Shown: positions 1 to 64,000 of the stretch, in pieces | Position numbering within the stretch: position 1 is the first letter of the stretch | Layout of the letters: each line of letters starts with the position of its first letter | DNA from: an uncultured delta proteobacterium | GTDB lineage: Bacteria; Desulfobacterota; Binatia; UBA9968 | Assembly (NCBI GenBank): GCA_963728565.1 | Contig: CAVSLC010000004.1 | Span: 75,984-139,983 of the forward strand | Reading direction: 5' to 3' | DNA: 64,000 nucleotides | Position numbers and translations under genes: made by a program | Notes under the pieces: generated by a model | Database searches by the model: none | What the model was told of the DNA's origin: nothing | The model's input: only the letters and a program-made list of their open reading frames with translations

Positions 1-269
1 CCAACAGGAAAATGGCGCTGGAGATTAGCGATGAGGCCAAGGATTTGCTCGCCGAAAAGGGATACGATCCGGTTTATGGGGCGCGGCCGCTGAAGCGGAC
101 GATCCAGCGGTTGATTCAAGATCCCTTGGCGGTGAAGATTTTGGAAGGAGAATTTCAGGAAGGCGACAAAGTCAGGATCGATGCTGACGGAGACGCCCTG
201 CTCTTCGAACACGGCGGCTCAAGCACGACTGAAGAGAGCGTGGCCGAAGCCGAGAGGACACTGCATTGA
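1..269 (+). CDS. clpB: ClpB/Clp ATPase chaperone, C-terminal end (partial, starts before the window)
   Basis: [24 protein letters not shown] is the typical ClpB C-terminal D2-small domain; the frame is open to the window edge. Confidence 0.85.
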
Positions 270-445
270 AGAGCGCCACAAAAAAAGCTCCGCCAAAGAA
301 GATCCCGCCGGGGCTAGCACGGCTTCGCAAAGAAGTTCCTCCGCCAAGCAGAATCTTCGGCAGCAAAAAGATCGTTCAGCGGCAGCGTCGCAAAGCGGAA
401 CTTCGGCAGGAACTAAAAGCAAGCCTACCGAGCAGATCTTCTTAA
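266..445 (+). CDS. Small basic Lys/Arg/Pro-rich protein (59 aa), not in the ORF track
   Basis: TTG start overlaps the clpB TGA (TTGA), GAGAGGA RBS upstream; [59 protein letters not shown]; followed by a terminator. Confidence 0.6.
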
Positions 446-466
446 CGCATCCGTCGCATTTTTCCT

Positions 467-499
467 GAGAGGCAGTCCAACCGGACTGCCTCTCTTTTT
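467..499 (+). terminator. Rho-independent terminator
   Basis: GAGAGGCAGTCC-AACC-GGACTGCCTCTC perfect 12-bp stem followed by TTTTT. Confidence 0.9.
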
Positions 500-647
500 G
501 TTTTCCATCACTGCTGAAAAGCCGCGTGCTTTGTTGCGCCGGTGGGATTGTGTGCGGATACCGCGGGTGTGCGTCTCAGATCCGATTTGCTGCCTTCTTG
601 AGTTTTGGGCGGTTGGCAATCAGACTTTCATCAGGGGTGATTAATGC

Positions 648-2084
648 ATGGCAGATTCAAACAGCTCCAACCAAACCCGGCGAGATCCACGCCCAGTGCT
701 GCTTCTGGTCTGCACCGGATTGTTTATGGTCGCGATCAACGCGCGCGCCATGATCGTCTCGCTGCCAACCTTGACTGAAGTTTTTCAAACCAATCTGTCA
801 CTCATCCAGTGGGCTCTTTTAGTATACGACCTGGCCGTCATCGGCCTCGTGCTCACCCTGAGCCGGCTCGGAGATCTATTCGGCCGCAAATGGATGTACA
901 TCATCGGTTTGCTGCTCTTTACCTTCGGTTCGGCTCTGTGCGGCTTGATACAAAATCCGGCCCAATTGATCGCCTGCCGGATCGTCCAGGGAATCGGCGG
1001 CGCCATGATCATGGCTCATGGACGCGCCATCGCCTCTATCGTTGTGCCGATTTCCCAAAGAGGCAAAGCACTGGGATTAACCTCCATGGCCTATCATGTC
1101 GGCTACATGACAGGTCCCACGTTGGGCGGCTTTATCATTGATACAATTGGCTGGCGTTGGATTTTCTACGTCAACATTCCAACCGGGCTGGCAGCCGCCT
1201 ACTTCGCCCGGAAGATCCTCAGCGATCGAGCGGCCAGCGAAGAACGGGTGAAAGTCGATTATGCCGGAGCGGTGCTCCTGTTGATCACCAATACTTGTTT
1301 TGTCTATGCGATGAACCAGTTTCCGCACCTCGGCTCTACCAATCCCCTGGTAATATCCTTCGCTCTGCTTTCAACCGTAGCGCTCTTCTTCTTTATTCGA
1401 ACCGAGCTGCGCGCGAAAACTCCGATTCTGGACTTGAGCCTTTTCCGCAATCGTCTATTCAGCGCCGCTAATTTAAGCCTACTTTTTATCACCGCAACCC
1501 AGTCCGCCATCGCTGTTTTGATGCCTTTCTATTTACAAAATCTAATGGGTTTCACGCCTACTCAAATGGGCTGGATCATCATCGCCAACTCAGTGGTCAT
1601 CATCATGGTCGCGCCGATCGCCGGCGGTCTTTCGGATCGCTTCGGTTCCCGGCTGCTTTGCAGCATCGGCGCAACCATCATCGTTATCGGCCAATTCTTG
1701 ATCGCTTCTTTGGATCAGCGGTCCACGGTATTCCAGATGATTTTTCCCCAAGCCTTAACCGGCCTGGGTTGGGCAGTTTTCAATTCGCCGAATCAAAGCG
1801 CCATCCTGGGCACCGTGCCCAGGAATAAGGTCGGCGCGGCTTCGGGCATGACGGTGACCACCGCGCGCATCGGCGCCGTGATCGGCATAGCCTTGGCCGG
1901 GCTTTTGTTCACCAACGGACTGTACCGCGGCGGCATGCCTGCCGAACAGATCGAATCGCCGCAAAGCTGGGGAGCATCGCCTGCGATATTTCTCGACGCC
2001 TTTAGTCACGCCATTCACGTCATCAATAGCTTTGCCACTCTGGCAATCGTCTTTTCCGCTATTCGCGGCGACAGCAAAGACTGA
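648..2084 (+). CDS. MFS transporter, DHA2 (EmrB/QacA-like) family
   Basis: 478 aa, multiple TM segments, motif A SRLGDLFGRK, GPTLGGFI...GWRWIFYVN. Confidence 0.9.
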   Translation: MADSNSSNQTRRDPRPVLLLVCTGLFMVAINARAMIVSLPTLTEVFQTNLSLIQWALLVYDLAVIGLVLTLSRLGDLFGRKWMYIIGLLLFTFGSALCGLIQNPAQLIACRIVQGIGGAMIMAHGRAIASIVVPISQRGKALGLTSMAYHVGYMTGPTLGGFIIDTIGWRWIFYVNIPTGLAAAYFARKILSDRAASEERVKVDYAGAVLLLITNTCFVYAMNQFPHLGSTNPLVISFALLSTVALFFFIRTELRAKTPILDLSLFRNRLFSAANLSLLFITATQSAIAVLMPFYLQNLMGFTPTQMGWIIIANSVVIIMVAPIAGGLSDRFGSRLLCSIGATIIVIGQFLIASLDQRSTVFQMIFPQALTGLGWAVFNSPNQSAILGTVPRNKVGAASGMTVTTARIGAVIGIALAGLLFTNGLYRGGMPAEQIESPQSWGASPAIFLDAFSHAIHVINSFATLAIVFSAIRGDSKD

Positions 2085-2146
2085 TACATTCGTGATTCTG
2101 TCAAAGCGCGACTGGGGGGCTGAGGCAACTGGTATGTGTAGTGATG

Positions 2147-2311
2147 AAGGAGGGAGCCTGGAGGAGCGAAGGCACAGAAACTAAAGTTTCGATGCGGTTT
2201 CCGGTACATGGCCCACAGCTAATCTCTCGATAGACCGGCCTCCAAGCACGCAGCTTGTAACCACTTGTAAGGCACGGACCCATTGCCTTTGCTCCGGAGG
2301 GTTCGCTCCTT
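2147..2311 (+). ncRNA. Candidate structured RNA or palindromic element, copy A
   Basis: AAGGAG/CTCCTT, GAGCC/GGTTC and GGAGCGAAGGCA/TGCCTTTGCTCC arms (G-U pairs on + strand) enclose internal hairpins; same architecture as 52763-52911. Confidence 0.45.
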
Positions 2312-2350
2312 AATCGCGGTGTCGCTTGGACTGCGCAATCCGGGCTGAAG

Positions 2351-3781
2351 ATGCAACCCGACGATGCAAAAAAAAGCCGATGGACCCTGCGGCTGATTCT
2401 TCTGAATGTCTGCATCGGCCAAACCGTTGTCGGTCTCGATCAGCGCGCGATCACAGTTGCGCTGCCAACTTTGACTGACACTTTTCACACCGCATTCACC
2501 ACGGTTCAATGGGTAGTGCTGGTCTATGATTTGATTCTCATCGGGCTGATCATCACCATGGGCCGGTTGGGAGATTTATTCGGCCGGCGCCGCTTCTATA
2601 GCGTCGGTTTTCTGATATTTGTCGCCGCTTCCGCGCTCTGCGGCGTCTCCCAAACTGTGGGCCAGATGATCTTCTTCAGGGCGATTCAAGCCATCGGCGG
2701 ATCGATGATCGCTGCCAATGGCAGAGCCATCGTTTCAGTGGCGCTACCGCGCCAAGAACGGGGCCGCGCCTTGGGCCTTACATCGACGGCCTTTCATATC
2801 GGTTTTCTCACCGGGCCGGCGCTTGGCGGGTTCCTCATCGATACCATCGGCTGGCGTTGGATCTTTTATATCAATCTGCCGATTGCGCTATGGGGCGCCT
2901 ATCTCGCCTGGAAAATCATCCCGGAAACCAAAGCCGAAGGGAAAGTGTCGGTGGATATCCCCGGCGCAATACTGCTCCTCCTAACCAACGGGTTGTTCAT
3001 TTACGCCATCGATCTGCTGCCGCGGCTCGGCTGGCGCCATCCGACGTTCGGCCTGACACTGCTGCTCTCCGCGGTTGCAATGGCGTTTCTCTTGTTTGCC
3101 GAAACCAAGGCCCGCACGCCTATTCTGATTTTATCGATGTTCCGCAGTCGTCTGTTTAGCGCAGGCATTTTGAGTCTGTTCCTGATTACCTTAAGTCTGT
3201 CGGCAATCAACTTTCTTTTGCCCTTCTATTTGCAAAACCTGTTAGGCTATTCACCCTCTCAGATGGGCTGGATCATCATCGCCGATTCTCTGATCATCAT
3301 GTTCATGGCGCCGATTGCCGGCACCTGGTCGGACCGGCTAGGGTCCCGCCTGCTCTGCACCATTGGCTGCGTCGTCGTCGTCATCGCGCAATTTTTCGTC
3401 GGCTCACTCGGCCTGGAGTCATCGTTACCGCGAATCATGCTTCCCCTGGCGCTCTGGGGAGTCGGCTGGGCGTTATTCAATGCCCCCAATCAGAGCGCCA
3501 CCTTAGGAGCGGTGAGCCACGACAAACTCGGCGCCGCCGCCGGCATGATCGCGACCACGGCGCGCACCGGCAGCGCCATGGGTGTGGCGCTGGCCGCCAC
3601 TCTTTTCAGCACCCTGTTATCGGCGGCAGGTTTAAGCCCGGAACAAACCCAGTCGCCGCAAAGCTGGAGCTCGATGCCGGAGTCCGTGATTGGCCCGTTC
3701 AACTACACGATTCATGTTATCAACGCCCTGACTTTACTGGCGGTGTTCTTCTCCGCGGTGAGAGGCAGCCGGCGCGACTGA
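2351..3781 (+). CDS. MFS transporter, DHA2 family (tandem paralog of 648-2084)
   Basis: 476 aa, GRLGDLFGRR, GWRWIFYIN; colinear similarity to the upstream MFS gene. Confidence 0.9.
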   Translation: MQPDDAKKSRWTLRLILLNVCIGQTVVGLDQRAITVALPTLTDTFHTAFTTVQWVVLVYDLILIGLIITMGRLGDLFGRRRFYSVGFLIFVAASALCGVSQTVGQMIFFRAIQAIGGSMIAANGRAIVSVALPRQERGRALGLTSTAFHIGFLTGPALGGFLIDTIGWRWIFYINLPIALWGAYLAWKIIPETKAEGKVSVDIPGAILLLLTNGLFIYAIDLLPRLGWRHPTFGLTLLLSAVAMAFLLFAETKARTPILILSMFRSRLFSAGILSLFLITLSLSAINFLLPFYLQNLLGYSPSQMGWIIIADSLIIMFMAPIAGTWSDRLGSRLLCTIGCVVVVIAQFFVGSLGLESSLPRIMLPLALWGVGWALFNAPNQSATLGAVSHDKLGAAAGMIATTARTGSAMGVALAATLFSTLLSAAGLSPEQTQSPQSWSSMPESVIGPFNYTIHVINALTLLAVFFSAVRGSRRD

Positions 3782-3823
3782 TTTTCGATTTCCGTTGCAC
3801 GACGCTCGGCATATACTCGACTC

Positions 3824-4939
3824 ATGAGTTGGTTTCTCCACATCGACATGGATGCATTCTATGCGTCCGTGGAGCAGGCGCTGGATCCGAGTCTGAAAAA
3901 CAAGCCGGTCATCGTCGGCGGCCGCGATGGCAGAGGCGTGGTGACGTCGGCGTCTTACGCGGCGCGAAAATTCGGCGTTCATTCGGCGATGCCGGGGTTT
4001 CAAGCCAACAAACTGTGCCCGCACGGGATATTTCTTCCCAATCGCCACCGGCTCTATGCCGAATATTCCCACAAGGTTTTTGCCATCCTGCGGCAATACT
4101 CGCCGGAGGTGCAGGCGATCTCGATCGACGAAGGCGTCGTCGATCTTACCGGCACGGAGAAACTCCTCGGTCCGCCGTTGCAGACCGCCGATCGAATCAT
4201 CCGGCGCATTGAGCAGGAGCTCGGCTTGCCGTCTTCAGGGGGAGTCTCCAGCCATCGGGTCGTCAGCAAAATCGCCGCGACTTTAGCCAAACCTCAGGGC
4301 CTCATTTTTGTTGACGGCGGAGAGGAGAAAAACTTTCTCGCGCCGCTACCGGTTGACATGGTTCCGGGCGTAGGTCCGAAGACACACAAGGAATTATCAG
4401 CGCGAGGCATCCGAACCATCGGCGACTTGCTCGATTCCGAGCTGGGATCACGCCACCTCGATCTCGCCGAAGCAGACCATCGGCAGCGCCGGCACGAGCA
4501 TTCAATCGGCAATGAGACGACGTTCGGGCCGGTGAAAGATGTCGAGCAGCTGGAACGGATTCTTTGGCAGCTCGTCGAGGAGGTTGGCGGCAGGTTGCGC
4601 AGGGAAAATTATTACGCCCAATGCCTGATGGTCAAGATTCGCTACAGCGATTTTCACACCATCACCCGCTCTCGCACCTTGAGTTCCCCGACCTGCTTCG
4701 ACCGGGAAATCTTCGAAGTCGTCAGGCAACTGCTGCAACAGCACCTTGCGCCGGATCGAGCCGTCCGGCTCCTGGGCGTCAGCGCCAGCGCGTTGCAATC
4801 TTCCGGCTGGCAGGAGTCTCTCCTGGATCGGGACAAGCGCAGCTCCTGGGACAAGCTCTACCAGGGCATCGATCATCTGCGCGATAAATACGGTGACGAT
4901 GCCATCGGCGCCGCCGGGCCGCGTAAGCGCCGCGGTTGA
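3824..4939 (+). CDS. dinB: DNA polymerase IV (Y family)
   Basis: HIDMDAFYASVE, SYAARKFGVHSAMP, SIDEG motifs; C-terminal little-finger region VRLLGV. Confidence 0.95.
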   Translation: MSWFLHIDMDAFYASVEQALDPSLKNKPVIVGGRDGRGVVTSASYAARKFGVHSAMPGFQANKLCPHGIFLPNRHRLYAEYSHKVFAILRQYSPEVQAISIDEGVVDLTGTEKLLGPPLQTADRIIRRIEQELGLPSSGGVSSHRVVSKIAATLAKPQGLIFVDGGEEKNFLAPLPVDMVPGVGPKTHKELSARGIRTIGDLLDSELGSRHLDLAEADHRQRRHEHSIGNETTFGPVKDVEQLERILWQLVEEVGGRLRRENYYAQCLMVKIRYSDFHTITRSRTLSSPTCFDREIFEVVRQLLQQHLAPDRAVRLLGVSASALQSSGWQESLLDRDKRSSWDKLYQGIDHLRDKYGDDAIGAAGPRKRRG

Positions 4940-4981
4940 TTTCAACGACGAAGCTCCGTAGTCTCTTGTAGTCCTCAGTCC

Positions 4982-6025
4982 ATGCCCAATCGATCAATTC
5001 AAAATCATCCTTTCCTTGCCGCATGCCGCCGCGAAGCAGTTCCTCATACGCCCGTCTGGCTTATGCGTCAGGCCGGCCGCTATATGGAAGACTATCGCGC
5101 GCTGCGGGCGCAGTACGGTTTTCTCGAGCTTTGCAAAAGGCCCGATCTCGCAGCCGAGATTACCGTGGCACCCGTCGAGCGACTCAAGGTCGACGCGGCG
5201 ATTCTTTTTGCCGACATTTTGCTGATCCTCGAGCCCATGGGCGTGGGCCTGGAGTATTCGAAAGGCGATGGGCCGGTAATCCACCGGCCGGTGCGCAGCG
5301 GCAAAGATGTCGATGGCCTTGAAGACTTCGATCCCGAGAAGGAGCTTTCGTTCGTCTACGAAGCCGTGAAGCAAACCCGCGCGGCGCTGAACGATCGGGT
5401 GCCGCTGATCGGCTTTGCCGGCGCGCCTTTTACGCTCGCGTCATACTTAATCGAAGGAGGCGGTTCGCGTAACTACATACATGCAAAAAAATTGTACTAC
5501 ACGGCTCCGGATGTCTGGCAACGCCTGATGCAGCGCCTTTCGGAGCTGATCACCAAATATCTCAATTGTCAGATTGCCGCCGGGGCTCAGGCGGTGCAAC
5601 TTTTCGACAGTTGGGCAGGTTGTCTGACGCCCGGCGATTACCAGCGTTTCGTTCTGCCGTATACCCGCACGGTCATTGCCGGGATTACCAAGGGTGTGCC
5701 TGTGATCAGTTTCAGCACCGGCACGGCTGGACTGCTGAAGCACATTCGCGCCGCGGGCGGCGACGTGATCGGTCTCGATTGGCGCATCAACCTGGACGAA
5801 GGCTGGGCGACGGTCGGACATGACGTCGCGGTGCAGGGTAATCTCGATCCCGTCGCCCTGTTTGCACCGCCTAAAGAAATCAGGCGCCATGTCGCCGACG
5901 TACTCGACCGCGCCGGCAATCGGCCAGGCCATATCTTCAACTTGGGGCATGGCGTGCTGCCTGAAACACCGGTCGATCACGTCGTCGCCATGGTCGAAGC
6001 GGTTCACGAGTTGAGCGCGCGGTAA
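4982..6025 (+). CDS. hemE: Uroporphyrinogen decarboxylase
   Basis: PVWLMRQAGRY, DAAILFADIL, QGNLDP, HIFNLGHG. Confidence 0.97.
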   Translation: MPNRSIQNHPFLAACRREAVPHTPVWLMRQAGRYMEDYRALRAQYGFLELCKRPDLAAEITVAPVERLKVDAAILFADILLILEPMGVGLEYSKGDGPVIHRPVRSGKDVDGLEDFDPEKELSFVYEAVKQTRAALNDRVPLIGFAGAPFTLASYLIEGGGSRNYIHAKKLYYTAPDVWQRLMQRLSELITKYLNCQIAAGAQAVQLFDSWAGCLTPGDYQRFVLPYTRTVIAGITKGVPVISFSTGTAGLLKHIRAAGGDVIGLDWRINLDEGWATVGHDVAVQGNLDPVALFAPPKEIRRHVADVLDRAGNRPGHIFNLGHGVLPETPVDHVVAMVEAVHELSAR

Positions 6026-6033
6026 CTCCAGCC

Positions 6034-6969
6034 ATGGTGCTTCCCTATCAAGCTGTTCTCCTGATCGCCTTTGGCGGTCCAACTTCTCCTGGGGAGATTC
6101 GGCCGTTTCTGGCGCGCGTGACCCAAGGCATTGCGATCCCGCCGCAGCGTCTTGAAGAAGTCGCGCAGCATTACGAAGCGGTCGGCGGCAAATCGCCTTT
6201 GAATGAAATCACCGCGCGGCAAGCGCGCGCTGTCGAAGAGTTACTGCGCGAGCAAGGAATGGATTTGCCCGTGTACGTCGGCATGCGTAACGCCACTCCA
6301 TTTCTGGTCGACACCCTCAGACAAATGGCCAGCGACGGCGTTCAGCGGGCACTGGGATTCATTCTTTCCTCTCACCACACCGAGGCGAGCTGGGACCGGT
6401 ATCAAAAGAATGTCGCCGATGCCAGGTTGGAGATCGGCCGTGACGCGCCTGAGATCGACTACTGCGCCGGATGGCACGATCATCCGTTGTTTATCCAAAC
6501 CTGGTGCGAGCTAATCAGAGAAGGCTTTGCCGGGATTGCGCTCGAGCAACATCCGGCAGCTCCTCTCGTTTTCACCGCCCACAGCGTGCCGGTCTCGATG
6601 GCTAACCAATCATCGTACGTTGAACAGCTTGAGATCACTGCGCGCTGCGTCGCCGAAAAGATCGGCCATAACAACTGGTCCATCGCCTATCAGAGCCGCA
6701 GTGGCAAACCCGGCGATGCCTGGCTCGAACCCGACATCAATCTGGCCATACGCGATCTCTCGGTTCAGGGCGCTACCGATGTCGTCATCGCTCCCATCGG
6801 CTTTGTTTGCGACCACGTCGAAGTTCTTTACGACCTCGATGTCGAAGCTAAGAAAACAGCGGCAGAGGCCGGCATCAGGCTACACCGCGCCAGTTGTCCA
6901 AATGATTACACAACCTTTATCCAAATGATCGCGGACGTGATTGTCGGATCAGTCCAGGCCTGCCACTAA
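6034..6969 (+). CDS. hemH: Ferrochelatase (possibly coproporphyrin ferrochelatase)
   Basis: FGGP, HYEAVGGKSPL, FTAHSVP, YQSRSG, WLEPD, GFVCDHVEVLYDLD. Confidence 0.95.
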   Translation: MVLPYQAVLLIAFGGPTSPGEIRPFLARVTQGIAIPPQRLEEVAQHYEAVGGKSPLNEITARQARAVEELLREQGMDLPVYVGMRNATPFLVDTLRQMASDGVQRALGFILSSHHTEASWDRYQKNVADARLEIGRDAPEIDYCAGWHDHPLFIQTWCELIREGFAGIALEQHPAAPLVFTAHSVPVSMANQSSYVEQLEITARCVAEKIGHNNWSIAYQSRSGKPGDAWLEPDINLAIRDLSVQGATDVVIAPIGFVCDHVEVLYDLDVEAKKTAAEAGIRLHRASCPNDYTTFIQMIADVIVGSVQACH

Positions 6970-7041
6970 TTTGCAAAATTCAAAAAGATTGGGTCCTTCG
7001 TCCCGCCAGCGTGGAGAGAGGAAGGATAAGAGGCGCCGCTC

Positions 7042-8502
7042 ATGAGCCGTCGCATCGTCATCGTCGGCGGCGGCATCGCCGGATTGGCGGCGGCGCACCG
7101 CTTGCTGGAATTAAGAAACGCCCAAGCATTAGACCTCGAGATCCTTCTGCTGGAGGCGTCCCATCGCCTCGGCGGCTGCATTGCGACAGAGCGAGTCGGC
7201 GATTTTCTCATCGAGGCCGGACCGGATTCGTTCATCTCTGAAAAACCCTGGGCGCTGCGCCTCTGTGAACGGCTCGGATTGGCGCCGCGTTTGCTGTCGA
7301 CCCAGGCTGCGCATCAAAAGATTTATATCGTTCACAAAGGCAAGCTCGTGCCTCTGCCGGAAGGTTTTTTCTTGCTGGCGCCGACCCAACTGGCTCCCTT
7401 CCTTCGGACACCGCTGTTTTCTTGGCGCGGGAAACTGCGCATGGCGAGGGAGCTGCTGATCCCACGCGGCAACACCGACGTCGATGAAAGTCTCGGCGCG
7501 TTTGTCCGGCGTCGTTTTGGCAGCGAAGCCTTGGAGCGGGTCGCCCAGCCGCTGCTGGGCGGAATTTACGCCGCCGATCCCGACAAGCTCAGTCTCGTCG
7601 CCACCATGCCGCGCTTCAAAGAGATGGAAAAATCTCGACGCAGCATCATCTTGGCAATGTGGTCGGAACAGCGACGTCGTGCGCGCAAGCGCGAAAGCGG
7701 CAGCGGCGCGCGTTGGAGCCTATTCGTTACTCTTGCCGGCGGCATGCAGGAAGTCGTCGATGCGATCGCCCAACGTTTGCCGCAAGGAAGCGCGCGCCTA
7801 GATACCGCCGTAACAAATATATTTCCCGGCGACGGCCAACAGAAATGCCGGATCGCAACCGGGACCGGCGAGATTGTCGAAGCCGACGGCATCATTCTGG
7901 CCACTCCCGCCCTTCACACCGCACAGATACTGGCTTCGGCCGCTCCTGAAGCAGCCAAGGAGTTGTCGAGCATCACTTACGCCTCCAGCGCGACCATAAG
8001 TCTGGTTTATCTTAATCGGGATTTTCCACGAATGCCGGACAGCTTCGGCTTCGTCGTGCCGGCGATTGAATCACGCAAGATCATGGCGTGCACCTTCAGC
8101 AGTTTGAAATATCCCGGCAGAGCCCCGGAAGGCCATGTGTTATTACGCGCCTTCGTCGGCGGCAGCCTGCAGACGGATCTTTTGGATGACAACGACACGA
8201 CCCTGGAACGAAACGTCCGAGCCGAGATCGGCAGCCTGCTCGGCGTTGACGCCGAACCGCTGTTGGTCCGTCTCCAGCGCCATCGTAACTCTATGCCGCA
8301 ATATCACCTCGGCCATCAAGCGAGGATTCAACGGATCGAAGCAGCCCTCGACAGCCATGCGGATCTCGCGCTGGCCGGCAGCGCCTACCACGGCGTCGGT
8401 ATCTCCGATTGCGTGCGCAGCGGCGAACAGGCCGCGGAAAAGTTATTCCGACAGATAGTTAGGCCCGGCCGAGCCCAACTCGTTACCCCTGCCACGCGCT
8501 AA
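7042..8502 (+). CDS. hemY: HemY-type FAD-dependent protoporphyrinogen/coproporphyrinogen oxidase
   Basis: GGGIAGL FAD motif, EAGPDSF, MPQYHLGH, GVGISDC; follows hemE-hemH. Confidence 0.93.
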   Translation: MSRRIVIVGGGIAGLAAAHRLLELRNAQALDLEILLLEASHRLGGCIATERVGDFLIEAGPDSFISEKPWALRLCERLGLAPRLLSTQAAHQKIYIVHKGKLVPLPEGFFLLAPTQLAPFLRTPLFSWRGKLRMARELLIPRGNTDVDESLGAFVRRRFGSEALERVAQPLLGGIYAADPDKLSLVATMPRFKEMEKSRRSIILAMWSEQRRRARKRESGSGARWSLFVTLAGGMQEVVDAIAQRLPQGSARLDTAVTNIFPGDGQQKCRIATGTGEIVEADGIILATPALHTAQILASAAPEAAKELSSITYASSATISLVYLNRDFPRMPDSFGFVVPAIESRKIMACTFSSLKYPGRAPEGHVLLRAFVGGSLQTDLLDDNDTTLERNVRAEIGSLLGVDAEPLLVRLQRHRNSMPQYHLGHQARIQRIEAALDSHADLALAGSAYHGVGISDCVRSGEQAAEKLFRQIVRPGRAQLVTPATR

Positions 8503-8637
8503 TCGGAATGGACCAAACGAGCTAACCCCGGGGTGCATCCGGTGAGATTGACTACGACACGTTTCCTCAGCGCCAGACTTTCCTGCATGACGCGTAAGAA
8601 GCGTCGCTGTTTCTATCGGCTGGAGAAAACTTTCTCC

Positions 8638-8666
8638 TTGACGGTCGCCGGTGGCGCGCCTATGAA
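8638..8666 (+). promoter_or_regulatory. sigma70-like promoter
   Basis: TTGACG-N17-TATGAA upstream of the amidohydrolase gene. Confidence 0.5.
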
Positions 8667-8714
8667 TTACCTAACGAAGTATTTCCCTTTGGAACGTAGA
8701 GCAGCAGATCGCCC

Positions 8715-9563
8715 ATGATAATCATCGATGCTCAGGTTCATATCTGGGCGCCCGAAACGCCGGCAAAACCCTATGCCAAAGGCGAGGCATCTGAGCCCCA
8801 TCGTCCTATACCGCTCGGGCACGAAGAGCTCTTACGGGAGATGGACGGCGCTGGAGTGTATCGGTGCGTGCTCGTGCCGCCCACGTGGGAAGCGGATCGC
8901 AACGACACCTCGTTGGAGGCGGCGCGTTTACATCCCGACCGTTTTGCCGTCATGGGACGGCTTAAAATCAACGCGCCCGAAAGCCGCGCGTTAGTGGCGA
9001 CATGGAAAGACCAGCCGCACATGCTCGGCATTAGAATGGTTTTCAATCGCGGACGCTCGCGAGAATGGCTGAACGACGGCACCGCAGATTGGTTTTGGCA
9101 TGCCGCGGAACGCTACGAGATTCCGGTGATGGCCTTTGCGCCCGGCGCTGTAGCGAAACTCGCTGCCATCGCCGAAAGGCATCCAGGGTTGCGCATGATC
9201 ATCGATCATATGGGATTGAGCACGGCGTTGCGCGGTAAGCCGTTGGATTCAGCCGTGGACGAAGTAATCAAGATGGCGCGGTTGCCCAATGTCGCGGTAA
9301 AAGTTTCTGCGCTGCCCTGTTATGTCGACGAAGCTTATCCGTTTCCGACTCTCCACCCGCTGATTCGGCGCCTTGTCGATGCCTTCGGCCCTCACCGCTG
9401 TTTTTGGGGCACAGACCTATCTCATTTACCCTGCTCTTATCGACAAGCAGTAACCCTGTTCACGGAAGAGCTCGGTTTCCTTTCGTCTGTAGACAAGGAA
9501 TGGATCATGGGCCGCGGCATCGCCGACTGGCTCCACTGGCCGCTGGAGAGCGCTACAACGTGA
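8715..9563 (+). CDS. Amidohydrolase family protein (Amidohydro_2, lactonase-like)
   Basis: IDAQVHIW, IIDHMG, VKVSA, FWGTD. Confidence 0.88.
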   Translation: MIIIDAQVHIWAPETPAKPYAKGEASEPHRPIPLGHEELLREMDGAGVYRCVLVPPTWEADRNDTSLEAARLHPDRFAVMGRLKINAPESRALVATWKDQPHMLGIRMVFNRGRSREWLNDGTADWFWHAAERYEIPVMAFAPGAVAKLAAIAERHPGLRMIIDHMGLSTALRGKPLDSAVDEVIKMARLPNVAVKVSALPCYVDEAYPFPTLHPLIRRLVDAFGPHRCFWGTDLSHLPCSYRQAVTLFTEELGFLSSVDKEWIMGRGIADWLHWPLESATT

Positions 9564-10064
9564 ATGCGCCTCGCTACGTCGCCGTACGGTTTAATGTAAG
9601 GGTCCGAGGAAGATTTGGCTGATGAAATAGCTGCCTTGCTCGCTTTGCGCGATAGTGATGCCGGTCAAAGTAAAGTCCCCAGCTTTTTTTGCGGTGTCCG
9701 GGCTAGTGTGCCATCCCTCCACTGCCGTTCGCGCCAGATCTTCATGACCGATAGCGGCCGCGACATGTTCCGCGCCCGCTCGGAAAGAAAGTTTCTCGCC
9801 GATTTTTCTAACCCGATCAGCAAAGCGTGCATGGGTAGGGCGCTGCGCCTACGAGCCATTCCAAACTGTGCTGTCTTGCTTGCACGCCGATATCCGCTGC
9901 AGCCGCAGCGGTTGCAAACCCTGGGCGTGGCGAGATTCGTTCACTCCTTGATGGATGCTCTCGAGCAGCCTGATCGGTCAGATCGAGCACGAGTAAATGC
10001 ATTCGGATCGGGAAGAACGCATCTGCGTCTTCCCGATCCGAATGCGTGAGAACCTAAAGCTTTT

Positions 10065-10571
10065 TTACTTAGTCTCGGGCTTGGCACCCTGTTGCCGCTG
10101 CTGCGGCTTCGAAGCCTCATCGCCCGTCAAGGTGACACCGAGCTTATCGGCGGTTTTCTTGTCCAGCACTCCGGTAACCGGTAAATTATTTTCTTTCTGA
10201 AACTCACGGAGTGCTTCCTGAGTCTTGGCATGCATACGGCCGCTGACTGCCCCCGGGTCTTTGCCCTTCGCCTTCAATGCTTCCTGTGCCTTCCTGATGT
10301 CGTCTGAGGAGATCACCATCTCTCGCTGGCTGCCGGCATCCGGCGCCTCCATCCGTTCCGGTATGGTTCCACGCTGTCCCGGCAGCGGTTCCGTTGGCGG
10401 AAGCCCTGGCGCCGGTTGCCCCGGTATGGTCGGTTGGGTTTGCTGCGGCATGTCGGGCACCGGTTTTGGGACGGTGGGTCCAGGAATGCTTTGGGCGAAC
10501 AGAACATGCGCGCCTAGGCCCATATTACCAGCTAAAAAAACCGCGGTTAGAATATGGTTTTGTCGTTTCAT
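10065..10571 (-). CDS. Secreted Pro/Gln-rich protein with a peptidoglycan-binding domain (PG_binding_1)
   Basis: Signal peptide, Pro-rich linker, AQEALKAKGKDPG...TQEALREFQKENNLPVTGVLD; AAGGAGG RBS. Confidence 0.85.
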   Translation of the reverse strand: MKRQNHILTAVFLAGNMGLGAHVLFAQSIPGPTVPKPVPDMPQQTQPTIPGQPAPGLPPTEPLPGQRGTIPERMEAPDAGSQREMVISSDDIRKAQEALKAKGKDPGAVSGRMHAKTQEALREFQKENNLPVTGVLDKKTADKLGVTLTGDEASKPQQRQQGAKPETK

Positions 10572-10610
10572 GGAGAGCCTCCTTATAACGATCTTGCTCC
10601 ATTACGGCCC

Positions 10611-10625
10611 GCAAGCCGCATGCCA
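10611..10625 (-). promoter_or_regulatory. sigma54 (-24/-12) promoter
   Basis: TGGCATGCGGCTTGC on the minus strand (GG-N10-GC), about 40 nt upstream of the PG-binding gene start. Confidence 0.7.
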
Positions 10626-10803
10626 CGAAAAAGCCTCGGCAAAACTCGGGGAAGAGTCGAAAAAGGTGTCTAGAAGGAAGAATCTCAAAGCTCGGTGTAT
10701 CGTATTTGAGAAGACAACCTTGCGATGTCCGAGTAGAGCGGCGTTCTGCTCACGTGCCGGACCGCGGTATGTTTCTCCCGATATATACATTTAATCGCAG
10801 TGT

Positions 10804-13344
10804 TCAGCGCCACTCGTGCTTTGGATACCTGCGCCGCAACTCGTGCTTGAGTTTAGGATAGGTGTCACTCCAAAAATTCGACAGGTCGTCAGTGACCTGC
10901 ACCGGACGATTACTTGGCGCGAGCACCTCGATCCGCAGGACAACACGCCCGCTGGCGATACGCAGCGCATTTTTAACGCTGTAGAGATCCTGAATGCGCG
11001 CCGCAATCGTCGGGGGCGCGTCGACGGAGTAGATCACTTTCACTGTCCGGCCTCCGGGTAACTGCATGCGCTCGGGTGCATACTCCTCGATCCACGCCTG
11101 TTGCCGCCGTGACAGCCATGTTTTGATCATCGACAAGACCGGTCGATTTCGGATTTCGTTGTAGCTAAGCGCGCCGTGGCAGATGTGCTCGAAGATGGAA
11201 AGGCGGTCCATCTCTCTAATCGCCGGCAGTTCGAGTTCCGGCATCCATTCCCGTAATCGGTTGACGCGCAGGATCCACTGTTCAACCGATTCATCCCAGT
11301 TCTCGAGCCGACAGCGGCCGGCGGCAACTTCCCGCGCTAGAATCGCGGCCGCCTCATCACCGGGCGGTTTATCGGAAATCTTCTCTCGTAAAACCAGATC
11401 ACGGAATCGGACTTCGTCGCGCGCGATAACGCGGCGCTGCGCCGGATCGTAGGAGACGTTGCGGCTTTCGGTGAACTCGTGAGGAAACAGTTCGCGCAAC
11501 CACTCCTCCCTGATCGCGGTGGCCAGACTCAGCACGACATTCAACGTTCGATCCTTAGTGGCGCCGCTTTCCACCTCGCGCGCTTCCGACACGACAAAAA
11601 GTGGCGCTTGGACAGCACTGTCGCGGGCCAAAACACCACGCCGGCCGTGGGTCAATTCGCAGCGTAGCGAGCCGGGACGGAGACGTTTGGCGAGGTGGTC
11701 AGAAAACCCAAGAAGCACGCAACGCTGCACGGCTTCGTGCGCCACCGGCTTCTGGCGGATATCGAAACCTTCGGCCGCCGCGATGCTCAAGAACTGCTCG
11801 AAAAGCAGTCCGATCTGACGCGCCGCTTGCGCGTCAATGCCCATGCCGCGGCAAAGCTCGTCGTCATAGCCGTTGCGCTGGGCGTACCTCCAGCAGCGCA
11901 TCAGCGCCAGGAAGTCAGACTCGGTCTCATCATCGAACAGATCGCCGCGCCGGTCGTCTACCTGTTTGGCTTGGCGGCGCGTGAGTAGGTCACGCCCTTG
12001 CGTTAAGGCGGCGATCAATGCCACCGGCCGCACGCAATCGTATTCTTGGGCGCCCAGCAGCATGCGGGCATAACGTGGGTGAATCGGAAACGAGATCATG
12101 CGCCGTCCGAGCGGAGTGATAACACCGGCGATGTCCTCGATCGCTCCCAAATCAACGAGCAACGTCTCGGCCCGTCTAAGCGCGCGCGGGTCGGGAGTTT
12201 CCAACCACTGAAATGTCATCAAGTCGTTTACCCCGCTGGCTTTGAGAGTGAGGATCACCTCGGACAGATCCAGGCGTCTTACCTCCGGGAGTTCCTGAGC
12301 CGGGCGCGCGTTGTGCTCATGCGCAGTCCAGAGACGCAAACAGTGGCCAGGCGCAGTGCGTCCCGCGCGGCCCGCCCGCTGGTCGGCTGCGGCGCGGCTG
12401 ATTTTTTCGATCAGCAACGTGTTGATGCCGCGATATGGATCATAGCGGAGACCTCGAGCCAAACCGCTGTCGATCACCACGCGCACACCGTCTATGGTAA
12501 GCGACGTTTCCGCAACGTTAGTGGCAACGATGATCTTACGCCGGCCGTAACGCGCTATAGCGGCGTCCTGCTCGGCCGGCGGCAATTCACCGTGCAGCGG
12601 CAATATCAGAATTTGCGGCCCCAAAGCATTGCGCGCGGCTCGCACCGTACGCATGATCTCATATGCGCCCGGCATAAAAATTAGCGCATCCCCTTCGGGA
12701 TGCGTCCGCAACAAGCCCTTGAGCTCTCTCACCGCGAGTTCCCAGACGGATGTTTCCCGCGCAGGTTTCTCCAGATAATCGATGGTCACCGGGTAAGTGC
12801 GGCCTTCGGACGACAACAATGCGCAAGGATGGAGATAGTCCTGCACCGCGGCTACATCCAACGTCGCCGACATCACCAGAATGATGAGATCGGGTCGGGT
12901 CGTTGCCTGAACCTGCAGAGCGCGCGCCAGGGTGATGTCGCCGAAAAGGTGGCGTTCGTGAAATTCATCGAACACGACGGCGCTGACGCCTCTTAATTCG
13001 GGATCAGCCAACATCCGGCGCAGCAGGACGCCTTCGGTGAGGTAACAAATACGGGTCGCGGCAGAGGTCACGTTATCCAGGCGGATCTGGTAGCCCACTT
13101 GGTCGCCGAGTTTAACGCCGCGAGTTCGAGCGACCCAGGCGGCAAGCATACGCGTGGGCAACCGGCGCGGCTGCAACACCGCTACTTGGCCGTCCCGCAA
13201 CAAGCCACTGTCGAGCAGCATCTGCGGCACTTGGGTTGACTTGCCTGATCCGGTCGGCGCGGTGAGAACCAAGCGCCTCCCTGTCTTCAGCGATTCGAGC
13301 AGTTGCTGCTCGATTTTAAAAATCGGTAAATCCGGCTTAGGCAT
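10804..13344 (-). CDS. hrpB: ATP-dependent DEAH-box helicase HrpB
   Basis: APTGSGKST, DEFHER, MSAT, TNVAETSLTI, QRAGRAGR; C-terminal RPVQVTDDLSNFW...RRYPKHEW. Confidence 0.95.
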   Translation of the reverse strand: MPKPDLPIFKIEQQLLESLKTGRRLVLTAPTGSGKSTQVPQMLLDSGLLRDGQVAVLQPRRLPTRMLAAWVARTRGVKLGDQVGYQIRLDNVTSAATRICYLTEGVLLRRMLADPELRGVSAVVFDEFHERHLFGDITLARALQVQATTRPDLIILVMSATLDVAAVQDYLHPCALLSSEGRTYPVTIDYLEKPARETSVWELAVRELKGLLRTHPEGDALIFMPGAYEIMRTVRAARNALGPQILILPLHGELPPAEQDAAIARYGRRKIIVATNVAETSLTIDGVRVVIDSGLARGLRYDPYRGINTLLIEKISRAAADQRAGRAGRTAPGHCLRLWTAHEHNARPAQELPEVRRLDLSEVILTLKASGVNDLMTFQWLETPDPRALRRAETLLVDLGAIEDIAGVITPLGRRMISFPIHPRYARMLLGAQEYDCVRPVALIAALTQGRDLLTRRQAKQVDDRRGDLFDDETESDFLALMRCWRYAQRNGYDDELCRGMGIDAQAARQIGLLFEQFLSIAAAEGFDIRQKPVAHEAVQRCVLLGFSDHLAKRLRPGSLRCELTHGRRGVLARDSAVQAPLFVVSEAREVESGATKDRTLNVVLSLATAIREEWLRELFPHEFTESRNVSYDPAQRRVIARDEVRFRDLVLREKISDKPPGDEAAAILAREVAAGRCRLENWDESVEQWILRVNRLREWMPELELPAIREMDRLSIFEHICHGALSYNEIRNRPVLSMIKTWLSRRQQAWIEEYAPERMQLPGGRTVKVIYSVDAPPTIAARIQDLYSVKNALRIASGRVVLRIEVLAPSNRPVQVTDDLSNFWSDTYPKLKHELRRRYPKHEWR

Positions 13345-13427
13345 CGATGAAAGAATACCGAGAGCTTCGGTCGGCTGTTTGGAAGCGAATCAGCTGTGCG
13401 CTGTCTTGGAAATTTCCTGTAACGCCG

Positions 13428-14888
13428 CTAGACGGTGCTCTCGTCGTAGGTTGCCAGGCAACGATCGACCAATGCCTCCGCAGCCGTCCAATCAAAGGTG
13501 CGGAACTCGCGTCCCTGAATAGACGTGGGCTCGCCGGCGTAAAACATCTCATACTGCAGATGACGCGAGCCAAACTCCGAACCCACGGCGTCCCACAACA
13601 GCTTCAGCAGCTTCACCCGGTCGCGGCCGGCGGCTTTCGGCCAACGCACATAGCGGTCGATATCCACCGCCGACGATGCGGCGCGCAGCTCAGCTGCCGC
13701 TGCCGGCAACTGGATGAGGCTCCCGCCCATCAGTCCGCGGATCTGATTGAGCAACGCCGGATACATCGCCTGCTGTAACACCTGGCTGGCATAAAGCAGG
13801 GAATCCTTGGGGCGCATGACACCAAACTGGTCCGGCTCCGCGGCCGCTTCGGCGCCAAGGATCATCCCTTCGATGAGTGAGACACGGGTAGCGAGGTCGC
13901 CGAGTTGCGCGATTACCTCGATATTGGCCGAACGGCCGCTCAGATCCATGCAGCGTTTGACCAGTCCCACCAGGAACTGCAGCTTTGCCCACGAGCGGAT
14001 GTGTGACTGCGTGTTTCCCAGCACGTGCGCTGCGGTAACACTGAACTGACCCGCTGTAAGCTCGATGTTCTTATAGATGAACACGTCCTCCCACGGCACC
14101 AGAACATCATCGAAGACGACCAGCGAATCGGTTTCGTCGAAACGGCTCGAGAGCGGGTAGTCGAATACGCTGTTAGCTCCGAGCGCATACGGCCGGCGCG
14201 GGTAGAGCTTCAGACCGGCCGCGCCATTCGGAACCACGCAGGAAATCGCGTAGTCTTCGTCGCCCGGCTTGAGCGGCAGGATCACCGTGAGCAGCACATA
14301 ATCGGACATCACTGAGCCTGTGCCGAGCATCTGCGCACCACGGATGACGATGCCGTTGTCGCGCTCGGCAGCGGCGCCGGCGTAGAGGTACGGCTCGTGC
14401 TGCTGGTGCGCCGGTTTGGCGCGATCGACGGTGGGATGGACGATGACGTAGCTGACGTAGAGGTCCTCATCGGCGGCCTTTGCCGCGAAACGCGAGATAT
14501 TGTCAGCGAATTGTTGGCCGCCCCGGGCGTAGAACTCAGGCGAGCCCGCGAACCCCGCAAAAAACGATGCAACATGATCGGGCGAGCGCCCGAGCAAGCC
14601 ATAGCTTGCATCGGCCCAGAACTTAATCGCGTGCCGCCGCGTCGCCAGGTCGTCACGGCTGCGCGGCACCAGCCAGGACTTGTTGACAGGACGACCGTCG
14701 CGCGGCGACGGATAGCTCATCAGCTCGCGATTAGCAGGATCGGCAGCGAGATCGTAAAGGCCGGCGATGCTCCGGATCCCGGCGGCAAAGGCTGGATGGG
14801 TCGTCACGTCGGGCACTCGTTCGCCGTTCAACAGCACCGTGCGTCCGTCATGCAAGCCGCGCACATACTCCTCACCACGGCGAGTCAC
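13428..14888 (-). CDS. 4-hydroxyphenylacetate 3-hydroxylase family flavin monooxygenase, oxygenase component
   Basis: GRSPDHVA, PLSSRFDETD, GSEFGSRHLQYEMFYAG; start placed at GTG 14888 after an AGGGAG RBS. Confidence 0.88.
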   Translation of the reverse strand: MTRRGEEYVRGLHDGRTVLLNGERVPDVTTHPAFAAGIRSIAGLYDLAADPANRELMSYPSPRDGRPVNKSWLVPRSRDDLATRRHAIKFWADASYGLLGRSPDHVASFFAGFAGSPEFYARGGQQFADNISRFAAKAADEDLYVSYVIVHPTVDRAKPAHQQHEPYLYAGAAAERDNGIVIRGAQMLGTGSVMSDYVLLTVILPLKPGDEDYAISCVVPNGAAGLKLYPRRPYALGANSVFDYPLSSRFDETDSLVVFDDVLVPWEDVFIYKNIELTAGQFSVTAAHVLGNTQSHIRSWAKLQFLVGLVKRCMDLSGRSANIEVIAQLGDLATRVSLIEGMILGAEAAAEPDQFGVMRPKDSLLYASQVLQQAMYPALLNQIRGLMGGSLIQLPAAAAELRAASSAVDIDRYVRWPKAAGRDRVKLLKLLWDAVGSEFGSRHLQYEMFYAGEPTSIQGREFRTFDWTAAEALVDRCLATYDESTV

Positions 14889-15111
14889 GTCTGGCTCCCT
14901 TGCCCGGGCTTGGTTGCTAAATCGCACGTTTTTCTGAAACCGTCGGTGTTCATCAACTTCCTGGCCATAATCAAATCATCCTATAGTTGCCGGCGCCGGG
15001 CTACTGCAACCTCGGAGCGCTGCCTGAAGAAAGTTGCTCATGATCGCTGCCGTCGTCGCTTGCGCGAAAATGGCGAGCGCAACGATGATTATCAGTCTTT
15101 TCAGCAGGCTT

Positions 15112-15612
15112 CTAGGATTGCTTCCTGTGAGTTCTCTGCTCGAGAGAGCGGCGGGACAAATCTCGGCCCATGCGAAGCGCTGCCTCAACTCCTTGATAGT
15201 AGCCGGGAAGCTGAAGCAGTGTGCGGTAACCCATTCGACTATAAAAGATTTGCGCTTCTTCATTCCCCGCGCGCACTTCGAGATCAACCTTGAATATGCC
15301 CGCTACGACGGCGCATTCTTCCAGCCACTCCATCATTTGGCGCCCGATGCCGCTTCTCCTATAGGGCGGAGCCACAGCGAGAAGATCCAAGTGTGCGTCG
15401 TCATCGCCATAGCGCATGATGGCAAAGCCGGCAATCTCTTCGTGCATAGATGCAACCAGTACGTTGACGTTGGCAGCGCGAATACTTGCTGTGATCCGCA
15501 CCGGCGTCCAGCGCCAGTTGAGACCGTATTCGATCAAATCGCGGGAGAGATTGGCAATGCTGTCGGCGTCTGCCAAGCGCGCCAATCGCAAGGATAGCTC
15601 AGAGTGTATCAT
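15112..15612 (-). CDS. GNAT N-acetyltransferase, RimI-like
   Basis: LAVAPPYRRSGIG acetyl-CoA motif, LEVRAGNEEAQIFY, GYY. Confidence 0.8.
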   Translation of the reverse strand: MIHSELSLRLARLADADSIANLSRDLIEYGLNWRWTPVRITASIRAANVNVLVASMHEEIAGFAIMRYGDDDAHLDLLAVAPPYRRSGIGRQMMEWLEECAVVAGIFKVDLEVRAGNEEAQIFYSRMGYRTLLQLPGYYQGVEAALRMGRDLSRRSLEQRTHRKQS

Positions 15613-16077
15613 CGGGTGCCCGACCTAACGAACCGGATTTTCCCGCAAAGCTGGGGAGCAATCAAGTTCCAGTTCAATGATCTCGGCATGCTCACTGTGA
15701 CCCATATTCCAATTGTAAAACACAGACTGGCCCGTGTCGTCTTTCGATGAACCAATCGTCTGACCGAAACCCGAAAAAGCAGGCGCCGCTTTCGGCGAGA
15801 GCGAAAATTGGCGACATTCCTTACGCGCACCACGCTATAACGGGCTGAGGAAGCGAGGCGGGTTCCGGCTCTTGTTGCCGCAACTTCTATCATTGTAATT
15901 ATCCTCGATACTACTACACCGGTTCATCGGGCATCACACGACTCACGTGTGACACAGATCGATCCGTGCCGCTAACTTTGATTGACAGGCTCCCGAGCTC
16001 ATAGTACGTAACTGCCATCCCTATGAGAACGCCTGGCGGATTTTGAATCGAGAACTTACTCTCTCAAGGATGCACCG

Positions 16078-17073
16078 ATGACCAAGATGACATCGACACT
16101 CAGGTATGGTGCCTGTCTCTTCGTGCTCGTATCGATAACCTCAGTGAGTCGCGGTGACGCGCAGCAAACTCCAAAATTGACGCCGATCAACTACGGGACC
16201 ATCACCCTATCTGCATTGCACTGGCCCTATTTGATCGCAGAGCAGGAAGGCATGCTCCAAAAAGAAGGCTTGGAGATCAAGCGCGTTCTCGGCGGCACTA
16301 CCACGGCCACCTCCCAGGCGCTGGTCGCGGGCTCCACGGATTTCGCGCAGATGAATTTGGTGCAGCTGCTCTCCGCTAATTCGGCGGGAGCCGATCTCGT
16401 CGCGGTAGCCGGTGATACCCTGGTGCCCATTTATGCGCTGGTGGTGCATCCCTCGATCAAGAGTTATGCCGATTTAAAGGGAAAGCGATTAGCAGTCGCA
16501 GGCCCCACCGATCCTTTGAACTACATTATGGCGCGGATGCTCGCGGCCAACGGTCTCACGCCTGCCGACTATGAAATGCTCGGGCTGGGTGGAACTCCAA
16601 CGCGCCTGGCGGCGGTGGAAAAAGGCGGCGTCGCCGGGGCATTGGTCAATCAGCCCTCGGATTTCAAAGCGATCGCCTCGGGAATGCGTTTGCTCGGCTA
16701 CTCGTCGGATTATGTCGACAACTTTCAATACACGGTAACCGGCATGCGCCGCGACTGGGCGCAAGCAAACAGGCCTTTGACCGTGCGCTTTCTTCGCGCT
16801 TTCGCGCGTGCCTGCGAGTTCTTCTATGAGCCAAAAAACAAGGAGGCCGTGCTGCGGGCGTTGATCGACAAGGCGAAAGCCGACCGTGATGATGCCGAAA
16901 AAACCTATAATCTTTTCGTTAAAACCAAAAAATCGATTCCGCAGGATGGAGCCGTGGATATCAAAGGCGCGCGCATCGTCGCCGAAAGCTGGAAGGAATT
17001 CGGTTTGCAAAAGCCGCCTCCGCCGGTCGACGGCGTAATCGATATGAGCTATCTGCAGGAAGCAAGGAAGTAG
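16078..17073 (+). CDS. ABC transporter substrate-binding protein, NitT/TauT (SsuA/NMT1-like) family
   Basis: Signal peptide; ALVAGSTDF, IKSYADLKGKRLAV pattern. Confidence 0.85.
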   Translation: MTKMTSTLRYGACLFVLVSITSVSRGDAQQTPKLTPINYGTITLSALHWPYLIAEQEGMLQKEGLEIKRVLGGTTTATSQALVAGSTDFAQMNLVQLLSANSAGADLVAVAGDTLVPIYALVVHPSIKSYADLKGKRLAVAGPTDPLNYIMARMLAANGLTPADYEMLGLGGTPTRLAAVEKGGVAGALVNQPSDFKAIASGMRLLGYSSDYVDNFQYTVTGMRRDWAQANRPLTVRFLRAFARACEFFYEPKNKEAVLRALIDKAKADRDDAEKTYNLFVKTKKSIPQDGAVDIKGARIVAESWKEFGLQKPPPPVDGVIDMSYLQEARK

Positions 17074-17086
17074 GACCCGTTCAACA

Positions 17087-18244
17087 GTGAAAAACGATGA
17101 GCTCTCATACAACTTAGGCGACACCGTCGATCGCCTGATCTCGGTTCAATATTTCATGTCAGGCGGCGGCTCGGCCCTGACCCGCAAGCCGGTAACCGGC
17201 GTGCTCTACGAAGCCGCCCGCGAAAAGGCCGGCGCGCCGCTCTGTCATCTTGCGGCCAAAACGCTTGCGGACAATGTTCAGCGCGGCGACACCGTGCTGA
17301 TCACCACTGGCCTGATTGCGCCGCCATACATGATCGCCGAAGGCGACGGCCCGATTGCTGCCGCGACGCTTGCGCGGGCTATCGACGTCGGTCTTGACGC
17401 GACTCCGATCATCGTTTGCGAAGCAGTCGTGGTGAAAGCCATGGAGGCTCTTTGCCAGGCCGCCGGCCTAATGCCAAGCGCTCCCGAGCTGGCGGTCGGA
17501 ACGCCGAGAAAAGTCATCGTTCTGCCGTTTCCTCTCGACGACGACTTGGGGCGGCGCGAGGCGATTCGACTTTTGGATCAGTTCAAACCGAAAGCCGTCG
17601 TGGCTATAGAAAAGTTATCCAAGAATGTTAAAGGCATTTATCACAATGGCTTCGGCATCGACGTGTCGTCGGTACAAGCAAAAGTGGATTACCTTTTTGA
17701 CTTCGCGCGCGACCGCGGCATACCTACGATAGGCGTCGGTGACGGCGGCAACGAAATCGGCACTGCCTGTATCGCCGACGCCGTCCGCAAAGTCGTGCCC
17801 ACCGGCGCCAAATGCGGCTGTCCGTGCGAGTCCGGCATCGCCGCCGCGACTCACGCCGACTATTGCGTGTTCGGTTCCAAGTCGAACTATGGCGGCTTCG
17901 CCATCGAGGCCTGCCTGGCCGCGGGACTGGAGCGGCCCGAAATCTTTCACAGCGAAGTTGTCGCTCGGCGCGTACATGAGGCGGGCGCAACCATGGGTCT
18001 GGTGGATCCGTTCACCGGACTCGCGTTCGGTTGGGACGACTTTCCGGTGCACAAAAACGTCAATGAACTTGTCACTAATCTGATTCGCTACATGCTAGCC
18101 GTGCGCGTGGTGCCGCGCTGGTATAAAGATTCGATCATGGGACCGAGCCAGAAGTGGATCCATGAACGCTCGTTCGCCGAAGACTTGGTCTCGCGTTGGG
18201 CGAAATCCATCATTGACTCGGAAAAAGAATTCTTCCCGAAGTAG
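17087..18244 (+). CDS. DUF4392 / glutamate-cyclase-domain protein
   Basis: VLITTG, EGDGPIAA, VAIEK, IGVGDGGNEIG, SNYGG motifs typical of DUF4392. Confidence 0.75.
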   Translation: MKNDELSYNLGDTVDRLISVQYFMSGGGSALTRKPVTGVLYEAAREKAGAPLCHLAAKTLADNVQRGDTVLITTGLIAPPYMIAEGDGPIAAATLARAIDVGLDATPIIVCEAVVVKAMEALCQAAGLMPSAPELAVGTPRKVIVLPFPLDDDLGRREAIRLLDQFKPKAVVAIEKLSKNVKGIYHNGFGIDVSSVQAKVDYLFDFARDRGIPTIGVGDGGNEIGTACIADAVRKVVPTGAKCGCPCESGIAAATHADYCVFGSKSNYGGFAIEACLAAGLERPEIFHSEVVARRVHEAGATMGLVDPFTGLAFGWDDFPVHKNVNELVTNLIRYMLAVRVVPRWYKDSIMGPSQKWIHERSFAEDLVSRWAKSIIDSEKEFFPK

Positions 18245-18247
18245 GTT

Positions 18248-19684
18248 ATGACGAAGATCACCGCCGATATCGTTTTTAAGAACGGCTGGGTCGTCACGCC
18301 TTCCGGTGTCATCGAGGGCGGCATTGCCGTCGCCGACGGAAAGATCGCCGCGGTCGGTAGCGATGCGTTTTTGCCGGATGCAGAGCAGATCATCGACTTG
18401 GGCGGCAAACATCTTCTTCCGGGAGTGATCGATCCCGAGTGTCACCTCGGCGGCCATCGCGACCTGGCCGCCGATTTTAAAAGCGAGACACGGGCCGCCG
18501 CCGCTACCGGCGTGACGACCTGGGGTTTGCAGCTCGTAAGCCTGGCGATCACCGGCGGCGCCGATAAAGTGAAGGGGCCCTCCGATATTCCGAATTTCAC
18601 GAAATCGATGCCAACTTTCTACGAGGCGGCGAAAACCGCGGCCATCGATTTCTTTCTGACGCCGATCATCAGTACTGACGAGCAGGTCAAAGAAATCCCC
18701 TATCTGGCGAACGAACACGGCATCAGCTCCTTCAAGCTCCACTTGCAGATGCAGGGACCGTGGAAGTCCTCATGGCCGGCTTACTTTTTTGACGATGGCA
18801 GCATTTACTCGGTCTTTCAGGAGGTCGCCAAGCTCGGCGCGCCAGCGATCGCGCTGCTTCACTGCGAGAACTGGGAGATCGCCCAGGTGCTGCAGAAGCA
18901 GCTGATGGACGCCGGGCGCAGCGACATGGGCGCCTGGGATGATCGCTCGCCGGCTTTCACCGAGGTCGGTCACGCCCGGACCTACCTTTATTATGCCCGG
19001 ATCGCCGGCTGTCCAATTTACGTCGTGCACTGTACAACGACCGACACCGTCGCGGAAATCGAGAGAGCCAAAGCAGAAGGCTTGACGGTCTATAGCGAAA
19101 TCGGCACCCACTATCTCGTGCTGCACAAGGACGCGTGGAAGATCAACGTGCCGCTGCGCGATCGCTCTACACACGAAAGTCTATGGAAGGCGCTCGCGTC
19201 CGGCGCCATCGATTGCATCGGCAGCGATCACGTCGCGCACACCAGAACCCGCGAGTCCATGCAGACGGGCAACGTCTTTACCACCGTCAGCGGTTTTCCT
19301 TCACGGGTGGAAGGGATGCTGCCGATGATGCTCAGCGAGGGCGTAAATAAGGATCGAATCTCAATCGAGCGCCTGGCCCAAGTCGCCAGTGAAAATCCAG
19401 CGCGCATCTTCGGCCTTTATCCGAAGAAAGGCGCGATCCTGCCGGGCGCCGATGCGGATCTTGTGGTCGTCGATTTGAAGCGGCGTGCAAAGATCACGAA
19501 GGAACTTCTTCACACGGTGACACCCTGGTCCATCTACGAAGGTTGGGATGTCACCGGCTGGCCGGTTATGACTATCGTCCGAGGTAACATTGTGATGGAA
19601 TGGCCTGAGGGCGCTCCTCGCGCCAGGGTCACCGAAACTTCCACGGGCCAGTATCTCAAAAGGCAACTCAGCCGCACAATCTGA
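18248..19684 (+). CDS. Cyclic amidohydrolase (dihydroorotase/hydantoinase/allantoinase family), variant metal site
   Basis: LLPGVIDPECH, SFK, HCEN, VVH, GSDH, NPARIFGLYPKKG, GADAD. Confidence 0.85.
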   Translation: MTKITADIVFKNGWVVTPSGVIEGGIAVADGKIAAVGSDAFLPDAEQIIDLGGKHLLPGVIDPECHLGGHRDLAADFKSETRAAAATGVTTWGLQLVSLAITGGADKVKGPSDIPNFTKSMPTFYEAAKTAAIDFFLTPIISTDEQVKEIPYLANEHGISSFKLHLQMQGPWKSSWPAYFFDDGSIYSVFQEVAKLGAPAIALLHCENWEIAQVLQKQLMDAGRSDMGAWDDRSPAFTEVGHARTYLYYARIAGCPIYVVHCTTTDTVAEIERAKAEGLTVYSEIGTHYLVLHKDAWKINVPLRDRSTHESLWKALASGAIDCIGSDHVAHTRTRESMQTGNVFTTVSGFPSRVEGMLPMMLSEGVNKDRISIERLAQVASENPARIFGLYPKKGAILPGADADLVVVDLKRRAKITKELLHTVTPWSIYEGWDVTGWPVMTIVRGNIVMEWPEGAPRARVTETSTGQYLKRQLSRTI

Positions 19685-19727
19685 TCCTGGACTCTGCGAG
19701 ATAGCCGTCGAGCGAAATGTTTCTGTT

Positions 19728-19834
19728 CACCACGAAACGCATAAAGGACACGAAGAGCAAACAATCGAGCTAGAGCACGAACCTGGATGCAACATGTTTT
19801 ATTTTTCTTCGCGCCCTTCGTGTCCTCCGTGGTG
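19728..19834. repeat. REP-like imperfect inverted repeat
   Basis: CACCACGAA...AGGACACGAAG pairs with CTTCGTGTCCTCCGTGGTG; related motif at 62328-62390. Confidence 0.6.
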
Positions 19835-20099
19835 GTATACACCGGATAAAGTAGCAACAGCGTGAGACACTGCACTAGGTGAGAAAAAACCTCCGTCGGC
19901 AACCCTATCGAAAGACTAACGCGCTTTGATGCGGCTTTTAATCTGGTAATCTTCAGGCAGAGAATCTTGAATCATTGGAAATCGCTATCACTCCAGAGCA
20001 TGCGCTGTCATTGTGGTCGTGATTACTCGAGCAAAAGCTGCTTGAATGATGTCCTTGTATCGACAGCGCATCAACATGCCCGTCATCTAAGATCATCCC

Positions 20100-21027
20100 A
20101 TGCCTCCAGTCATTTCCATTTCGAACTTGACCAAGACCTACGCTTCCGGGTACCAGGCGCTGAAGGGTATCGACCTCGAGATCCGCAAGGGTGAAATCTT
20201 TGCTCTGTTGGGTCCCAACGGCGCCGGCAAAACCACCGTGATCAGCATCATCTGCGGTATCGTGACCCCCACAGAGGGCATCGTTCTCGTGGACGGCCAC
20301 GACATCGTGCGCGAATACCGCGCGGCGCGGACAAAGATCGGCCTGGTGCCGCAGGAGCTGACCACCGACGCGTTCGAGTCGGTATGGGCGACCGTGAGCT
20401 TCAGCCGGGGTCTCTTCGGTCATGCGCCGAACCCGGCTTTTATTGAGCAGGTGCTGCGTGACTTATCTTTGTGGGAAAAGCGCGAAAACAAGATTATGAC
20501 CTTGTCGGGCGGCATGAAACGCCGCGTGATGATCGCCAAGGCCCTGTCGCACGAGCCGGAGATTCTTTTCCTCGACGAGCCCACCGCGGGCGTAGACGTC
20601 GAGTTGCGCCGCGACATGTGGGACGCTGGTGCGAAGCCTGCGGGAAAGCGGCGTCACCATCATCCTGACCACCCACTACATCGATGAGGCCGAGGAGATG
20701 GCCGACCGCATCGGGGTGATCAACAAAGGAGGACTGGTCGTGGTTGAAGACAAGGTCGAGCTGATGAAAAAACTCGGCAAGAAGCAGCTGACCCTGAGCC
20801 TCCTCGACCCTTTGCCATCGCTTCCGCTGGAATTAAGCGAATGGCCGGTGGCGCTGAAGGACGGCGGGCGCGAGCTGGAATACACTTTCCACGGCAATGA
20901 AGAAAGCACTGGAATCCCGATTCTGCTAAAGCGGCTCGGCGATCTCGGCATCGGCTTCAAGGACCTGAACACGCGGCAGAGCTCGCTCGAGGACATCTTC
21001 GTCAGCCTGGTGAGCGATCGCAAATGA
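20100..21027 (+). CDS. ABC transporter ATP-binding protein (YadG-like), +1 frameshift near 20620
   Basis: [21 protein letters not shown]; removing one G from ATGTGGGACG restores [23 protein letters not shown]. Confidence 0.85.
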
Positions 21028-21812
21028 GCACGGCAACAAAACCATCGAGATTCAACAGGCACGGTGTCTGGGCAATCTACAAGTTCGAAATGGCGCGTGC
21101 CTTGCGCACGTTGTTGCAAAGCGTAGTGACGCCGGTGATGACCACCTCGCTTTATTTCGTCGTCTTCGGCGCCGCCATCGGCTCGCGCATGACCGAAGTG
21201 AACGGCATCGCCTACGGCTCTTTCATCGTGCCGGGATTGATGATGCTGTCGCTGTTGACCCAGAGCATTTCCAATGCTTCGTTCGGCATCTATTTTCCGA
21301 AGTTTACCGGGACAGTTTATGAACTCTTGTCCGCCCCGGTCTCCTCTATGGAAATCGTCATCGCCTACGTTGGCGCCGCGGCGAGCAAATCCGTCGTTCT
21401 CGGCCTCATCATTCTGGCAACAGCCGCGCTGTTTGTGCCGATCACGATTCTTCACCCGGTGTGGATGATCGCCTTTTTAGTGCTGACCGCGGCGACCTTC
21501 AGTCTCTTCGGTTTCATCATCGGTCTCTGGGCCAAAGGCTTCGAACAGTTGCAGTTCATCCCGATGCTGGTCGTAACGCCGCTGACCTTTCTCGGGGGCG
21601 CCTTCTATTCGATCGACATGCTGCCGCCGGCGTGGCGCACGGTTACATTGTTCAATCCCGTAGTTTATCTCATCAGCGGATTCCGCTGGAGCTTTTACGG
21701 CACCTCCGACGTGAGTGTCAGCGTGAGCCTGGCGATGACATCGGGATTCTTTGCGATCTGCCTGGCGGTGGTCGCATGGATCTTCAAGACCGGATACCGG
21801 CTGAAGAGCTGA
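21024..21812 (+). CDS. ABC-2 permease (YadH-like)
   Basis: [38 protein letters not shown]; ATGA overlap with the ATPase gene. Confidence 0.9.
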
Positions 21813-22055
21813 CGGAATTGAAACGCACTCGTCGCTCTCGAGCGATATTGTGCGACAAAAGCTTGCCGCATCGCTTAATCGAGGCAAATCACAATCTCCC
21901 CACCGCGGCAGATCACCGCACTCGAGTTGCCACCTTGTCACAAAAGAGCGTGAATGCGCACGCATTCGCCAAGCGATTCGCCCTAGCGCAGGATCCGGCC
22001 ATTGATGGCAAATGCCTTGCGTCAGACACCACCCGATATCTGATCGGAGGAAATC

Positions 22056-22451
22056 ATGAAATCATTTTTGGTCGCTTTTCTCGTAATCTTCTTAGCCGCA
22101 GTATTCGAAGCTCCCGGCGTGCGCGGCAACGAATTCAAAGAACGAGAAGCAAAAATCAGCCAGTACAAGCAATGGCTCGATTCTCTCGGCTCTCACGGTT
22201 CCCAATATTGGATGCGTCTCGATGGCAAGCCGCGGCCTCATCGGTTATATTTGGGCGAAGGCTTCTATCGCGCCGACTTTAAAAGCCAAGAGCGTTTCGT
22301 CGATACGTTCTCAAATTATCTTGCAGGACACCCGGAAAAATTCATGCTTATCGATCTCTTCGATGCGGCCAGCAACAAACCGGTAGGCGAGTATGGATTC
22401 GGCGGCTTCAAACTTTACACAAAGCCTCTGCAGACCGCCGAGCGTCCTTAA
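22056..22451 (+). CDS. Hypothetical exported protein
   Basis: GGAGG RBS, N-terminal signal peptide, 131 aa. Confidence 0.7.
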   Translation: MKSFLVAFLVIFLAAVFEAPGVRGNEFKEREAKISQYKQWLDSLGSHGSQYWMRLDGKPRPHRLYLGEGFYRADFKSQERFVDTFSNYLAGHPEKFMLIDLFDAASNKPVGEYGFGGFKLYTKPLQTAERP

Positions 22452-22706
22452 GATTATTGCAACCGATAGCTCTATAATCTCCCGCCGACGCCGCTTCCGC
22501 TGATGTTGGCCAAGACTAACGGCGCGGAATCTGCTCGACCTCATGCAAGGTGTCGAGTAAACTTCGACCGCCCGCTGCTACTCGAAGGCGCGCGAGAATT
22601 GCTCCAAATCTGCAGCGAGTTTCGCCAAGTCTGGAGCTTGTAAATCTCCTTCCCGCCGGATAGTTGAGGTTCGTCTCAAGCGCCAATAGCCGGGCACTGG
22701 AGGAAG

Positions 22707-24578
22707 ATGATTTCCGCCGAACAAATTACCCAAGCCTTCGACAGCGCAACGCGGCAATTCCGCCAATCCGACGAGTATCAGGAGCTTGTCGCGGGACGTG
22801 CCAGCCCCGAGTCTGCCCGCGAGTTTTTGCGCAACGTTTTTCGCACCCACTTCCTCTCCTCGCATATCGTTGCCCTGTGCTTCGCATCATTGCCGTCGAC
22901 GGCGGCCGAGATGTTGAGAGAAAATCTCCTGGAGGAAATGGGCCGCTCCGACGCCGGAAGGCCGCATTCGGCGCTGCTCCTGGAGCTGGCGCGCGGGGTC
23001 GGCTTTGACCAGAGCGAAATCGACGGGCTGATCGCCGATGCCCGCCGGCGCCTCGCGGTCTTCTGCGCCACTCATGTGCCGGCCTCAACCCTGCGCGAGC
23101 TTTGCCTGGCGGTGTTGCTCGAAACCATGAGCTTCGAGTTCATGCTGTCGCGCTGTTCGAGCGAGATCGCCGCTGCCCTGTCCAGCCGCTTCGGCTTTGC
23201 TAAACCGGCCCTGCACTGGTTTGCGCTCCATTCGGAGGTCGACGTGCGCCACGCCGAAGAGGGGGTGACCATAATCCAGGATTATCTCAGCTTTCACCAG
23301 GCACCCGACGATCTCTTCGAGCAAATCGCGAGTCTGACACTGGGCGATAACATTTTCGCTCGCCACTATTTTCCAGCCGGCTCGAAACAGCGGACCGGCA
23401 CTCGATCGGTCCCGGCCAAGGCGCGGCGTATCGAAGCCCTGACCATTTACCGGCTGCGCATCCCGTTTCACCAAACCTTCCGCCATGCGCTGCACAGCCG
23501 CGAAGAGAGCGACGCGGTGATCGTTAAAGTCGTCGACAGCGACGGCCGCCGCGGTTTTGGCGAGAGCTTGCCTCGATCCTATGTCACCGGCGAGACAACC
23601 GAATCCATGATCGCGCGCATTCGCGAGCACCTGGCGCCTCGGGTGTTTTCGCAATCGTTGGCACCGGGCTGGGAAACTTTCGAGTATCTTCAATCCGTCG
23701 TGTCCGAATGGACGCGACCCGAAGAGCGGCAAAGCAGCATTGCCGCCTGGAACGCCGCCTTTTGCGCCGTCGAGTTGGCATTGCTCGACTGGAGCCTGCG
23801 CGCCGATCACTGCGCCTTGGCCGACTTGCTGCCGCCGACGCGCTACGAAGTTGTCTACAGTGGCGTGATCTCGGCCGATGCACCCGACGACGCGGCCGCT
23901 CTCGCCAAGAGAATGGCCCGGATCGGCATACGCCAGATCAAAGTGAAGGTCGGCACCATTGATGACGCGGCGCGGCTCGAAGCGGTGCGTAAAGCCGTCG
24001 GTGTCGAGGTCGAATTGCGCGCCGACGCCAACGGCGCCTGGAGTGCCGACGAGGCGATCGAACAACTACAACGATTGGCGCGCTTCAAGTTGCAATCGAT
24101 TGAACAGCCGGTGCGGGCCGATGATCTGGCAGGAATGAAACGAGCGCGTCAGGAGAGCGGCGTTGCAGTCATGGCCGATGAGTCGCTGGTCACGTTGGAT
24201 CAGGCGCGCCTCTTGATAGAACTCCGCGCTTGCGATTATTTTAACATCCGACTATCCAAGAACGGCGGCATCGGCGCCAGTTTAGCGATCGCCAGATTGG
24301 CGCAAGAAGCGGGGGTGAAAATTCAGGTGGGTGCGCAGGTCGGTGAGACCGGTATTTTGTCGGCCGCAGGGCGCACTTTGGCGGCGTATTTGCCGGCTCT
24401 GGCATTTGCCGAAGGCTCCTTCGGTACCTGGCTGCTCACCGAGGATGTCACATTCGAAAACGTCGCGTTTGGCTTGGGCGGGCGGGCGCCGCTTTTGCAC
24501 ACCCAAGGGCTCAGCGTCACGGTGAAGGAAGAGGTCCTGGAGCGTCTCGCCGCCGCGAAAATCGAGCTGCGCCGGTAA
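22707..24578 (+). CDS. Fusion of an N-terminal heme-oxygenase-like (CADD/TenA/PqqC) diiron domain and a C-terminal enolase-superfamily (MLE/dipeptide-epimerase-like) domain
   Basis: ENLLEEMG..H, ETMSFE, HSEVDVRH in the first ~225 aa; then GFGE, KVKVG, DANG, IEQP, ADES, NIRLSK; single frame with GGAGG RBS. Confidence 0.85.
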   Translation: MISAEQITQAFDSATRQFRQSDEYQELVAGRASPESAREFLRNVFRTHFLSSHIVALCFASLPSTAAEMLRENLLEEMGRSDAGRPHSALLLELARGVGFDQSEIDGLIADARRRLAVFCATHVPASTLRELCLAVLLETMSFEFMLSRCSSEIAAALSSRFGFAKPALHWFALHSEVDVRHAEEGVTIIQDYLSFHQAPDDLFEQIASLTLGDNIFARHYFPAGSKQRTGTRSVPAKARRIEALTIYRLRIPFHQTFRHALHSREESDAVIVKVVDSDGRRGFGESLPRSYVTGETTESMIARIREHLAPRVFSQSLAPGWETFEYLQSVVSEWTRPEERQSSIAAWNAAFCAVELALLDWSLRADHCALADLLPPTRYEVVYSGVISADAPDDAAALAKRMARIGIRQIKVKVGTIDDAARLEAVRKAVGVEVELRADANGAWSADEAIEQLQRLARFKLQSIEQPVRADDLAGMKRARQESGVAVMADESLVTLDQARLLIELRACDYFNIRLSKNGGIGASLAIARLAQEAGVKIQVGAQVGETGILSAAGRTLAAYLPALAFAEGSFGTWLLTEDVTFENVAFGLGGRAPLLHTQGLSVTVKEEVLERLAAAKIELRR

Positions 24579-24584
24579 CCCTCT

Positions 24585-26272
24585 ATGCGACTGCTCGTCA
24601 AAGCCGCTATGTTCGTAATCCGCCGCCAGTGGACACGCTGGCAAAAGCTCACATCCAAGCCCCAGGAAACTCAGGAGCGACTGCTTCTCGATATCATCGA
24701 GCGCAATCGCTCCACCCGCTTCGGCCGCGATCATGGCTTCAAATCGATCGGCTCTCTGCGCGATTATCGCAAGCAAGTGGCGATCGCCGATTACGAGCGT
24801 CTGCGTCCGTATGTCGAGCTCGTTAACAACGCGCGAGCGCGGCGCGCTGACCGCCGAGCCCATCGACATGTTCACGATGACCAGTGGCAGCTACGGGTGA
24901 TCCCAAGCTGATCCCGGTAACGGCAAAAACACGAGAGAACCACCGGCAATTGACGCGGCTGTGGTATTACCGCGCGCTCGTAGACCATCCCGATCTCTTC
25001 AACGGCAAACTCGTTGGCGTCGTCAGCCCGGAAGTCGAAGGAGAAACAGCCGGCGGTATTCCATTCGGCGCCGCTTCGGGTTTGATTTACCGGAGCAGCC
25101 CGCGTTGGATACAAAATGCTTACGCCGTGCCCTACGTGGTTTCCGAGATTAAAGACTTCGAGGCCAAATACTATCTGATCATGCGTCTTGCGCTGGAACA
25201 GGATATTTCGTTTTTCGCCACGCCCAATCCGAGTACGATTTTGAAGCTCGTCCAAAGCGCAAGTCAGAATAAGTACGACATCATCAAGGACATTCATGAC
25301 GGCACTATCACATCGCGTTTCGACCTGCCGGCCCAAGTGCGTGCGTCGCTCGCGTCACGGTTGAGAAAAAACCTGCCGCGCGCGCGGCGACTGGAATCTT
25401 TAATCAAGCACGACGGAGCGCTCCGACCCAAAGAGTACTGGCCCCGGCTGCGACTTATCGGTTGCTGGAAGGGGGGCAGCGCCGGAGTGCGACTGAAGGA
25501 ATTCGCCGGCTGGTTCGGCAAAACCACACCGGTACGCGATCTCGGTTACATGGCCAGTGAGGCGCAGATGACATTGCCGATATTCGACTCAGGGTCCGCT
25601 GGCATTCTCGCGATCGATAAAAACTTTTACGAATTCATCCCCGAGTCCGAAATCAATGCGTCTGCGCCAACGATCTTGACATGTTCCGAGCTCGAGGAGG
25701 GAAATCTTTATTATATTATTCTTACCACACCCGGCGGATTGTACCGCTACGACATCAACGACGTGATTCGCGTCGCTGGATTTTACAACCAAACGCCGCT
25801 CCTCGAATTCGTCCGTAAAGGCCGCGATGTCACCAGCATCACCGGCGAAAAGTTGCACGTCAACCAGTTAATCGGCGCCATGGCGCAGGCGCAAAGAGTT
25901 GCCGGCGTGGCGGTGCAACATTTTCGCGCTTGCGCCCATGTGGAAAAGTCTCTTTACGTTCTCTCGGTGGAACTGGACGGCGCCATCCCAAGCCGCGAAA
26001 GCCTAGTGCAACTGCTGCATGAACTTGATGCCGGCTTGCGAGAACTCAATGTGGAATATGCGCAAAAACGCGACTCGCAGCGGCTCGGCTCGCCGATCCT
26101 TTGCGTGATGAAGCCCGGTTGGTTCGAGCGCAGAACCCAGATAATTCTCCAGCGCGGCGGGCGCGACACGCAATTTAAAGCGCAGCTTCTGTGCGCCACA
26201 CCGGAAGACCCGGACGAGATAGAGTTCATCGTCCAAACCGCAGGCGCAGCGCCAGTAAAAAATCCAGATTGA
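24585..26272 (+). CDS. GH3 family acyl-acid amido synthetase (ANL superfamily), two +1 frameshifts (~24832, ~24892)
   Basis: TRFGRDHGF, YERLRPYV; corrected MTSGSTGDPKLIP P-loop; LGYMASE, GLYRYDINDV, ITGEKL. Confidence 0.85.
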
Positions 26273-26278
26273 CGCCGC

Positions 26279-26713
26279 ATGCACGGCCGCGCTCTGGCGA
26301 TTCTGACTCTGCTTTTCGCGCTTCGCGTCTTGGGCCAAGCTCTGGTGGTATTTTTTTCGGTCGGCTGGCTGCCGCCCGCAGAGCAATGGTTCTCCGGTCT
26401 GATCCGCTATCCTATTCTTCTCGGCATCCAATTGGTTATGCTGGCCTTGATGTTCAAAATCGCAGTCGATATCTGGCGCGGTCGAAGCTTTTTCGCCAAG
26501 CCGAGACCTGGCTGTTCCCGATTCCTGGTCGCCTGCAGCATTTTGTACGCGGTCAGCATGGTGCTGCGCTACGCTTTAACGATGACGTACCGGCCCGAAA
26601 TGCGCTGGTTCGGCGGCACGATCCCGATTTTTTTCCACTTCGTCCTTGCCGCTTTCGTCTACACCTGGGGTAAATTTCATTCACAAAGGGACAAACTTGC
26701 AATCGCCCCATAA
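26279..26713 (+). CDS. Small integral membrane protein (~4 TM)
   Basis: Hydrophobic segments; starts 6 nt after the GH3 stop. Confidence 0.75.
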   Translation: MHGRALAILTLLFALRVLGQALVVFFSVGWLPPAEQWFSGLIRYPILLGIQLVMLALMFKIAVDIWRGRSFFAKPRPGCSRFLVACSILYAVSMVLRYALTMTYRPEMRWFGGTIPIFFHFVLAAFVYTWGKFHSQRDKLAIAP

Positions 26714-26859
26714 CGGCAGTTCCACAATCGCACAGGACATGAATGTGACCGTGAGCTCCTTCTGTTTATTTCTATGATAGAACGATCTCTAACGATTTTG
26801 GCGCAACCCTCACAAATCGAATTAGGGCGCTGACTGATCCGTGACGAGGTGAACTAATC

Positions 26860-27852
26860 ATGGCTGGCACTCCTATTTTCACCGGCGCACAAGCGATCAC
26901 CCGCCTGCGCGAAACAGTGCACGGTAACGCCGCGAACTTTTACGCGATGTACTCGAGTGTCCTTGGCGGCATCGTCAACGATCCGGCACTCATGGTGCTG
27001 CCGCTCGATGATCACATGGTGCACCGCGGTCACGGCGTCTTTGATACCGCTACACTGACGCACGGGATGCTTTATCAACTCGATCGACATTTGGATCGAT
27101 TGATTCAATCGGCCCAGGGAGCGCGTATTCCGTTGCCGTTATGTCGCGAGGAACTGCGCCAGATCATTCTCGACACTGCTGCGGCAAGCCGCCAGCGCGA
27201 TGGATCGGTTCGCTATTGGCTCTCCGCCGGCCCCGGCGGCTATGGCCTTGGTCCAGCAGAATGTGTTCGCAGTAGTTTTTACGTAATCGTGTTTAAACAG
27301 GAAGCTTATCCGGAAAGCTACTATCATGACGGAATCAAGCTCATAACCAGCAAAGTGCCGATCAAACCGCCGCTTTTTGCCCGCATCAAGTCGACCAATT
27401 ATCTGCCTAACGTCCTGGTCCTCTTAGAAGCCAAAGACCAAGGCGCCGACAACGGAATTTTCATCGACGAGCGCGGCATGGTAGCGGAAAGCTCGAATAT
27501 GAACGTAGCTTTCGTGACGCGGGATCGGGTGTTCCGCCATCCGCCCTTTGAAGCGATTCTTTCGGGGATCACGATCCAGAGAGTTCTCGAGTTCGCTACC
27601 CTGCTCGTGCAGCAAGGGATACTGAATGCTATCGACCTCACCGCTATTTCGGTGCAGGAAGGACGCAAAGCGGCGGAAATGATGCTGATCGGCAGCTCGA
27701 TTAGAGTCGCGCCCGTGGTCGTATGGGACGGGCAAATAATCGGCGACGGCAAACCCGGACCGATTGCCAAGAAGCTGCTGGAAAGGTGGAATGAAGACAC
27801 TACCTCTGCGCAGGATCAGCTCATCATGGTGCCGTACGATCAAGTAAGTTAA
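26860..27852 (+). CDS. PLP-dependent fold-type IV enzyme resembling plant D-amino acid transaminase / 4-amino-4-deoxychorismate lyase
   Basis: AMYSSVLGGI, LPLDDHMVHRGHGVFDT, IKSTNYLPNVL (PLP lysine), ILSGIT. Confidence 0.85.
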   Translation: MAGTPIFTGAQAITRLRETVHGNAANFYAMYSSVLGGIVNDPALMVLPLDDHMVHRGHGVFDTATLTHGMLYQLDRHLDRLIQSAQGARIPLPLCREELRQIILDTAAASRQRDGSVRYWLSAGPGGYGLGPAECVRSSFYVIVFKQEAYPESYYHDGIKLITSKVPIKPPLFARIKSTNYLPNVLVLLEAKDQGADNGIFIDERGMVAESSNMNVAFVTRDRVFRHPPFEAILSGITIQRVLEFATLLVQQGILNAIDLTAISVQEGRKAAEMMLIGSSIRVAPVVVWDGQIIGDGKPGPIAKKLLERWNEDTTSAQDQLIMVPYDQVS

Positions 27853-28130
27853 AGTGAACCTCGCCTGCTCGCGTTTTACCGTCAGACTACCATCCGAGTA
27901 ATTTGGCTTCTTGGTTGGACGCGTGCTAGCCGATGTCATCGGTGCTTGCGCGCGAACCCTATGAACAACTGCGCATCGATGCGCCTGTGACCAATTTTAA
28001 GCGCCATCTGCTTGATCGTGGAGAAATAGAAATCTCCACCGCGGAGCTTACAGTCAGGCCCCACCAGGCGCGTTGATTTTGCGCCCGATGGGGCATGTGT
28101 CACTCGGCTACCATGACCGAACCGCCTCAG

Positions 28131-29573
28131 TTATTCCCTGGTCGTTAGCCTGGACTGAATTTCAACCTGCTGTTGCTGCAGCGGAAGATTGGCAATCTCG
28201 CGCGCTGATCCCGTCAGCTCCAGGATGTGCAAGCCGGTATTGGCCCGGTCAACAATGTAAATCAGACCGCGATCGTCGACCTCAACATTGTTCGTTTGAA
28301 TCGCGATCTTACCAGCGCGCGGGTCGGTATTCGCTGTTGTGGCCGGAACAAAGTACGCGATCTCCTTCGGCTGGAACGGATTGCGGATGTCGACGGCGCG
28401 AACCCCTGCGTTGAAGTAAGCGACGAATAGGATCCGCCCATAATAGATCGGCGTGAAGCTCTCATTCGAGGAGTGCGCGCCGAAGCGCCCGCCACGGCGG
28501 CAGAAGACGCCGTCGGGATCCGGCACGTGGTAGCTCGAAACCACCTGAGGCGTGGACTCGATAGTGACATCGGCGAAGAAGACCATCTGATGGGATTCTC
28601 CGTTGCACTCGTTGGCCGTCGATTCGTTGACGATCGCTAGGATGTCGCGGGTGCCGCCCACATTGAAGGGCCCGAGATGAGGGATTCGCACGCCGAGTAT
28701 CGGGAATGTGGTGTGCGCGCCCACCAGCGGCGACGTATCGAACTGTGCGATGACGGGGAAAGTAAGGTTCTCCGGCGTCGGCTCCGGGGGGCCGGTCAAG
28801 AGCTTCGTGCGGTCGGCGATCTGAACGGTCCCGTTTGAGCTGGTGCCGTGACCGAAATAAACCCGGTGCCCCGCGCTGATCGCGCCGTGCAAATCCGTCG
28901 GAACGTCGCCCGTCGAACCCGGTTCTTGACCTACCAGACCGTAGTCACGGATGTGAACCGGCGACCTCGGATTACTCAAATCAAACACCTGGGTCATGCG
29001 GTCGGTGCGCCATCCAGGCACGCCCGAGACCAGGTACGCAATGCCGGTATCACACTCCCACCAGTTTTTATGTGTTCCCTCGAGTCCGGATACCACCGTG
29101 GTCCGGAGCACTGGCGAGCTTGGATTTCTGACATCATAAATTTGATGGGCTTCATTGCCGTGCGCCCTTAGCAGGAACACTCCCTCCACATCCGCAGAGG
29201 TGACGCCGGGCAAATCCGTGCCATTGCACACCCGCACCATCTGCGCGCCGCCCGCCTCACCCGCTCCGCTGGGACCCGGGATGTGATGGAGATAAACGGG
29301 ATTACGGGGATCGGTGACGTCGACAATAGATACGCCGTTGTTCTCCACAGCGTTGGTCAGCGGATTAAAGGCCGAGCCGCCGTGGTGCCCAATATAGGCG
29401 ATCCATCGGCTGCCCTGCTGATGGATTATCGGCTGATAGGCGGAACGGGCTTGAAGAGTGTTGTGGCCCAGGAGCGCCATATTATTGGAATCGGATGGAT
29501 GCTGCGCCTCCACATGCCCACTGCTCAAGCTCACTGATATGATCATAATTAGTAGGAGTATCAACTTTTTCAT
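28131..29573 (-). CDS. Secreted LVIVD-repeat (beta-propeller-like) protein
   Basis: Signal peptide; repeated IVDVTDPRNP, YDVRNPSSP, FDLSNPRSP, VDIRNPFQP; GGRFGAH. Confidence 0.8.
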   Translation of the reverse strand: MKKLILLLIMIISVSLSSGHVEAQHPSDSNNMALLGHNTLQARSAYQPIIHQQGSRWIAYIGHHGGSAFNPLTNAVENNGVSIVDVTDPRNPVYLHHIPGPSGAGEAGGAQMVRVCNGTDLPGVTSADVEGVFLLRAHGNEAHQIYDVRNPSSPVLRTTVVSGLEGTHKNWWECDTGIAYLVSGVPGWRTDRMTQVFDLSNPRSPVHIRDYGLVGQEPGSTGDVPTDLHGAISAGHRVYFGHGTSSNGTVQIADRTKLLTGPPEPTPENLTFPVIAQFDTSPLVGAHTTFPILGVRIPHLGPFNVGGTRDILAIVNESTANECNGESHQMVFFADVTIESTPQVVSSYHVPDPDGVFCRRGGRFGAHSSNESFTPIYYGRILFVAYFNAGVRAVDIRNPFQPKEIAYFVPATTANTDPRAGKIAIQTNNVEVDDRGLIYIVDRANTGLHILELTGSAREIANLPLQQQQVEIQSRLTTRE

Positions 29574-30204
29574 CGCTTTTTCCCTTCTCTTCTTGATGAA
29601 GGATCTTTATCTCGACTGAACATGTTCTCGCCGCAAAAACATTTTCCCCTGTCCCGCGCGCTTCTCAGGCCTTCACCAGAATTGCGTATGTCCATCTGTA
29701 ATTGCACCGACAAAGACAGGGATTTGCTGGCACATCACCGAGAGCATTTGTTACGTCTCCCGAAACATGCAGTGGTAAGATGAGAGTGTCGAGGAATTTA
29801 GTTGGCAGGCGTGAGCATGTCCAATAGTTTCTTCTAATGACTGGGTATTGGTTTTCCTTATGGCGGAACCAGCTTCACATGAAACGAAAACAATGAGATC
29901 TCAAGAATGCCCCGGACTTTGGTCTTGCTTCGGCTCTTCTCCGGAGTCTAACGCTCCCAAACGAAGCGCCTCCTTGATCACAAAGAGTGTTCGAGCACGA
30001 GCGCGATGCCTGCGCTCTGTAAAGCTTTCTGCCCATGCGTCCTCATAAGAGCAAAAGATCCACTCCCGAAATCAATCGGCCGAAGGAGTTTCCTTAACGA
30101 ATCAAGCGCGGATGAAGAAATAGTTGAAGCTGTAGGGACCGCCTAGACATTTTCTCTCGCTTGGAGTAATCGGGGCTTAAGGTGAATGCGCAACGGGAGC
30201 GACG

Positions 30205-30441
30205 ATGAAGCAGTGGACCATCATAATTTCTTTCATCGGTTTTTTTCTGTCTCGGCCGACCGCGATTTTTTCAGCGGAAACAGCACTGAAGATTGTCAAC
30301 GTGGCGGTTCCGGCGTTTTCCCTGTCGCAGGCGCCGCGGTTTACCGCGCCTGATGCCGGCGCATTCAAAGAATCTGGCATGGAAGTTCGCTATGTCGTCA
30401 CTCCTAGGCGGAACTCTCTAAACAGGAGGACAAAAAGATGA
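30205..30441 (+). pseudogene. Truncated remnant of an ABC substrate-binding protein N-terminus
   Basis: Signal peptide plus VAVPAFSLSQAP...AGAFKESGMEV resembles a NitT/TauT SBP start, but it ends after ~78 aa. Confidence 0.45.
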
Positions 30442-32276
30442 TTTGCACAGCTCAGTTTAGGAAACAAACCGCGATTCTCTGGAGTATCATTGCGCTGTTG
30501 CTGATTCCCGCCTTTAGCGAGGCGCGCATCATCAGCGTCCAGTTGAATCCCCCCAAGATCGCGTTTGGCGGCTACTCGTGGCCGGGTGTCGGGCAGTATG
30601 AGAAGATTACAGGCGTAGCTTATGCTGAGGTTGATCCCGCCGATCGCCGGAACGCAATCATCGTCGATATCGGGCTTGCCGAACCGCAGGCCGCTCCCGG
30701 GCAGCCAGGCAAGACTGCCAATGGGAAAGTCGCGTACTCTTTAAATTTCTATATTCTTAAACCGATCAACTTGAACCAGGTCGATCGGAAACTGAACGGC
30801 TACGGCAAGATGATGTATGAGCCGCCCAACCGGGGCGGCAAGACGTGGACCGCCTTGGGCCGTGTCACCGGCGGCGGTGACGACCCGGCTACCATTACGG
30901 ACCCGACGATCCTCGCGAACTCATTCCTGATGCCGCGCGGCTACACGATCGTCTGGAGTGGGTGGGAGCCATTGGTGCCCCTTGCCAACTTGGCCAGCGA
31001 CCTGGACGCGTCGGTTGCGTTGCCGATTGCCAAAAATCTAAACGGCTCAACGATCACAGGTCCAGCCTACGAATATATCGTAACCTCGGGCAACTCATTC
31101 CAGTTAAGTTATCCGGCGGCCGACACGGCGGACAAAACCACAGCGGTACTGACCCATCGCGTTCATCTTGACGACGTCCCGCAGGTAGTTCCCGCGGCAA
31201 ATTGGAATTACAACTCGGACGGCACCGCGATTAACCTAACCGGAGGATTCATCGCCAACGACATTTATGAGTTCTCGTACACGGCCAAGGATCCGACCGT
31301 GGCCGGTCTTGGCTTTGCGGCCGTGCGCGATTGGGTTTCCTGGCTGCGCTACGAGGCGCAGGATGACACCGGCACGCCCAACCCGTTGGCCAACTACATC
31401 ACCCGGATATATACCGAAATATCCTCGCAACCTGGACGTTTGTTCAACGACTTCCGCAAGCTCGGCTTCAACGAAGACGACCGTGGCAGAATCGGCAGAA
31501 AGGTATTCGACGGCCACATGCAATGGATCGCGGCGGGCAGCGGCATCGGCATGAACTACCGGTTCTCGCAGTCCGGCCGCACCGAGCGCAATCGCCAGAA
31601 CCACTTATACGCTGAAAACCTTTTCCCGTTCGCCAATGTGAGGACGACCGATCCGTTCATGGGCATTACCGCTAGCCGCTATGACGCATGTCAGCTGACG
31701 AACACGTGCGCGTTGGGAGTTGAGATCTATTCGGCCAACGAGTACTGGGTCAAAACGGCTTCACTACTGCACACCCAGCCGGACGGGAGTGCCGACCTTC
31801 CTGATTCCCCGTACACGCGAAATTATTTCATATCCAGCATGCAACATGGCACAGGCAACGCAACGAACAGAGGGGTGTGCCAGCAGTTCGGCAACCCGCT
31901 GAATTCCGCGCCGGTGCAGCGTGCGTTGTTTCTCGCTTTGGATGCATGGGCCAACAACGGCACACCGCCGCCCTCAAGTAGGGTGCCCCGCCTCGACAAC
32001 GGGACACTCGTGCTGCCGGCAGACGCCGGATTCCCCACCGATATACCAGATCCGTTCGGGGAAACGCCCAACGGCAAAGTAACTTACACGGGTCTGAAGA
32101 CCAGTCGTTATCTGTTTAATTATGGGCCTGGCTTTTACGACACCAATAACCCGGCCACCTTCGGTATTCCGAGCATCTTTCCGCCCGTGATCACCCCGCC
32201 GCTTATGCCTCTTATGACTGACGCAGCGGCGCCGATCATCTCGGTGAACGGTCCGGTTTATCCCACCTTCGACTGA
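30438..32276 (+). CDS. Secreted alpha/beta-hydrolase-domain protein, probably C-terminally truncated
   Basis: Signal peptide, GQYEKITG, PPNRGGK, WSGWE, GLGFAAVRD, SQPGR, EYW, PPPSSRVP; ends abruptly at YPTFD*. Confidence 0.7.
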   Translation: MICTAQFRKQTAILWSIIALLLIPAFSEARIISVQLNPPKIAFGGYSWPGVGQYEKITGVAYAEVDPADRRNAIIVDIGLAEPQAAPGQPGKTANGKVAYSLNFYILKPINLNQVDRKLNGYGKMMYEPPNRGGKTWTALGRVTGGGDDPATITDPTILANSFLMPRGYTIVWSGWEPLVPLANLASDLDASVALPIAKNLNGSTITGPAYEYIVTSGNSFQLSYPAADTADKTTAVLTHRVHLDDVPQVVPAANWNYNSDGTAINLTGGFIANDIYEFSYTAKDPTVAGLGFAAVRDWVSWLRYEAQDDTGTPNPLANYITRIYTEISSQPGRLFNDFRKLGFNEDDRGRIGRKVFDGHMQWIAAGSGIGMNYRFSQSGRTERNRQNHLYAENLFPFANVRTTDPFMGITASRYDACQLTNTCALGVEIYSANEYWVKTASLLHTQPDGSADLPDSPYTRNYFISSMQHGTGNATNRGVCQQFGNPLNSAPVQRALFLALDAWANNGTPPPSSRVPRLDNGTLVLPADAGFPTDIPDPFGETPNGKVTYTGLKTSRYLFNYGPGFYDTNNPATFGIPSIFPPVITPPLMPLMTDAAAPIISVNGPVYPTFD

Positions 32277-32415
32277 ATTGCGTATCGAGATGGAAAACCG
32301 CTTGATTAAGCTCTGTGCGCGTGCATTGAATTAGATATAGCTGTATTGAATCGGGAAATGTTGGTCGTGATGAGCAGGCAAAGATTGTTTGGGTAGATGC
32401 AAAAAGGAGGTTGCC

Positions 32416-32706
32416 ATGTCGATTGTCAGACTCATTTACGTAAGCGTAAAAGGTGATCAGGTTAAGGATGCGGTTAATCTTTGGAAAGAGCATTGCGCTC
32501 CGCTGATGATTAAACAGCCGGGGTGTCTGTCCGAAAAGCTCTTGGAATGTGTCGATGCACCAAATGAATTTATCTCCTACTCTGAATGGGATAGCCAGGA
32601 GAGCATCGACAAGTATCGAAATAGCGAAGCACACGCGGAGATTCAAAGACACTCACGGGGATTGCAAGGCGGTCAGGCTATCGTGAAGCGATATGCGGTG
32701 AAGTAA
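32416..32706 (+). CDS. Antibiotic biosynthesis monooxygenase (ABM) domain protein
   Basis: AAGGAGG RBS; QPGCLSE, YSEWDSQESIDKYRNSEAH. Confidence 0.8.
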   Translation: MSIVRLIYVSVKGDQVKDAVNLWKEHCAPLMIKQPGCLSEKLLECVDAPNEFISYSEWDSQESIDKYRNSEAHAEIQRHSRGLQGGQAIVKRYAVK

Positions 32707-32784
32707 TCCACCACCCGGGAACTGCGGCGCGGAAGAACAGTTGATAAACGCGATGGATCTACCGTACTCGCGCAGGAGAACTTT

Positions 32785-33093
32785 ATGCCGAGATATATTC
32801 TTCTCAGCACGCTGACCCCCGAAGGGCGGCAAACAATGCACAAAAACCCCGATCGGTTGGAAGAGGTCAACAAGGAAGTGGATGCATTCGGTTGTAAGAT
32901 CATAGCCCAATATGCGGTACTGGGTGGTTTTGATTTCGTCAGCATCGTCGAAGCGCCCGACAACGAGACGGTCGCTCATATGTCCGTGGATTTAGGTTCA
33001 CGGGGAACGATTAGCATTACTACGCTGCCGGCGATTCCTACTGCGGAGTTTATTGCGAAGCTGAAGGGGCCTAAGCAGATGGGGCATAAATGA
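32785..33093 (+). CDS. GYD domain protein
   Basis: MPRYILLSTLTPEG, QYAVLGGFDFVSIVEAPD. Confidence 0.85.
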   Translation: MPRYILLSTLTPEGRQTMHKNPDRLEEVNKEVDAFGCKIIAQYAVLGGFDFVSIVEAPDNETVAHMSVDLGSRGTISITTLPAIPTAEFIAKLKGPKQMGHK

Positions 33094-33266
33094 AAGGCTG
33101 ACCGAATGCGAAACTGAACAATACGATACTTCCGGGAGCTTTCGAGCATCTGCCGAATGCCGGAATCAACACGCCGGAGTTTCGCCATTTTGGCGGTTTC
33201 TAGATTGCCGCGGACGGCATAAGCCGGTTCGCAGTTACTGAATGGATTATTCGGGGAGGTCGGACA

Positions 33267-35714
33267 ATGAATAAAGTTACCCGGGTGGATACTCGGCGCG
33301 ATACCGAAGCGATCGGATGGGTAAAGGAACTGGGTGACACCGAGAGTTGGTTTCAAAGCCAGCGGTTCCGACAAATCACTCGCCTTCACACGGCCTACGA
33401 GGTAGTCGCGCTGCGCGGCAGTGCGCAGGAAGACTACACGATCGCCAGGCAGGCGGCCGATAAGATGTACGATTACCTGCAACGGTTGTTCAAAGCGAAA
33501 AAGCAGGAAATTACCTATGGGCCTTTCTCATCCACTGGAGCGGTGCGCGCGGTCATGGAGGGCATCAAGATTCTCTATCTCGGCGGATGGTCCACCTCAG
33601 CCCGCGGTTCCGACTCGGAAGATCCTGGCGCCGACTTGGCGAACTATGCGCTCGACCGGGTTCCCAAGGAGGGAGCCGCATGGGTGCGCGCCTTGATGCA
33701 CCAGGATGAAGTGCAGAGGTCCAATCGCATGAGAATGACCTCCGCGCAGCGTAAAAAGATCACCGCTATCGAGTTCAGTCCGCCGATGATCATTCCCGAC
33801 GGCGACACCGGACATGGGGGCGAGCATCATGTTCGCAACCTAGTCAAGAAGTTTGTCGAGAACAAGATTGGCGCCATTCACATCGAGGATCAAAGACCGG
33901 GTTGCAAGGTTTGCGGCCATCAGGGGCAGAAGGTACTGGTCTCCACGACTGAAATTATTGCGCGGCTCAATACAGCAAGGCTGCAGTTCGACGTCTTGGG
34001 CGTTCCCGGCGTGATCGTTGCCCGGACAGATTCTAATGACGCAACCGCAATAGACAGCTTGGAAGACGAGCGCGATCATCCTTTTGTATTGGGCGCGACA
34101 AACGCGGAGATCGTTCCCTTTAAGAACGTCAGTCTGGCGGTCATCAAGAGATTTTACGATCGGGGTTTTAAAGAGATCAACGGACATTTACTGTACAGGA
34201 TCTCCGACAAAGCCTACCGAGACGCGCAGGAATGGCTAAGAAAGCAACATCTCGCTTCTCGAGTCGATGAAGCGATAGCGCGCGTCGATAAAGAGATCTC
34301 GTCGCTTAAAAAACTTCGGCAACAAGCCCGTCGCGAGGGCAAGGGCCGGAGAGATGCGCGTGAGCAGCTCGCGGCGCTTGAAGTGACGGCCAAGAGGGTC
34401 GCTGAAGAAACCCTCGACCATGTATTGGCCGTGATCCGCGAGGCGTGGGCGCAGAAGGCAGACTTAAAGACCTATGGTGAGGCCGTCGCCGAGTTCATGG
34501 AAGCGCGGCTTGGCAGCCAGGGCAAGCCTCCCATGTCAGTCGAACGCTGGAGAAAATTTGCCGCCCAGGTGTCCTTCGGCGAAGCTCGTGAGCGGGCCAA
34601 GTCCATGAGTATCGAAGTCTTCTGGGATTGGGACTTGCCGAGAACGCCGGAAGGTTTTTATCCGATCACGGGGGGACGTGACATGGCAACCGCGAGGGGA
34701 TTGGCTATGGCGCCATTCTGCGATTTGCTTTGGCGCGAAACGGCCAAGCCGGATTTGGAAGACGACAGGATGTGGGCCGACGCCATACACGAGGTATTCC
34801 CGGACAAGCTGTTGGCCTACAACTTGTCGCCGTCCTGGAACTGGGATGCCTGGGGTTTTACCGACGGCCAGATCCGGAGTTTTGCCGCCGAGCTGGGCAA
34901 AATGGGTTACGTTTTTAATTTCATAACCTATGCGGGCCATCAAACCGAAGCCCTGATGAATGGGCGGCTGGCGCGGGCGCTGAAAGAAGAGGGAGTGCTC
35001 GGCTTCGTCCGGCTAATCCAGCGCTCGCTCCGGCTCGCCAATGATCCAGCCCAATTCCCGCAGACATTCGTGGGTGGGCCGTGGGCGGATCGATTCCGGC
35101 GTGCAGCACGCGGGCCGTCGCTGACTACATCATCGATGGGTGGCAAATCGACCGAGGCTCAGCACAGAAAACCTGTCGAGGTGCCCACCAGCGTCCTGGA
35201 GCGATGGCTGCGCATGTGGACCGAACATTGGAGCAAGCAGGGTCTGTACAAAGGCGGCGAGCTCAGCGTCGAAGTTAAAGAACGCTGGGCCGGCTCCGAG
35301 GAAATGATGCTCAACGTTTTCGATGAGGCTCGCGACAAGATTGCTGAGATCATTTATCGCGTCGATAGAGACAGAGCCGGTCGAAAATTTCTCGCGGTGA
35401 AGGATCAGAATACCGTGAAGAAGTATCGCGCCCGCCGACTGATGACGTTAATGCATTTCTTTCTGCTTCATCGTTACAAAACAGATCTGGTGCATTACGT
35501 GACCCCGACCGACGATAACCGGCTGTCAGTTAGCCGAATGATCCAGAACGGCGTTTTCCGCGCAGCGCGGACCGATGATCCGAACATTATCGCCCTTGGC
35601 GTAGATACCGCGCGGGCACAAAAGATATTCGCCAACGATGATTCGCTGAAGCGTTTTATAACCAACGAGTTTAGGGCGTCCAGAGGCCAGACGCTTATCA
35701 GAGCCGTCGGTTGA
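33267..35714 (+). CDS. aceA: Isocitrate lyase, long ICL2 type with C-terminal extension
   Basis: YLGGW, DGDTGHGG, HIEDQ, KVCGH, WRET, LAYNLSPSWNWD; C-terminal RLMTLMHFFLLHRY..HYVTPTDDN resembles mycobacterial ICL2. Confidence 0.9.
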   Translation: MNKVTRVDTRRDTEAIGWVKELGDTESWFQSQRFRQITRLHTAYEVVALRGSAQEDYTIARQAADKMYDYLQRLFKAKKQEITYGPFSSTGAVRAVMEGIKILYLGGWSTSARGSDSEDPGADLANYALDRVPKEGAAWVRALMHQDEVQRSNRMRMTSAQRKKITAIEFSPPMIIPDGDTGHGGEHHVRNLVKKFVENKIGAIHIEDQRPGCKVCGHQGQKVLVSTTEIIARLNTARLQFDVLGVPGVIVARTDSNDATAIDSLEDERDHPFVLGATNAEIVPFKNVSLAVIKRFYDRGFKEINGHLLYRISDKAYRDAQEWLRKQHLASRVDEAIARVDKEISSLKKLRQQARREGKGRRDAREQLAALEVTAKRVAEETLDHVLAVIREAWAQKADLKTYGEAVAEFMEARLGSQGKPPMSVERWRKFAAQVSFGEARERAKSMSIEVFWDWDLPRTPEGFYPITGGRDMATARGLAMAPFCDLLWRETAKPDLEDDRMWADAIHEVFPDKLLAYNLSPSWNWDAWGFTDGQIRSFAAELGKMGYVFNFITYAGHQTEALMNGRLARALKEEGVLGFVRLIQRSLRLANDPAQFPQTFVGGPWADRFRRAARGPSLTTSSMGGKSTEAQHRKPVEVPTSVLERWLRMWTEHWSKQGLYKGGELSVEVKERWAGSEEMMLNVFDEARDKIAEIIYRVDRDRAGRKFLAVKDQNTVKKYRARRLMTLMHFFLLHRYKTDLVHYVTPTDDNRLSVSRMIQNGVFRAARTDDPNIIALGVDTARAQKIFANDDSLKRFITNEFRASRGQTLIRAVG

Positions 35715-35863
35715 ACCGAGGATGCTCAGGAAGGAAACGTAAACTGCGCCGATGTAGAAGATCTGGGAGGTCACTTCGACGGCCAGGCTGATTTCGAATG
35801 CTGAACCGCTAGGATCGAGATCCGCCCGGTATGATGACGCAGATAATTGCGAGGGGAGAAGCC

Positions 35864-38057
35864 ATGGCAAACTTCGTAACGATCGACGGACTTAAAGTTA
35901 ACGAAGAATTGCACAGTTTGGTCCGGGATGAGATCGCCCCAGGCACGGGCGTCGATCCGCACGCGTTCTGGATTAGCTTGGGCCAGATTGTCAGGGATCT
36001 GGGCGCGACCAATCGCCAGCTTCTGGCCAAACGTAAAGTGCTGCAGAAGCAAATCGACGAATGGTGCCGCACAAGACGGGGCCAGCCATTCGATGTCGAG
36101 AAATACAGAGCATTTTTGTTCGAGATAGGCTATGTCGTTGCAGAAGGTGAAAACTTTCAGGTGACGACGACCAATGTCGATCGTGAGATCGCGGAAGTTT
36201 CGGGTCCACAGCTGGTCGTCCCGCTCGATAACGCCCGCTATGCGCTCAACGCGGCAAATGCTCGCTGGGGCAGTTTGTATGACGCCCTTTACGGCACGGA
36301 TGTGATTTCCGAGTCGGATGGCGCCGAAAAAGGCGAAGACTACAATCCGCGGCGTGGCGCCAAGGTGATCGCGCGAACGCAGGCCTTCTTGGATCAGGCT
36401 GTCGGCCTGGAGCGAGGAAAGTTCTCGGATGTCGTTGAATTCTCGATTCAAGAGTTGAAGGGTGAGACCCAGCTGATCGCCAAGCTGAAAGATGGCAGCG
36501 AAACAGGGCTAGCGGACGGGCGCAAGTTTGCGGGTTTTGTAAAAAAAGGCGGCCATCTAACAAGCGTTCTACTCAAGAACAACCAGTTACACGTTGAAAT
36601 TCAGATCGATCGTTACCACCCCATCGGCAAATCCGATGCTGCCGGGGTCAAGGATGTGATTCTGGAAGCTGCCATTACCACGATACAAGACTGCGAAGAT
36701 TCTGTTGCCGCGGTCGACGCGGCGGAGAAGGCAAGAGTCTACCGCAACTGGAATGGCATTATGAAGGGCATGCTCGAAGCAACGTTCGAAAGAAGCGGTG
36801 GCGGGATAATCGTGCGAGCCCTGAATCCCGATAAGATTTTTACTGCGCCTAACGGAGAAAGCGCGACATTGCCGGGAAGAAGTCTATTGCTCGTGCGCAA
36901 TGTCGGCACTTCACATGTACACCGATGCCGTAACCACCATCGACGGCGAGGAGATTCCCGAGGGATTCCTCGACGCCATGATGACTGCGCTGGCTGCCCT
37001 GCACGATCTCAAAGGCGATTCGAAGTACATCAACAGCCGGACCGGCAGCGTGTATATCGTCAAGCCCAAATTGCACGGCCCTGAAGAGGTCGCCGCGACT
37101 ATCGAACTATTCGCAAGGGTCGAGGCTGCTCTCAACCTCGAGCGCAACACGCTGAAGATCGGCATTATGGACGAGGAACGGCGCACGACGGTGAATTTGA
37201 AAGAGGCAATCCGCGGCGCGAGCGAGAGAGTTTTTTTCATCAACACCGGTTTTCTCGATCGTACCGGCGACGAAATTCACACCAGCATGGAATTGGGTCC
37301 TATGTTGCCGAAGATGGAAATCAAGAATCAGCCGTGGCTGGGTGCCTACGAAGACCGGAACGTCGATATCGGTATCGAGACCGGGCTTGTGGGAAAGGCG
37401 CAGATCGGCAAGGGTATGTGGACCATGCCCGAAGAGATGCGCAAAATGGTCGAGACCAAAATGGCTCATCCTGAAGCTGGAGCAAACACCGCGTGGGTCC
37501 CTTCGCCGACGGCGGCAACGCTTCACGCGCTCCATTACCATCAAATCGATGTCGCCAAGAAACAGTCCGAGCTCATTCGACGCGGCCGGGCGCGCATTGA
37601 GGATATTCTCACTCCCCCGCTTCTCGACCGAACGTTGACACCGGAGGAGATCCAGAAGGAATTAGACAACAACGCACAAGGTATTCTTGGGTACGTGGTC
37701 CGCTGGATCGATCAAGGAGTTGGGTGCTCGAAGGTTCCCGACATTGGCAACGTCGGCCTAATGGAAGACCGCGCGACCTTGCGGATATCGAGTCAACATA
37801 TTGCCAACTGGCTGCACCACGGTATCGTCGACCAACCGCAGGTAAGAAAAACCTTTGAGCGAATGGCGGTGGTGGTGGATCGGCAAAACAATCAGGACCC
37901 GAACTATCGAAAAATGGCGCCCGAGTTCGACAAAAGCATTGCCTTCCAGGCGGCGTTGGATCTCGTCTTCAAAGGAAGAGAGGCAGAAAACGGTTACACC
38001 GAACCGGTGCTTCACGCACGACGACGCCAGGCAAAAACCGCAAGTCTCGGCGGTTAA
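35864..38057 (+). CDS. glcB: Malate synthase G, +1 frameshift near 36908
   Basis: [27 protein letters not shown](L)HM across the shift, [37 protein letters not shown]. Confidence 0.92.
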
Positions 38058-38280
38058 AATGCTCCGCTTTGATTCGATGGCACATATGTTCGCACCGCCC
38101 GAGTTGATGAATTAAAAAACTCCATGGTCGCTCTTTCGGTTGACAAGGGGGACTGCCGTATATCTTTGGCACTGAGTAGTTCCGTTTTGGCGTATCGATT
38201 CAACACGCTCAATGCATTCGGTCACTGAAGGTTGTTTAGTCGTGATTTTAGAACCGGGCATGTGCGCTAACGGGAAGTCA

Positions 38281-38893
38281 ATGGAGCAGCGGGCACCAGT
38301 TTCGTTCCGGCGCGGGGCCGTAGGAAAACTTCGAACCATCCTGTGCCAATTCATCCTTGCGGCTTCCCTGGCCGGGATTGGTTGTAACGAGCAGCCGACC
38401 TCCGCAACGACCTCTCTACGCGAACCGGACGTGCGCTACGAACCCACCTCACCGGATGTGGTGCAGGTGATGTTTCGGTCTCGCCAACGTCAAAGCGGGT
38501 GAGGTGGTCTACGATTTAGGATGCGGTGATGGCCGGATCGTCATCACCGCAGTTCGAGAGTTCGGCGCGCGCGGCGTCTGCGTCGATATCGATCCGCAGC
38601 GCATCGCTGAAAGCAGGGAAAACGCCCGCGCGGCCGGCGTTACTGAAAACATCCGTTTTTTCACCCAGGACCTTTTTGAGACAGACGTGAGCGAGGCGTC
38701 GGTGGTCATGCTTTTCCTCTCGCCCGAGCTCAATCTAAAACTGCGGCCAAAACTGCTGCGCGAGCTCAACCCGGGCGCCCGCATCGTCTCGCATTGGCAT
38801 GACATGGGCGACTGGAAGCCGCAAAAAGCCGTGCGCGTTCGAAGCGACGGCCGGGAGCGTTCCATTTACCTTTGGAACATCCCGCCACGCTAA
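38281..38893 (+). CDS. Class I SAM-dependent methyltransferase with a lipoprotein-like N-terminus, frameshift near 38473
   Basis: DVRYEPT, then VYDLGCGDGRIV, LKLRPKL, PGARIVSH after removing one base. Confidence 0.8.
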
Positions 38894-39020
38894 CAAATCG
38901 CGCGCTCAAGTGGCCAGCGCGGCGCACGCGCTGAAACGACGTTTAAGCGGACAGCGTTGTCGAAATAAGTAGCGGTCAGAATCTCGCAGGAGAATATCTC
39001 GGAGATCGCGGACTGCCCGC

Positions 39021-39839
39021 TCACGGCGCATCGCTCGGATCCCAGCAGGTTCGCAGATTTTCATCGAAGCTATCCAGCAGCCGCATGTCATCCCGGGAAA
39101 TCTCGAAATCGAAAACATCGGCGTTTTCGAGAATACGCCGGCGATTGGATGATTTGGGAATCACCACTAAGCCGTGCTGCAAGGCCCAACGGATGAGAAT
39201 TTGCGCGGTCGATTTGGTTTCATATCTTTTGGCGATTGCGACAAGCTTGGGATCTTTCAGCCGCTCTCCATGAGTCAACGGGCTATAAGCTTCGACGACA
39301 ATCCCTTTGGCCCGGCAGAAAGCCAATAAATCTTGCTGATACAAATAGGGGTGAAACTCCACCTGATTGACCGCGGGGACGGTTTCGCTCTCGGCAAGCA
39401 GCTCGCTCAAGTGCGCGATGGTGAAATTGCTGACGCCGATGGAACGCGTCTTCCCCTTTTTCCGCAGCGCTTCGAGAGCGCGCCAGCTTTGCCGCCGCTG
39501 CCGCACCGGAAAATGGATCAAGTACAAATCTACATAATCCATTTTGAGCTTGCGCAGGCTGGTGTCGAGCGCCCGTTCTGGATTACCGTGATCGCTGTTC
39601 CACAATTTAGTGGTGAGGAATATGCTTTGCCGGGGAATGCCGCTCATCCTGATGGCAGCGCCCACGCTCTCTTCATTGCCGTAGGCTGACGCGGTATCGA
39701 TATGCCGGTACTTCGCTTCCAGCGCCGTAAGCACCGCGTCGGACGTCTTAGCCGGGCTAATCTGCCACACGCCTAATCCAAGCTGAGGGATCAGATTACC
39801 GTCATTGAGCTTTAACTTCGTTTCAATCGTAAGTTCCAT
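39021..39839 (-). CDS. Aldo/keto reductase
   Basis: GLGVWQ, HIDTASAYGNE, TTKLW, DLYLIH, IGVSNF, IPKS. Confidence 0.93.
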   Translation of the reverse strand: MELTIETKLKLNDGNLIPQLGLGVWQISPAKTSDAVLTALEAKYRHIDTASAYGNEESVGAAIRMSGIPRQSIFLTTKLWNSDHGNPERALDTSLRKLKMDYVDLYLIHFPVRQRRQSWRALEALRKKGKTRSIGVSNFTIAHLSELLAESETVPAVNQVEFHPYLYQQDLLAFCRAKGIVVEAYSPLTHGERLKDPKLVAIAKRYETKSTAQILIRWALQHGLVVIPKSSNRRRILENADVFDFEISRDDMRLLDSFDENLRTCWDPSDAP

Positions 39840-40056
39840 AGAACTGACGCTCAAAAGAAAGTTTGCACGGCTGGCTGAGGCGATTCAAGAAACCAGCTAT
39901 TTTTGCGCGCAATCAGGTTACGGATTTGGACGCCCCTTTGGTACGAATCATTTCCGTGGAAGTGATTTCTAACCCTCGCTCACCGCTCCAGTCCTTGCTG
40001 ATCACCCTAATGATCATTTGTTATCTCAGTATGAGTCCTTCCTTACGAGAACAGCG

Positions 40057-41691
40057 CTATGGCTTGAAGCCGACCACGAGGTGGGCCCGATGGGACTCGG
40101 GAAAAGGCTCTCCATCGCACTTGAGGGTGACGATGTACGTGCCCGCCGTCGGGATGGATTCGGGTGAGATAATCGCCTTAAGCTCGTCTTTGGACACGAA
40201 GCTCGTCGGTAGAGGCTCGCCGTTGAGCATGACTTGGTGGAATGGCCACATCCCGCCCGCACCACGCACCTTCATTACCGTCGGACCCGATCCCTCGGTG
40301 AGAAAAAGCGGCGCGATCTCGAGATCCAGCGGCAAACTCTGAAACGAATAGAATGACGGAATCGGATTCTTGTATCTCTTAAATCCGATATCGATCAGCT
40401 TTCCGTCCATGATTACCATCTTGACGTTCTGCGTCATCCAGATATCTCGCAGCGGATCCCCCTCGACGATGGACAGGTCTGCGACCTTGCCGGGCTCGAC
40501 ACTGCCGTAGTCATTGTCCTTGCCGAAAGTTCTCGCGACGTTAAGGGTGGCAGCCTGGATCGCTGTCATCGGCGGCACACCCGCTTCGACGTCCATCACC
40601 AGGGCCTGATGCATCAATAAAGCTGCCATGCCGCGAGGCGGGTCCGAGCCTTCTTTCAGGATACCGCCGGCCTGGACGAAACGGCGGATGAACTCATTGG
40701 CTTTGTCATAACCGATCCTGGCGCGCTCGCGCTGCTCGGGCGTATAACGCTTGAGCAACTTGTCATAGGAGTTATCAGTCACCGCTCGGACTGCGGCGGG
40801 AAGGTCGGCTTCGGGGTCGTTCAAGATTTGATTTTCTCTTTCCCTGAAACGATGCCGCGCTCGGCGACAGCGGTCGCAGCCATTTGGCAATCGTCGGCGT
40901 CCATGCGACCTGATGCTGCACCATCGCGCCGATCACCTCGTCGAAATTCTCGGTCTGATAATAAGCGCCGGCAAGCTCCTGATCGATGACGCCGCCGAGC
41001 CGATCCTCAGCCAGCTTGCGCCTGGCCGGCGCATAAGGGATGGAGCTGTAACCCACGGACCAGATGTGCTCGATGGCGTCGACCCCTGCATCGCAGTAGC
41101 CGACCACGTCCCAACTATGGGCGGCAACCGCCATGCCCAGCCGGTGAGCCTCCTGGACAGCGACTTTCACCAGATCGAGAGAAAGAAATTCATTGACCTT
41201 GAGGATATCGCACCCTATTTCTTTTTTGCGCTGCACCGCGCGGCGCACTTCATCCGCCGTCGTGACGATGATGTTGTCACGAAAGGTTCTCGATCCGAAG
41301 GCATCGTGCCCGGTGCCAACGCCACCGATTGCCCGGCCCGACATCCAGATTCGCGGGCCGCGAATTTTTCCTAGATCGGTGCCCTGCTTTTGAGCGAGAG
41401 TCCATGGCCCATCCTGGTAAAGCTCGATATTGGCGCACGTGGTAATGCCGAGATGGAGGTAGAGCTCTCCGTGGAAATCCTCCAGATGGCCGTGACCATC
41501 GATGAAGCCCGGCAGAACGGTTTTGCCGTTGACGTCGATCACCTGGGCGCCCGCCGGAACAGCGAGTTCGCCGCTCCGCCTACCGCGGTGAACTTTCTTC
41601 CCTGAATAATGATCATCGAATTGTCGATAGGCGGCCGACCGGTGCCATCGATCAATTTCCCACCCTGCACAACGAGTATTTCCTCTGCCAT
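40057..41691 (-). CDS. Amidohydrolase (imidazolonepropionase-like), two frameshifts (~41580, ~40856)
   Basis: GGKLIDGTG, VLPGFIDGHGH, AHS, IEH, GSD, GSVEPGKVADL; ATG at 41691. Confidence 0.8.
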
Positions 41692-42105
41692 CTCTTTCCC
41701 TCCAAAATCCTGCTTAACAGGCCTTTACAAACCGGTTCTTTGCCGACGAACGCGCAGCTCAGTACACGTTCTTCCATTCGTCGTAAACTGAATCTCTAAG
41801 GACAACTATTGATGAACCGCTTTACTGTCAATGCAAATCTATAAACATTTGCGGCAGGAATGTAACGAGCAAATTGGCGCTAATCAATTTAATCCGCAGC
41901 GGACAAGTCGAAACGGCGGCGCACAAGCGTCAAAGAAGCAACCATCGACTGCACGGAACCGAAGCGTTGCAGGTTCGACATCCAATTCCGAGTCGTACCG
42001 ACCCGCTTGCGCGCTGCTGCAATCCGCATTAAAAGAGCCCACGGCGACGGAGCCGGCGTCTGAGCGCCGGCTGTATCAAGCCAGACTCGAAGGAGGTTAC
42101 GTACG

Positions 42106-42549
42106 ATGAAGCTTTACGTCCGTTTTTACGCGATTGCGCTGCTGTTGTTTCCACCAATTGCCGTATTCGCAATCGACGAAAACCCCGCCGTGAAAGTTAC
42201 CCAGCTTTTTAAGACAACCAGCGGCTGGGACGGCAAACCAATCGTTTATCCGGAAGGAGAGGCGGAGGTGACGGCGCTGCTCGTCGAGATTGCACCGGGA
42301 GAAAGCACCGGTTGGCACCAGCATCCTGTGCCATCATTCGCCTTCCTGCTCGAAGGAACGCTGGAAATTACTCTCACTGATGGCCGGGCCAGACGCATGG
42401 AGCCCGGAGATGCTTTGTCTGAAGTGACCGGCACGATGCACATTGGCCGAGCGCTAAGCAAAACTCCCGTGAAAATCGTCGTCTTTTATGCCGGCTCAGT
42501 TGGCAAGGCATTGACAGTCAATCAGCCAAGCGAAAACACGCCTCAATGA
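42106..42549 (+). CDS. Secreted cupin domain protein
   Basis: Signal peptide; TGWHQHP, LEG, HIG cupin motifs. Confidence 0.85.
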   Translation: MKLYVRFYAIALLLFPPIAVFAIDENPAVKVTQLFKTTSGWDGKPIVYPEGEAEVTALLVEIAPGESTGWHQHPVPSFAFLLEGTLEITLTDGRARRMEPGDALSEVTGTMHIGRALSKTPVKIVVFYAGSVGKALTVNQPSENTPQ

Positions 42550-42684
42550 TCCCCATGAGCAGCGCTTCTTAATTCAGCTCCGCAGCTTCAAGATCAGATC
42601 GCCGGATGTAGCTGCTGCTCGAAACGATTGGTGCAGCGGCCTTCCCGGAAAAAAATTTGAAAAAATTTCCGTGATTGAATCGAG

Positions 42685-42710
42685 AAATTATCCACAGCTG
42701 TGGATAATTT
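42685..42710. promoter_or_regulatory. Palindrome of two perfect DnaA boxes
   Basis: AAATTATCCACAGCTGTGGATAATTT: TTATCCACA at 42688-42696 and TGTGGATAA at 42699-42707. Confidence 0.7.
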
Positions 42711-42817
42711 TAGTTTTCCAGCGGCAACCTATCGTTAAGAAGAACATCCACAGAAATATGAACAGAGGCAGTTCGAGCAGGCAGCGAAAAAATTCGTGAC
42801 TCGCGCGAATTTCTGGC

Positions 42818-42847
42818 TTGACAACCTCGCGTCTAAAAATTTACAGT
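42818..42847 (+). promoter_or_regulatory. sigma70-like promoter
   Basis: TTGACA-N18-TACAGT upstream of the AAA ATPase gene. Confidence 0.5.
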
Positions 42848-43017
42848 CGCGCCTCATCGCGCCACTATTAGCCACAGAGTTCTATTAATTGCCAAGTCTT
42901 TCTTGTTCGTCTTTCGGTTCCGACGAACGTAGAAAACGAAAGTTGTTGAACACAGACCGCGTTCATGAGGAGAGTACTTAGATGAGCGAACTTCCCGGGC
43001 CCCCAGAACACAAAGCA

Positions 43018-44260
43018 ATGCTCCACAGCCATTTTGGTTTTCGCGAAATGCCGTTCGGGGTAACGCCCGATCCGCGTTTTTTTTATGGCCACCCGCTTTA
43101 TCTCGAAGGCTTGGCCGCGCTGGTTCATGGAATCGAAGCAAAAAAAGGTTTCATGCTCGTCACCGGAGAAGTGGGAACGGGAAAAACGATTCTGCTGCGC
43201 AAGCTAATGCGCCATCTCGACGGACGGGTCCAATTCGTTTTTGTCTCCAACAGCCACTTGACGTCGTATGGGCTTACTGAGTTGATTGTGCAGAATCTGG
43301 CGATCAGCAGCAAAGAAAAAAGTCGCTTGGAGATGCTTCAGGATCTAAATAACTATCTCATCCAGCAGCTGAGATCCGGTCGCACGATCGCTTTGCTGGT
43401 CGATGAAGCGCAAAAGCTTAGTGATGAAGCGCTCGAAGGGTTGTGCGATCTATCCAACCTGGAAACCGACGAGGAGAAATTGCTGCAGATCGTGCTCGTC
43501 GGACAACCGGAAGTCGCGATTAAATTGAACAAGCCATCGCTGCGCCGCATCAAACAGAGAATCACTCTGCACCACCGTCTCTATTCGTTGCAGACGCCCG
43601 CTGAAGTGGATAATTACATTCGCCATCGCCTCGAGATCGTCGGCTACCAGGGCCCTGAGATCTTCACCAGGGAAGCGGTTGAGGCGATTTGGCAGTATTC
43701 CGGCGGAACGCCCCGGTTGATCAATATCCTTTGCGATAACACACTCGCAATCGCTTGTTTGGCGGCCAGGAAGAAAGTCTCTGCTTACATGATCATGAAG
43801 GCCGCGGGTGGGCTGCTGTTGGAGCCTGGCTTGGAAGCGTCAAGAGTTTCCGCCGATGGCGGATTTCTCAGGATGAAAACCGCCGCGGCGCGGACCGGCC
43901 CACGGCACTCTGAAACAAACGGCAGCGAGATCACCGTCAAAAATCGAGCTCCAGCGCCGCGCGATCCCGCTGCGTGATTCGGACCGCGTTAAACTTTCCC
44001 GGATCGCCACCAAAGGACCCGCCGTTTCGCTGCAGTTTTTTGATCGCATGACCCGCGCAGCGACGGAAGCGATGGGGCCGATGGCCAATCGCATCGTCGT
44101 GGATCAGATTTCCGCGCTCGGCGAATCCCGCCAAGCATTTCCCCAGGGAAAGCTCGCCGAGCTCATATTGCGCGTCAGCGTAGAGATTCTGAACGAGAGC
44201 ATGCGAGACAACTTCCAGAGGACCATGGTGCGAGAAATCGCCAGTCTCCAAACCATGTGA
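43018..44260 (+). CDS. ExeA/GspA-like AAA ATPase with a small C-terminal domain, probable frameshift in an A-run near 43940
   Basis: HFGFREMPFGVTPDPRFFY, GEVGTGKT, VDEAQ, LVGQPE, SGGTPRLINILCD; removing one A joins the 44048-44260 ORF. Confidence 0.8.
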
Positions 44261-44370
44261 AATTTATTTCGAAGTAACGGATGCATGGACAATCGGCGCA
44301 TCGCAGCGCCGCGACGTCGCGCAGTCGGTGCCAACTTACATTGATTAATTTTCACGGAAGGAAAAATTAA

Positions 44371-44667
44371 ATGTCAGAGAATCCTAAAAAGTCAGAAGAG
44401 CCGTTCGATCATCTGGTGCGCGCGCTACAGGAAGGCGAAGCCTGGAGGATCAGTCAATGCATTCAAGACATCGACCACAGGCTTCTGGATTGTCGAAAGT
44501 CGTTGGAGGAATATAGCCGTCTCCGCTCAACTCTCCGCACTATCAACAATAAGCTTTCACGGCTAGGCGCCGAGCCGTTGAAGGTTGCTGACGAGTTAGC
44601 GACCCAAGATTTAAATGAGATCATCAAGAGCCGCATCGATCATTTTAAGTCCAGCGGTAAGATTTAA
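44371..44667 (+). CDS. Hypothetical helical/coiled-coil protein
   Basis: 98-aa ORF with GAAGGA RBS. Confidence 0.65.
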   Translation: MSENPKKSEEPFDHLVRALQEGEAWRISQCIQDIDHRLLDCRKSLEEYSRLRSTLRTINNKLSRLGAEPLKVADELATQDLNEIIKSRIDHFKSSGKI

Positions 44668-44768
44668 GTTCTGGCAGGCCACGTAGGAATCGTGCATCCT
44701 TTCCGATTGACGATCAAATCAGGCGGAGAAATTAGCATCGAACTTCTAAACGGACCAGACGCCGCCAA

Positions 44769-45533
44769 TTAGATAATCCGCGCCACTCGTTTTCCCTGCA
44801 TAATTTCGGTGTCGTGGTTGGGAAAAGCCAGATCAGGCCGGGCCGCCGTGCTCAGGGCCCGTTCAAGCGCCACGACCGTATCAGCCAGATTGTAATACCA
44901 ACCGACCGGAACGTGATCACGAATATTTTTCAGTGTATAAGCGATATCGCCACAGAGCACCGCCCTACCGGCTGCTGTGTCGAGCGCTACCATCTGCGAT
45001 CCTGGCGTATGGCCGCCGGCTTTGAGCAGCTCCAATCCAGGATAAAGCTCCACATCGCCTTCGATCAGTTCGATGCGATCTTCCTGTTGTAGCCTCTCCA
45101 GCGCGGGACGCACTTTTGGGCGAATCTGCTTGGCAAAAATTTCGTGACGCATGAGCGGCCCCGTCCAAAATTCCAGTTCGGCACGCTGGATGATGAATTT
45201 AGCATTGGGAAAATAATCCAAACCGGTGAAATGGTCTTGGTGAAAATGGGTCACGACAACAGTCTCTATCTCGTCGGCTTTTATCCCAAGCTGCGCCAGC
45301 AACGCCGGCGGTTCAATGAAATTTTTTCCTTGAGACCATTCCGGCGCGACGTAATCAGGATGATATCCGGTATCTACGGCCACAGGGCCTTGGGGACCCT
45401 CGACCAACCAGAAAATATAAGCAACCGGTTTATCCCGTTCGAGATCACTGCGCATGCACGGCATAATTCCCGCACGCCACCAGTTTTCACTCATCCCGAC
45501 CATCAACGCATGAATTGAATGATTCGATGTCAT
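44769..45533 (-). CDS. Metallo-beta-lactamase fold hydrolase, N-acyl homoserine lactonase-like
   Basis: VDTG, THFHQDH (HxHxDH), GHTPG, CGD, PNHD. Confidence 0.85.
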   Translation of the reverse strand: MTSNHSIHALMVGMSENWWRAGIMPCMRSDLERDKPVAYIFWLVEGPQGPVAVDTGYHPDYVAPEWSQGKNFIEPPALLAQLGIKADEIETVVVTHFHQDHFTGLDYFPNAKFIIQRAELEFWTGPLMRHEIFAKQIRPKVRPALERLQQEDRIELIEGDVELYPGLELLKAGGHTPGSQMVALDTAAGRAVLCGDIAYTLKNIRDHVPVGWYYNLADTVVALERALSTAARPDLAFPNHDTEIMQGKRVARII

Positions 45534-46142
45534 AAGAAGTCCTTGATCTCTGGCAAAGCCAGTTGGCGCCAACATCACCTACTTGGGGCTAGGCTTCAGC
45601 TCACCCTGCCCATACATTGTGTCTGAATTTGCTTGTTGCAACAGGTTTCTCTATCACGCTTCCGGATTTGCCGTAACAGCCACAAACCCGCGAACCCGAA
45701 GACATCCAGCCGCGGTTCGCCGCCAAAAAAAACCGCTTACGGTAGTACAACGGAACCGATCAAGTGGATGATGCTCATTGCCCGCCATGATATCCGTCGC
45801 GCACACGAGCGTTGTCAATCATCACTTCGCCATCGATGCTGCTGATCTGAAGCGCGCCGGCTGACGGTTTTCGCGCTGCTCAAGTTAATGACTTCACGGC
45901 GGTAACACGGCCGGGTACCACCTGCCCCGGCTCGAGCACAGGGGTTTCAAACACCGGATTGGAGCGAGCGCTTTTTGATCTTGGGTGATTGAACTTCTCA
46001 ACGCGACGCTGGGGTAAGCCTCCAACTACAATCTTCGATCTGCAACCGGCCAATAGCTTCCGGCGGAATCATCTCGAACTTAGCTAGCCAACGGAATCTG
46101 GGCAGCAAAAAGTTGCAGGAAGGCTGATCGGCCCCGCGGTGA

Positions 46143-46171
46143 TTGACACAGGCGCCGCAAATGAGTATTAC
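46143..46171 (+). promoter_or_regulatory. sigma70-like promoter
   Basis: TTGACA-N17-TATTAC. Confidence 0.6.
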
Positions 46172-46283
46172 ACGCCGCAGGAATGGCGAGCTGAGGCTCT
46201 TAGGGCCAGTCGATTCCGGAAGCGAGACACTTCTTAACGGAGGCTGAGTTCGATTGTTTCGAAGAAGCGCAGCGGATTACTTC

Positions 46284-46967
46284 ATGCGAAGATTGTTTTT
46301 GTTCTATCTTGTATTCGGCGCCCTTTTACCGCCCGCTAACGCGGTTTGGGCCCAAACCTCGGTTTCGGCGCTGCCAGCCGGCGTGGCATCGTTTGAAGAG
46401 AATATCGCCGCCTTCGCGGCGGCGGACCGGGAGCAAGCCCCGCCGACAGGGGGAATTCTATTCGTCGGCAGTTCATCGATTAGACTGTGGAGCGATCTCG
46501 AAAAGCAATTTGGGCCGTCCATCGTCAAGCGCGCTGTGGGCGGCTCCAGGATGTCCGATTGCGCGCGGTACCTAGATCGATTGGTGTTTCCTTACAAGCC
46601 GCGCCAGGTAGTGGTTTACGCCGGCGATAACGATTTGGCCGAAGGGATCGCGCCGGAGGACATCCTGCTCAGCTTCCAGAAGTTTGTCGACGGGGTACAG
46701 AGAGAGCTCCCAGCCACGAGGATTTCCTATATTTCAATCAAGCCAAGTCCGGCCCGAGCCCGGCTCATTCCCAAGATCCGGGAGACTAACCATTTGATCG
46801 AAAAATACACCTCAGAAAATCAGAAGCTCGACTTCATCGAGGTGTTCACGGCAATGCTCGATGCCGATGGACGTCCGCGCGCCGATCTCTTTCGCGCCGA
46901 TGCGCTGCACCTGAACGAAGCCGGTTACACTCTATGGAGAAAGATCATCGCGCAGCATGTGCGGTGA
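46284..46967 (+). CDS. Exported SGNH/GDSL hydrolase
   Basis: FVGSSSI, YAGDND, DALH; signal peptide. Confidence 0.88.
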   Translation: MRRLFLFYLVFGALLPPANAVWAQTSVSALPAGVASFEENIAAFAAADREQAPPTGGILFVGSSSIRLWSDLEKQFGPSIVKRAVGGSRMSDCARYLDRLVFPYKPRQVVVYAGDNDLAEGIAPEDILLSFQKFVDGVQRELPATRISYISIKPSPARARLIPKIRETNHLIEKYTSENQKLDFIEVFTAMLDADGRPRADLFRADALHLNEAGYTLWRKIIAQHVR

Positions 46968-47077
46968 GCCCGACGGATTCATCCTTTCCCACGGCTCTCG
47001 TCGCTCTCGGACTGAAACTCGCGTAAAGGTCTGTCACGGCGAACGATCCCGAGCCACCAGACATACGAGTTCTCTTT

Positions 47078-47875
47078 TCACGTTCGGACCGCTTTAGCGG
47101 CGCTGGCTGTGAGATGCAGGCAGTTCCGGAGTTCTTCGCTGGTCAGCGGTTCCTTGAACATTTCATTGCGCATGTACACTCGTTGAAGGCTCACTGCACG
47201 CACGGCGTCTTTCATCCGCACGAGATCCTGTTTGCTCTGGACCATCCGGGCCGCTTGGCTTGCCGCCTCCTTGTAATGGTTCTTTTCATCCTGATAAATC
47301 ACTTCCATCGCACGGGCGATCATTCTTTCGAGTCGGCCACCCTTGAGCTTTTTCCCCTCGCGAAACATCCGGGCGCCGCCCCCTTCTGTAACGAGCACCG
47401 CGGCTTTATCCACCGGGGAGCCCGAACTTACGAAAGCTCTACGTATATCACCGAGCCTTCTTTCCTGGGGCAGCTGAAAAGTATCCGACGCTGAAACCGG
47501 ATGGCCCAGCAGATATTCGAGAACGTCGGCCATGAGCACATAGTGATTGAACTCTTGCGTGAGCTGTTCGAGAAGCGAGTGGTACCGGTGCCGGTCGATG
47601 GTTTTGTCGATATCGGGAAACTTTGCCGCCAGATCGTTCAGCTCCTTCTGCAGCCCCGTGAAATAACCGTCCACCGGATGCAGCTCCTTCCAGAGCTGCG
47701 CCTTGAGCCAGAAAATGTGATCCTCGTGCGCCGGCCGCTTTTTGAAAAATCGCCGGACGATCGTAGCCTCAGCTTCCCAGTAGGGTAGCGCGGTCGCGAT
47801 CAGACTTTGTGCGATGTCTCTTATGTCTCGCTCTCTTGGCAGGCGGTCGATGGGCGTCTCACGTATTGCAGTCAT
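47078..47875 (-). CDS. Hypothetical ferritin-like (diiron four-helix bundle) protein
   Basis: Two ExxH motifs (QEFNHY, DEKNHY) with intervening glutamates; helical composition. Confidence 0.6.
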   Translation of the reverse strand: MTAIRETPIDRLPRERDIRDIAQSLIATALPYWEAEATIVRRFFKKRPAHEDHIFWLKAQLWKELHPVDGYFTGLQKELNDLAAKFPDIDKTIDRHRYHSLLEQLTQEFNHYVLMADVLEYLLGHPVSASDTFQLPQERRLGDIRRAFVSSGSPVDKAAVLVTEGGGARMFREGKKLKGGRLERMIARAMEVIYQDEKNHYKEAASQAARMVQSKQDLVRMKDAVRAVSLQRVYMRNEMFKEPLTSEELRNCLHLTASAAKAVRT

Positions 47876-48075
47876 GGAAATTTGGCGTTCTCTCCAAGCT
47901 CAAACTTCTAATTTTAAATATCGACGCCGGAGATCGACCTGGCTGCCAATCGGATAGCCGCCGTTCTGCGGAAGCTTGCTTCCCGGCCGGCAACCTGATC
48001 GCTGCCACCCTAGTCTGTCGATCCCGCTCCGGCTCGAAAACACACAGAGCGCAGAACCGGGCGCGGCGCATCGGA

Positions 48076-49038
48076 TCAACGAGTACTTCTTCCGACGGCA
48101 TTGATGAAGCTGTAGTCAATCATCTCGTTCGCAGAGATCTTCGCCTTCAGTCTGCCGGTCTCAATCTCCTGTTCGACGGTGGCCAGGATACCTGCGTCGA
48201 GAATGTGGCCATCGAGCGGAAACGAATCGCGGTACTCATCGTATCCAGCGCCAGCCTCGGCGGCATCCAGCCCGACATACTTTCTGAGCGCTCGAATCCC
48301 GTCGTCGCGATTCTCGCGCGTATGCTTCACGCCGCGTTGATAAGCGCGTAAGAACTTGGCGGTCTGCTCTTTTTCCTTGGTAAGCCAGCCCTCGCGCGCG
48401 ATGAAACCGACGTTGGTCCAGTTGGGATAGAGATCCTTCAAGTCGAAGAGCTTATTCATGCCGACCGACTTGGCGCGTTCGGTGACCGGGAACCATAGTA
48501 TGGTTGCATCGACGATACCGCTGGCCAATGTGGTGAAGCGCGCCGGGGTGGCGCCGATCTGCAACATCGTGACATCTTTGGGATCGACGCCCGCCTGGCG
48601 CAGCGCCGAACGGGTGAGAAATTCAGAGAGCGAGCCGAAACGGCTGATCGCGAACTTTTTCCCTTTGCTGTCCTTCAGCGATTTCATTTTGGGGCTTCCA
48701 TAGATTTGAAACGGCATCACATTGGAGATCGCCCAGAAATTCTTGATGTCCAGTCCACCGGCTCGGGCGAGCACGGTCTCCGGCACGCCTCCCGCCATGA
48801 TCTGCACGTCGCCGCCAATGACTGCCTGGAGATTGGTAGCGCCGGCATTAAACATCACCACCAGAACATCCAGGCCTTCGTCCTTGAAAAAGCCTCTGTC
48901 CTGAGTGATGTAGATCGGCAGGAACGCAACGTTCACCGTCGATACTCCGACAACGATGCGGCCGTCGGCTTGTGGAAGCTTGACGCTGCTCAGCGCAACC
49001 AGAAGCGATAAAGCAACCCATATGACTCGCCAAATCAT
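48076..49038 (-). CDS. ABC substrate-binding protein, NitT/TauT family
   Basis: Signal peptide; GFFKDEGLDV, KGKKFAISRFGSLS. Confidence 0.88.
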   Translation of the reverse strand: MIWRVIWVALSLLVALSSVKLPQADGRIVVGVSTVNVAFLPIYITQDRGFFKDEGLDVLVVMFNAGATNLQAVIGGDVQIMAGGVPETVLARAGGLDIKNFWAISNVMPFQIYGSPKMKSLKDSKGKKFAISRFGSLSEFLTRSALRQAGVDPKDVTMLQIGATPARFTTLASGIVDATILWFPVTERAKSVGMNKLFDLKDLYPNWTNVGFIAREGWLTKEKEQTAKFLRAYQRGVKHTRENRDDGIRALRKYVGLDAAEAGAGYDEYRDSFPLDGHILDAGILATVEQEIETGRLKAKISANEMIDYSFINAVGRSTR

Positions 49039-49192
49039 CGGCTTTCCCTCCGCCTGCGCACCGTAGGTTAGTCATGGAGACCCGTCAAAAGCCACCGGCG
49101 AGGTTCCGGAGAAACCTCGGTCAGCAATGTCTTGAGTGGATGCGGGTAGACGTCTGGCTAAAGCGGCCTTAATGCTAGGATGCGAGTTCCGC

Positions 49193-49411
49193 TTACCTCT
49201 TCAACGGTACCAGGAGCAAGACTGCGCCAATCACTATTGCTCCCACGCCGGCCCAAGCGGGAATCTTGACCGTTTCCTTATCCTTCACCTGAAGCTCGAG
49301 CGGCCCGATCTTGGCTTCATGAGTTTCTTTTGTGAAGCTGAAACTGCCATAGGCCAGCCCGAGAACGCCGGCCACGATCAAAACCACTCCAATTATTTTG
49401 ACTGCGTTCAT
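49193..49411 (-). CDS. Small two-TM membrane protein
   Basis: GGAGG RBS; MNAVKIIGVVLIVAG...KIGPLEL...IPAWAGVGAIVIG. Confidence 0.75.
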   Translation of the reverse strand: MNAVKIIGVVLIVAGVLGLAYGSFSFTKETHEAKIGPLELQVKDKETVKIPAWAGVGAIVIGAVLLLVPLKR

Positions 49412-49726
49412 CTCATCCCCTCCTAAAACGATCTGGTGTATCGTTGTTGGCGATGCGTGCGATTCTTCTATTCGAATCTGCGGAGATTTGTCAACATCAC
49501 CGATTACCGGTCTCGATTGGCCGGCTGGCACACGGCTGCCAACTTTTCAAAACACCAGTTCCTCATCCCATACCTAGGGAAGCGGTTCCCGAGTTCCCTC
49601 CACTACAGAACCGAGAGATTATTTGACGGGCGGGCAAATGCTGGACATGAACCGACATCAGATTATAGGCTGACCACGTAGGCGAATGCATAATTAGAGC
49701 ACGATTTAACGTAGCGGGATGATTTA

Positions 49727-51019
49727 ATGAGCCGGATTCTCATGCGATATCTTTTTTGCATCTTCGCGATTCTCGTCTGTCTTCTACCGCAATCAGTCGA
49801 CGCGCAGGCAACACTGCTCCGTATTGTCATCTCCAAGACGGACACGCCACAGCTTTGGGACGGGGCGATTGCTGACTTCGAGCAGCAAAATCCCGGCGTT
49901 AAAGTCGTCAAGGAGATCGCGCCAAATTCTTCGACCCAATTCCATGATCTGCTCACCCAGAAATTGAAAAATCGCGATACTCGCCTGGACGTGTTCTTCA
50001 TGGATGTCATCTGGCCCAGCGAGTTCGCATCGGCCGGCTGGACATTGCCGCTGGATCGTTTCCTCTCGGCCGCGGAGCAGGGCAAATTCCTTGAGGCGCC
50101 GATAGCGGCCAATCGCTATCGCGGAGAGATCTTCGGGGTGCCGCTTTTCATCGATGCCGGATTGCTCTATTACCGCAAAGATCTTCTCGAGAAGCATCGG
50201 ATGGCGCCGCCGCGCCACTGGCCCGAACTTGTGGAGCAAGCTAAAACCATCCTTGCTGCGGAGCGCGATCCGCACCTGGTCGGGTATTCGGGCCAGTTCA
50301 AACAATACGAAGGGCTGGTCTGCAACATGATGGAATTCATCCTCGGCAACGGCGGCGCTTTATGGGATGAACAGCGCTTGGTGAGCGCCGTGCAACAAGA
50401 ACGCGCCAAGCAGGCGGTCCGGTTCGTGCGCGATCATATCATCGGCGAGATCTCGTCACGCGGCGTGCTGGCCTACGAAGAGCCGGAATCGGTTGCGCTA
50501 TTTGCCCAGGGACGGGCAATTTTTCACCGCAATTGGCCGTATGCATGGCGGGTCGCCAACGATCCTGAACAATCGAGAGTGATAGGTAAAGTGGGTATGA
50601 TGCCATTACCGGCTTTTCCTGGTGGCAAGGGTGCTTCAACCCTCGGTGGCTGGCAAATGGGTATCAGCCGATTTTCGAAAATACCCGAAGTTGCTTGGCG
50701 CTTTGTTGCGTTCATGACCAGTCGCCAGATGCAAAAGCGGATCGCCTTGTCCACCGGCCGGGCGCCAACCCGAAAAGCGCTCTATACGGATCCCGAGCTG
50801 CTGGCCCAGGTTCCATGGCTCGAACCGATGCTGGAAACCTTCAAGCAAGCGGTGCCGCGGCCGAGGACGCCGGTCTACGCGCCGCTTTCGAATATTCTGC
50901 AACGTTACTTTAGCGCTGCCTTAGTCTTGCCCGGCAGCAAGATCGACCAACGGTCGGCATTGGCGGCGCGCGACATGGATCGCGTGCTCGATCTATTGCG
51001 CGAAGCCGCGGTTCCATGA
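49727..51019 (+). CDS. Sugar ABC transporter substrate-binding protein (trehalose/maltose-like)
   Basis: DVFFMDVIW, DAGLLYYRKDL, QYEGLVCN, RNWPY, TLGGW. Confidence 0.9.
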   Translation: MSRILMRYLFCIFAILVCLLPQSVDAQATLLRIVISKTDTPQLWDGAIADFEQQNPGVKVVKEIAPNSSTQFHDLLTQKLKNRDTRLDVFFMDVIWPSEFASAGWTLPLDRFLSAAEQGKFLEAPIAANRYRGEIFGVPLFIDAGLLYYRKDLLEKHRMAPPRHWPELVEQAKTILAAERDPHLVGYSGQFKQYEGLVCNMMEFILGNGGALWDEQRLVSAVQQERAKQAVRFVRDHIIGEISSRGVLAYEEPESVALFAQGRAIFHRNWPYAWRVANDPEQSRVIGKVGMMPLPAFPGGKGASTLGGWQMGISRFSKIPEVAWRFVAFMTSRQMQKRIALSTGRAPTRKALYTDPELLAQVPWLEPMLETFKQAVPRPRTPVYAPLSNILQRYFSAALVLPGSKIDQRSALAARDMDRVLDLLREAAVP

Positions 51020-51903
51020 AAAGCTCGCACCGATTGGCCCTGCTGTTTATCGTCCCCAGCCTGGTCTTCGTCTCTGTCTTTACTCTCTATCCGATCGTTG
51101 AATCCTTCCGCCTGAGTTTTTATCGGATGATCCTGACCCTGCCCTGGCTCGGCCAAAAAATGGTCGGCTGGGAGAATTACCTCGATCTCTGGACCGACCC
51201 GGTCGCATGGCAAGCATTGCGAACGACGCTCATATTCGTCGCGATCACAGTTCCATCGGAGTTGTTGCTCGGCCTCGGCATGGCGCTGGTGATGAACGAG
51301 GCGTTTCGCGGTCGCGGAGTGTTGCGCGCGGTCGTGCTCATTCCCTGGGCTATTCCCACCGTGGTCTCTTCACAAATGTGGCGCTTCATTTTCAATGACC
51401 GGTACGGTCTGTTTAACTTCGTTCTGTTCGGCGGCGATACCGCGCGATACTTTGCGCCGCTGGCGGATCCTCGATTCGCGATGCTGGCAATCATGGCGGC
51501 GGAGATCTGGAAAACCGCACCGTTTGCGGCATTGATTATTCTGGCCGGGCTACAAACTATTTCCGACGAAGTTTACGAAGCCGCAAGCATCGACGGCGCC
51601 ACTTCCTGGCAGAAATTCTATCACGTTACTTTGCCGCTGCTCTGGCCGGCGCTGTTGTTGGCCTTGCTTTTCCGCACCATCGACGCCCTGCGCGTCTTTG
51701 ATCTGGTTTTCGTCATGACTCAGGGCGGCCCGGCCGATGCCACTAACGTACTGCAGTTCTACGGCTATAAGAAAACTTTTGCCGAAGGCATGATCGGTTA
51801 TGGTTCGACCATCGCGGTGACGGTTTTTATGATCTCGCTGATTTTGGCCCTGGCCTATTTGCGCGCGCTCAAATCAGAGCGGCTCCAGGGGGCGGCGCGA
51901 TGA
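51016..51903 (+). CDS. Sugar ABC transporter permease
   Basis: EAA motif YEAASIDGA; TQGGP. Confidence 0.92.
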   Translation: MKSSHRLALLFIVPSLVFVSVFTLYPIVESFRLSFYRMILTLPWLGQKMVGWENYLDLWTDPVAWQALRTTLIFVAITVPSELLLGLGMALVMNEAFRGRGVLRAVVLIPWAIPTVVSSQMWRFIFNDRYGLFNFVLFGGDTARYFAPLADPRFAMLAIMAAEIWKTAPFAALIILAGLQTISDEVYEAASIDGATSWQKFYHVTLPLLWPALLLALLFRTIDALRVFDLVFVMTQGGPADATNVLQFYGYKKTFAEGMIGYGSTIAVTVFMISLILALAYLRALKSERLQGAAR

Positions 51904-52715
51904 AACGATCTTTGGCGCTGGCACTGTCTGCTCCGGTCATTGCCCTCTACTGCTTGCTTCCGTTCCTCTGGTTTGTTCTCACCTCGCTTAAGACTCCCGC
52001 CGAACTGGCGGCCATCCCACCTAGGCTGGTGCCGTCGCTTCACTGGGGTTTTTACCAGTCGGCCCTGTTCGAGCATGGCTTGGCTCGTTACGTCGGCAAC
52101 AGCCTGATCGTTGCCGGCACTGCCACCCTGATCAGCATTACCGTCGGGTCCATGGCCGCTTACGCCATCAGCCGTTTTCAACTGGCTTGGACAAGATTCT
52201 ACCTTCTGGCGCTGCTGGCGATCTCGATGTTTCCGCAGATCGCCATTGCCGGGCCGGTATGGAACATTCTTAACCATTTGGACTGGCTGAATACTTACCA
52301 TGGTCTGGTAACCGCCTACATCGCGCTTTCTCTGCCCCTGGCGATCTGGATTCTCACGACATTTTTTCGTGAAGTCCCGGTCGAAATCGAGGAGGCAGCC
52401 CTGATCGATGGTTGCAGCCGTCTGCAGGTTCTGCGCAAAGTAGTTTTGCCTCTGGCCGCGCCCGGAATTCTGACAGCGGCGTTGTTAGTCTTCATCCATA
52501 CCTGGAATGAGTTTTTCTTTGCTCTGATCATCATGACAGATCCGGACATCCAGACACTGCCGGTGGGCATCGCGCTCTTTCCCGGCGAATACACCATGCC
52601 TTGGGGAGAAATCGCCGCGGCTTCGACATTAGCGACTCTGCCGCTGATATTTCTGACGCTGTTTTTTCAGCGCGGGATCGTCAGAGGCTTGTCGGCGGGC
52701 GCCGTAAAAGGTTGA
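51900..52715 (+). CDS. Sugar ABC transporter permease
   Basis: EEAALIDG, WNEFFFAL, GAVKG C-terminus. Confidence 0.92.
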   Translation: MKRSLALALSAPVIALYCLLPFLWFVLTSLKTPAELAAIPPRLVPSLHWGFYQSALFEHGLARYVGNSLIVAGTATLISITVGSMAAYAISRFQLAWTRFYLLALLAISMFPQIAIAGPVWNILNHLDWLNTYHGLVTAYIALSLPLAIWILTTFFREVPVEIEEAALIDGCSRLQVLRKVVLPLAAPGILTAALLVFIHTWNEFFFALIIMTDPDIQTLPVGIALFPGEYTMPWGEIAAASTLATLPLIFLTLFFQRGIVRGLSAGAVKG

Positions 52716-52762
52716 AAAGCAAATGTACCCTGATCCGACAAAACCTGCAGCTGACTTAGTGA

Positions 52763-52911
52763 GCGAAGGCAGTGAGGCCGGAAGCCCTGGGCACCTGGGC
52801 GTACAGGTTGATGGCCAGCCCAACATAGGAAACATCGCCCTGATGGCGATTGCGAGTTGGCCCTCGAGGCAGTGTCCTATTGCCCACGGCTGGAGGGCTC
52901 ATCGCCTTTGC
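52763..52911 (+). ncRNA. Candidate structured RNA or palindromic element, copy B
   Basis: GCGAAGGC/GCCTTTGC, TGAG/CTCA, AGCC/GGCT, TGGGCA/TGCCCA arms with a GGA/GGA internal loop, enclosing nested hairpins. Confidence 0.5.
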
Positions 52912-52943
52912 GCTGCCGGAGTTCCACAACCGGAGGATTCCTT

Positions 52944-54023
52944 ATCGCAGCTCTAACCGTGCGTCGGCTCTCGAAGCGGTTCGGCGCCAATGAAATCCTG
53001 AAGGGCATCTCCTTTGAGGTCAGCGACGGCGAGTTTTGCATCCTTCTCGGACCTTCGGGTTGCGGTAAATCTACCCTCCTGCGGCTGATCGCCGGCTTGG
53101 AAAAGCCCAGCTCCGGAGAGATTCTTTTCGACAGCCAGCGTATCGAGCATCTGCCGCCGCGCGAGCGCAACATCGCCTTCGTCTTCCAAAGCTACGCGCT
53201 CTATCCGCACATGACCGTTTTCGACAACCTGGCTTTTTCTCTGAAGCTCCGCGGCGAGCCGGGCGCGGAGATCGCCGTCAAGGTAAGAGATGCGGCGCGC
53301 CTGCTCGAGATCGAAAACTTGATCGAGCGCCGGCCCCATAGCTTGAGCGGCGGGCAGCGTCAAAGAGTAGCGCTGGGGCGCGCGATCGTGCGCCAGCCGC
53401 AAATTTTCCTCTTTGATGAGCCGCTGTCGAATCTCGATGCTGCGCTGCGCGCCACCATGCGGGTGGAGCTGGCGCGATTGCACCGACGCCTTGGCACCAC
53501 GATTGTCTATGTCACACACGACCAGGCGGAGGCGCTGACGTTGGGCGAAAAAATTATCGTTCTGCACCAGGGAAGCATCCAGCAGATCGGCTCACCCTCG
53601 GACATTTATCAACGACCGGCGAACACCCAGGTCGCCTCATTCGTCGGCAGCCCGCAAATGAATCTGTTACGCGGCGCTGTGGACGAAGACGGATCGGTTT
53701 TTCACTGCGGCAATCTGGACCTGAACCTCGCAGCCATTTTCGCAAGACCGCTGCCGCAACTCGCCGGCAACGCAGTTGCGATTGGCATTCGCCCGGAGGA
53801 TCTGCAGCTGGCCGAGGCGGTTGGACAGAGCTGGATACGTGGTGAGGTCGAGATTATCGAGGATCTGGGCTCGGACCGCTTCCTTCACGCGAAATGCGCA
53901 GGTGTTGAACTAATCGCTCGGACCGGCAGAGAGTCGAACGTTAAACAAGGAGACATGGTCGGCTTCAGCGTCACCCCGGAGCAGGTACATGTCTTTAAGA
54001 ATGACCAGCGAATCGCTCCATGA
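52944..54023 (+). CDS. Sugar ABC transporter ATP-binding protein (MalK/UgpC-like)
   Basis: GPSGCGKST, FQSYALYPH, LSGGQRQR, DEPLSNLD; apparent ATC start 7 nt after GGAGG. Confidence 0.9.
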   Translation: MAALTVRRLSKRFGANEILKGISFEVSDGEFCILLGPSGCGKSTLLRLIAGLEKPSSGEILFDSQRIEHLPPRERNIAFVFQSYALYPHMTVFDNLAFSLKLRGEPGAEIAVKVRDAARLLEIENLIERRPHSLSGGQRQRVALGRAIVRQPQIFLFDEPLSNLDAALRATMRVELARLHRRLGTTIVYVTHDQAEALTLGEKIIVLHQGSIQQIGSPSDIYQRPANTQVASFVGSPQMNLLRGAVDEDGSVFHCGNLDLNLAAIFARPLPQLAGNAVAIGIRPEDLQLAEAVGQSWIRGEVEIIEDLGSDRFLHAKCAGVELIARTGRESNVKQGDMVGFSVTPEQVHVFKNDQRIAP

Positions 54024-54077
54024 CCTTTGGATTCAGGTATCCATTCCTGAGCTAAACAAACGAAAAAGTATTCAGCG

Positions 54078-54902
54078 ATGAGGCACGCCGGCGTCAGACC
54101 AGCGATTGGCTCGCTCCTGTTGCTCCTGGCCTGGGTCATTTTTCCACGGCCTAACCCCGCTGCCGAATTGAAGATCGCAGCCGGAGGGGCTGTGCTGATG
54201 AATGCGCAAACGGGAAAGATTATCCGGGCGCACAACCAAGATCTGCCGCTGCCGCCGGCAAGCACCGCCAAAATCTTAACGGCATTGGTCGTGCTCGATC
54301 ATAGCCGGATCAGCGACCTCGTCACTATTCCGGCCGAGGCGCTGCGCGTTTCCGGCGCGAACACACGACTCACAGCCGGAGAAAAGTTATCTGTCGGCGA
54401 TTTGCTTCATGCCATGCTGTTGGGCTCCGGCAACGATGCCGCGATTGCGCTGGCCCTTCATAGTGATGGTTCCATCGATAGTTTCGTTCAACGAATGAAT
54501 CATAAGGCGCATACACTGGGCGCGGTTCGTTCCCGCTTTTTTAATCCTACCGGCATGCCTCACCCGCAACAGCTGACCACCGCGCGGGATCTGGCGCTAA
54601 TCACCAAAGCCGCTCTTGAGAATTCGGAGTTCCGCAGGATTGTCGGCGAGAGAACATACCGCTGGAGGAGCAGAGGGTGGCAAGGCGCAATTAAAAATTC
54701 CAATAAATTGCTATCGAGTTACGACGGCGCCATCGGCGTGAAGACCGGCAACACCCGAGAAGCCGGCTATTGCCTTGTGGCAGCCGCCCAACGAGGCGGG
54801 CAAGTCTATATTGCGGTGGTTTTGAAGAGCGACGAAAAGTCCGTTTGGCAGGATGCCACGAAGCTACTCGATTATGGGTTCAAAAACGTGGCTTCATTTT
54901 AA
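54078..54902 (+). CDS. D-alanyl-D-alanine carboxypeptidase (peptidase S11)
   Basis: SxxK (ASTAK), SxN (SGN), KTG. Confidence 0.9.
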   Translation: MRHAGVRPAIGSLLLLLAWVIFPRPNPAAELKIAAGGAVLMNAQTGKIIRAHNQDLPLPPASTAKILTALVVLDHSRISDLVTIPAEALRVSGANTRLTAGEKLSVGDLLHAMLLGSGNDAAIALALHSDGSIDSFVQRMNHKAHTLGAVRSRFFNPTGMPHPQQLTTARDLALITKAALENSEFRRIVGERTYRWRSRGWQGAIKNSNKLLSSYDGAIGVKTGNTREAGYCLVAAAQRGGQVYIAVVLKSDEKSVWQDATKLLDYGFKNVASF

Positions 54903-55092
54903 TCCGACACAAGCGGTCCTTCAGAAAGCCGGACACTGTGTCAATCGGTGGATGCGCTCGGCTCGGCTTGACGTCACCCTGATAAACCGCTCCTAACAGG
55001 GTGCTATATTCGCACGGCATCTCGAAGTGAATGACAACTGCCAGCCATTCGTGATAGCAGGGACAGAAAACTGCTCAAGGAGAAGCGCGCCG

Positions 55093-55803
55093 ATGAAGAT
55101 ACTCTGCCGTGATTTAGACGCCGATAAAGATGGTATTCCGGGATACATCGCCCATCCCGAACGCAAAGAACCCGGCCCCGGAATATTGATCGTGCATCAT
55201 CACTACGGCGTCACCGGCCATCTCAAGTCGGTGACCTGCGATTTTGCCAAGCAGGGGTATACCACAGTCGCTCTCGGTATCTATAAGCTTCTCGGTGAAG
55301 CAGACGGGGTTCACGCCGCGCAGAAGAAAACCACCGACGGACAATTCGTCGAGGTGATTCAGCGAGGCTGGCGCTATCTGACCGGGAGAAACGATGTCGC
55401 CCCGAAACGCTGCGCTGTGGTCGGCTACTGCATGGGCGGTCGCATCGGCATCCACTTCGTCGCGGCCACTCCGGACGTGCGCAGCTTCGTAGGTTATTAC
55501 CCTTCCGTGCGCGATGAAGGGCCCAGCGAATTACGCCCGCGTCATCCTAACGACGCGGTCAAAGATTTCAAATGCCCGTCGCTCATCTTCTTTGGCGGCA
55601 ACGATCATGTGGCCAGCGTCGCCGTGCAGGATCGTCTGAAAACCAGCCTTCATGCCAATGGCCAACCACTGGATTGGCATTTCTTCCAGCACGCGGGTCA
55701 CGGCTTCGCTCTGGGCGACGGCGACTGCTACGATCCGCGGCTGGCCGGGCTTGCCTGGACGATAACGTCGGAGTTCCTGGAGCGGGAGTTGGGCAATGAT
55801 TAG
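55093..55803 (+). CDS. Dienelactone hydrolase family protein
   Basis: GYCMGG nucleophile elbow, GGND, AGHGF. Confidence 0.88.
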   Translation: MKILCRDLDADKDGIPGYIAHPERKEPGPGILIVHHHYGVTGHLKSVTCDFAKQGYTTVALGIYKLLGEADGVHAAQKKTTDGQFVEVIQRGWRYLTGRNDVAPKRCAVVGYCMGGRIGIHFVAATPDVRSFVGYYPSVRDEGPSELRPRHPNDAVKDFKCPSLIFFGGNDHVASVAVQDRLKTSLHANGQPLDWHFFQHAGHGFALGDGDCYDPRLAGLAWTITSEFLERELGND

Positions 55804-55923
55804 CCTGCTGAAAAAGCCTCATACGCTTCGTTACCCTCGCCCGATTCGCTTCAAAGTATGAAGCGTACGCCTCAGCTCATCGAACTTCGCGTGCCTCGCC
55901 TCTGAGTCTTTTTGAGCAGCCTA
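55801..55923 (+). mobile_element. Palindromic MITE-like element, intergenic copy
   Basis: TAGCCTGCTGAAAAA...TTTTTGAGCAGCCTA ends; interior closely similar to the reverse complement of 57076-57206. Confidence 0.75.
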
Positions 55924-55990
55924 TGATTCGATAGTTTTCAGTAAACTAGCAGAAGATACCCAGTTATGTGAAAGAGCAAATCCGCAGTGC

Positions 55991-56461
55991 CTATAGTTCC
56001 TTGTAGGCAAAAACTCGGAAGGGTTGATAGCCGAGTCGCTGCCAGGACACTGCCGCCAATTCGTTCTTGATCATATACGAAAGCTCGACCACGCCAACTT
56101 CCTTTTGCCGAAACCAATCTTCCGCGGCACTGAGCAGCTTAGCCGCGATGCCGCTGCGGCGGTTTGCCGGCTCGACCCAACAGATGGCGATGTGACCCGA
56201 CTTACCAACACGTGACGCCGAGAACGACGAGCTGCCGATACTGGCCAACAAGCAAGCGACAGGCGAACCTTCGGTTTCCTCCAGCAACGTGAGGGCGTCT
56301 TCGCGGCCGACATAACGCGCCACGTGATTGCGGATGGTCTCGTCGGGTGTTTCCGGCAGCCGCGCAATATAGAAATCCTGCTCGCCGGCTTTCATATGGC
56401 GGGCGATCTTCACATAGCACTCGGCAAGAAAGTCCAAATCGTTTTCGGTTGCTTGGCGCAT
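55991..56461 (-). CDS. GNAT N-acetyltransferase
   Basis: WVEPANRRSGIA motif A, NELAAVSWQRLGY. Confidence 0.8.
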   Translation of the reverse strand: MRQATENDLDFLAECYVKIARHMKAGEQDFYIARLPETPDETIRNHVARYVGREDALTLLEETEGSPVACLLASIGSSSFSASRVGKSGHIAICWVEPANRRSGIAAKLLSAAEDWFRQKEVGVVELSYMIKNELAAVSWQRLGYQPFRVFAYKEL

Positions 56462-56465
56462 GGAA

Positions 56466-56951
56466 CTATTTGAGCGGCATCGGCGCGACTGGATGATTTG
56501 GATCGATCCATGGGACGGGTTCCGGCTTCTCGGCGGCAGCTATATCCAGATTGATGACAATCGGTTCTTGATCGCTTCGAACCAACACGCAAAACAAAGG
56601 CTCGGCGGTGCTGGCATTGATCTCCTGATGCGGCACGAAGGGCGGTACAAAGATAAAATCGCCGGCTCTCGCCTCGGCGACATACTCCAGTGATTCGCCC
56701 CAGCGCATCCGGGCCTTGCCGCTGACCACATAGATGACGCTTTCCAATTCACCATGATGGTGCGGTCCGGTTTTGGCATCGGGATGGATCGTCACGGTGC
56801 CGGCCCAGAGTTTGGTTGCGCCGGTGCGCGCGTGGGTGATCGCGGCGGCGCGCGTCATGCCGGGAGTTTGCGCAGTATTGAGATCAAGCTGCGCGCTCGG
56901 AATAATCTTAACTCCATGCTCGCGCCAATTATGTTGGGATGCTGAGGCCAT
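56466..56951 (-). CDS. Cupin domain protein (RmlC-like)
   Basis: TPGMTRAAAI, TGPHHHGELE, PPFVPHQEIN. Confidence 0.88.
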   Translation of the reverse strand: MASASQHNWREHGVKIIPSAQLDLNTAQTPGMTRAAAITHARTGATKLWAGTVTIHPDAKTGPHHHGELESVIYVVSGKARMRWGESLEYVAEARAGDFIFVPPFVPHQEINASTAEPLFCVLVRSDQEPIVINLDIAAAEKPEPVPWIDPNHPVAPMPLK

Positions 56952-57016
56952 TTGTTTCCTCCTTTAGTTACAATCCAACTCCCAGACATGTTAGCACAAT
57001 GCGAATGCAGGGACGG

Positions 57017-58126
57017 CTATCGTCTCCCTGATATCAAGCGTTGCGTCTCCGAATCCCAGCGCCAGAGATTTTCCGTAGCAGGCTGCTCAAAAGACTTCAG
57101 AGGCAAGGCGTGCGAAGCTCGATGAGCTGAGACGTACGCTTCGGTACGTTGAAGCGAGTCGGGCGAGCGCAACGAAGCATATGAGGCCTTTTCAGCGGCC
57201 CTGCTAGTCAGATGAACACCGCCGAGCCATTTGTCAATGCCGTTAATTTCGATCCAGTCGAGTTCGTTCGCAAGCACCCTCTCGCCGGCCTGTGTGATGA
57301 CCATCTGTTGTTCATTGAATTCAGACCAGGATGCGCAAAGGCTTGGCAGCACAAACCCGCCATGAGAAGCGCGCAGCAATGGGCGCTCGCACTGGGTCAT
57401 TCTCGATACATAGAGCCAGAACAAACTATCTCCCATGAAGCGGCTTTCTTCGCATGCCTGGGCGGCGGCGAAAATCTTTCCCGGTTTACGGTTTCCGTCC
57501 TGCACGGCTTTGAGAATCGCTTCCTCCGTTCGATTCACTCCATTCTTTAATGAGGGGTATTGTTCGAGGTGCCGAAGTACCGATGCGCCAAGAAAAGGCA
57601 AAGCCGCTGAATCCATCGCCAACAAATTTTCCCAGCACTTAGGATCAGGAGAACAGAACGCCGACCAAGCTTTCACGCCAAGCTCCCGTTGTTCCGGCAG
57701 CACGGTTCGACGCAGTGGATAAAGCGCAGCAAGGGATTCCGGCTGCATCGTGCCCAGGTAGTCGCCGGCACAAATCATACTGAGAGAAGTATCGTTGAAA
57801 TCTTGACCGGCAAACCAGTCGAGTATCTGTAACAGCTGTAGCTGATCGTACAGGTCGTGCTCGAACCAGAGGATGACTTCTTGATATTCTCGAAAACAAG
57901 CGAGCTTGGTATCTCTAGCTCGAAACCCTGCCCATGCTTTCTCACGCGTCTGCCAGCCACAATCGGCGATGAATTGGGCGCGAACCTCCGACATCTGCGC
58001 AAGGGAAAGCCCGGCGGGGACCGGCCCTTCGTGCAATACATCACGCCACGGCAAGACCTCTCCGCCGAGGCCGGCTTTTTCCATGACGGTTACGGTGGCG
58101 TCGCCATTGGTAATGTGTAAGGTCAT
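57017..58126 (-). CDS. DUF1835-like protein carrying an in-frame 43-aa MITE-derived insertion
   Basis: LHITNGD, PWRDVLHEGP, LWFEHDLYDQLQL, IDKWLGGVHL...LWRWD. Confidence 0.8.
   Translation of the reverse strand: MTLHITNGDATVTVMEKAGLGGEVLPWRDVLHEGPVPAGLSLAQMSEVRAQFIADCGWQTREKAWAGFRARDTKLACFREYQEVILWFEHDLYDQLQLLQILDWFAGQDFNDTSLSMICAGDYLGTMQPESLAALYPLRRTVLPEQRELGVKAWSAFCSPDPKCWENLLAMDSAALPFLGASVLRHLEQYPSLKNGVNRTEEAILKAVQDGNRKPGKIFAAAQACEESRFMGDSLFWLYVSRMTQCERPLLRASHGGFVLPSLCASWSEFNEQQMVITQAGERVLANELDWIEINGIDKWLGGVHLTSRAAEKASYASLRSPDSLQRTEAYVSAHRASHALPLKSFEQPATENLWRWDSETQRLISGRR
57076..57206 (-). mobile_element. Palindromic MITE-like element inserted in frame in a CDS
   Basis: TA-flanked, terminal inverted repeats TAGCAGG(CT/GCC)GCTxAAAA, net 129 bp, homologous to 55801-55923. 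Confidence 0.8.
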
Positions 58127-58210
58127 CGGCAGTTATACCAGCTAGCGCGCCGGAAACGGCAACCGAAGAAAAGTCAATTTATCTATTGTCCATGACAACA
58201 GCGTCGCTAC

Positions 58211-59770
58211 CTACGGTTGGCTCGGCACTATCGGCGCCGGCATTCTGAAATCAATCGGATGAATGACTTTGGTGTACGGGTAGGGTTCGGTTTCGACGTG
58301 CCAATTCGCCCAGATTCTTCCTGAATCATCGGGTTCTAAGCTGAGCCAGTTCCTCGCGCCGACATAATGATGATGGGTTCCGGGAAACTCCAGCATCTCG
58401 CTGTAAAGGTCGCGGTCCAGTTCCATTTTCTTGCCGGTTACAGTTTCCAAGAAAAAAAGAACGACACCGGCCGGCGGCGGATGCACGATGCCCGAGGAGG
58501 TCAACTGATTGATCACTTGGGTGCTGGGATCATCTGCAGTCGAGCGGGTCGACTCGACGATGCCGAGAGCGCCGACGTGCACATCGCCGGAAAGAACCGT
58601 GACCCGGCATTTCTTGGCATCAGCAAAGGCCAGCAACCGGTGAACCAGCCGCAACCGTTCTTGGCGGTGAGGCACACTCAGCCACTGATCTCTGAGATCG
58701 TCTTCCAGCTCTTGGCGTCCAGGGAAAATTCCTAAAAGCTTCTCAAGCAGCGCAAACTCAGGATGCACCACTGGAATACTGGACATCAGCAACAGATGTC
58801 GAGCCGACGGGGTTTGCCTTCTTCTGCGCGGGGACGTTGCATCCAACCAATCGTAGATAGCCTTCCAAGATTCCGCACTGATGACCTGGCTCTTGGTTCT
58901 TTCGCTTCGCATGTCCAAGGCCAGCAGTGTCAGGCCGGCTATTTCAGCGCCGAGGCTAAAAGCCTGCTGCGCTTTGATCGACAGCGGGTGAGTCTCGTCG
59001 CGGCCAAGTTGCAACTGGTAGAGCGCAAAATATTCTCTCGCGATGGCAAATATTCCCTTGTAAACCTCACATTGCTGAAGTTCCGCTTCATACGATCCCC
59101 AACCGTCGAAGATATCGTGATCGTCCCACATCATGATGCTGGGCACTTGAGCAAGAACGCGCGCGGGCTCGGCTTGCGACCATCGCTCCACGTAGACCTC
59201 CGCGTAGAACTGATCCACCAGCGAGCGCATTTCATCGGTAAACGGCTGCTCGATCCGTTGTTCAAGCGGCAATCTCGCCCATTCCTGGAGCGGCATAAGC
59301 TTGTCCCACATCGAATCGCAATAAAGCTGATCTCCACCCATCATCAACAGATGATATGGCCTCGCCTCATGCTTTTCAGCAACCTGCCGCCACAATCGGT
59401 TGGCGTCTTTGGTCTGGTTCAGCAACTTCATACTGGAAAACCCGTTGCAGGATGCATAAAGCATGTTGGGAATGGCGTCGCGCGGCGGCACGACAAATAA
59501 ATTTTCCACACCGCCGACGGTGTAACTGACTGGCTGCGCGCGGGCACTCTGTTTGACGGCAAAATCGAAGCGCCAGACCTGGGAAGTCGGATTTGACTCG
59601 GGAAACGCTTTTAGAAGTTTCCCCGCCCGCTTGATTCCTTTCCTGTTGCCGCTCTGAAGAATCAATTCCGGCGGGTTGCTTGATATGTCGGTCACGATCA
59701 GCGCGCTTAAACTCCAACCAATCGTTGTCACTCCACGAAAACTAAGAATCGGCCCAAGAGATATTTTCAT
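58211..59770 (-). CDS. PhoD-like metallophosphatase family protein
   Basis: YASCNG, GGDQLYCD, WDDHDIFDGWGS, DMRSER, LSGDVH. Confidence 0.85.
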   Translation of the reverse strand: MKISLGPILSFRGVTTIGWSLSALIVTDISSNPPELILQSGNRKGIKRAGKLLKAFPESNPTSQVWRFDFAVKQSARAQPVSYTVGGVENLFVVPPRDAIPNMLYASCNGFSSMKLLNQTKDANRLWRQVAEKHEARPYHLLMMGGDQLYCDSMWDKLMPLQEWARLPLEQRIEQPFTDEMRSLVDQFYAEVYVERWSQAEPARVLAQVPSIMMWDDHDIFDGWGSYEAELQQCEVYKGIFAIAREYFALYQLQLGRDETHPLSIKAQQAFSLGAEIAGLTLLALDMRSERTKSQVISAESWKAIYDWLDATSPRRRRQTPSARHLLLMSSIPVVHPEFALLEKLLGIFPGRQELEDDLRDQWLSVPHRQERLRLVHRLLAFADAKKCRVTVLSGDVHVGALGIVESTRSTADDPSTQVINQLTSSGIVHPPPAGVVLFFLETVTGKKMELDRDLYSEMLEFPGTHHHYVGARNWLSLEPDDSGRIWANWHVETEPYPYTKVIHPIDFRMPAPIVPSQP

Positions 59771-59827
59771 CGTCGCTCTCCTATCTCCGACGTTGAGCGT
59801 TTGAACGTTGAAGTATTGAACAGCTGT

Positions 59828-61006
59828 TCAGACTGCCTGCCCCGCGGCATGGCCGGATGCCCAGGCCCATTGAAAATTGAATCCGCCGAGATGGCCGGTC
59901 ACATCGACCACCTCGCCGATTATATAAAGCCCGGGTATCTTTTTGGACTCCATGGTTGTCGAGGAAAGCTCATCGGTGTTGACGCCTCCTGCGGTCACCT
60001 CGGCGGTGCGGTACCCTTCCGTGCCGACCGGATGAAACGCCCATCCCTGTAGTTGGGCGGCAACCTGCCGCAGTTCGGCGGCGCGATACTGTCGCAGCGG
60101 CCGGCTGTCAAATCTGATCTCGGATAATCTCTGGGCCAGGCGCTTGGGAAATCTTTCGCCAAGCACATTTTTGAGTTCTGCCGCGGGCCGGGTCTGTTGC
60201 CGGTCCAGCAACCACTCGGCCCCATCGATGCTCGGCAAAAAATTCACGCGCAGCTCTTCGCCGTGTCTCCAGTAAGAAGATATTTGCAACATCGCCGGCC
60301 CGCTGATGCCGCGATGGGTAAACAGCATCGGGGCGGCAAAACTTTGACCGTTTGAACTTGCTTCGACCGGTAATCCAATGCCGGCTAAATCCTGATAGCG
60401 TGCCAGATCCTCTGCGCTGAACGTAAACGGCACCAGCGCCGGATAGGTCGGCACGATGCTATGCCCAAACCGTTTGGCGAGCTCATAACCGAAATCCGTG
60501 GCGCCCATCTTCGGGATCGACAGGCCGCCTGAAGCGATGACTAACGATGCCGAGTGAATCGGACCGCCGCCGGTCTCGATTATATAACCCTCGCCCGCTC
60601 GCTCCACGGATGTCACCGCGCCGTTTACCTCGATGCGGGCGCCGGCCTGCCGACATTCGTTCGCCAGCATCGTCACGATCAGCTTGGCCGAGTGATCGCA
60701 AAACAACTGGCCGCGCTCTTTTTCGTGATAGGCAATGCTATGGCGCTCCACCATGGCAATGAAGTCTGAAGGTGTATAGCGCGCCAGTGCTGATTTGCAG
60801 AAATGCCGATTAGCCGATAAAAAATTTTCCGGCGTAACATGCAGGTTGGTGAAGTTACAGCGGCCGCCGCCGGAGATGAGGATTTTTTTGCCGATCTGGC
60901 CGCTACGCTCGATCACCAGAACGCGACGGCGGCGTTTGCCCGCCTCGATGGCGCACATCAAACCGGCGGCGCCGCCGCCGATGATCACTACATCATAACG
61001 GTGCAT
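59828..61006 (-). CDS. HI0933/YhiN/BaiN-like flavoprotein
   Basis: GGGAAGL, KILISGGGRCNFTN, LFTHRGISGP, AEVTAGGV, GGFNFQWA. Confidence 0.93.
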   Translation of the reverse strand: MHRYDVVIIGGGAAGLMCAIEAGKRRRRVLVIERSGQIGKKILISGGGRCNFTNLHVTPENFLSANRHFCKSALARYTPSDFIAMVERHSIAYHEKERGQLFCDHSAKLIVTMLANECRQAGARIEVNGAVTSVERAGEGYIIETGGGPIHSASLVIASGGLSIPKMGATDFGYELAKRFGHSIVPTYPALVPFTFSAEDLARYQDLAGIGLPVEASSNGQSFAAPMLFTHRGISGPAMLQISSYWRHGEELRVNFLPSIDGAEWLLDRQQTRPAAELKNVLGERFPKRLAQRLSEIRFDSRPLRQYRAAELRQVAAQLQGWAFHPVGTEGYRTAEVTAGGVNTDELSSTTMESKKIPGLYIIGEVVDVTGHLGGFNFQWAWASGHAAGQAV

Positions 61007-61099
61007 CTATGAGGTGAGGGGCGCGACCGATAAAACCATTTATCGAAACCTGCAGATGAGGCTCGGCATTCGAAGATGGTATGCGATTGCTGCCGTTGG

Positions 61100-62275
61100 T
61101 TAGATCACGCCCTTGTCTTTGAGCTCCGCGATCTTCTTGCTGTCATATCCCAACGCCGTCAAGAACTCCGCATTGTGCTCGCCGAGCTCGGGCGGCGGCC
61201 CGGGATGAGGTGATTTGGTTTCGCTGTACTCGTTGGGGAATTTAACCGTGCGAATGTCCGGCCTGTCTTTGCGGTCGATCTTTATCTCCAGACCCATGTG
61301 CTTTATCTGCGGGTCTTCGAACAGTTCGAGCATGTTGTAAACCGGCGTGTGCGGCACATCGTTGAGTTCGAGCTGCTCGAGCCAGTAGGAGCGCGGTTTC
61401 TCCTTGAAATAGTCGCTAAACACCTTGTTCAACTCCGAATAATTCTTGCGGCGGTTGGGCCGGGTGTTGAAACGTGGATCATCGATCATCTCAGGGTGGC
61501 CGGCGGATTTGCACAAACCTTCCCAGAATTTCTGCGGCGATGACAGATGGATGGCGAAGGGCAAGCCATCGGAACCGCTGAAGGCGTAAGTTTGCGACTG
61601 CATCGGTCGGGTGTACGGTCCGGGAATCTTGCCAGTGGCCAGCGCATCGGTAGCCGGAGCGTTCAAGAAAGCCAGAACCGAACCAGCCATCGTGGTATCG
61701 ACCTGCTGGCCCTTGCCGGTTTTCGCTCGCGCCACCAACGCGCTTAGAACACCGACGGTCGCGAACACCCCGCTCAAGCTGTCGGCGTAGTTGGGACCGA
61801 TCGGGCGTGGATCTTTCGCCTCCATCAGCAAACTCAACATACCGCCAAGTCCCTGGCCCACCGTGTCGTAGGCGGGCCGCTTAGCATAGGGACCGGTCGG
61901 TCCGGTGCCGGTGATCGAACAGTATATGAGTTGCTGGTTGAGCTTGCTCAGGCTCTCGTAATCGATGCCCAGTCGCTTTGTCACTCCCGGCCGGTAGTTT
62001 TCCACAATCACATCGGCATCTTTGACTAGGCCAAGAAAGATCTCCTTGCCCTCCGGGGTTTGCAAATTCAACGTCACGCTTTTCTTGCCACGGTTGTAAG
62101 CCCAGAAATTGGGTTGATCACCGCCCAGATCCCAACCGCGAAAGGGATCGCCGCCTTGAGGATTTTCAATCTTGATAACTTCCGCGCCCAGATCGGCAAG
62201 CAACATCGCGCCGTAAGGACCGGAAATAAAATTACCCAGTTCCAAAACTCTGATACCTTCTAAACAACCATTCAT
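61100..62275 (-). CDS. Class III (CaiB/BaiF) CoA transferase
   Basis: LADLGAEVIKIE, NRGKKS, ENYRPG, catalytic aspartate in YADSLSG, PPPELGEHN. Confidence 0.92.
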   Translation of the reverse strand: MNGCLEGIRVLELGNFISGPYGAMLLADLGAEVIKIENPQGGDPFRGWDLGGDQPNFWAYNRGKKSVTLNLQTPEGKEIFLGLVKDADVIVENYRPGVTKRLGIDYESLSKLNQQLIYCSITGTGPTGPYAKRPAYDTVGQGLGGMLSLLMEAKDPRPIGPNYADSLSGVFATVGVLSALVARAKTGKGQQVDTTMAGSVLAFLNAPATDALATGKIPGPYTRPMQSQTYAFSGSDGLPFAIHLSSPQKFWEGLCKSAGHPEMIDDPRFNTRPNRRKNYSELNKVFSDYFKEKPRSYWLEQLELNDVPHTPVYNMLELFEDPQIKHMGLEIKIDRKDRPDIRTVKFPNEYSETKSPHPGPPPELGEHNAEFLTALGYDSKKIAELKDKGVI

Positions 62276-62327
62276 ATACTCTCCCACTGGAAATTTTCTC
62301 TCATCGCTTTGTGATCCGGAGCAGACT

Positions 62328-62390
62328 CACCACGGAGATGCGGAAGATGCAGAGAAATGATCACAAACACTCAGCACTCCGTCTGCGCGG
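62328..62390. repeat. Degenerate REP-like element
   Basis: CACCACGGAGATGCGGAAGATGCAGAG...CTCAGCACTCCG, related in style to 19728-19834. Confidence 0.4.
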
Positions 62391-62400
62391 AATATGACTT

Positions 62401-63576
62401 TTAAATAACGCCCTTCTGTTTGAGCTCGGCGATCCTGGTTTCGTCATAACCCAAGGACTTCAAGAATTCATCGTTATGTTCGCCAAGCTCCGGCGGCGGG
62501 GCAGGATGAGGCGATGGAGTTTCGCTGTGAGTCAAAGGGAACTTCACGGTTCGAATCGTTGGCTTGTTTTTTCGCTCAATGGCGATTTCCATGCCCATGT
62601 GTTTTACCTGCGGATCTTCGAACACCTCCTTCAAGTTATACACGGGCGTATGCGGCACGTCGTTGGCTTCGAGCGCCTCGATCCATGCCGACCGGGGCTG
62701 TTGTTTGAAAAACTCCGCGAAAGTCTGGCTGAGAGCGTCATAGTTGGAACGCCGGTCCGGGCGTGTTTTAAACCGGGGATCTTCGATCAATTCCGGATGG
62801 CCGACCGTTTTGCATAAACCTTCCCAGAATTTTTGCGGCGACGACAAGTGAATCGCCAGCAGTGCGCCATCCGCGCAGGCGAAGGCGTAAGTCTGCGATT
62901 GGCGCGGCCGGGTGTACGGACCTGGGATTCTTCCATCTGCGAGAGTTTCGGTTGCCGGCGCGTTCAAAAAAGCCAGAATCGAACCGACCATGGTGGCATC
63001 GATTTGTTGTCCCTTGCCGGTACGCGTGCGCGCCGTCAGTGCTCCCAAAATGCCCAGCGCCGAGAACATGCCGCTCAGGCAGTCGGCGTAGGCCGGGCCC
63101 ACCGGCTTAGGATTCTGTGGGTCCATCAGAACACTCATCATGCCGCCCATGCCTTGACCCACCGTGTCATAGGCCGGCCGTTTGACGTACGGCCCAGTCG
63201 GTCCGGTGCCTGTGATCGAGCAGCATATAATTTTTTCATTGACCTTCTGCAGCGATTCGTAATCGATGCCCAGCTTCTTGGTTACGCCTGGACGGTAATT
63301 GTCCATGATTACGTCGGCCTGCTTCACGAGGCCATAAAAAATTTCCTTGCCTTCGGCTGTTTGCAGATTCAAGGTCACACTTTTCTTGCCGCGATTGTAG
63401 GCCCAGAAATTGGGCTGGTCGCCGCCAAAGTCCCAGCCGCGAAATGGATCGCCGCCCTTGGGATTTTCAACCTTGATCACTTCGGCGCCCATATCCGCGA
63501 GCAACATCGCGCCATAGGGCCCGGAAATAAAATTGCCCAGCTCCAAAACTCTGATGCCGTCCAAACAACCTTTCAT
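62401..63576 (-). CDS. Class III (CaiB/BaiF) CoA transferase, tandem paralog
   Basis: Same motifs (YADCLSG); near-colinear with 61100-62275. Confidence 0.92.
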   Translation of the reverse strand: MKGCLDGIRVLELGNFISGPYGAMLLADMGAEVIKVENPKGGDPFRGWDFGGDQPNFWAYNRGKKSVTLNLQTAEGKEIFYGLVKQADVIMDNYRPGVTKKLGIDYESLQKVNEKIICCSITGTGPTGPYVKRPAYDTVGQGMGGMMSVLMDPQNPKPVGPAYADCLSGMFSALGILGALTARTRTGKGQQIDATMVGSILAFLNAPATETLADGRIPGPYTRPRQSQTYAFACADGALLAIHLSSPQKFWEGLCKTVGHPELIEDPRFKTRPDRRSNYDALSQTFAEFFKQQPRSAWIEALEANDVPHTPVYNLKEVFEDPQVKHMGMEIAIERKNKPTIRTVKFPLTHSETPSPHPAPPPELGEHNDEFLKSLGYDETRIAELKQKGVI

Positions 63577-63686
63577 GCGTTTCCCCTCGTTGGTATTCTT
63601 GCTAAGCCTTCATCGACGTCCGAATGGACAGTGATTGTCGATTTAGATATTGAACTTTCATACCTTCCAATTCGCAGGAGAACAAG

Positions 63687-64000
63687 ATGGCAGCATCGCC
63701 GCCCGTCACCGCTACCTTGGCCCGCTTCGTCGCCGAGACCGACTATTCGACTATTTCCGATACTGCCTTGAGCAGCGCCAAAATGCATCTGCTCGATACA
63801 ATTGGCGCAGCCTTGGCGGCCGTGGGCACGCCGGTAGCCGCGATTGCATTGGATTACTGCAAACGCATGGGCCGGTCGCAGGAGGCCTCGATCTGGGGAA
63901 CGGACGATAAAGCTTCGGCCCCGATGGCGGCGTTTACCAACGGTTTGTTGGCTCACGCTTTGGATTTTGATGACTGGGATGCCTACCTGCGCGCGGGCCA
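63687..64000 (+). CDS. MmgE/PrpD family protein (partial, runs off the window; not in the ORF track)
   Basis: AGGAG RBS; MAASPPVTATLARFV...HLLDTIG...AAFTNGLLAHALDFDD. Confidence 0.88.
   Translation, partial: MAASPPVTATLARFVAETDYSTISDTALSSAKMHLLDTIGAALAAVGTPVAAIALDYCKRMGRSQEASIWGTDDKASAPMAAFTNGLLAHALDFDDWDAYLRAG

Follow-up and report, generated by a model that had tools for sequence, protein, structure and literature searches.

OlsH, an enzyme of the ornithine-lipid pathway of Singulisphaera acidiphila, is described as a bacterial GH3 that uses ATP to join a free acid and an amino acid into an N-acyl amino acid; its operon also encodes accessory enzymes, and it works with the alpha/beta-hydrolase OlsI (PMC12493201). 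For heme-oxygenase-like dimetal oxidases (HDOs), the terms enolase, fusion, fused and GH3 are all absent from the searched text of a 2026 review (PMC13108848). Here we describe a locus within a 64,000-nt stretch of DNA from an uncultured delta proteobacterium (the window), in which a gene for an HDO fused to an enolase-superfamily domain is directly followed by a GH3 gene. No paper describing such an HDO-enolase/GH3 module was found in the literature, in agreement with the original prediction that no characterised pathway is known to have this gene set.

Results

The locus consists of four genes on the + strand that span positions 22707-27852, and the ORF list and translations confirm the predicted arrangement (gaps of 6, 6 and about 146 nt, all genes co-oriented), with intergenic gaps of 6, 6 and 146 nt. 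The ORFs lie at 22707-24578 (623 aa), 24585-24911 plus 24884-26272, 26279-26713 (144 aa) and 26860-27852 (330 aa), where 24585-24911 and 24884-26272 represent a single GH3 gene split over three frames. The 255-nt intergenic region 5' of the fusion gene (22452..22706, + strand), which is 3' of a small signal-peptide ORF (22056-22451), is the likely start of the transcription unit. Shuffled sequences had promoter-like sites at least as often as the region itself. The 146-nt gap before the aminotransferase gene held no terminator-like or promoter-like site, and Rfam gave zero matches over 21800-28200.

The N-terminal part of the fusion (about residues 1-230; 22707..23396, + strand) is an HDO domain, residues 38-203 of which match Pfam Haem_oxygenas_2 (PF14518; 60.6 bits versus a cut-off of 28.9). 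The AF2 model is all-helical (pLDDT 88.9). Foldseek ranked CADD at the top (1rcw and 8va9; E 4e-6 to 2e-5, TM 0.64-0.75), followed by HrmI, UndA and RohS, and CADD 1rcw is the nearest solved structure by sequence as well (E 1.9e-4). Residues H48, E76, E77, H87, E139, E144, H175, E177, D179 and H182 are invariant across 39 aligned sequences.

Residues 241-623 (23427..24578, + strand) form an enolase-superfamily domain of the MLE-subgroup-like type that matches Pfam MR_MLE_N and MR_MLE_C (163.8 bits). The best PDB relatives are the L-Ala-D/L-Glu epimerase YkfB (1jpm, 4e-39) and the dipeptide epimerase 3jva, and in a profile search 3jva (5.9e-66), the N-succinyl-amino-acid racemase-type 2p88 and YkfB 1jpm. 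Judged by sequence similarity, the nearest kin are thus dipeptide and N-acyl-amino-acid epimerases; none of the NCBIfam equivalog cut-offs was reached by this domain. Invariant features are the KxK motif, the Asp/Glu/Asp metal ligands and an arginine (R515 of the fusion, in the motif FNIRLSKNGG) that occupies the position of the second catalytic lysine, K268 of YkfB in the alignment. Among the best 150 library representatives, this position is arginine in 121 and lysine in 4. Because of this substitution, the analogy to the epimerases may fail on substrate as well as on mechanism.

The two pieces of the GH3-family acyl-acid amido synthetase gene (24585..26272, + strand) together carry the Pfam domains GH3, GH3_M and GH3_C, and the best PDB relatives are plant GH3.8 (7dk8, 1.5e-30) and JAR1. 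Orthologues in relatives are intact, with 551-580 residues. In the window the reading frame shifts from 0 to 1 to 2 around the TSGSTG motif, and the frameshifts noted in the original prediction are indeed present in the sequence, as two single-base insertions. The first extra base lies in a CGCGCG run (24830..24835, at about 24832-24834, + strand; frame 0 to 1), and the second is the T of GGCAGC-T-ACGGG within the TSGSTG motif (24892, + strand; frame 1 to 2). Each is missing in all six aligned relatives.

The third gene (26279..26713, + strand) encodes a 144-residue membrane protein with four long helices, all four of which appear in its AF2 model (pLDDT 82.6), and it gave zero matches to Pfam or NCBIfam. 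It is a frequent fourth member of the module: of 37 genome loci, 25 have a homologue somewhere in the locus and 18 have it directly 3' of GH3, and 14 of 28 metagenome loci from the best 80 of 569 relatives have one as well. Invariant residues are Q20, W37, G40, Y44, Q51, Y90, R97, P116 and H120.

The assessment of conservation drew on genomes and on a metagenome scan with two peptide patterns, one containing the arginine motif; of the 569 relatives, the best 80 were analysed. Every one of the 38 assessable genome loci, which come from Binatia, Dehalococcoidia and one Pyrinomonadaceae MAG, has GH3 directly 3' of the fusion, an arrangement so consistently kept that it is beyond chance. Among the best 80 of 569 metagenome relatives, 70 loci could be assessed; GH3 is 3' of the enolase-like gene in 60 of these, including all 38 loci that have both an HDO upstream and sequence downstream. 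Of the same 70 loci, again from the best 80 of 569, eight lack GH3 and have an alpha/beta-hydrolase paired with the enolase-like gene, and two have neither, so the enolase-like enzyme can function without GH3. Within the best 80 of 569 relatives, 22 loci have the HDO and enolase-like parts as a fusion and another 22 have them as separate neighbouring genes; the two are also separate in L061. This is a link of the Rosetta-stone type. A sister form, in which an alpha/beta-hydrolase takes the place of the HDO alongside the enolase-like gene and GH3, was seen both as separate genes and as hydrolase-enolase fusions. Carriers of the module come from at least three phyla and are without exception uncultured MAGs. 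The full-length fusion was found in only 6 of 40 related genomes, yet it recurs in other phyla, and this patchy spread fits transfer as a unit. Neighbours outside the core differ widely between loci and so offer no consistent clue to the substrate.

The fourth gene (26860..27852, + strand) encodes a class IV (fold-type IV) PLP aminotransferase (Pfam Aminotran_4, 158 bits) whose translation contains the expected motif, DDHMVHRGHGVFDT. Of 41 genome loci, 4 have it within 10 kb of the module, each belonging to the genus of the window itself; among the 80 metagenome loci (best 80 of 569 relatives) there is none. The order fusion-GH3-membrane protein-aminotransferase is preserved in three genomes (G004, G005 and G006), whereas in another member of the genus (G007) the aminotransferase is 2.2 kb upstream, beyond an oppositely oriented gene. 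The family is far broader than the module (5560 matches at E <= 1e-30), and the genome encodes three class IV aminotransferase genes, including this one. In the PDB it is most closely related to archaeal BCATs such as 5mqz, and no NCBIfam equivalog cut-off is reached (for D-amino-acid transaminase, 123.7 versus 320 and 104.3 versus 277 bits). The aminotransferase is a genus-specific neighbour and not part of the conserved module. The proposed gene-neighbourhood comparison therefore upheld co-occurrence of the fusion with GH3 and, less strictly, with the membrane protein (25/37), and did not uphold that of the aminotransferase (4/41 and 0/80).

Discussion

The analysis establishes the identity of the domains, their pattern of ligands and motifs, and a strict linkage of the enolase-like and GH3 genes across phyla, and the conserved NRPS/PKS-free module of HDO-enolase fusion and GH3 that had been predicted is borne out by the 38 of 38 genome loci in at least three phyla. 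The module is a widely conserved yet unstudied gene set. We propose, with moderate confidence, that the locus is one copy of a conserved HDO/atypical enolase/GH3 module, usually accompanied by the membrane protein, whose enzymes build an N-acyl amino acid and modify it by oxidation, with the aminotransferase as a neighbour and the frameshifts as errors. From the chemistry of its family, the GH3 would adenylate a carboxylic acid with ATP and join it to an amino acid to yield the N-acyl amino acid. By analogy to its epimerase relatives, the enolase-like domain would hold the Mg2+-chelated carboxylate of the conjugate while the lysine of KxK takes the C-alpha proton. The invariant arginine in place of the opposite-face lysine points to a likely one-base reaction (beta-elimination, dehydration or another enolate-derived step) rather than a two-base racemisation. 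The fused or adjacent HDO would then oxidise the same molecule with O2 at its two-metal site, by hydroxylation, desaturation or oxidative decarboxylation. The product is probably a modified acyl-amino acid, and the membrane protein suggests that it is hydrophobic or exported. We infer the order GH3, enolase, HDO. The HDO and enolase may instead make an acid that the GH3 couples afterwards; action of GH3 first is favoured over oxidation and rearrangement before coupling because the closest relatives of the enolase-like domain act on N-acylated amino acids.

Were the GH3 frameshifts real, the module copy in this strain would be a recently inactivated pseudogene. Consistent with this, neither insertion is inside a homopolymer, the two are just 60 nt apart, and the independent environmental contigs cover the second site and do not reach the first. 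At the second site, however, contigs of runs X2 and X4 (95-99% alike) omit one base at about 24890, and both bases are missing from all six aligned relatives. The same assembly also has 1-nt insertions, compared with two relatives, in an ABC ATPase gene (20623) and a minus-strand gene (15613), and on another contig its Aas orthologue is split into three pieces and contains stops. Moreover, dN/dS of GH3 after the shifts (0.172) is close to that of its neighbours, the fusion (0.173) and the membrane gene (0.172). Both insertions are most likely assembly errors, and the pseudogene, and with it the feared decay of the locus, is unlikely in view of the intact GH3 in six relatives, the neighbour-like dN/dS and the other indels. 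A pathway of all four genes, with the GH3 coupling an acid from the fusion to a D-amino acid provided by the aminotransferase, is in keeping with the co-oriented genes and the lack of terminator-like and promoter-like sites in the 146-nt gap, the preserved order in three genomes, and D-amino-acid-related genes (D-glutamate cyclase-like and hydantoinase-like) upstream in the same genus. It is nonetheless highly doubtful given the linkage of the aminotransferase in one genus alone, its displaced position in G007, the two other class IV genes in the genome, the breadth of its family and its scores below the D-amino-acid transaminase cut-offs. Since the gene is unlinked in relatives outside the genus, its predicted role as a pathway member was not borne out, and coupling to a D-amino acid is without support.

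The module could also be catabolic or serve detoxification or salvage: an acid or N-acyl amino acid from the environment would be conjugated by the GH3, or processed by the whole set, and the enolase-like enzyme and HDO would break it down instead of building a product. Several loci have amide-cleaving neighbours: L061 and L104 an S15 peptidase, L097 both an amidohydrolase and an M20 peptidase, and the window a hydantoinase-like gene. A GntR regulator of the kind common in catabolic operons is 5' of the module in L061 and L097, and MLE-subgroup enzymes include catabolic cycloisomerases. However, GH3 enzymes consume ATP for amide synthesis, which is unusual in catabolism, the peptidase neighbours are not conserved, and the recurrent small membrane protein and strict three-part linkage are a better match for a dedicated product; we regard this reading as distinctly improbable. 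A folate-related route, in which the HDO acts as a self-sacrificing p-aminobenzoate synthase of the CADD type while the GH3 ligates pABA to glutamate, draws on CADD as the nearest solved structure by both sequence and fold, on GH3.12 (PDB name: 4-substituted benzoates-glutamate ligase) among the GH3 matches, and on the label ADC lyase given automatically to the adjoining aminotransferase by one source. It is extremely unlikely: the HDO is only 16-18% identical to CADD and scores 25 bits against the TIGR04305 cut-off of 200, CADD Lys152, which we take to be the amino-group donor, aligns with Ile154 of the window protein (HMMER alignment), and the obligatory enolase-like partner would be left without a role.

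The window HDO shares with CADD, HrmI, UndA, RohS and BesC the helical heme-oxygenase-like fold and the His/carboxylate set (H87, E144, H175, D179 and H182, with E76/E77), but it is only 13-18% identical to every solved member, falls below the CADD family cut-off and has an enolase-superfamily domain as fusion partner. That domain has the two-domain fold, KxK, Asp/Glu/Asp ligands and VTGE-type 20s-loop motif of YkfB (1jpm/1tkk), 3jva, 2p88 and 3q45. Unlike these four relatives, all of which have the second catalytic lysine, it has the invariant arginine, and it has an HDO or alpha/beta-hydrolase as fusion partner or neighbour and is coupled to GH3. The GH3 has all three domains of the plant enzymes (GH3.8, JAR1 and GH3.12) and aligns end to end with GH3.8, with counterparts of the nucleotide-binding motifs (TSGSTGDPK, YMASE and YRYDINDV), but its identity to them is low, its host is bacterial and it shares an operon with oxidase and enolase-like partners. 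The aminotransferase has the Aminotran_4 domain of class IV enzymes (5mqz, ADC lyase and D-amino-acid transaminase), its IKSTNYL aligning with IKSLNYL of 5mqz, although it is below every equivalog cut-off and its linkage to the module is confined to one genus. With OlsH and OlsI, as far as that source describes them, the sister form shares the pairing of a GH3 with an alpha/beta-hydrolase (PMC12493201). An intact orthologue of the window GH3 scores only 117 bits versus the OlsH cut-off of 620, and the sister-form hydrolase 26.6 versus 385 for OlsI. The Ols operon, as described there, has neither an enolase-like enzyme nor an HDO, whereas in the module the enolase-like partner is obligatory and usually accompanied by an HDO.

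Gene arrangement

The fusion of a heme-oxygenase-like dimetal oxidase (HDO) with an enolase-superfamily protein is encoded on the + strand at 22707–24578 (623 aa), and Pfam places Haem_oxygenas_2 at residues 38–203 and MR_MLE_N/MR_MLE_C at residues 253–610. It is followed on the same strand by a gene of the GH3 family (acyl-acid amido synthetases), listed as two ORFs (24585–24911 and 24884–26272) with the Pfam domains GH3, GH3_M and GH3_C, by a gene for a 144-aa membrane protein (26279–26713), and by a class IV aminotransferase gene (26860–27852; 330 aa, Aminotran_4), the three intergenic gaps being 6, 6 and 146 nt. The source is a 4.53-Mb MAG of 28 contigs that is 80.6% complete. Directly upstream lies a + strand ORF (22056–22451) encoding 131 aa with an N-terminal signal-peptide-like segment; a 273-aa ORF at 21461–22282 was rejected as the upstream gene, being mostly an overlap with an ABC permease gene and probably spurious. 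Rfam gave no match at E ≤ 1 within 21800–28200. Promoter and terminator scans returned no greater number of sites than shuffled sequences did, with none in the 146-nt gap, and were uninformative on co-transcription of the aminotransferase gene.

Conservation of the module

The enolase-like gene is strictly linked with GH3 and HDO genes. Among 40 related genomes, a tally that takes in two unpublished genomes (G012 and G018, both rows without the fusion), the full-length fusion is present in six; five of these are from the genus of the window, which has seven other members, and the sixth is from another genus in the family. A seventh genome has a fragment of it at a contig end. The order fusion, GH3, membrane protein and aminotransferase is kept in three of these relatives (G004, G005 and G006). 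In G007 the aminotransferase gene is 2.2 kb upstream, with a TctC gene of opposite orientation in between, and a following membrane-protein gene is absent; G014 keeps the fusion and GH3 only. The fusion has 624 matches in a 90%-clustered collection, the best 120 of which are 73–96% identical and 619–640 aa long. Fusion representatives are scarce in a 50%-clustered library (64% and 45% identity), which has numerous enolase-like proteins of ∼380 aa that stand alone (36–47% identity) and also fusions of 683–711 aa that join an alpha/beta-hydrolase to an enolase-like domain.

A scan of species-representative genomes with a fusion-only alignment (A2) yielded 43 loci, which belong to Binatia, to Dehalococcoidia and, in one MAG, to Pyrinomonadaceae. 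GH3 lies directly 3′ of the fusion in all 38 assessable genome loci, and the membrane protein is found in 25 of 37, directly after GH3 in 18. Metagenomes were scanned with an enolase-only alignment and the best 80 of 569 relatives were kept, a sample that is biased for the Arg residue discussed below because one of the two search patterns includes the Arg motif. Within these best 80 of 569, 70 loci were assessable for the downstream gene; GH3 follows the enolase-like gene in 60, an alpha/beta-hydrolase takes its place in eight that lack GH3, and both are missing from the other two. Upstream of the enolase-like gene, the same best 80 of 569 have an HDO in 44 loci (fused in 22 and separate in 22) and an alpha/beta-hydrolase in four; every HDO plus enolase locus with downstream sequence (38/38) has GH3, and the membrane protein occurs in 14 of 28 loci. 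Of the originally predicted operon, the fusion and GH3 thus stay together in 38 of 38 assessable loci in the genomes, and GH3 accompanies 38 of 38 HDO plus enolase loci with downstream sequence in the best 80 metagenome relatives.

A sister module combines an alpha/beta-hydrolase (Hydrolase_4), an Arg-type enolase-like gene and GH3, the first two either as separate genes or as the 683–711-aa hydrolase-enolase fusion (loci L014 (G010:C401), L109, L119, L123 and L145; proteins P0186, P0190 and P0260). In a more distant subgroup (36–40% identity) an alpha/beta-hydrolase gene comes after the enolase-like gene, and GH3 was not found in the locus (L129, L134, L135, L138, L139, L141, L142 and L149).

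The aminotransferase had been counted as the fourth gene of the operon, an assignment that the comparison does not support: it accompanies the module in 4 of 41 genome loci, all in the genus of the window, and in none of 80 metagenome loci. Its genome has two further class IV genes, three in all. Its nearest relatives are archaeal BCATs (5mqz, 5.2e-40) and it missed all equivalog cut-offs; its family comprises 5560 matches at E ≤ 1e-30, of which the best 120 are all in bacterial or metagenome records. The corrected gene set for the window therefore has three or four parts and excludes the transaminase.

Integrity of the GH3 gene

The reading frame of GH3 shifts twice inside 60 nt in the window, through two 1-nt insertions on the + strand, one at ∼24832–24834 within a CGCGCG run and the other a T at 24892 inside the TSGSTG motif, such that the single frame of ∼550–580 aa expected of GH3 is not present in this copy. 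The breaks are most likely assembly errors. A real, very recent inactivation of the window copy is unlikely in view of the following evidence. Both extra bases are absent from all six aligned relatives (G003–G007 and G014), each of which has one open GH3 frame. Contigs of two public soil runs (95–99% alike) also have one base fewer at ∼24890, a comparison that bears on the second site alone as 24818–24854, with the first insertion site, is outside contig coverage. No sequencing run contained half of the sampled window words, the top share being 0.37. The dN/dS value relative to G005 is 0.172 for GH3 after the shifts, compared with 0.173 for the fusion, 0.172 for the membrane-protein gene and 0.194 for the aminotransferase gene.

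Lesions of the same type occur elsewhere in this assembly. The ABC transporter ATPase gene at 20100–21027 consists of two overlapping ORFs (20100–20687 and 20629–21027), the split being caused by a 1-nt insertion at 20623 which is absent from two relatives. A 1-nt insertion at 15613, likewise missing from both relatives, lies where minus-strand ORFs 15112–15612 and 15609–15893 abut, and these are probably parts of a single gene that an assembly indel has interrupted. The LplT-Aas orthologue on another contig (G000:C28:127794–131182; L150 and L151) is in three pieces with internal stops and is 71% identical to the L036 protein, further evidence for indels throughout the assembly, which we flag as indel-prone. 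Hence, the frameshifts that were originally noted do exist in the window, but intact relatives, dN/dS and the other indels speak against a decaying locus.

Variable neighbours

An LplT-Aas gene on one side of the module and a BioB-like gene on the other are found in ∼20 Binatia loci, in a fixed order: Cu-oxidase_4 (− strand), LplT-Aas, fusion, GH3, membrane-protein gene, BioB-like radical SAM gene and DUF3617 (L031–L045 and L064). The Aas gene beside the module scores 1394 bits against PRK08633 (cut-off 1221). LplT-Aas is directly upstream of the module in most other Binatia and on another contig in the genome of the window, while in G007 Aas adjoins BioB and the module is located further on, which indicates that the module behaves as its own unit. 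Matches to the fusion or to GH3 are split in several records whose contig names are of the long-read style (L035, L039, L040, L044, L045 and L064).

Some Dehalococcoidia loci add a flavin monooxygenase, an opposite-strand membrane-protein gene and a luciferase-like monooxygenase, and others have housekeeping neighbours only. Where the HDO and enolase-like genes are separate, the neighbours include GntR regulators, S15 or M20 peptidases, an amidohydrolase and a methyltransferase, as well as lipid enzymes of the APP1-like and Mpo1-like kinds. The HDO and enolase-like genes are separate in the Pyrinomonadaceae MAG (L061, 8382–17417), where the flanks encode an APP1-type phosphatidate phosphatase, an LCM-type methyltransferase, an S15 peptidase and an Mpo1-like 2-hydroxy fatty acid dioxygenase.

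Upstream in the window, 17087–19684 holds two genes that are 3 nt apart. The first is D-glutamate cyclase-like (GLUCM-like_C, 194 bits), and the second encodes a hydantoinase/dihydropyrimidinase-like amidohydrolase, whose score for that family (264 bits) is below the cut-off of 393. Only G005 and G006 keep this pair, together with an ABC-2 transporter, upstream of the module. Downstream, a 612-aa Abhydrolase_10 protein is encoded at 30438–32276. Five Dehalococcoidia loci have homologues with 35–37% identity to it at a distance of a few kb from the module (L047–L049, L063 and L065; ∼16150–19120, − strand); in L049 a single long ORF covers the homologue and OGG-type glycosylase domains, perhaps an artefact of ORF calling.

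Properties of the encoded proteins

The GH3 pieces in the window score 59.6 and 121.2 bits for GH3, 80.3 for GH3_M and 57.5 for GH3_C (Pfam PF03321, PF23571 and PF23572; each cut-off 23.6), placing all three domains above the gathering cut-off, and intact relatives reach 228–253 bits. The alignment of the intact orthologue to the plant enzymes GH3.8 and JAR1 runs from end to end.

The enolase-like part has both the N- and C-terminal domains of the MLE subgroup (PF02746, 28.5 bits; PF13378, 163.8 bits), and its top relatives in a PDB comparison are the dipeptide epimerases 3jva, 1jpm and 3q45, plus 2p88. The metal ligands and the KxK motif line up with K160/K162, D191, E219 and D244 of YkfB, and K172, K174, D200, E226 and D251 are invariant in a second alignment (A4). 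In racemases of the dipeptide-epimerase type, two lysines on opposite faces exchange the alpha-proton. The position of the second catalytic lysine at the end of strand 6 (YkfB K268), which is Lys in all four of the best PDB relatives, is an invariant Arg in both A2 and A4. Among the best 150 library representatives, a sample unbiased for this residue, there are 121 with Arg, four with Lys, one with His and 24 without the motif by the search pattern. Assignment as muconate cycloisomerase, DgcA, OSBS or L-Ala-D/L-Glu epimerase was rejected as every NCBIfam equivalog cut-off was missed (scores/cut-offs of 133.5/335, 114.1/400, 109.2/200.7, 99.6/500 and 90.2/343 bits). At E ≤ 1e-30, the enolase-like family is represented in the library by 687 clusters of 50% identity.

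Pfam identifies the N-terminal domain of the fusion as an HDO (PF14518, 60.6 bits; cut-off 28.9). Its AF2 model (pLDDT 88.9) has the HO-like helical fold and matches CADD, HrmI, UndA and RohS in Foldseek with a probability of 1.00 and 13–18% identity, and the closest solved structures by sequence are CADD (1rcw, E 1.9e-4) and BesC (7twa, E 0.017). The predicted metal ligands E144, H175, D179 and H182 line up with E142, H174, D178 and H181 of CADD; these four residues, H87 and E76/E77 are invariant among 39 sequences, and we infer that E76/E77 and H87 provide the ligand pair of the first helix. A CADD-type pABA synthase was rejected (TIGR04305, 25 bits versus a cut-off of 200), and the donor Lys152 of CADD aligns with Ile154.

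The 144-aa membrane protein has four long helices with invariant Q20, W37, Y44, R97 and H120. It belongs to no Pfam or NCBIfam family and falls only into unnamed clusters of the protein atlas. Foldseek gave no PDB match at E ≤ 0.001, and a wide VIA-align search returned helical hairpins only (top Z 7.5). Small ORFs 3′ of GH3 in L061 and L121 were rejected as homologues (18% identity). A hydrophobic product is weakly suggested by the membrane protein and, in some lineages, by lipid-related neighbours.

Proposed pathway and relation to known systems

We regard the module as a candidate GH3-based acyl-amino-acid pathway whose partners form new subgroups, one in the enolase superfamily and one among the HDOs. 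By family chemistry, GH3 would use ATP to couple a free acid to an amino acid, giving an N-acyl amino acid on which the enolase-like domain may then act before the HDO oxidizes the putative conjugate with O2. The steps may also run in reverse order, and the module may have a catabolic role; GH3 acting first is favoured because the relatives of the enolase-like domain all use N-acylated amino acids, the class of compound that GH3 produces. A one-base reaction such as elimination is likelier than racemization since Arg replaces one of the two lysines. A more specific proposal, which we advance tentatively and consider rather improbable, is that the Arg-for-Lys enzymes are a new functional subgroup carrying out a one-base reaction on fresh GH3-made N-acyl amino acids, such as beta-elimination to an enamide, with O2-dependent chemistry by the attached HDO to follow, such as oxidative decarboxylation or hydroxylation.

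If this more specific proposal is correct, abundant uncultured soil bacteria (Binatia, Dehalococcoidia and Acidobacteriota) would make modified acyl-amino acids or amino lipids of a class not known so far. The product of the module may be a new type of signal or membrane lipid based on an acyl-amino acid. Unusual oxidative reactions are being drawn from HDOs in rapidly growing number, and the enolase superfamily is a textbook case of predicting function from active-site residues. Here GH3, HDO and enolase-like genes are locked together across phyla, in soil-abundant lineages with no cultured members, and the enolase-like member has a catalytic residue changed family-wide. Identification of the product would give two well-studied superfamilies a new reaction and assign a function to the 687-representative enolase-like family.

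No description of the HDO, enolase and GH3 gene set was found in the literature searched, including a 2026 HDO review (searched by terms). Bacterial GH3 proteins are numerous, and the single characterized example met in that literature is the lyso-ornithine lipid synthetase OlsH, which is described as coupling ornithine with fatty acids (PMC12493201). Orthology to OlsH was rejected as the intact orthologue (L019:9879–11561) scores 117 bits against NCBIfam NF052613, and three other module GH3 proteins score 89.7–111 bits, versus an equivalog cut-off of 620. OlsH/OlsI is the closest characterized system, but the module has other partners and its GH3 proteins score below the OlsH equivalog cut-off.
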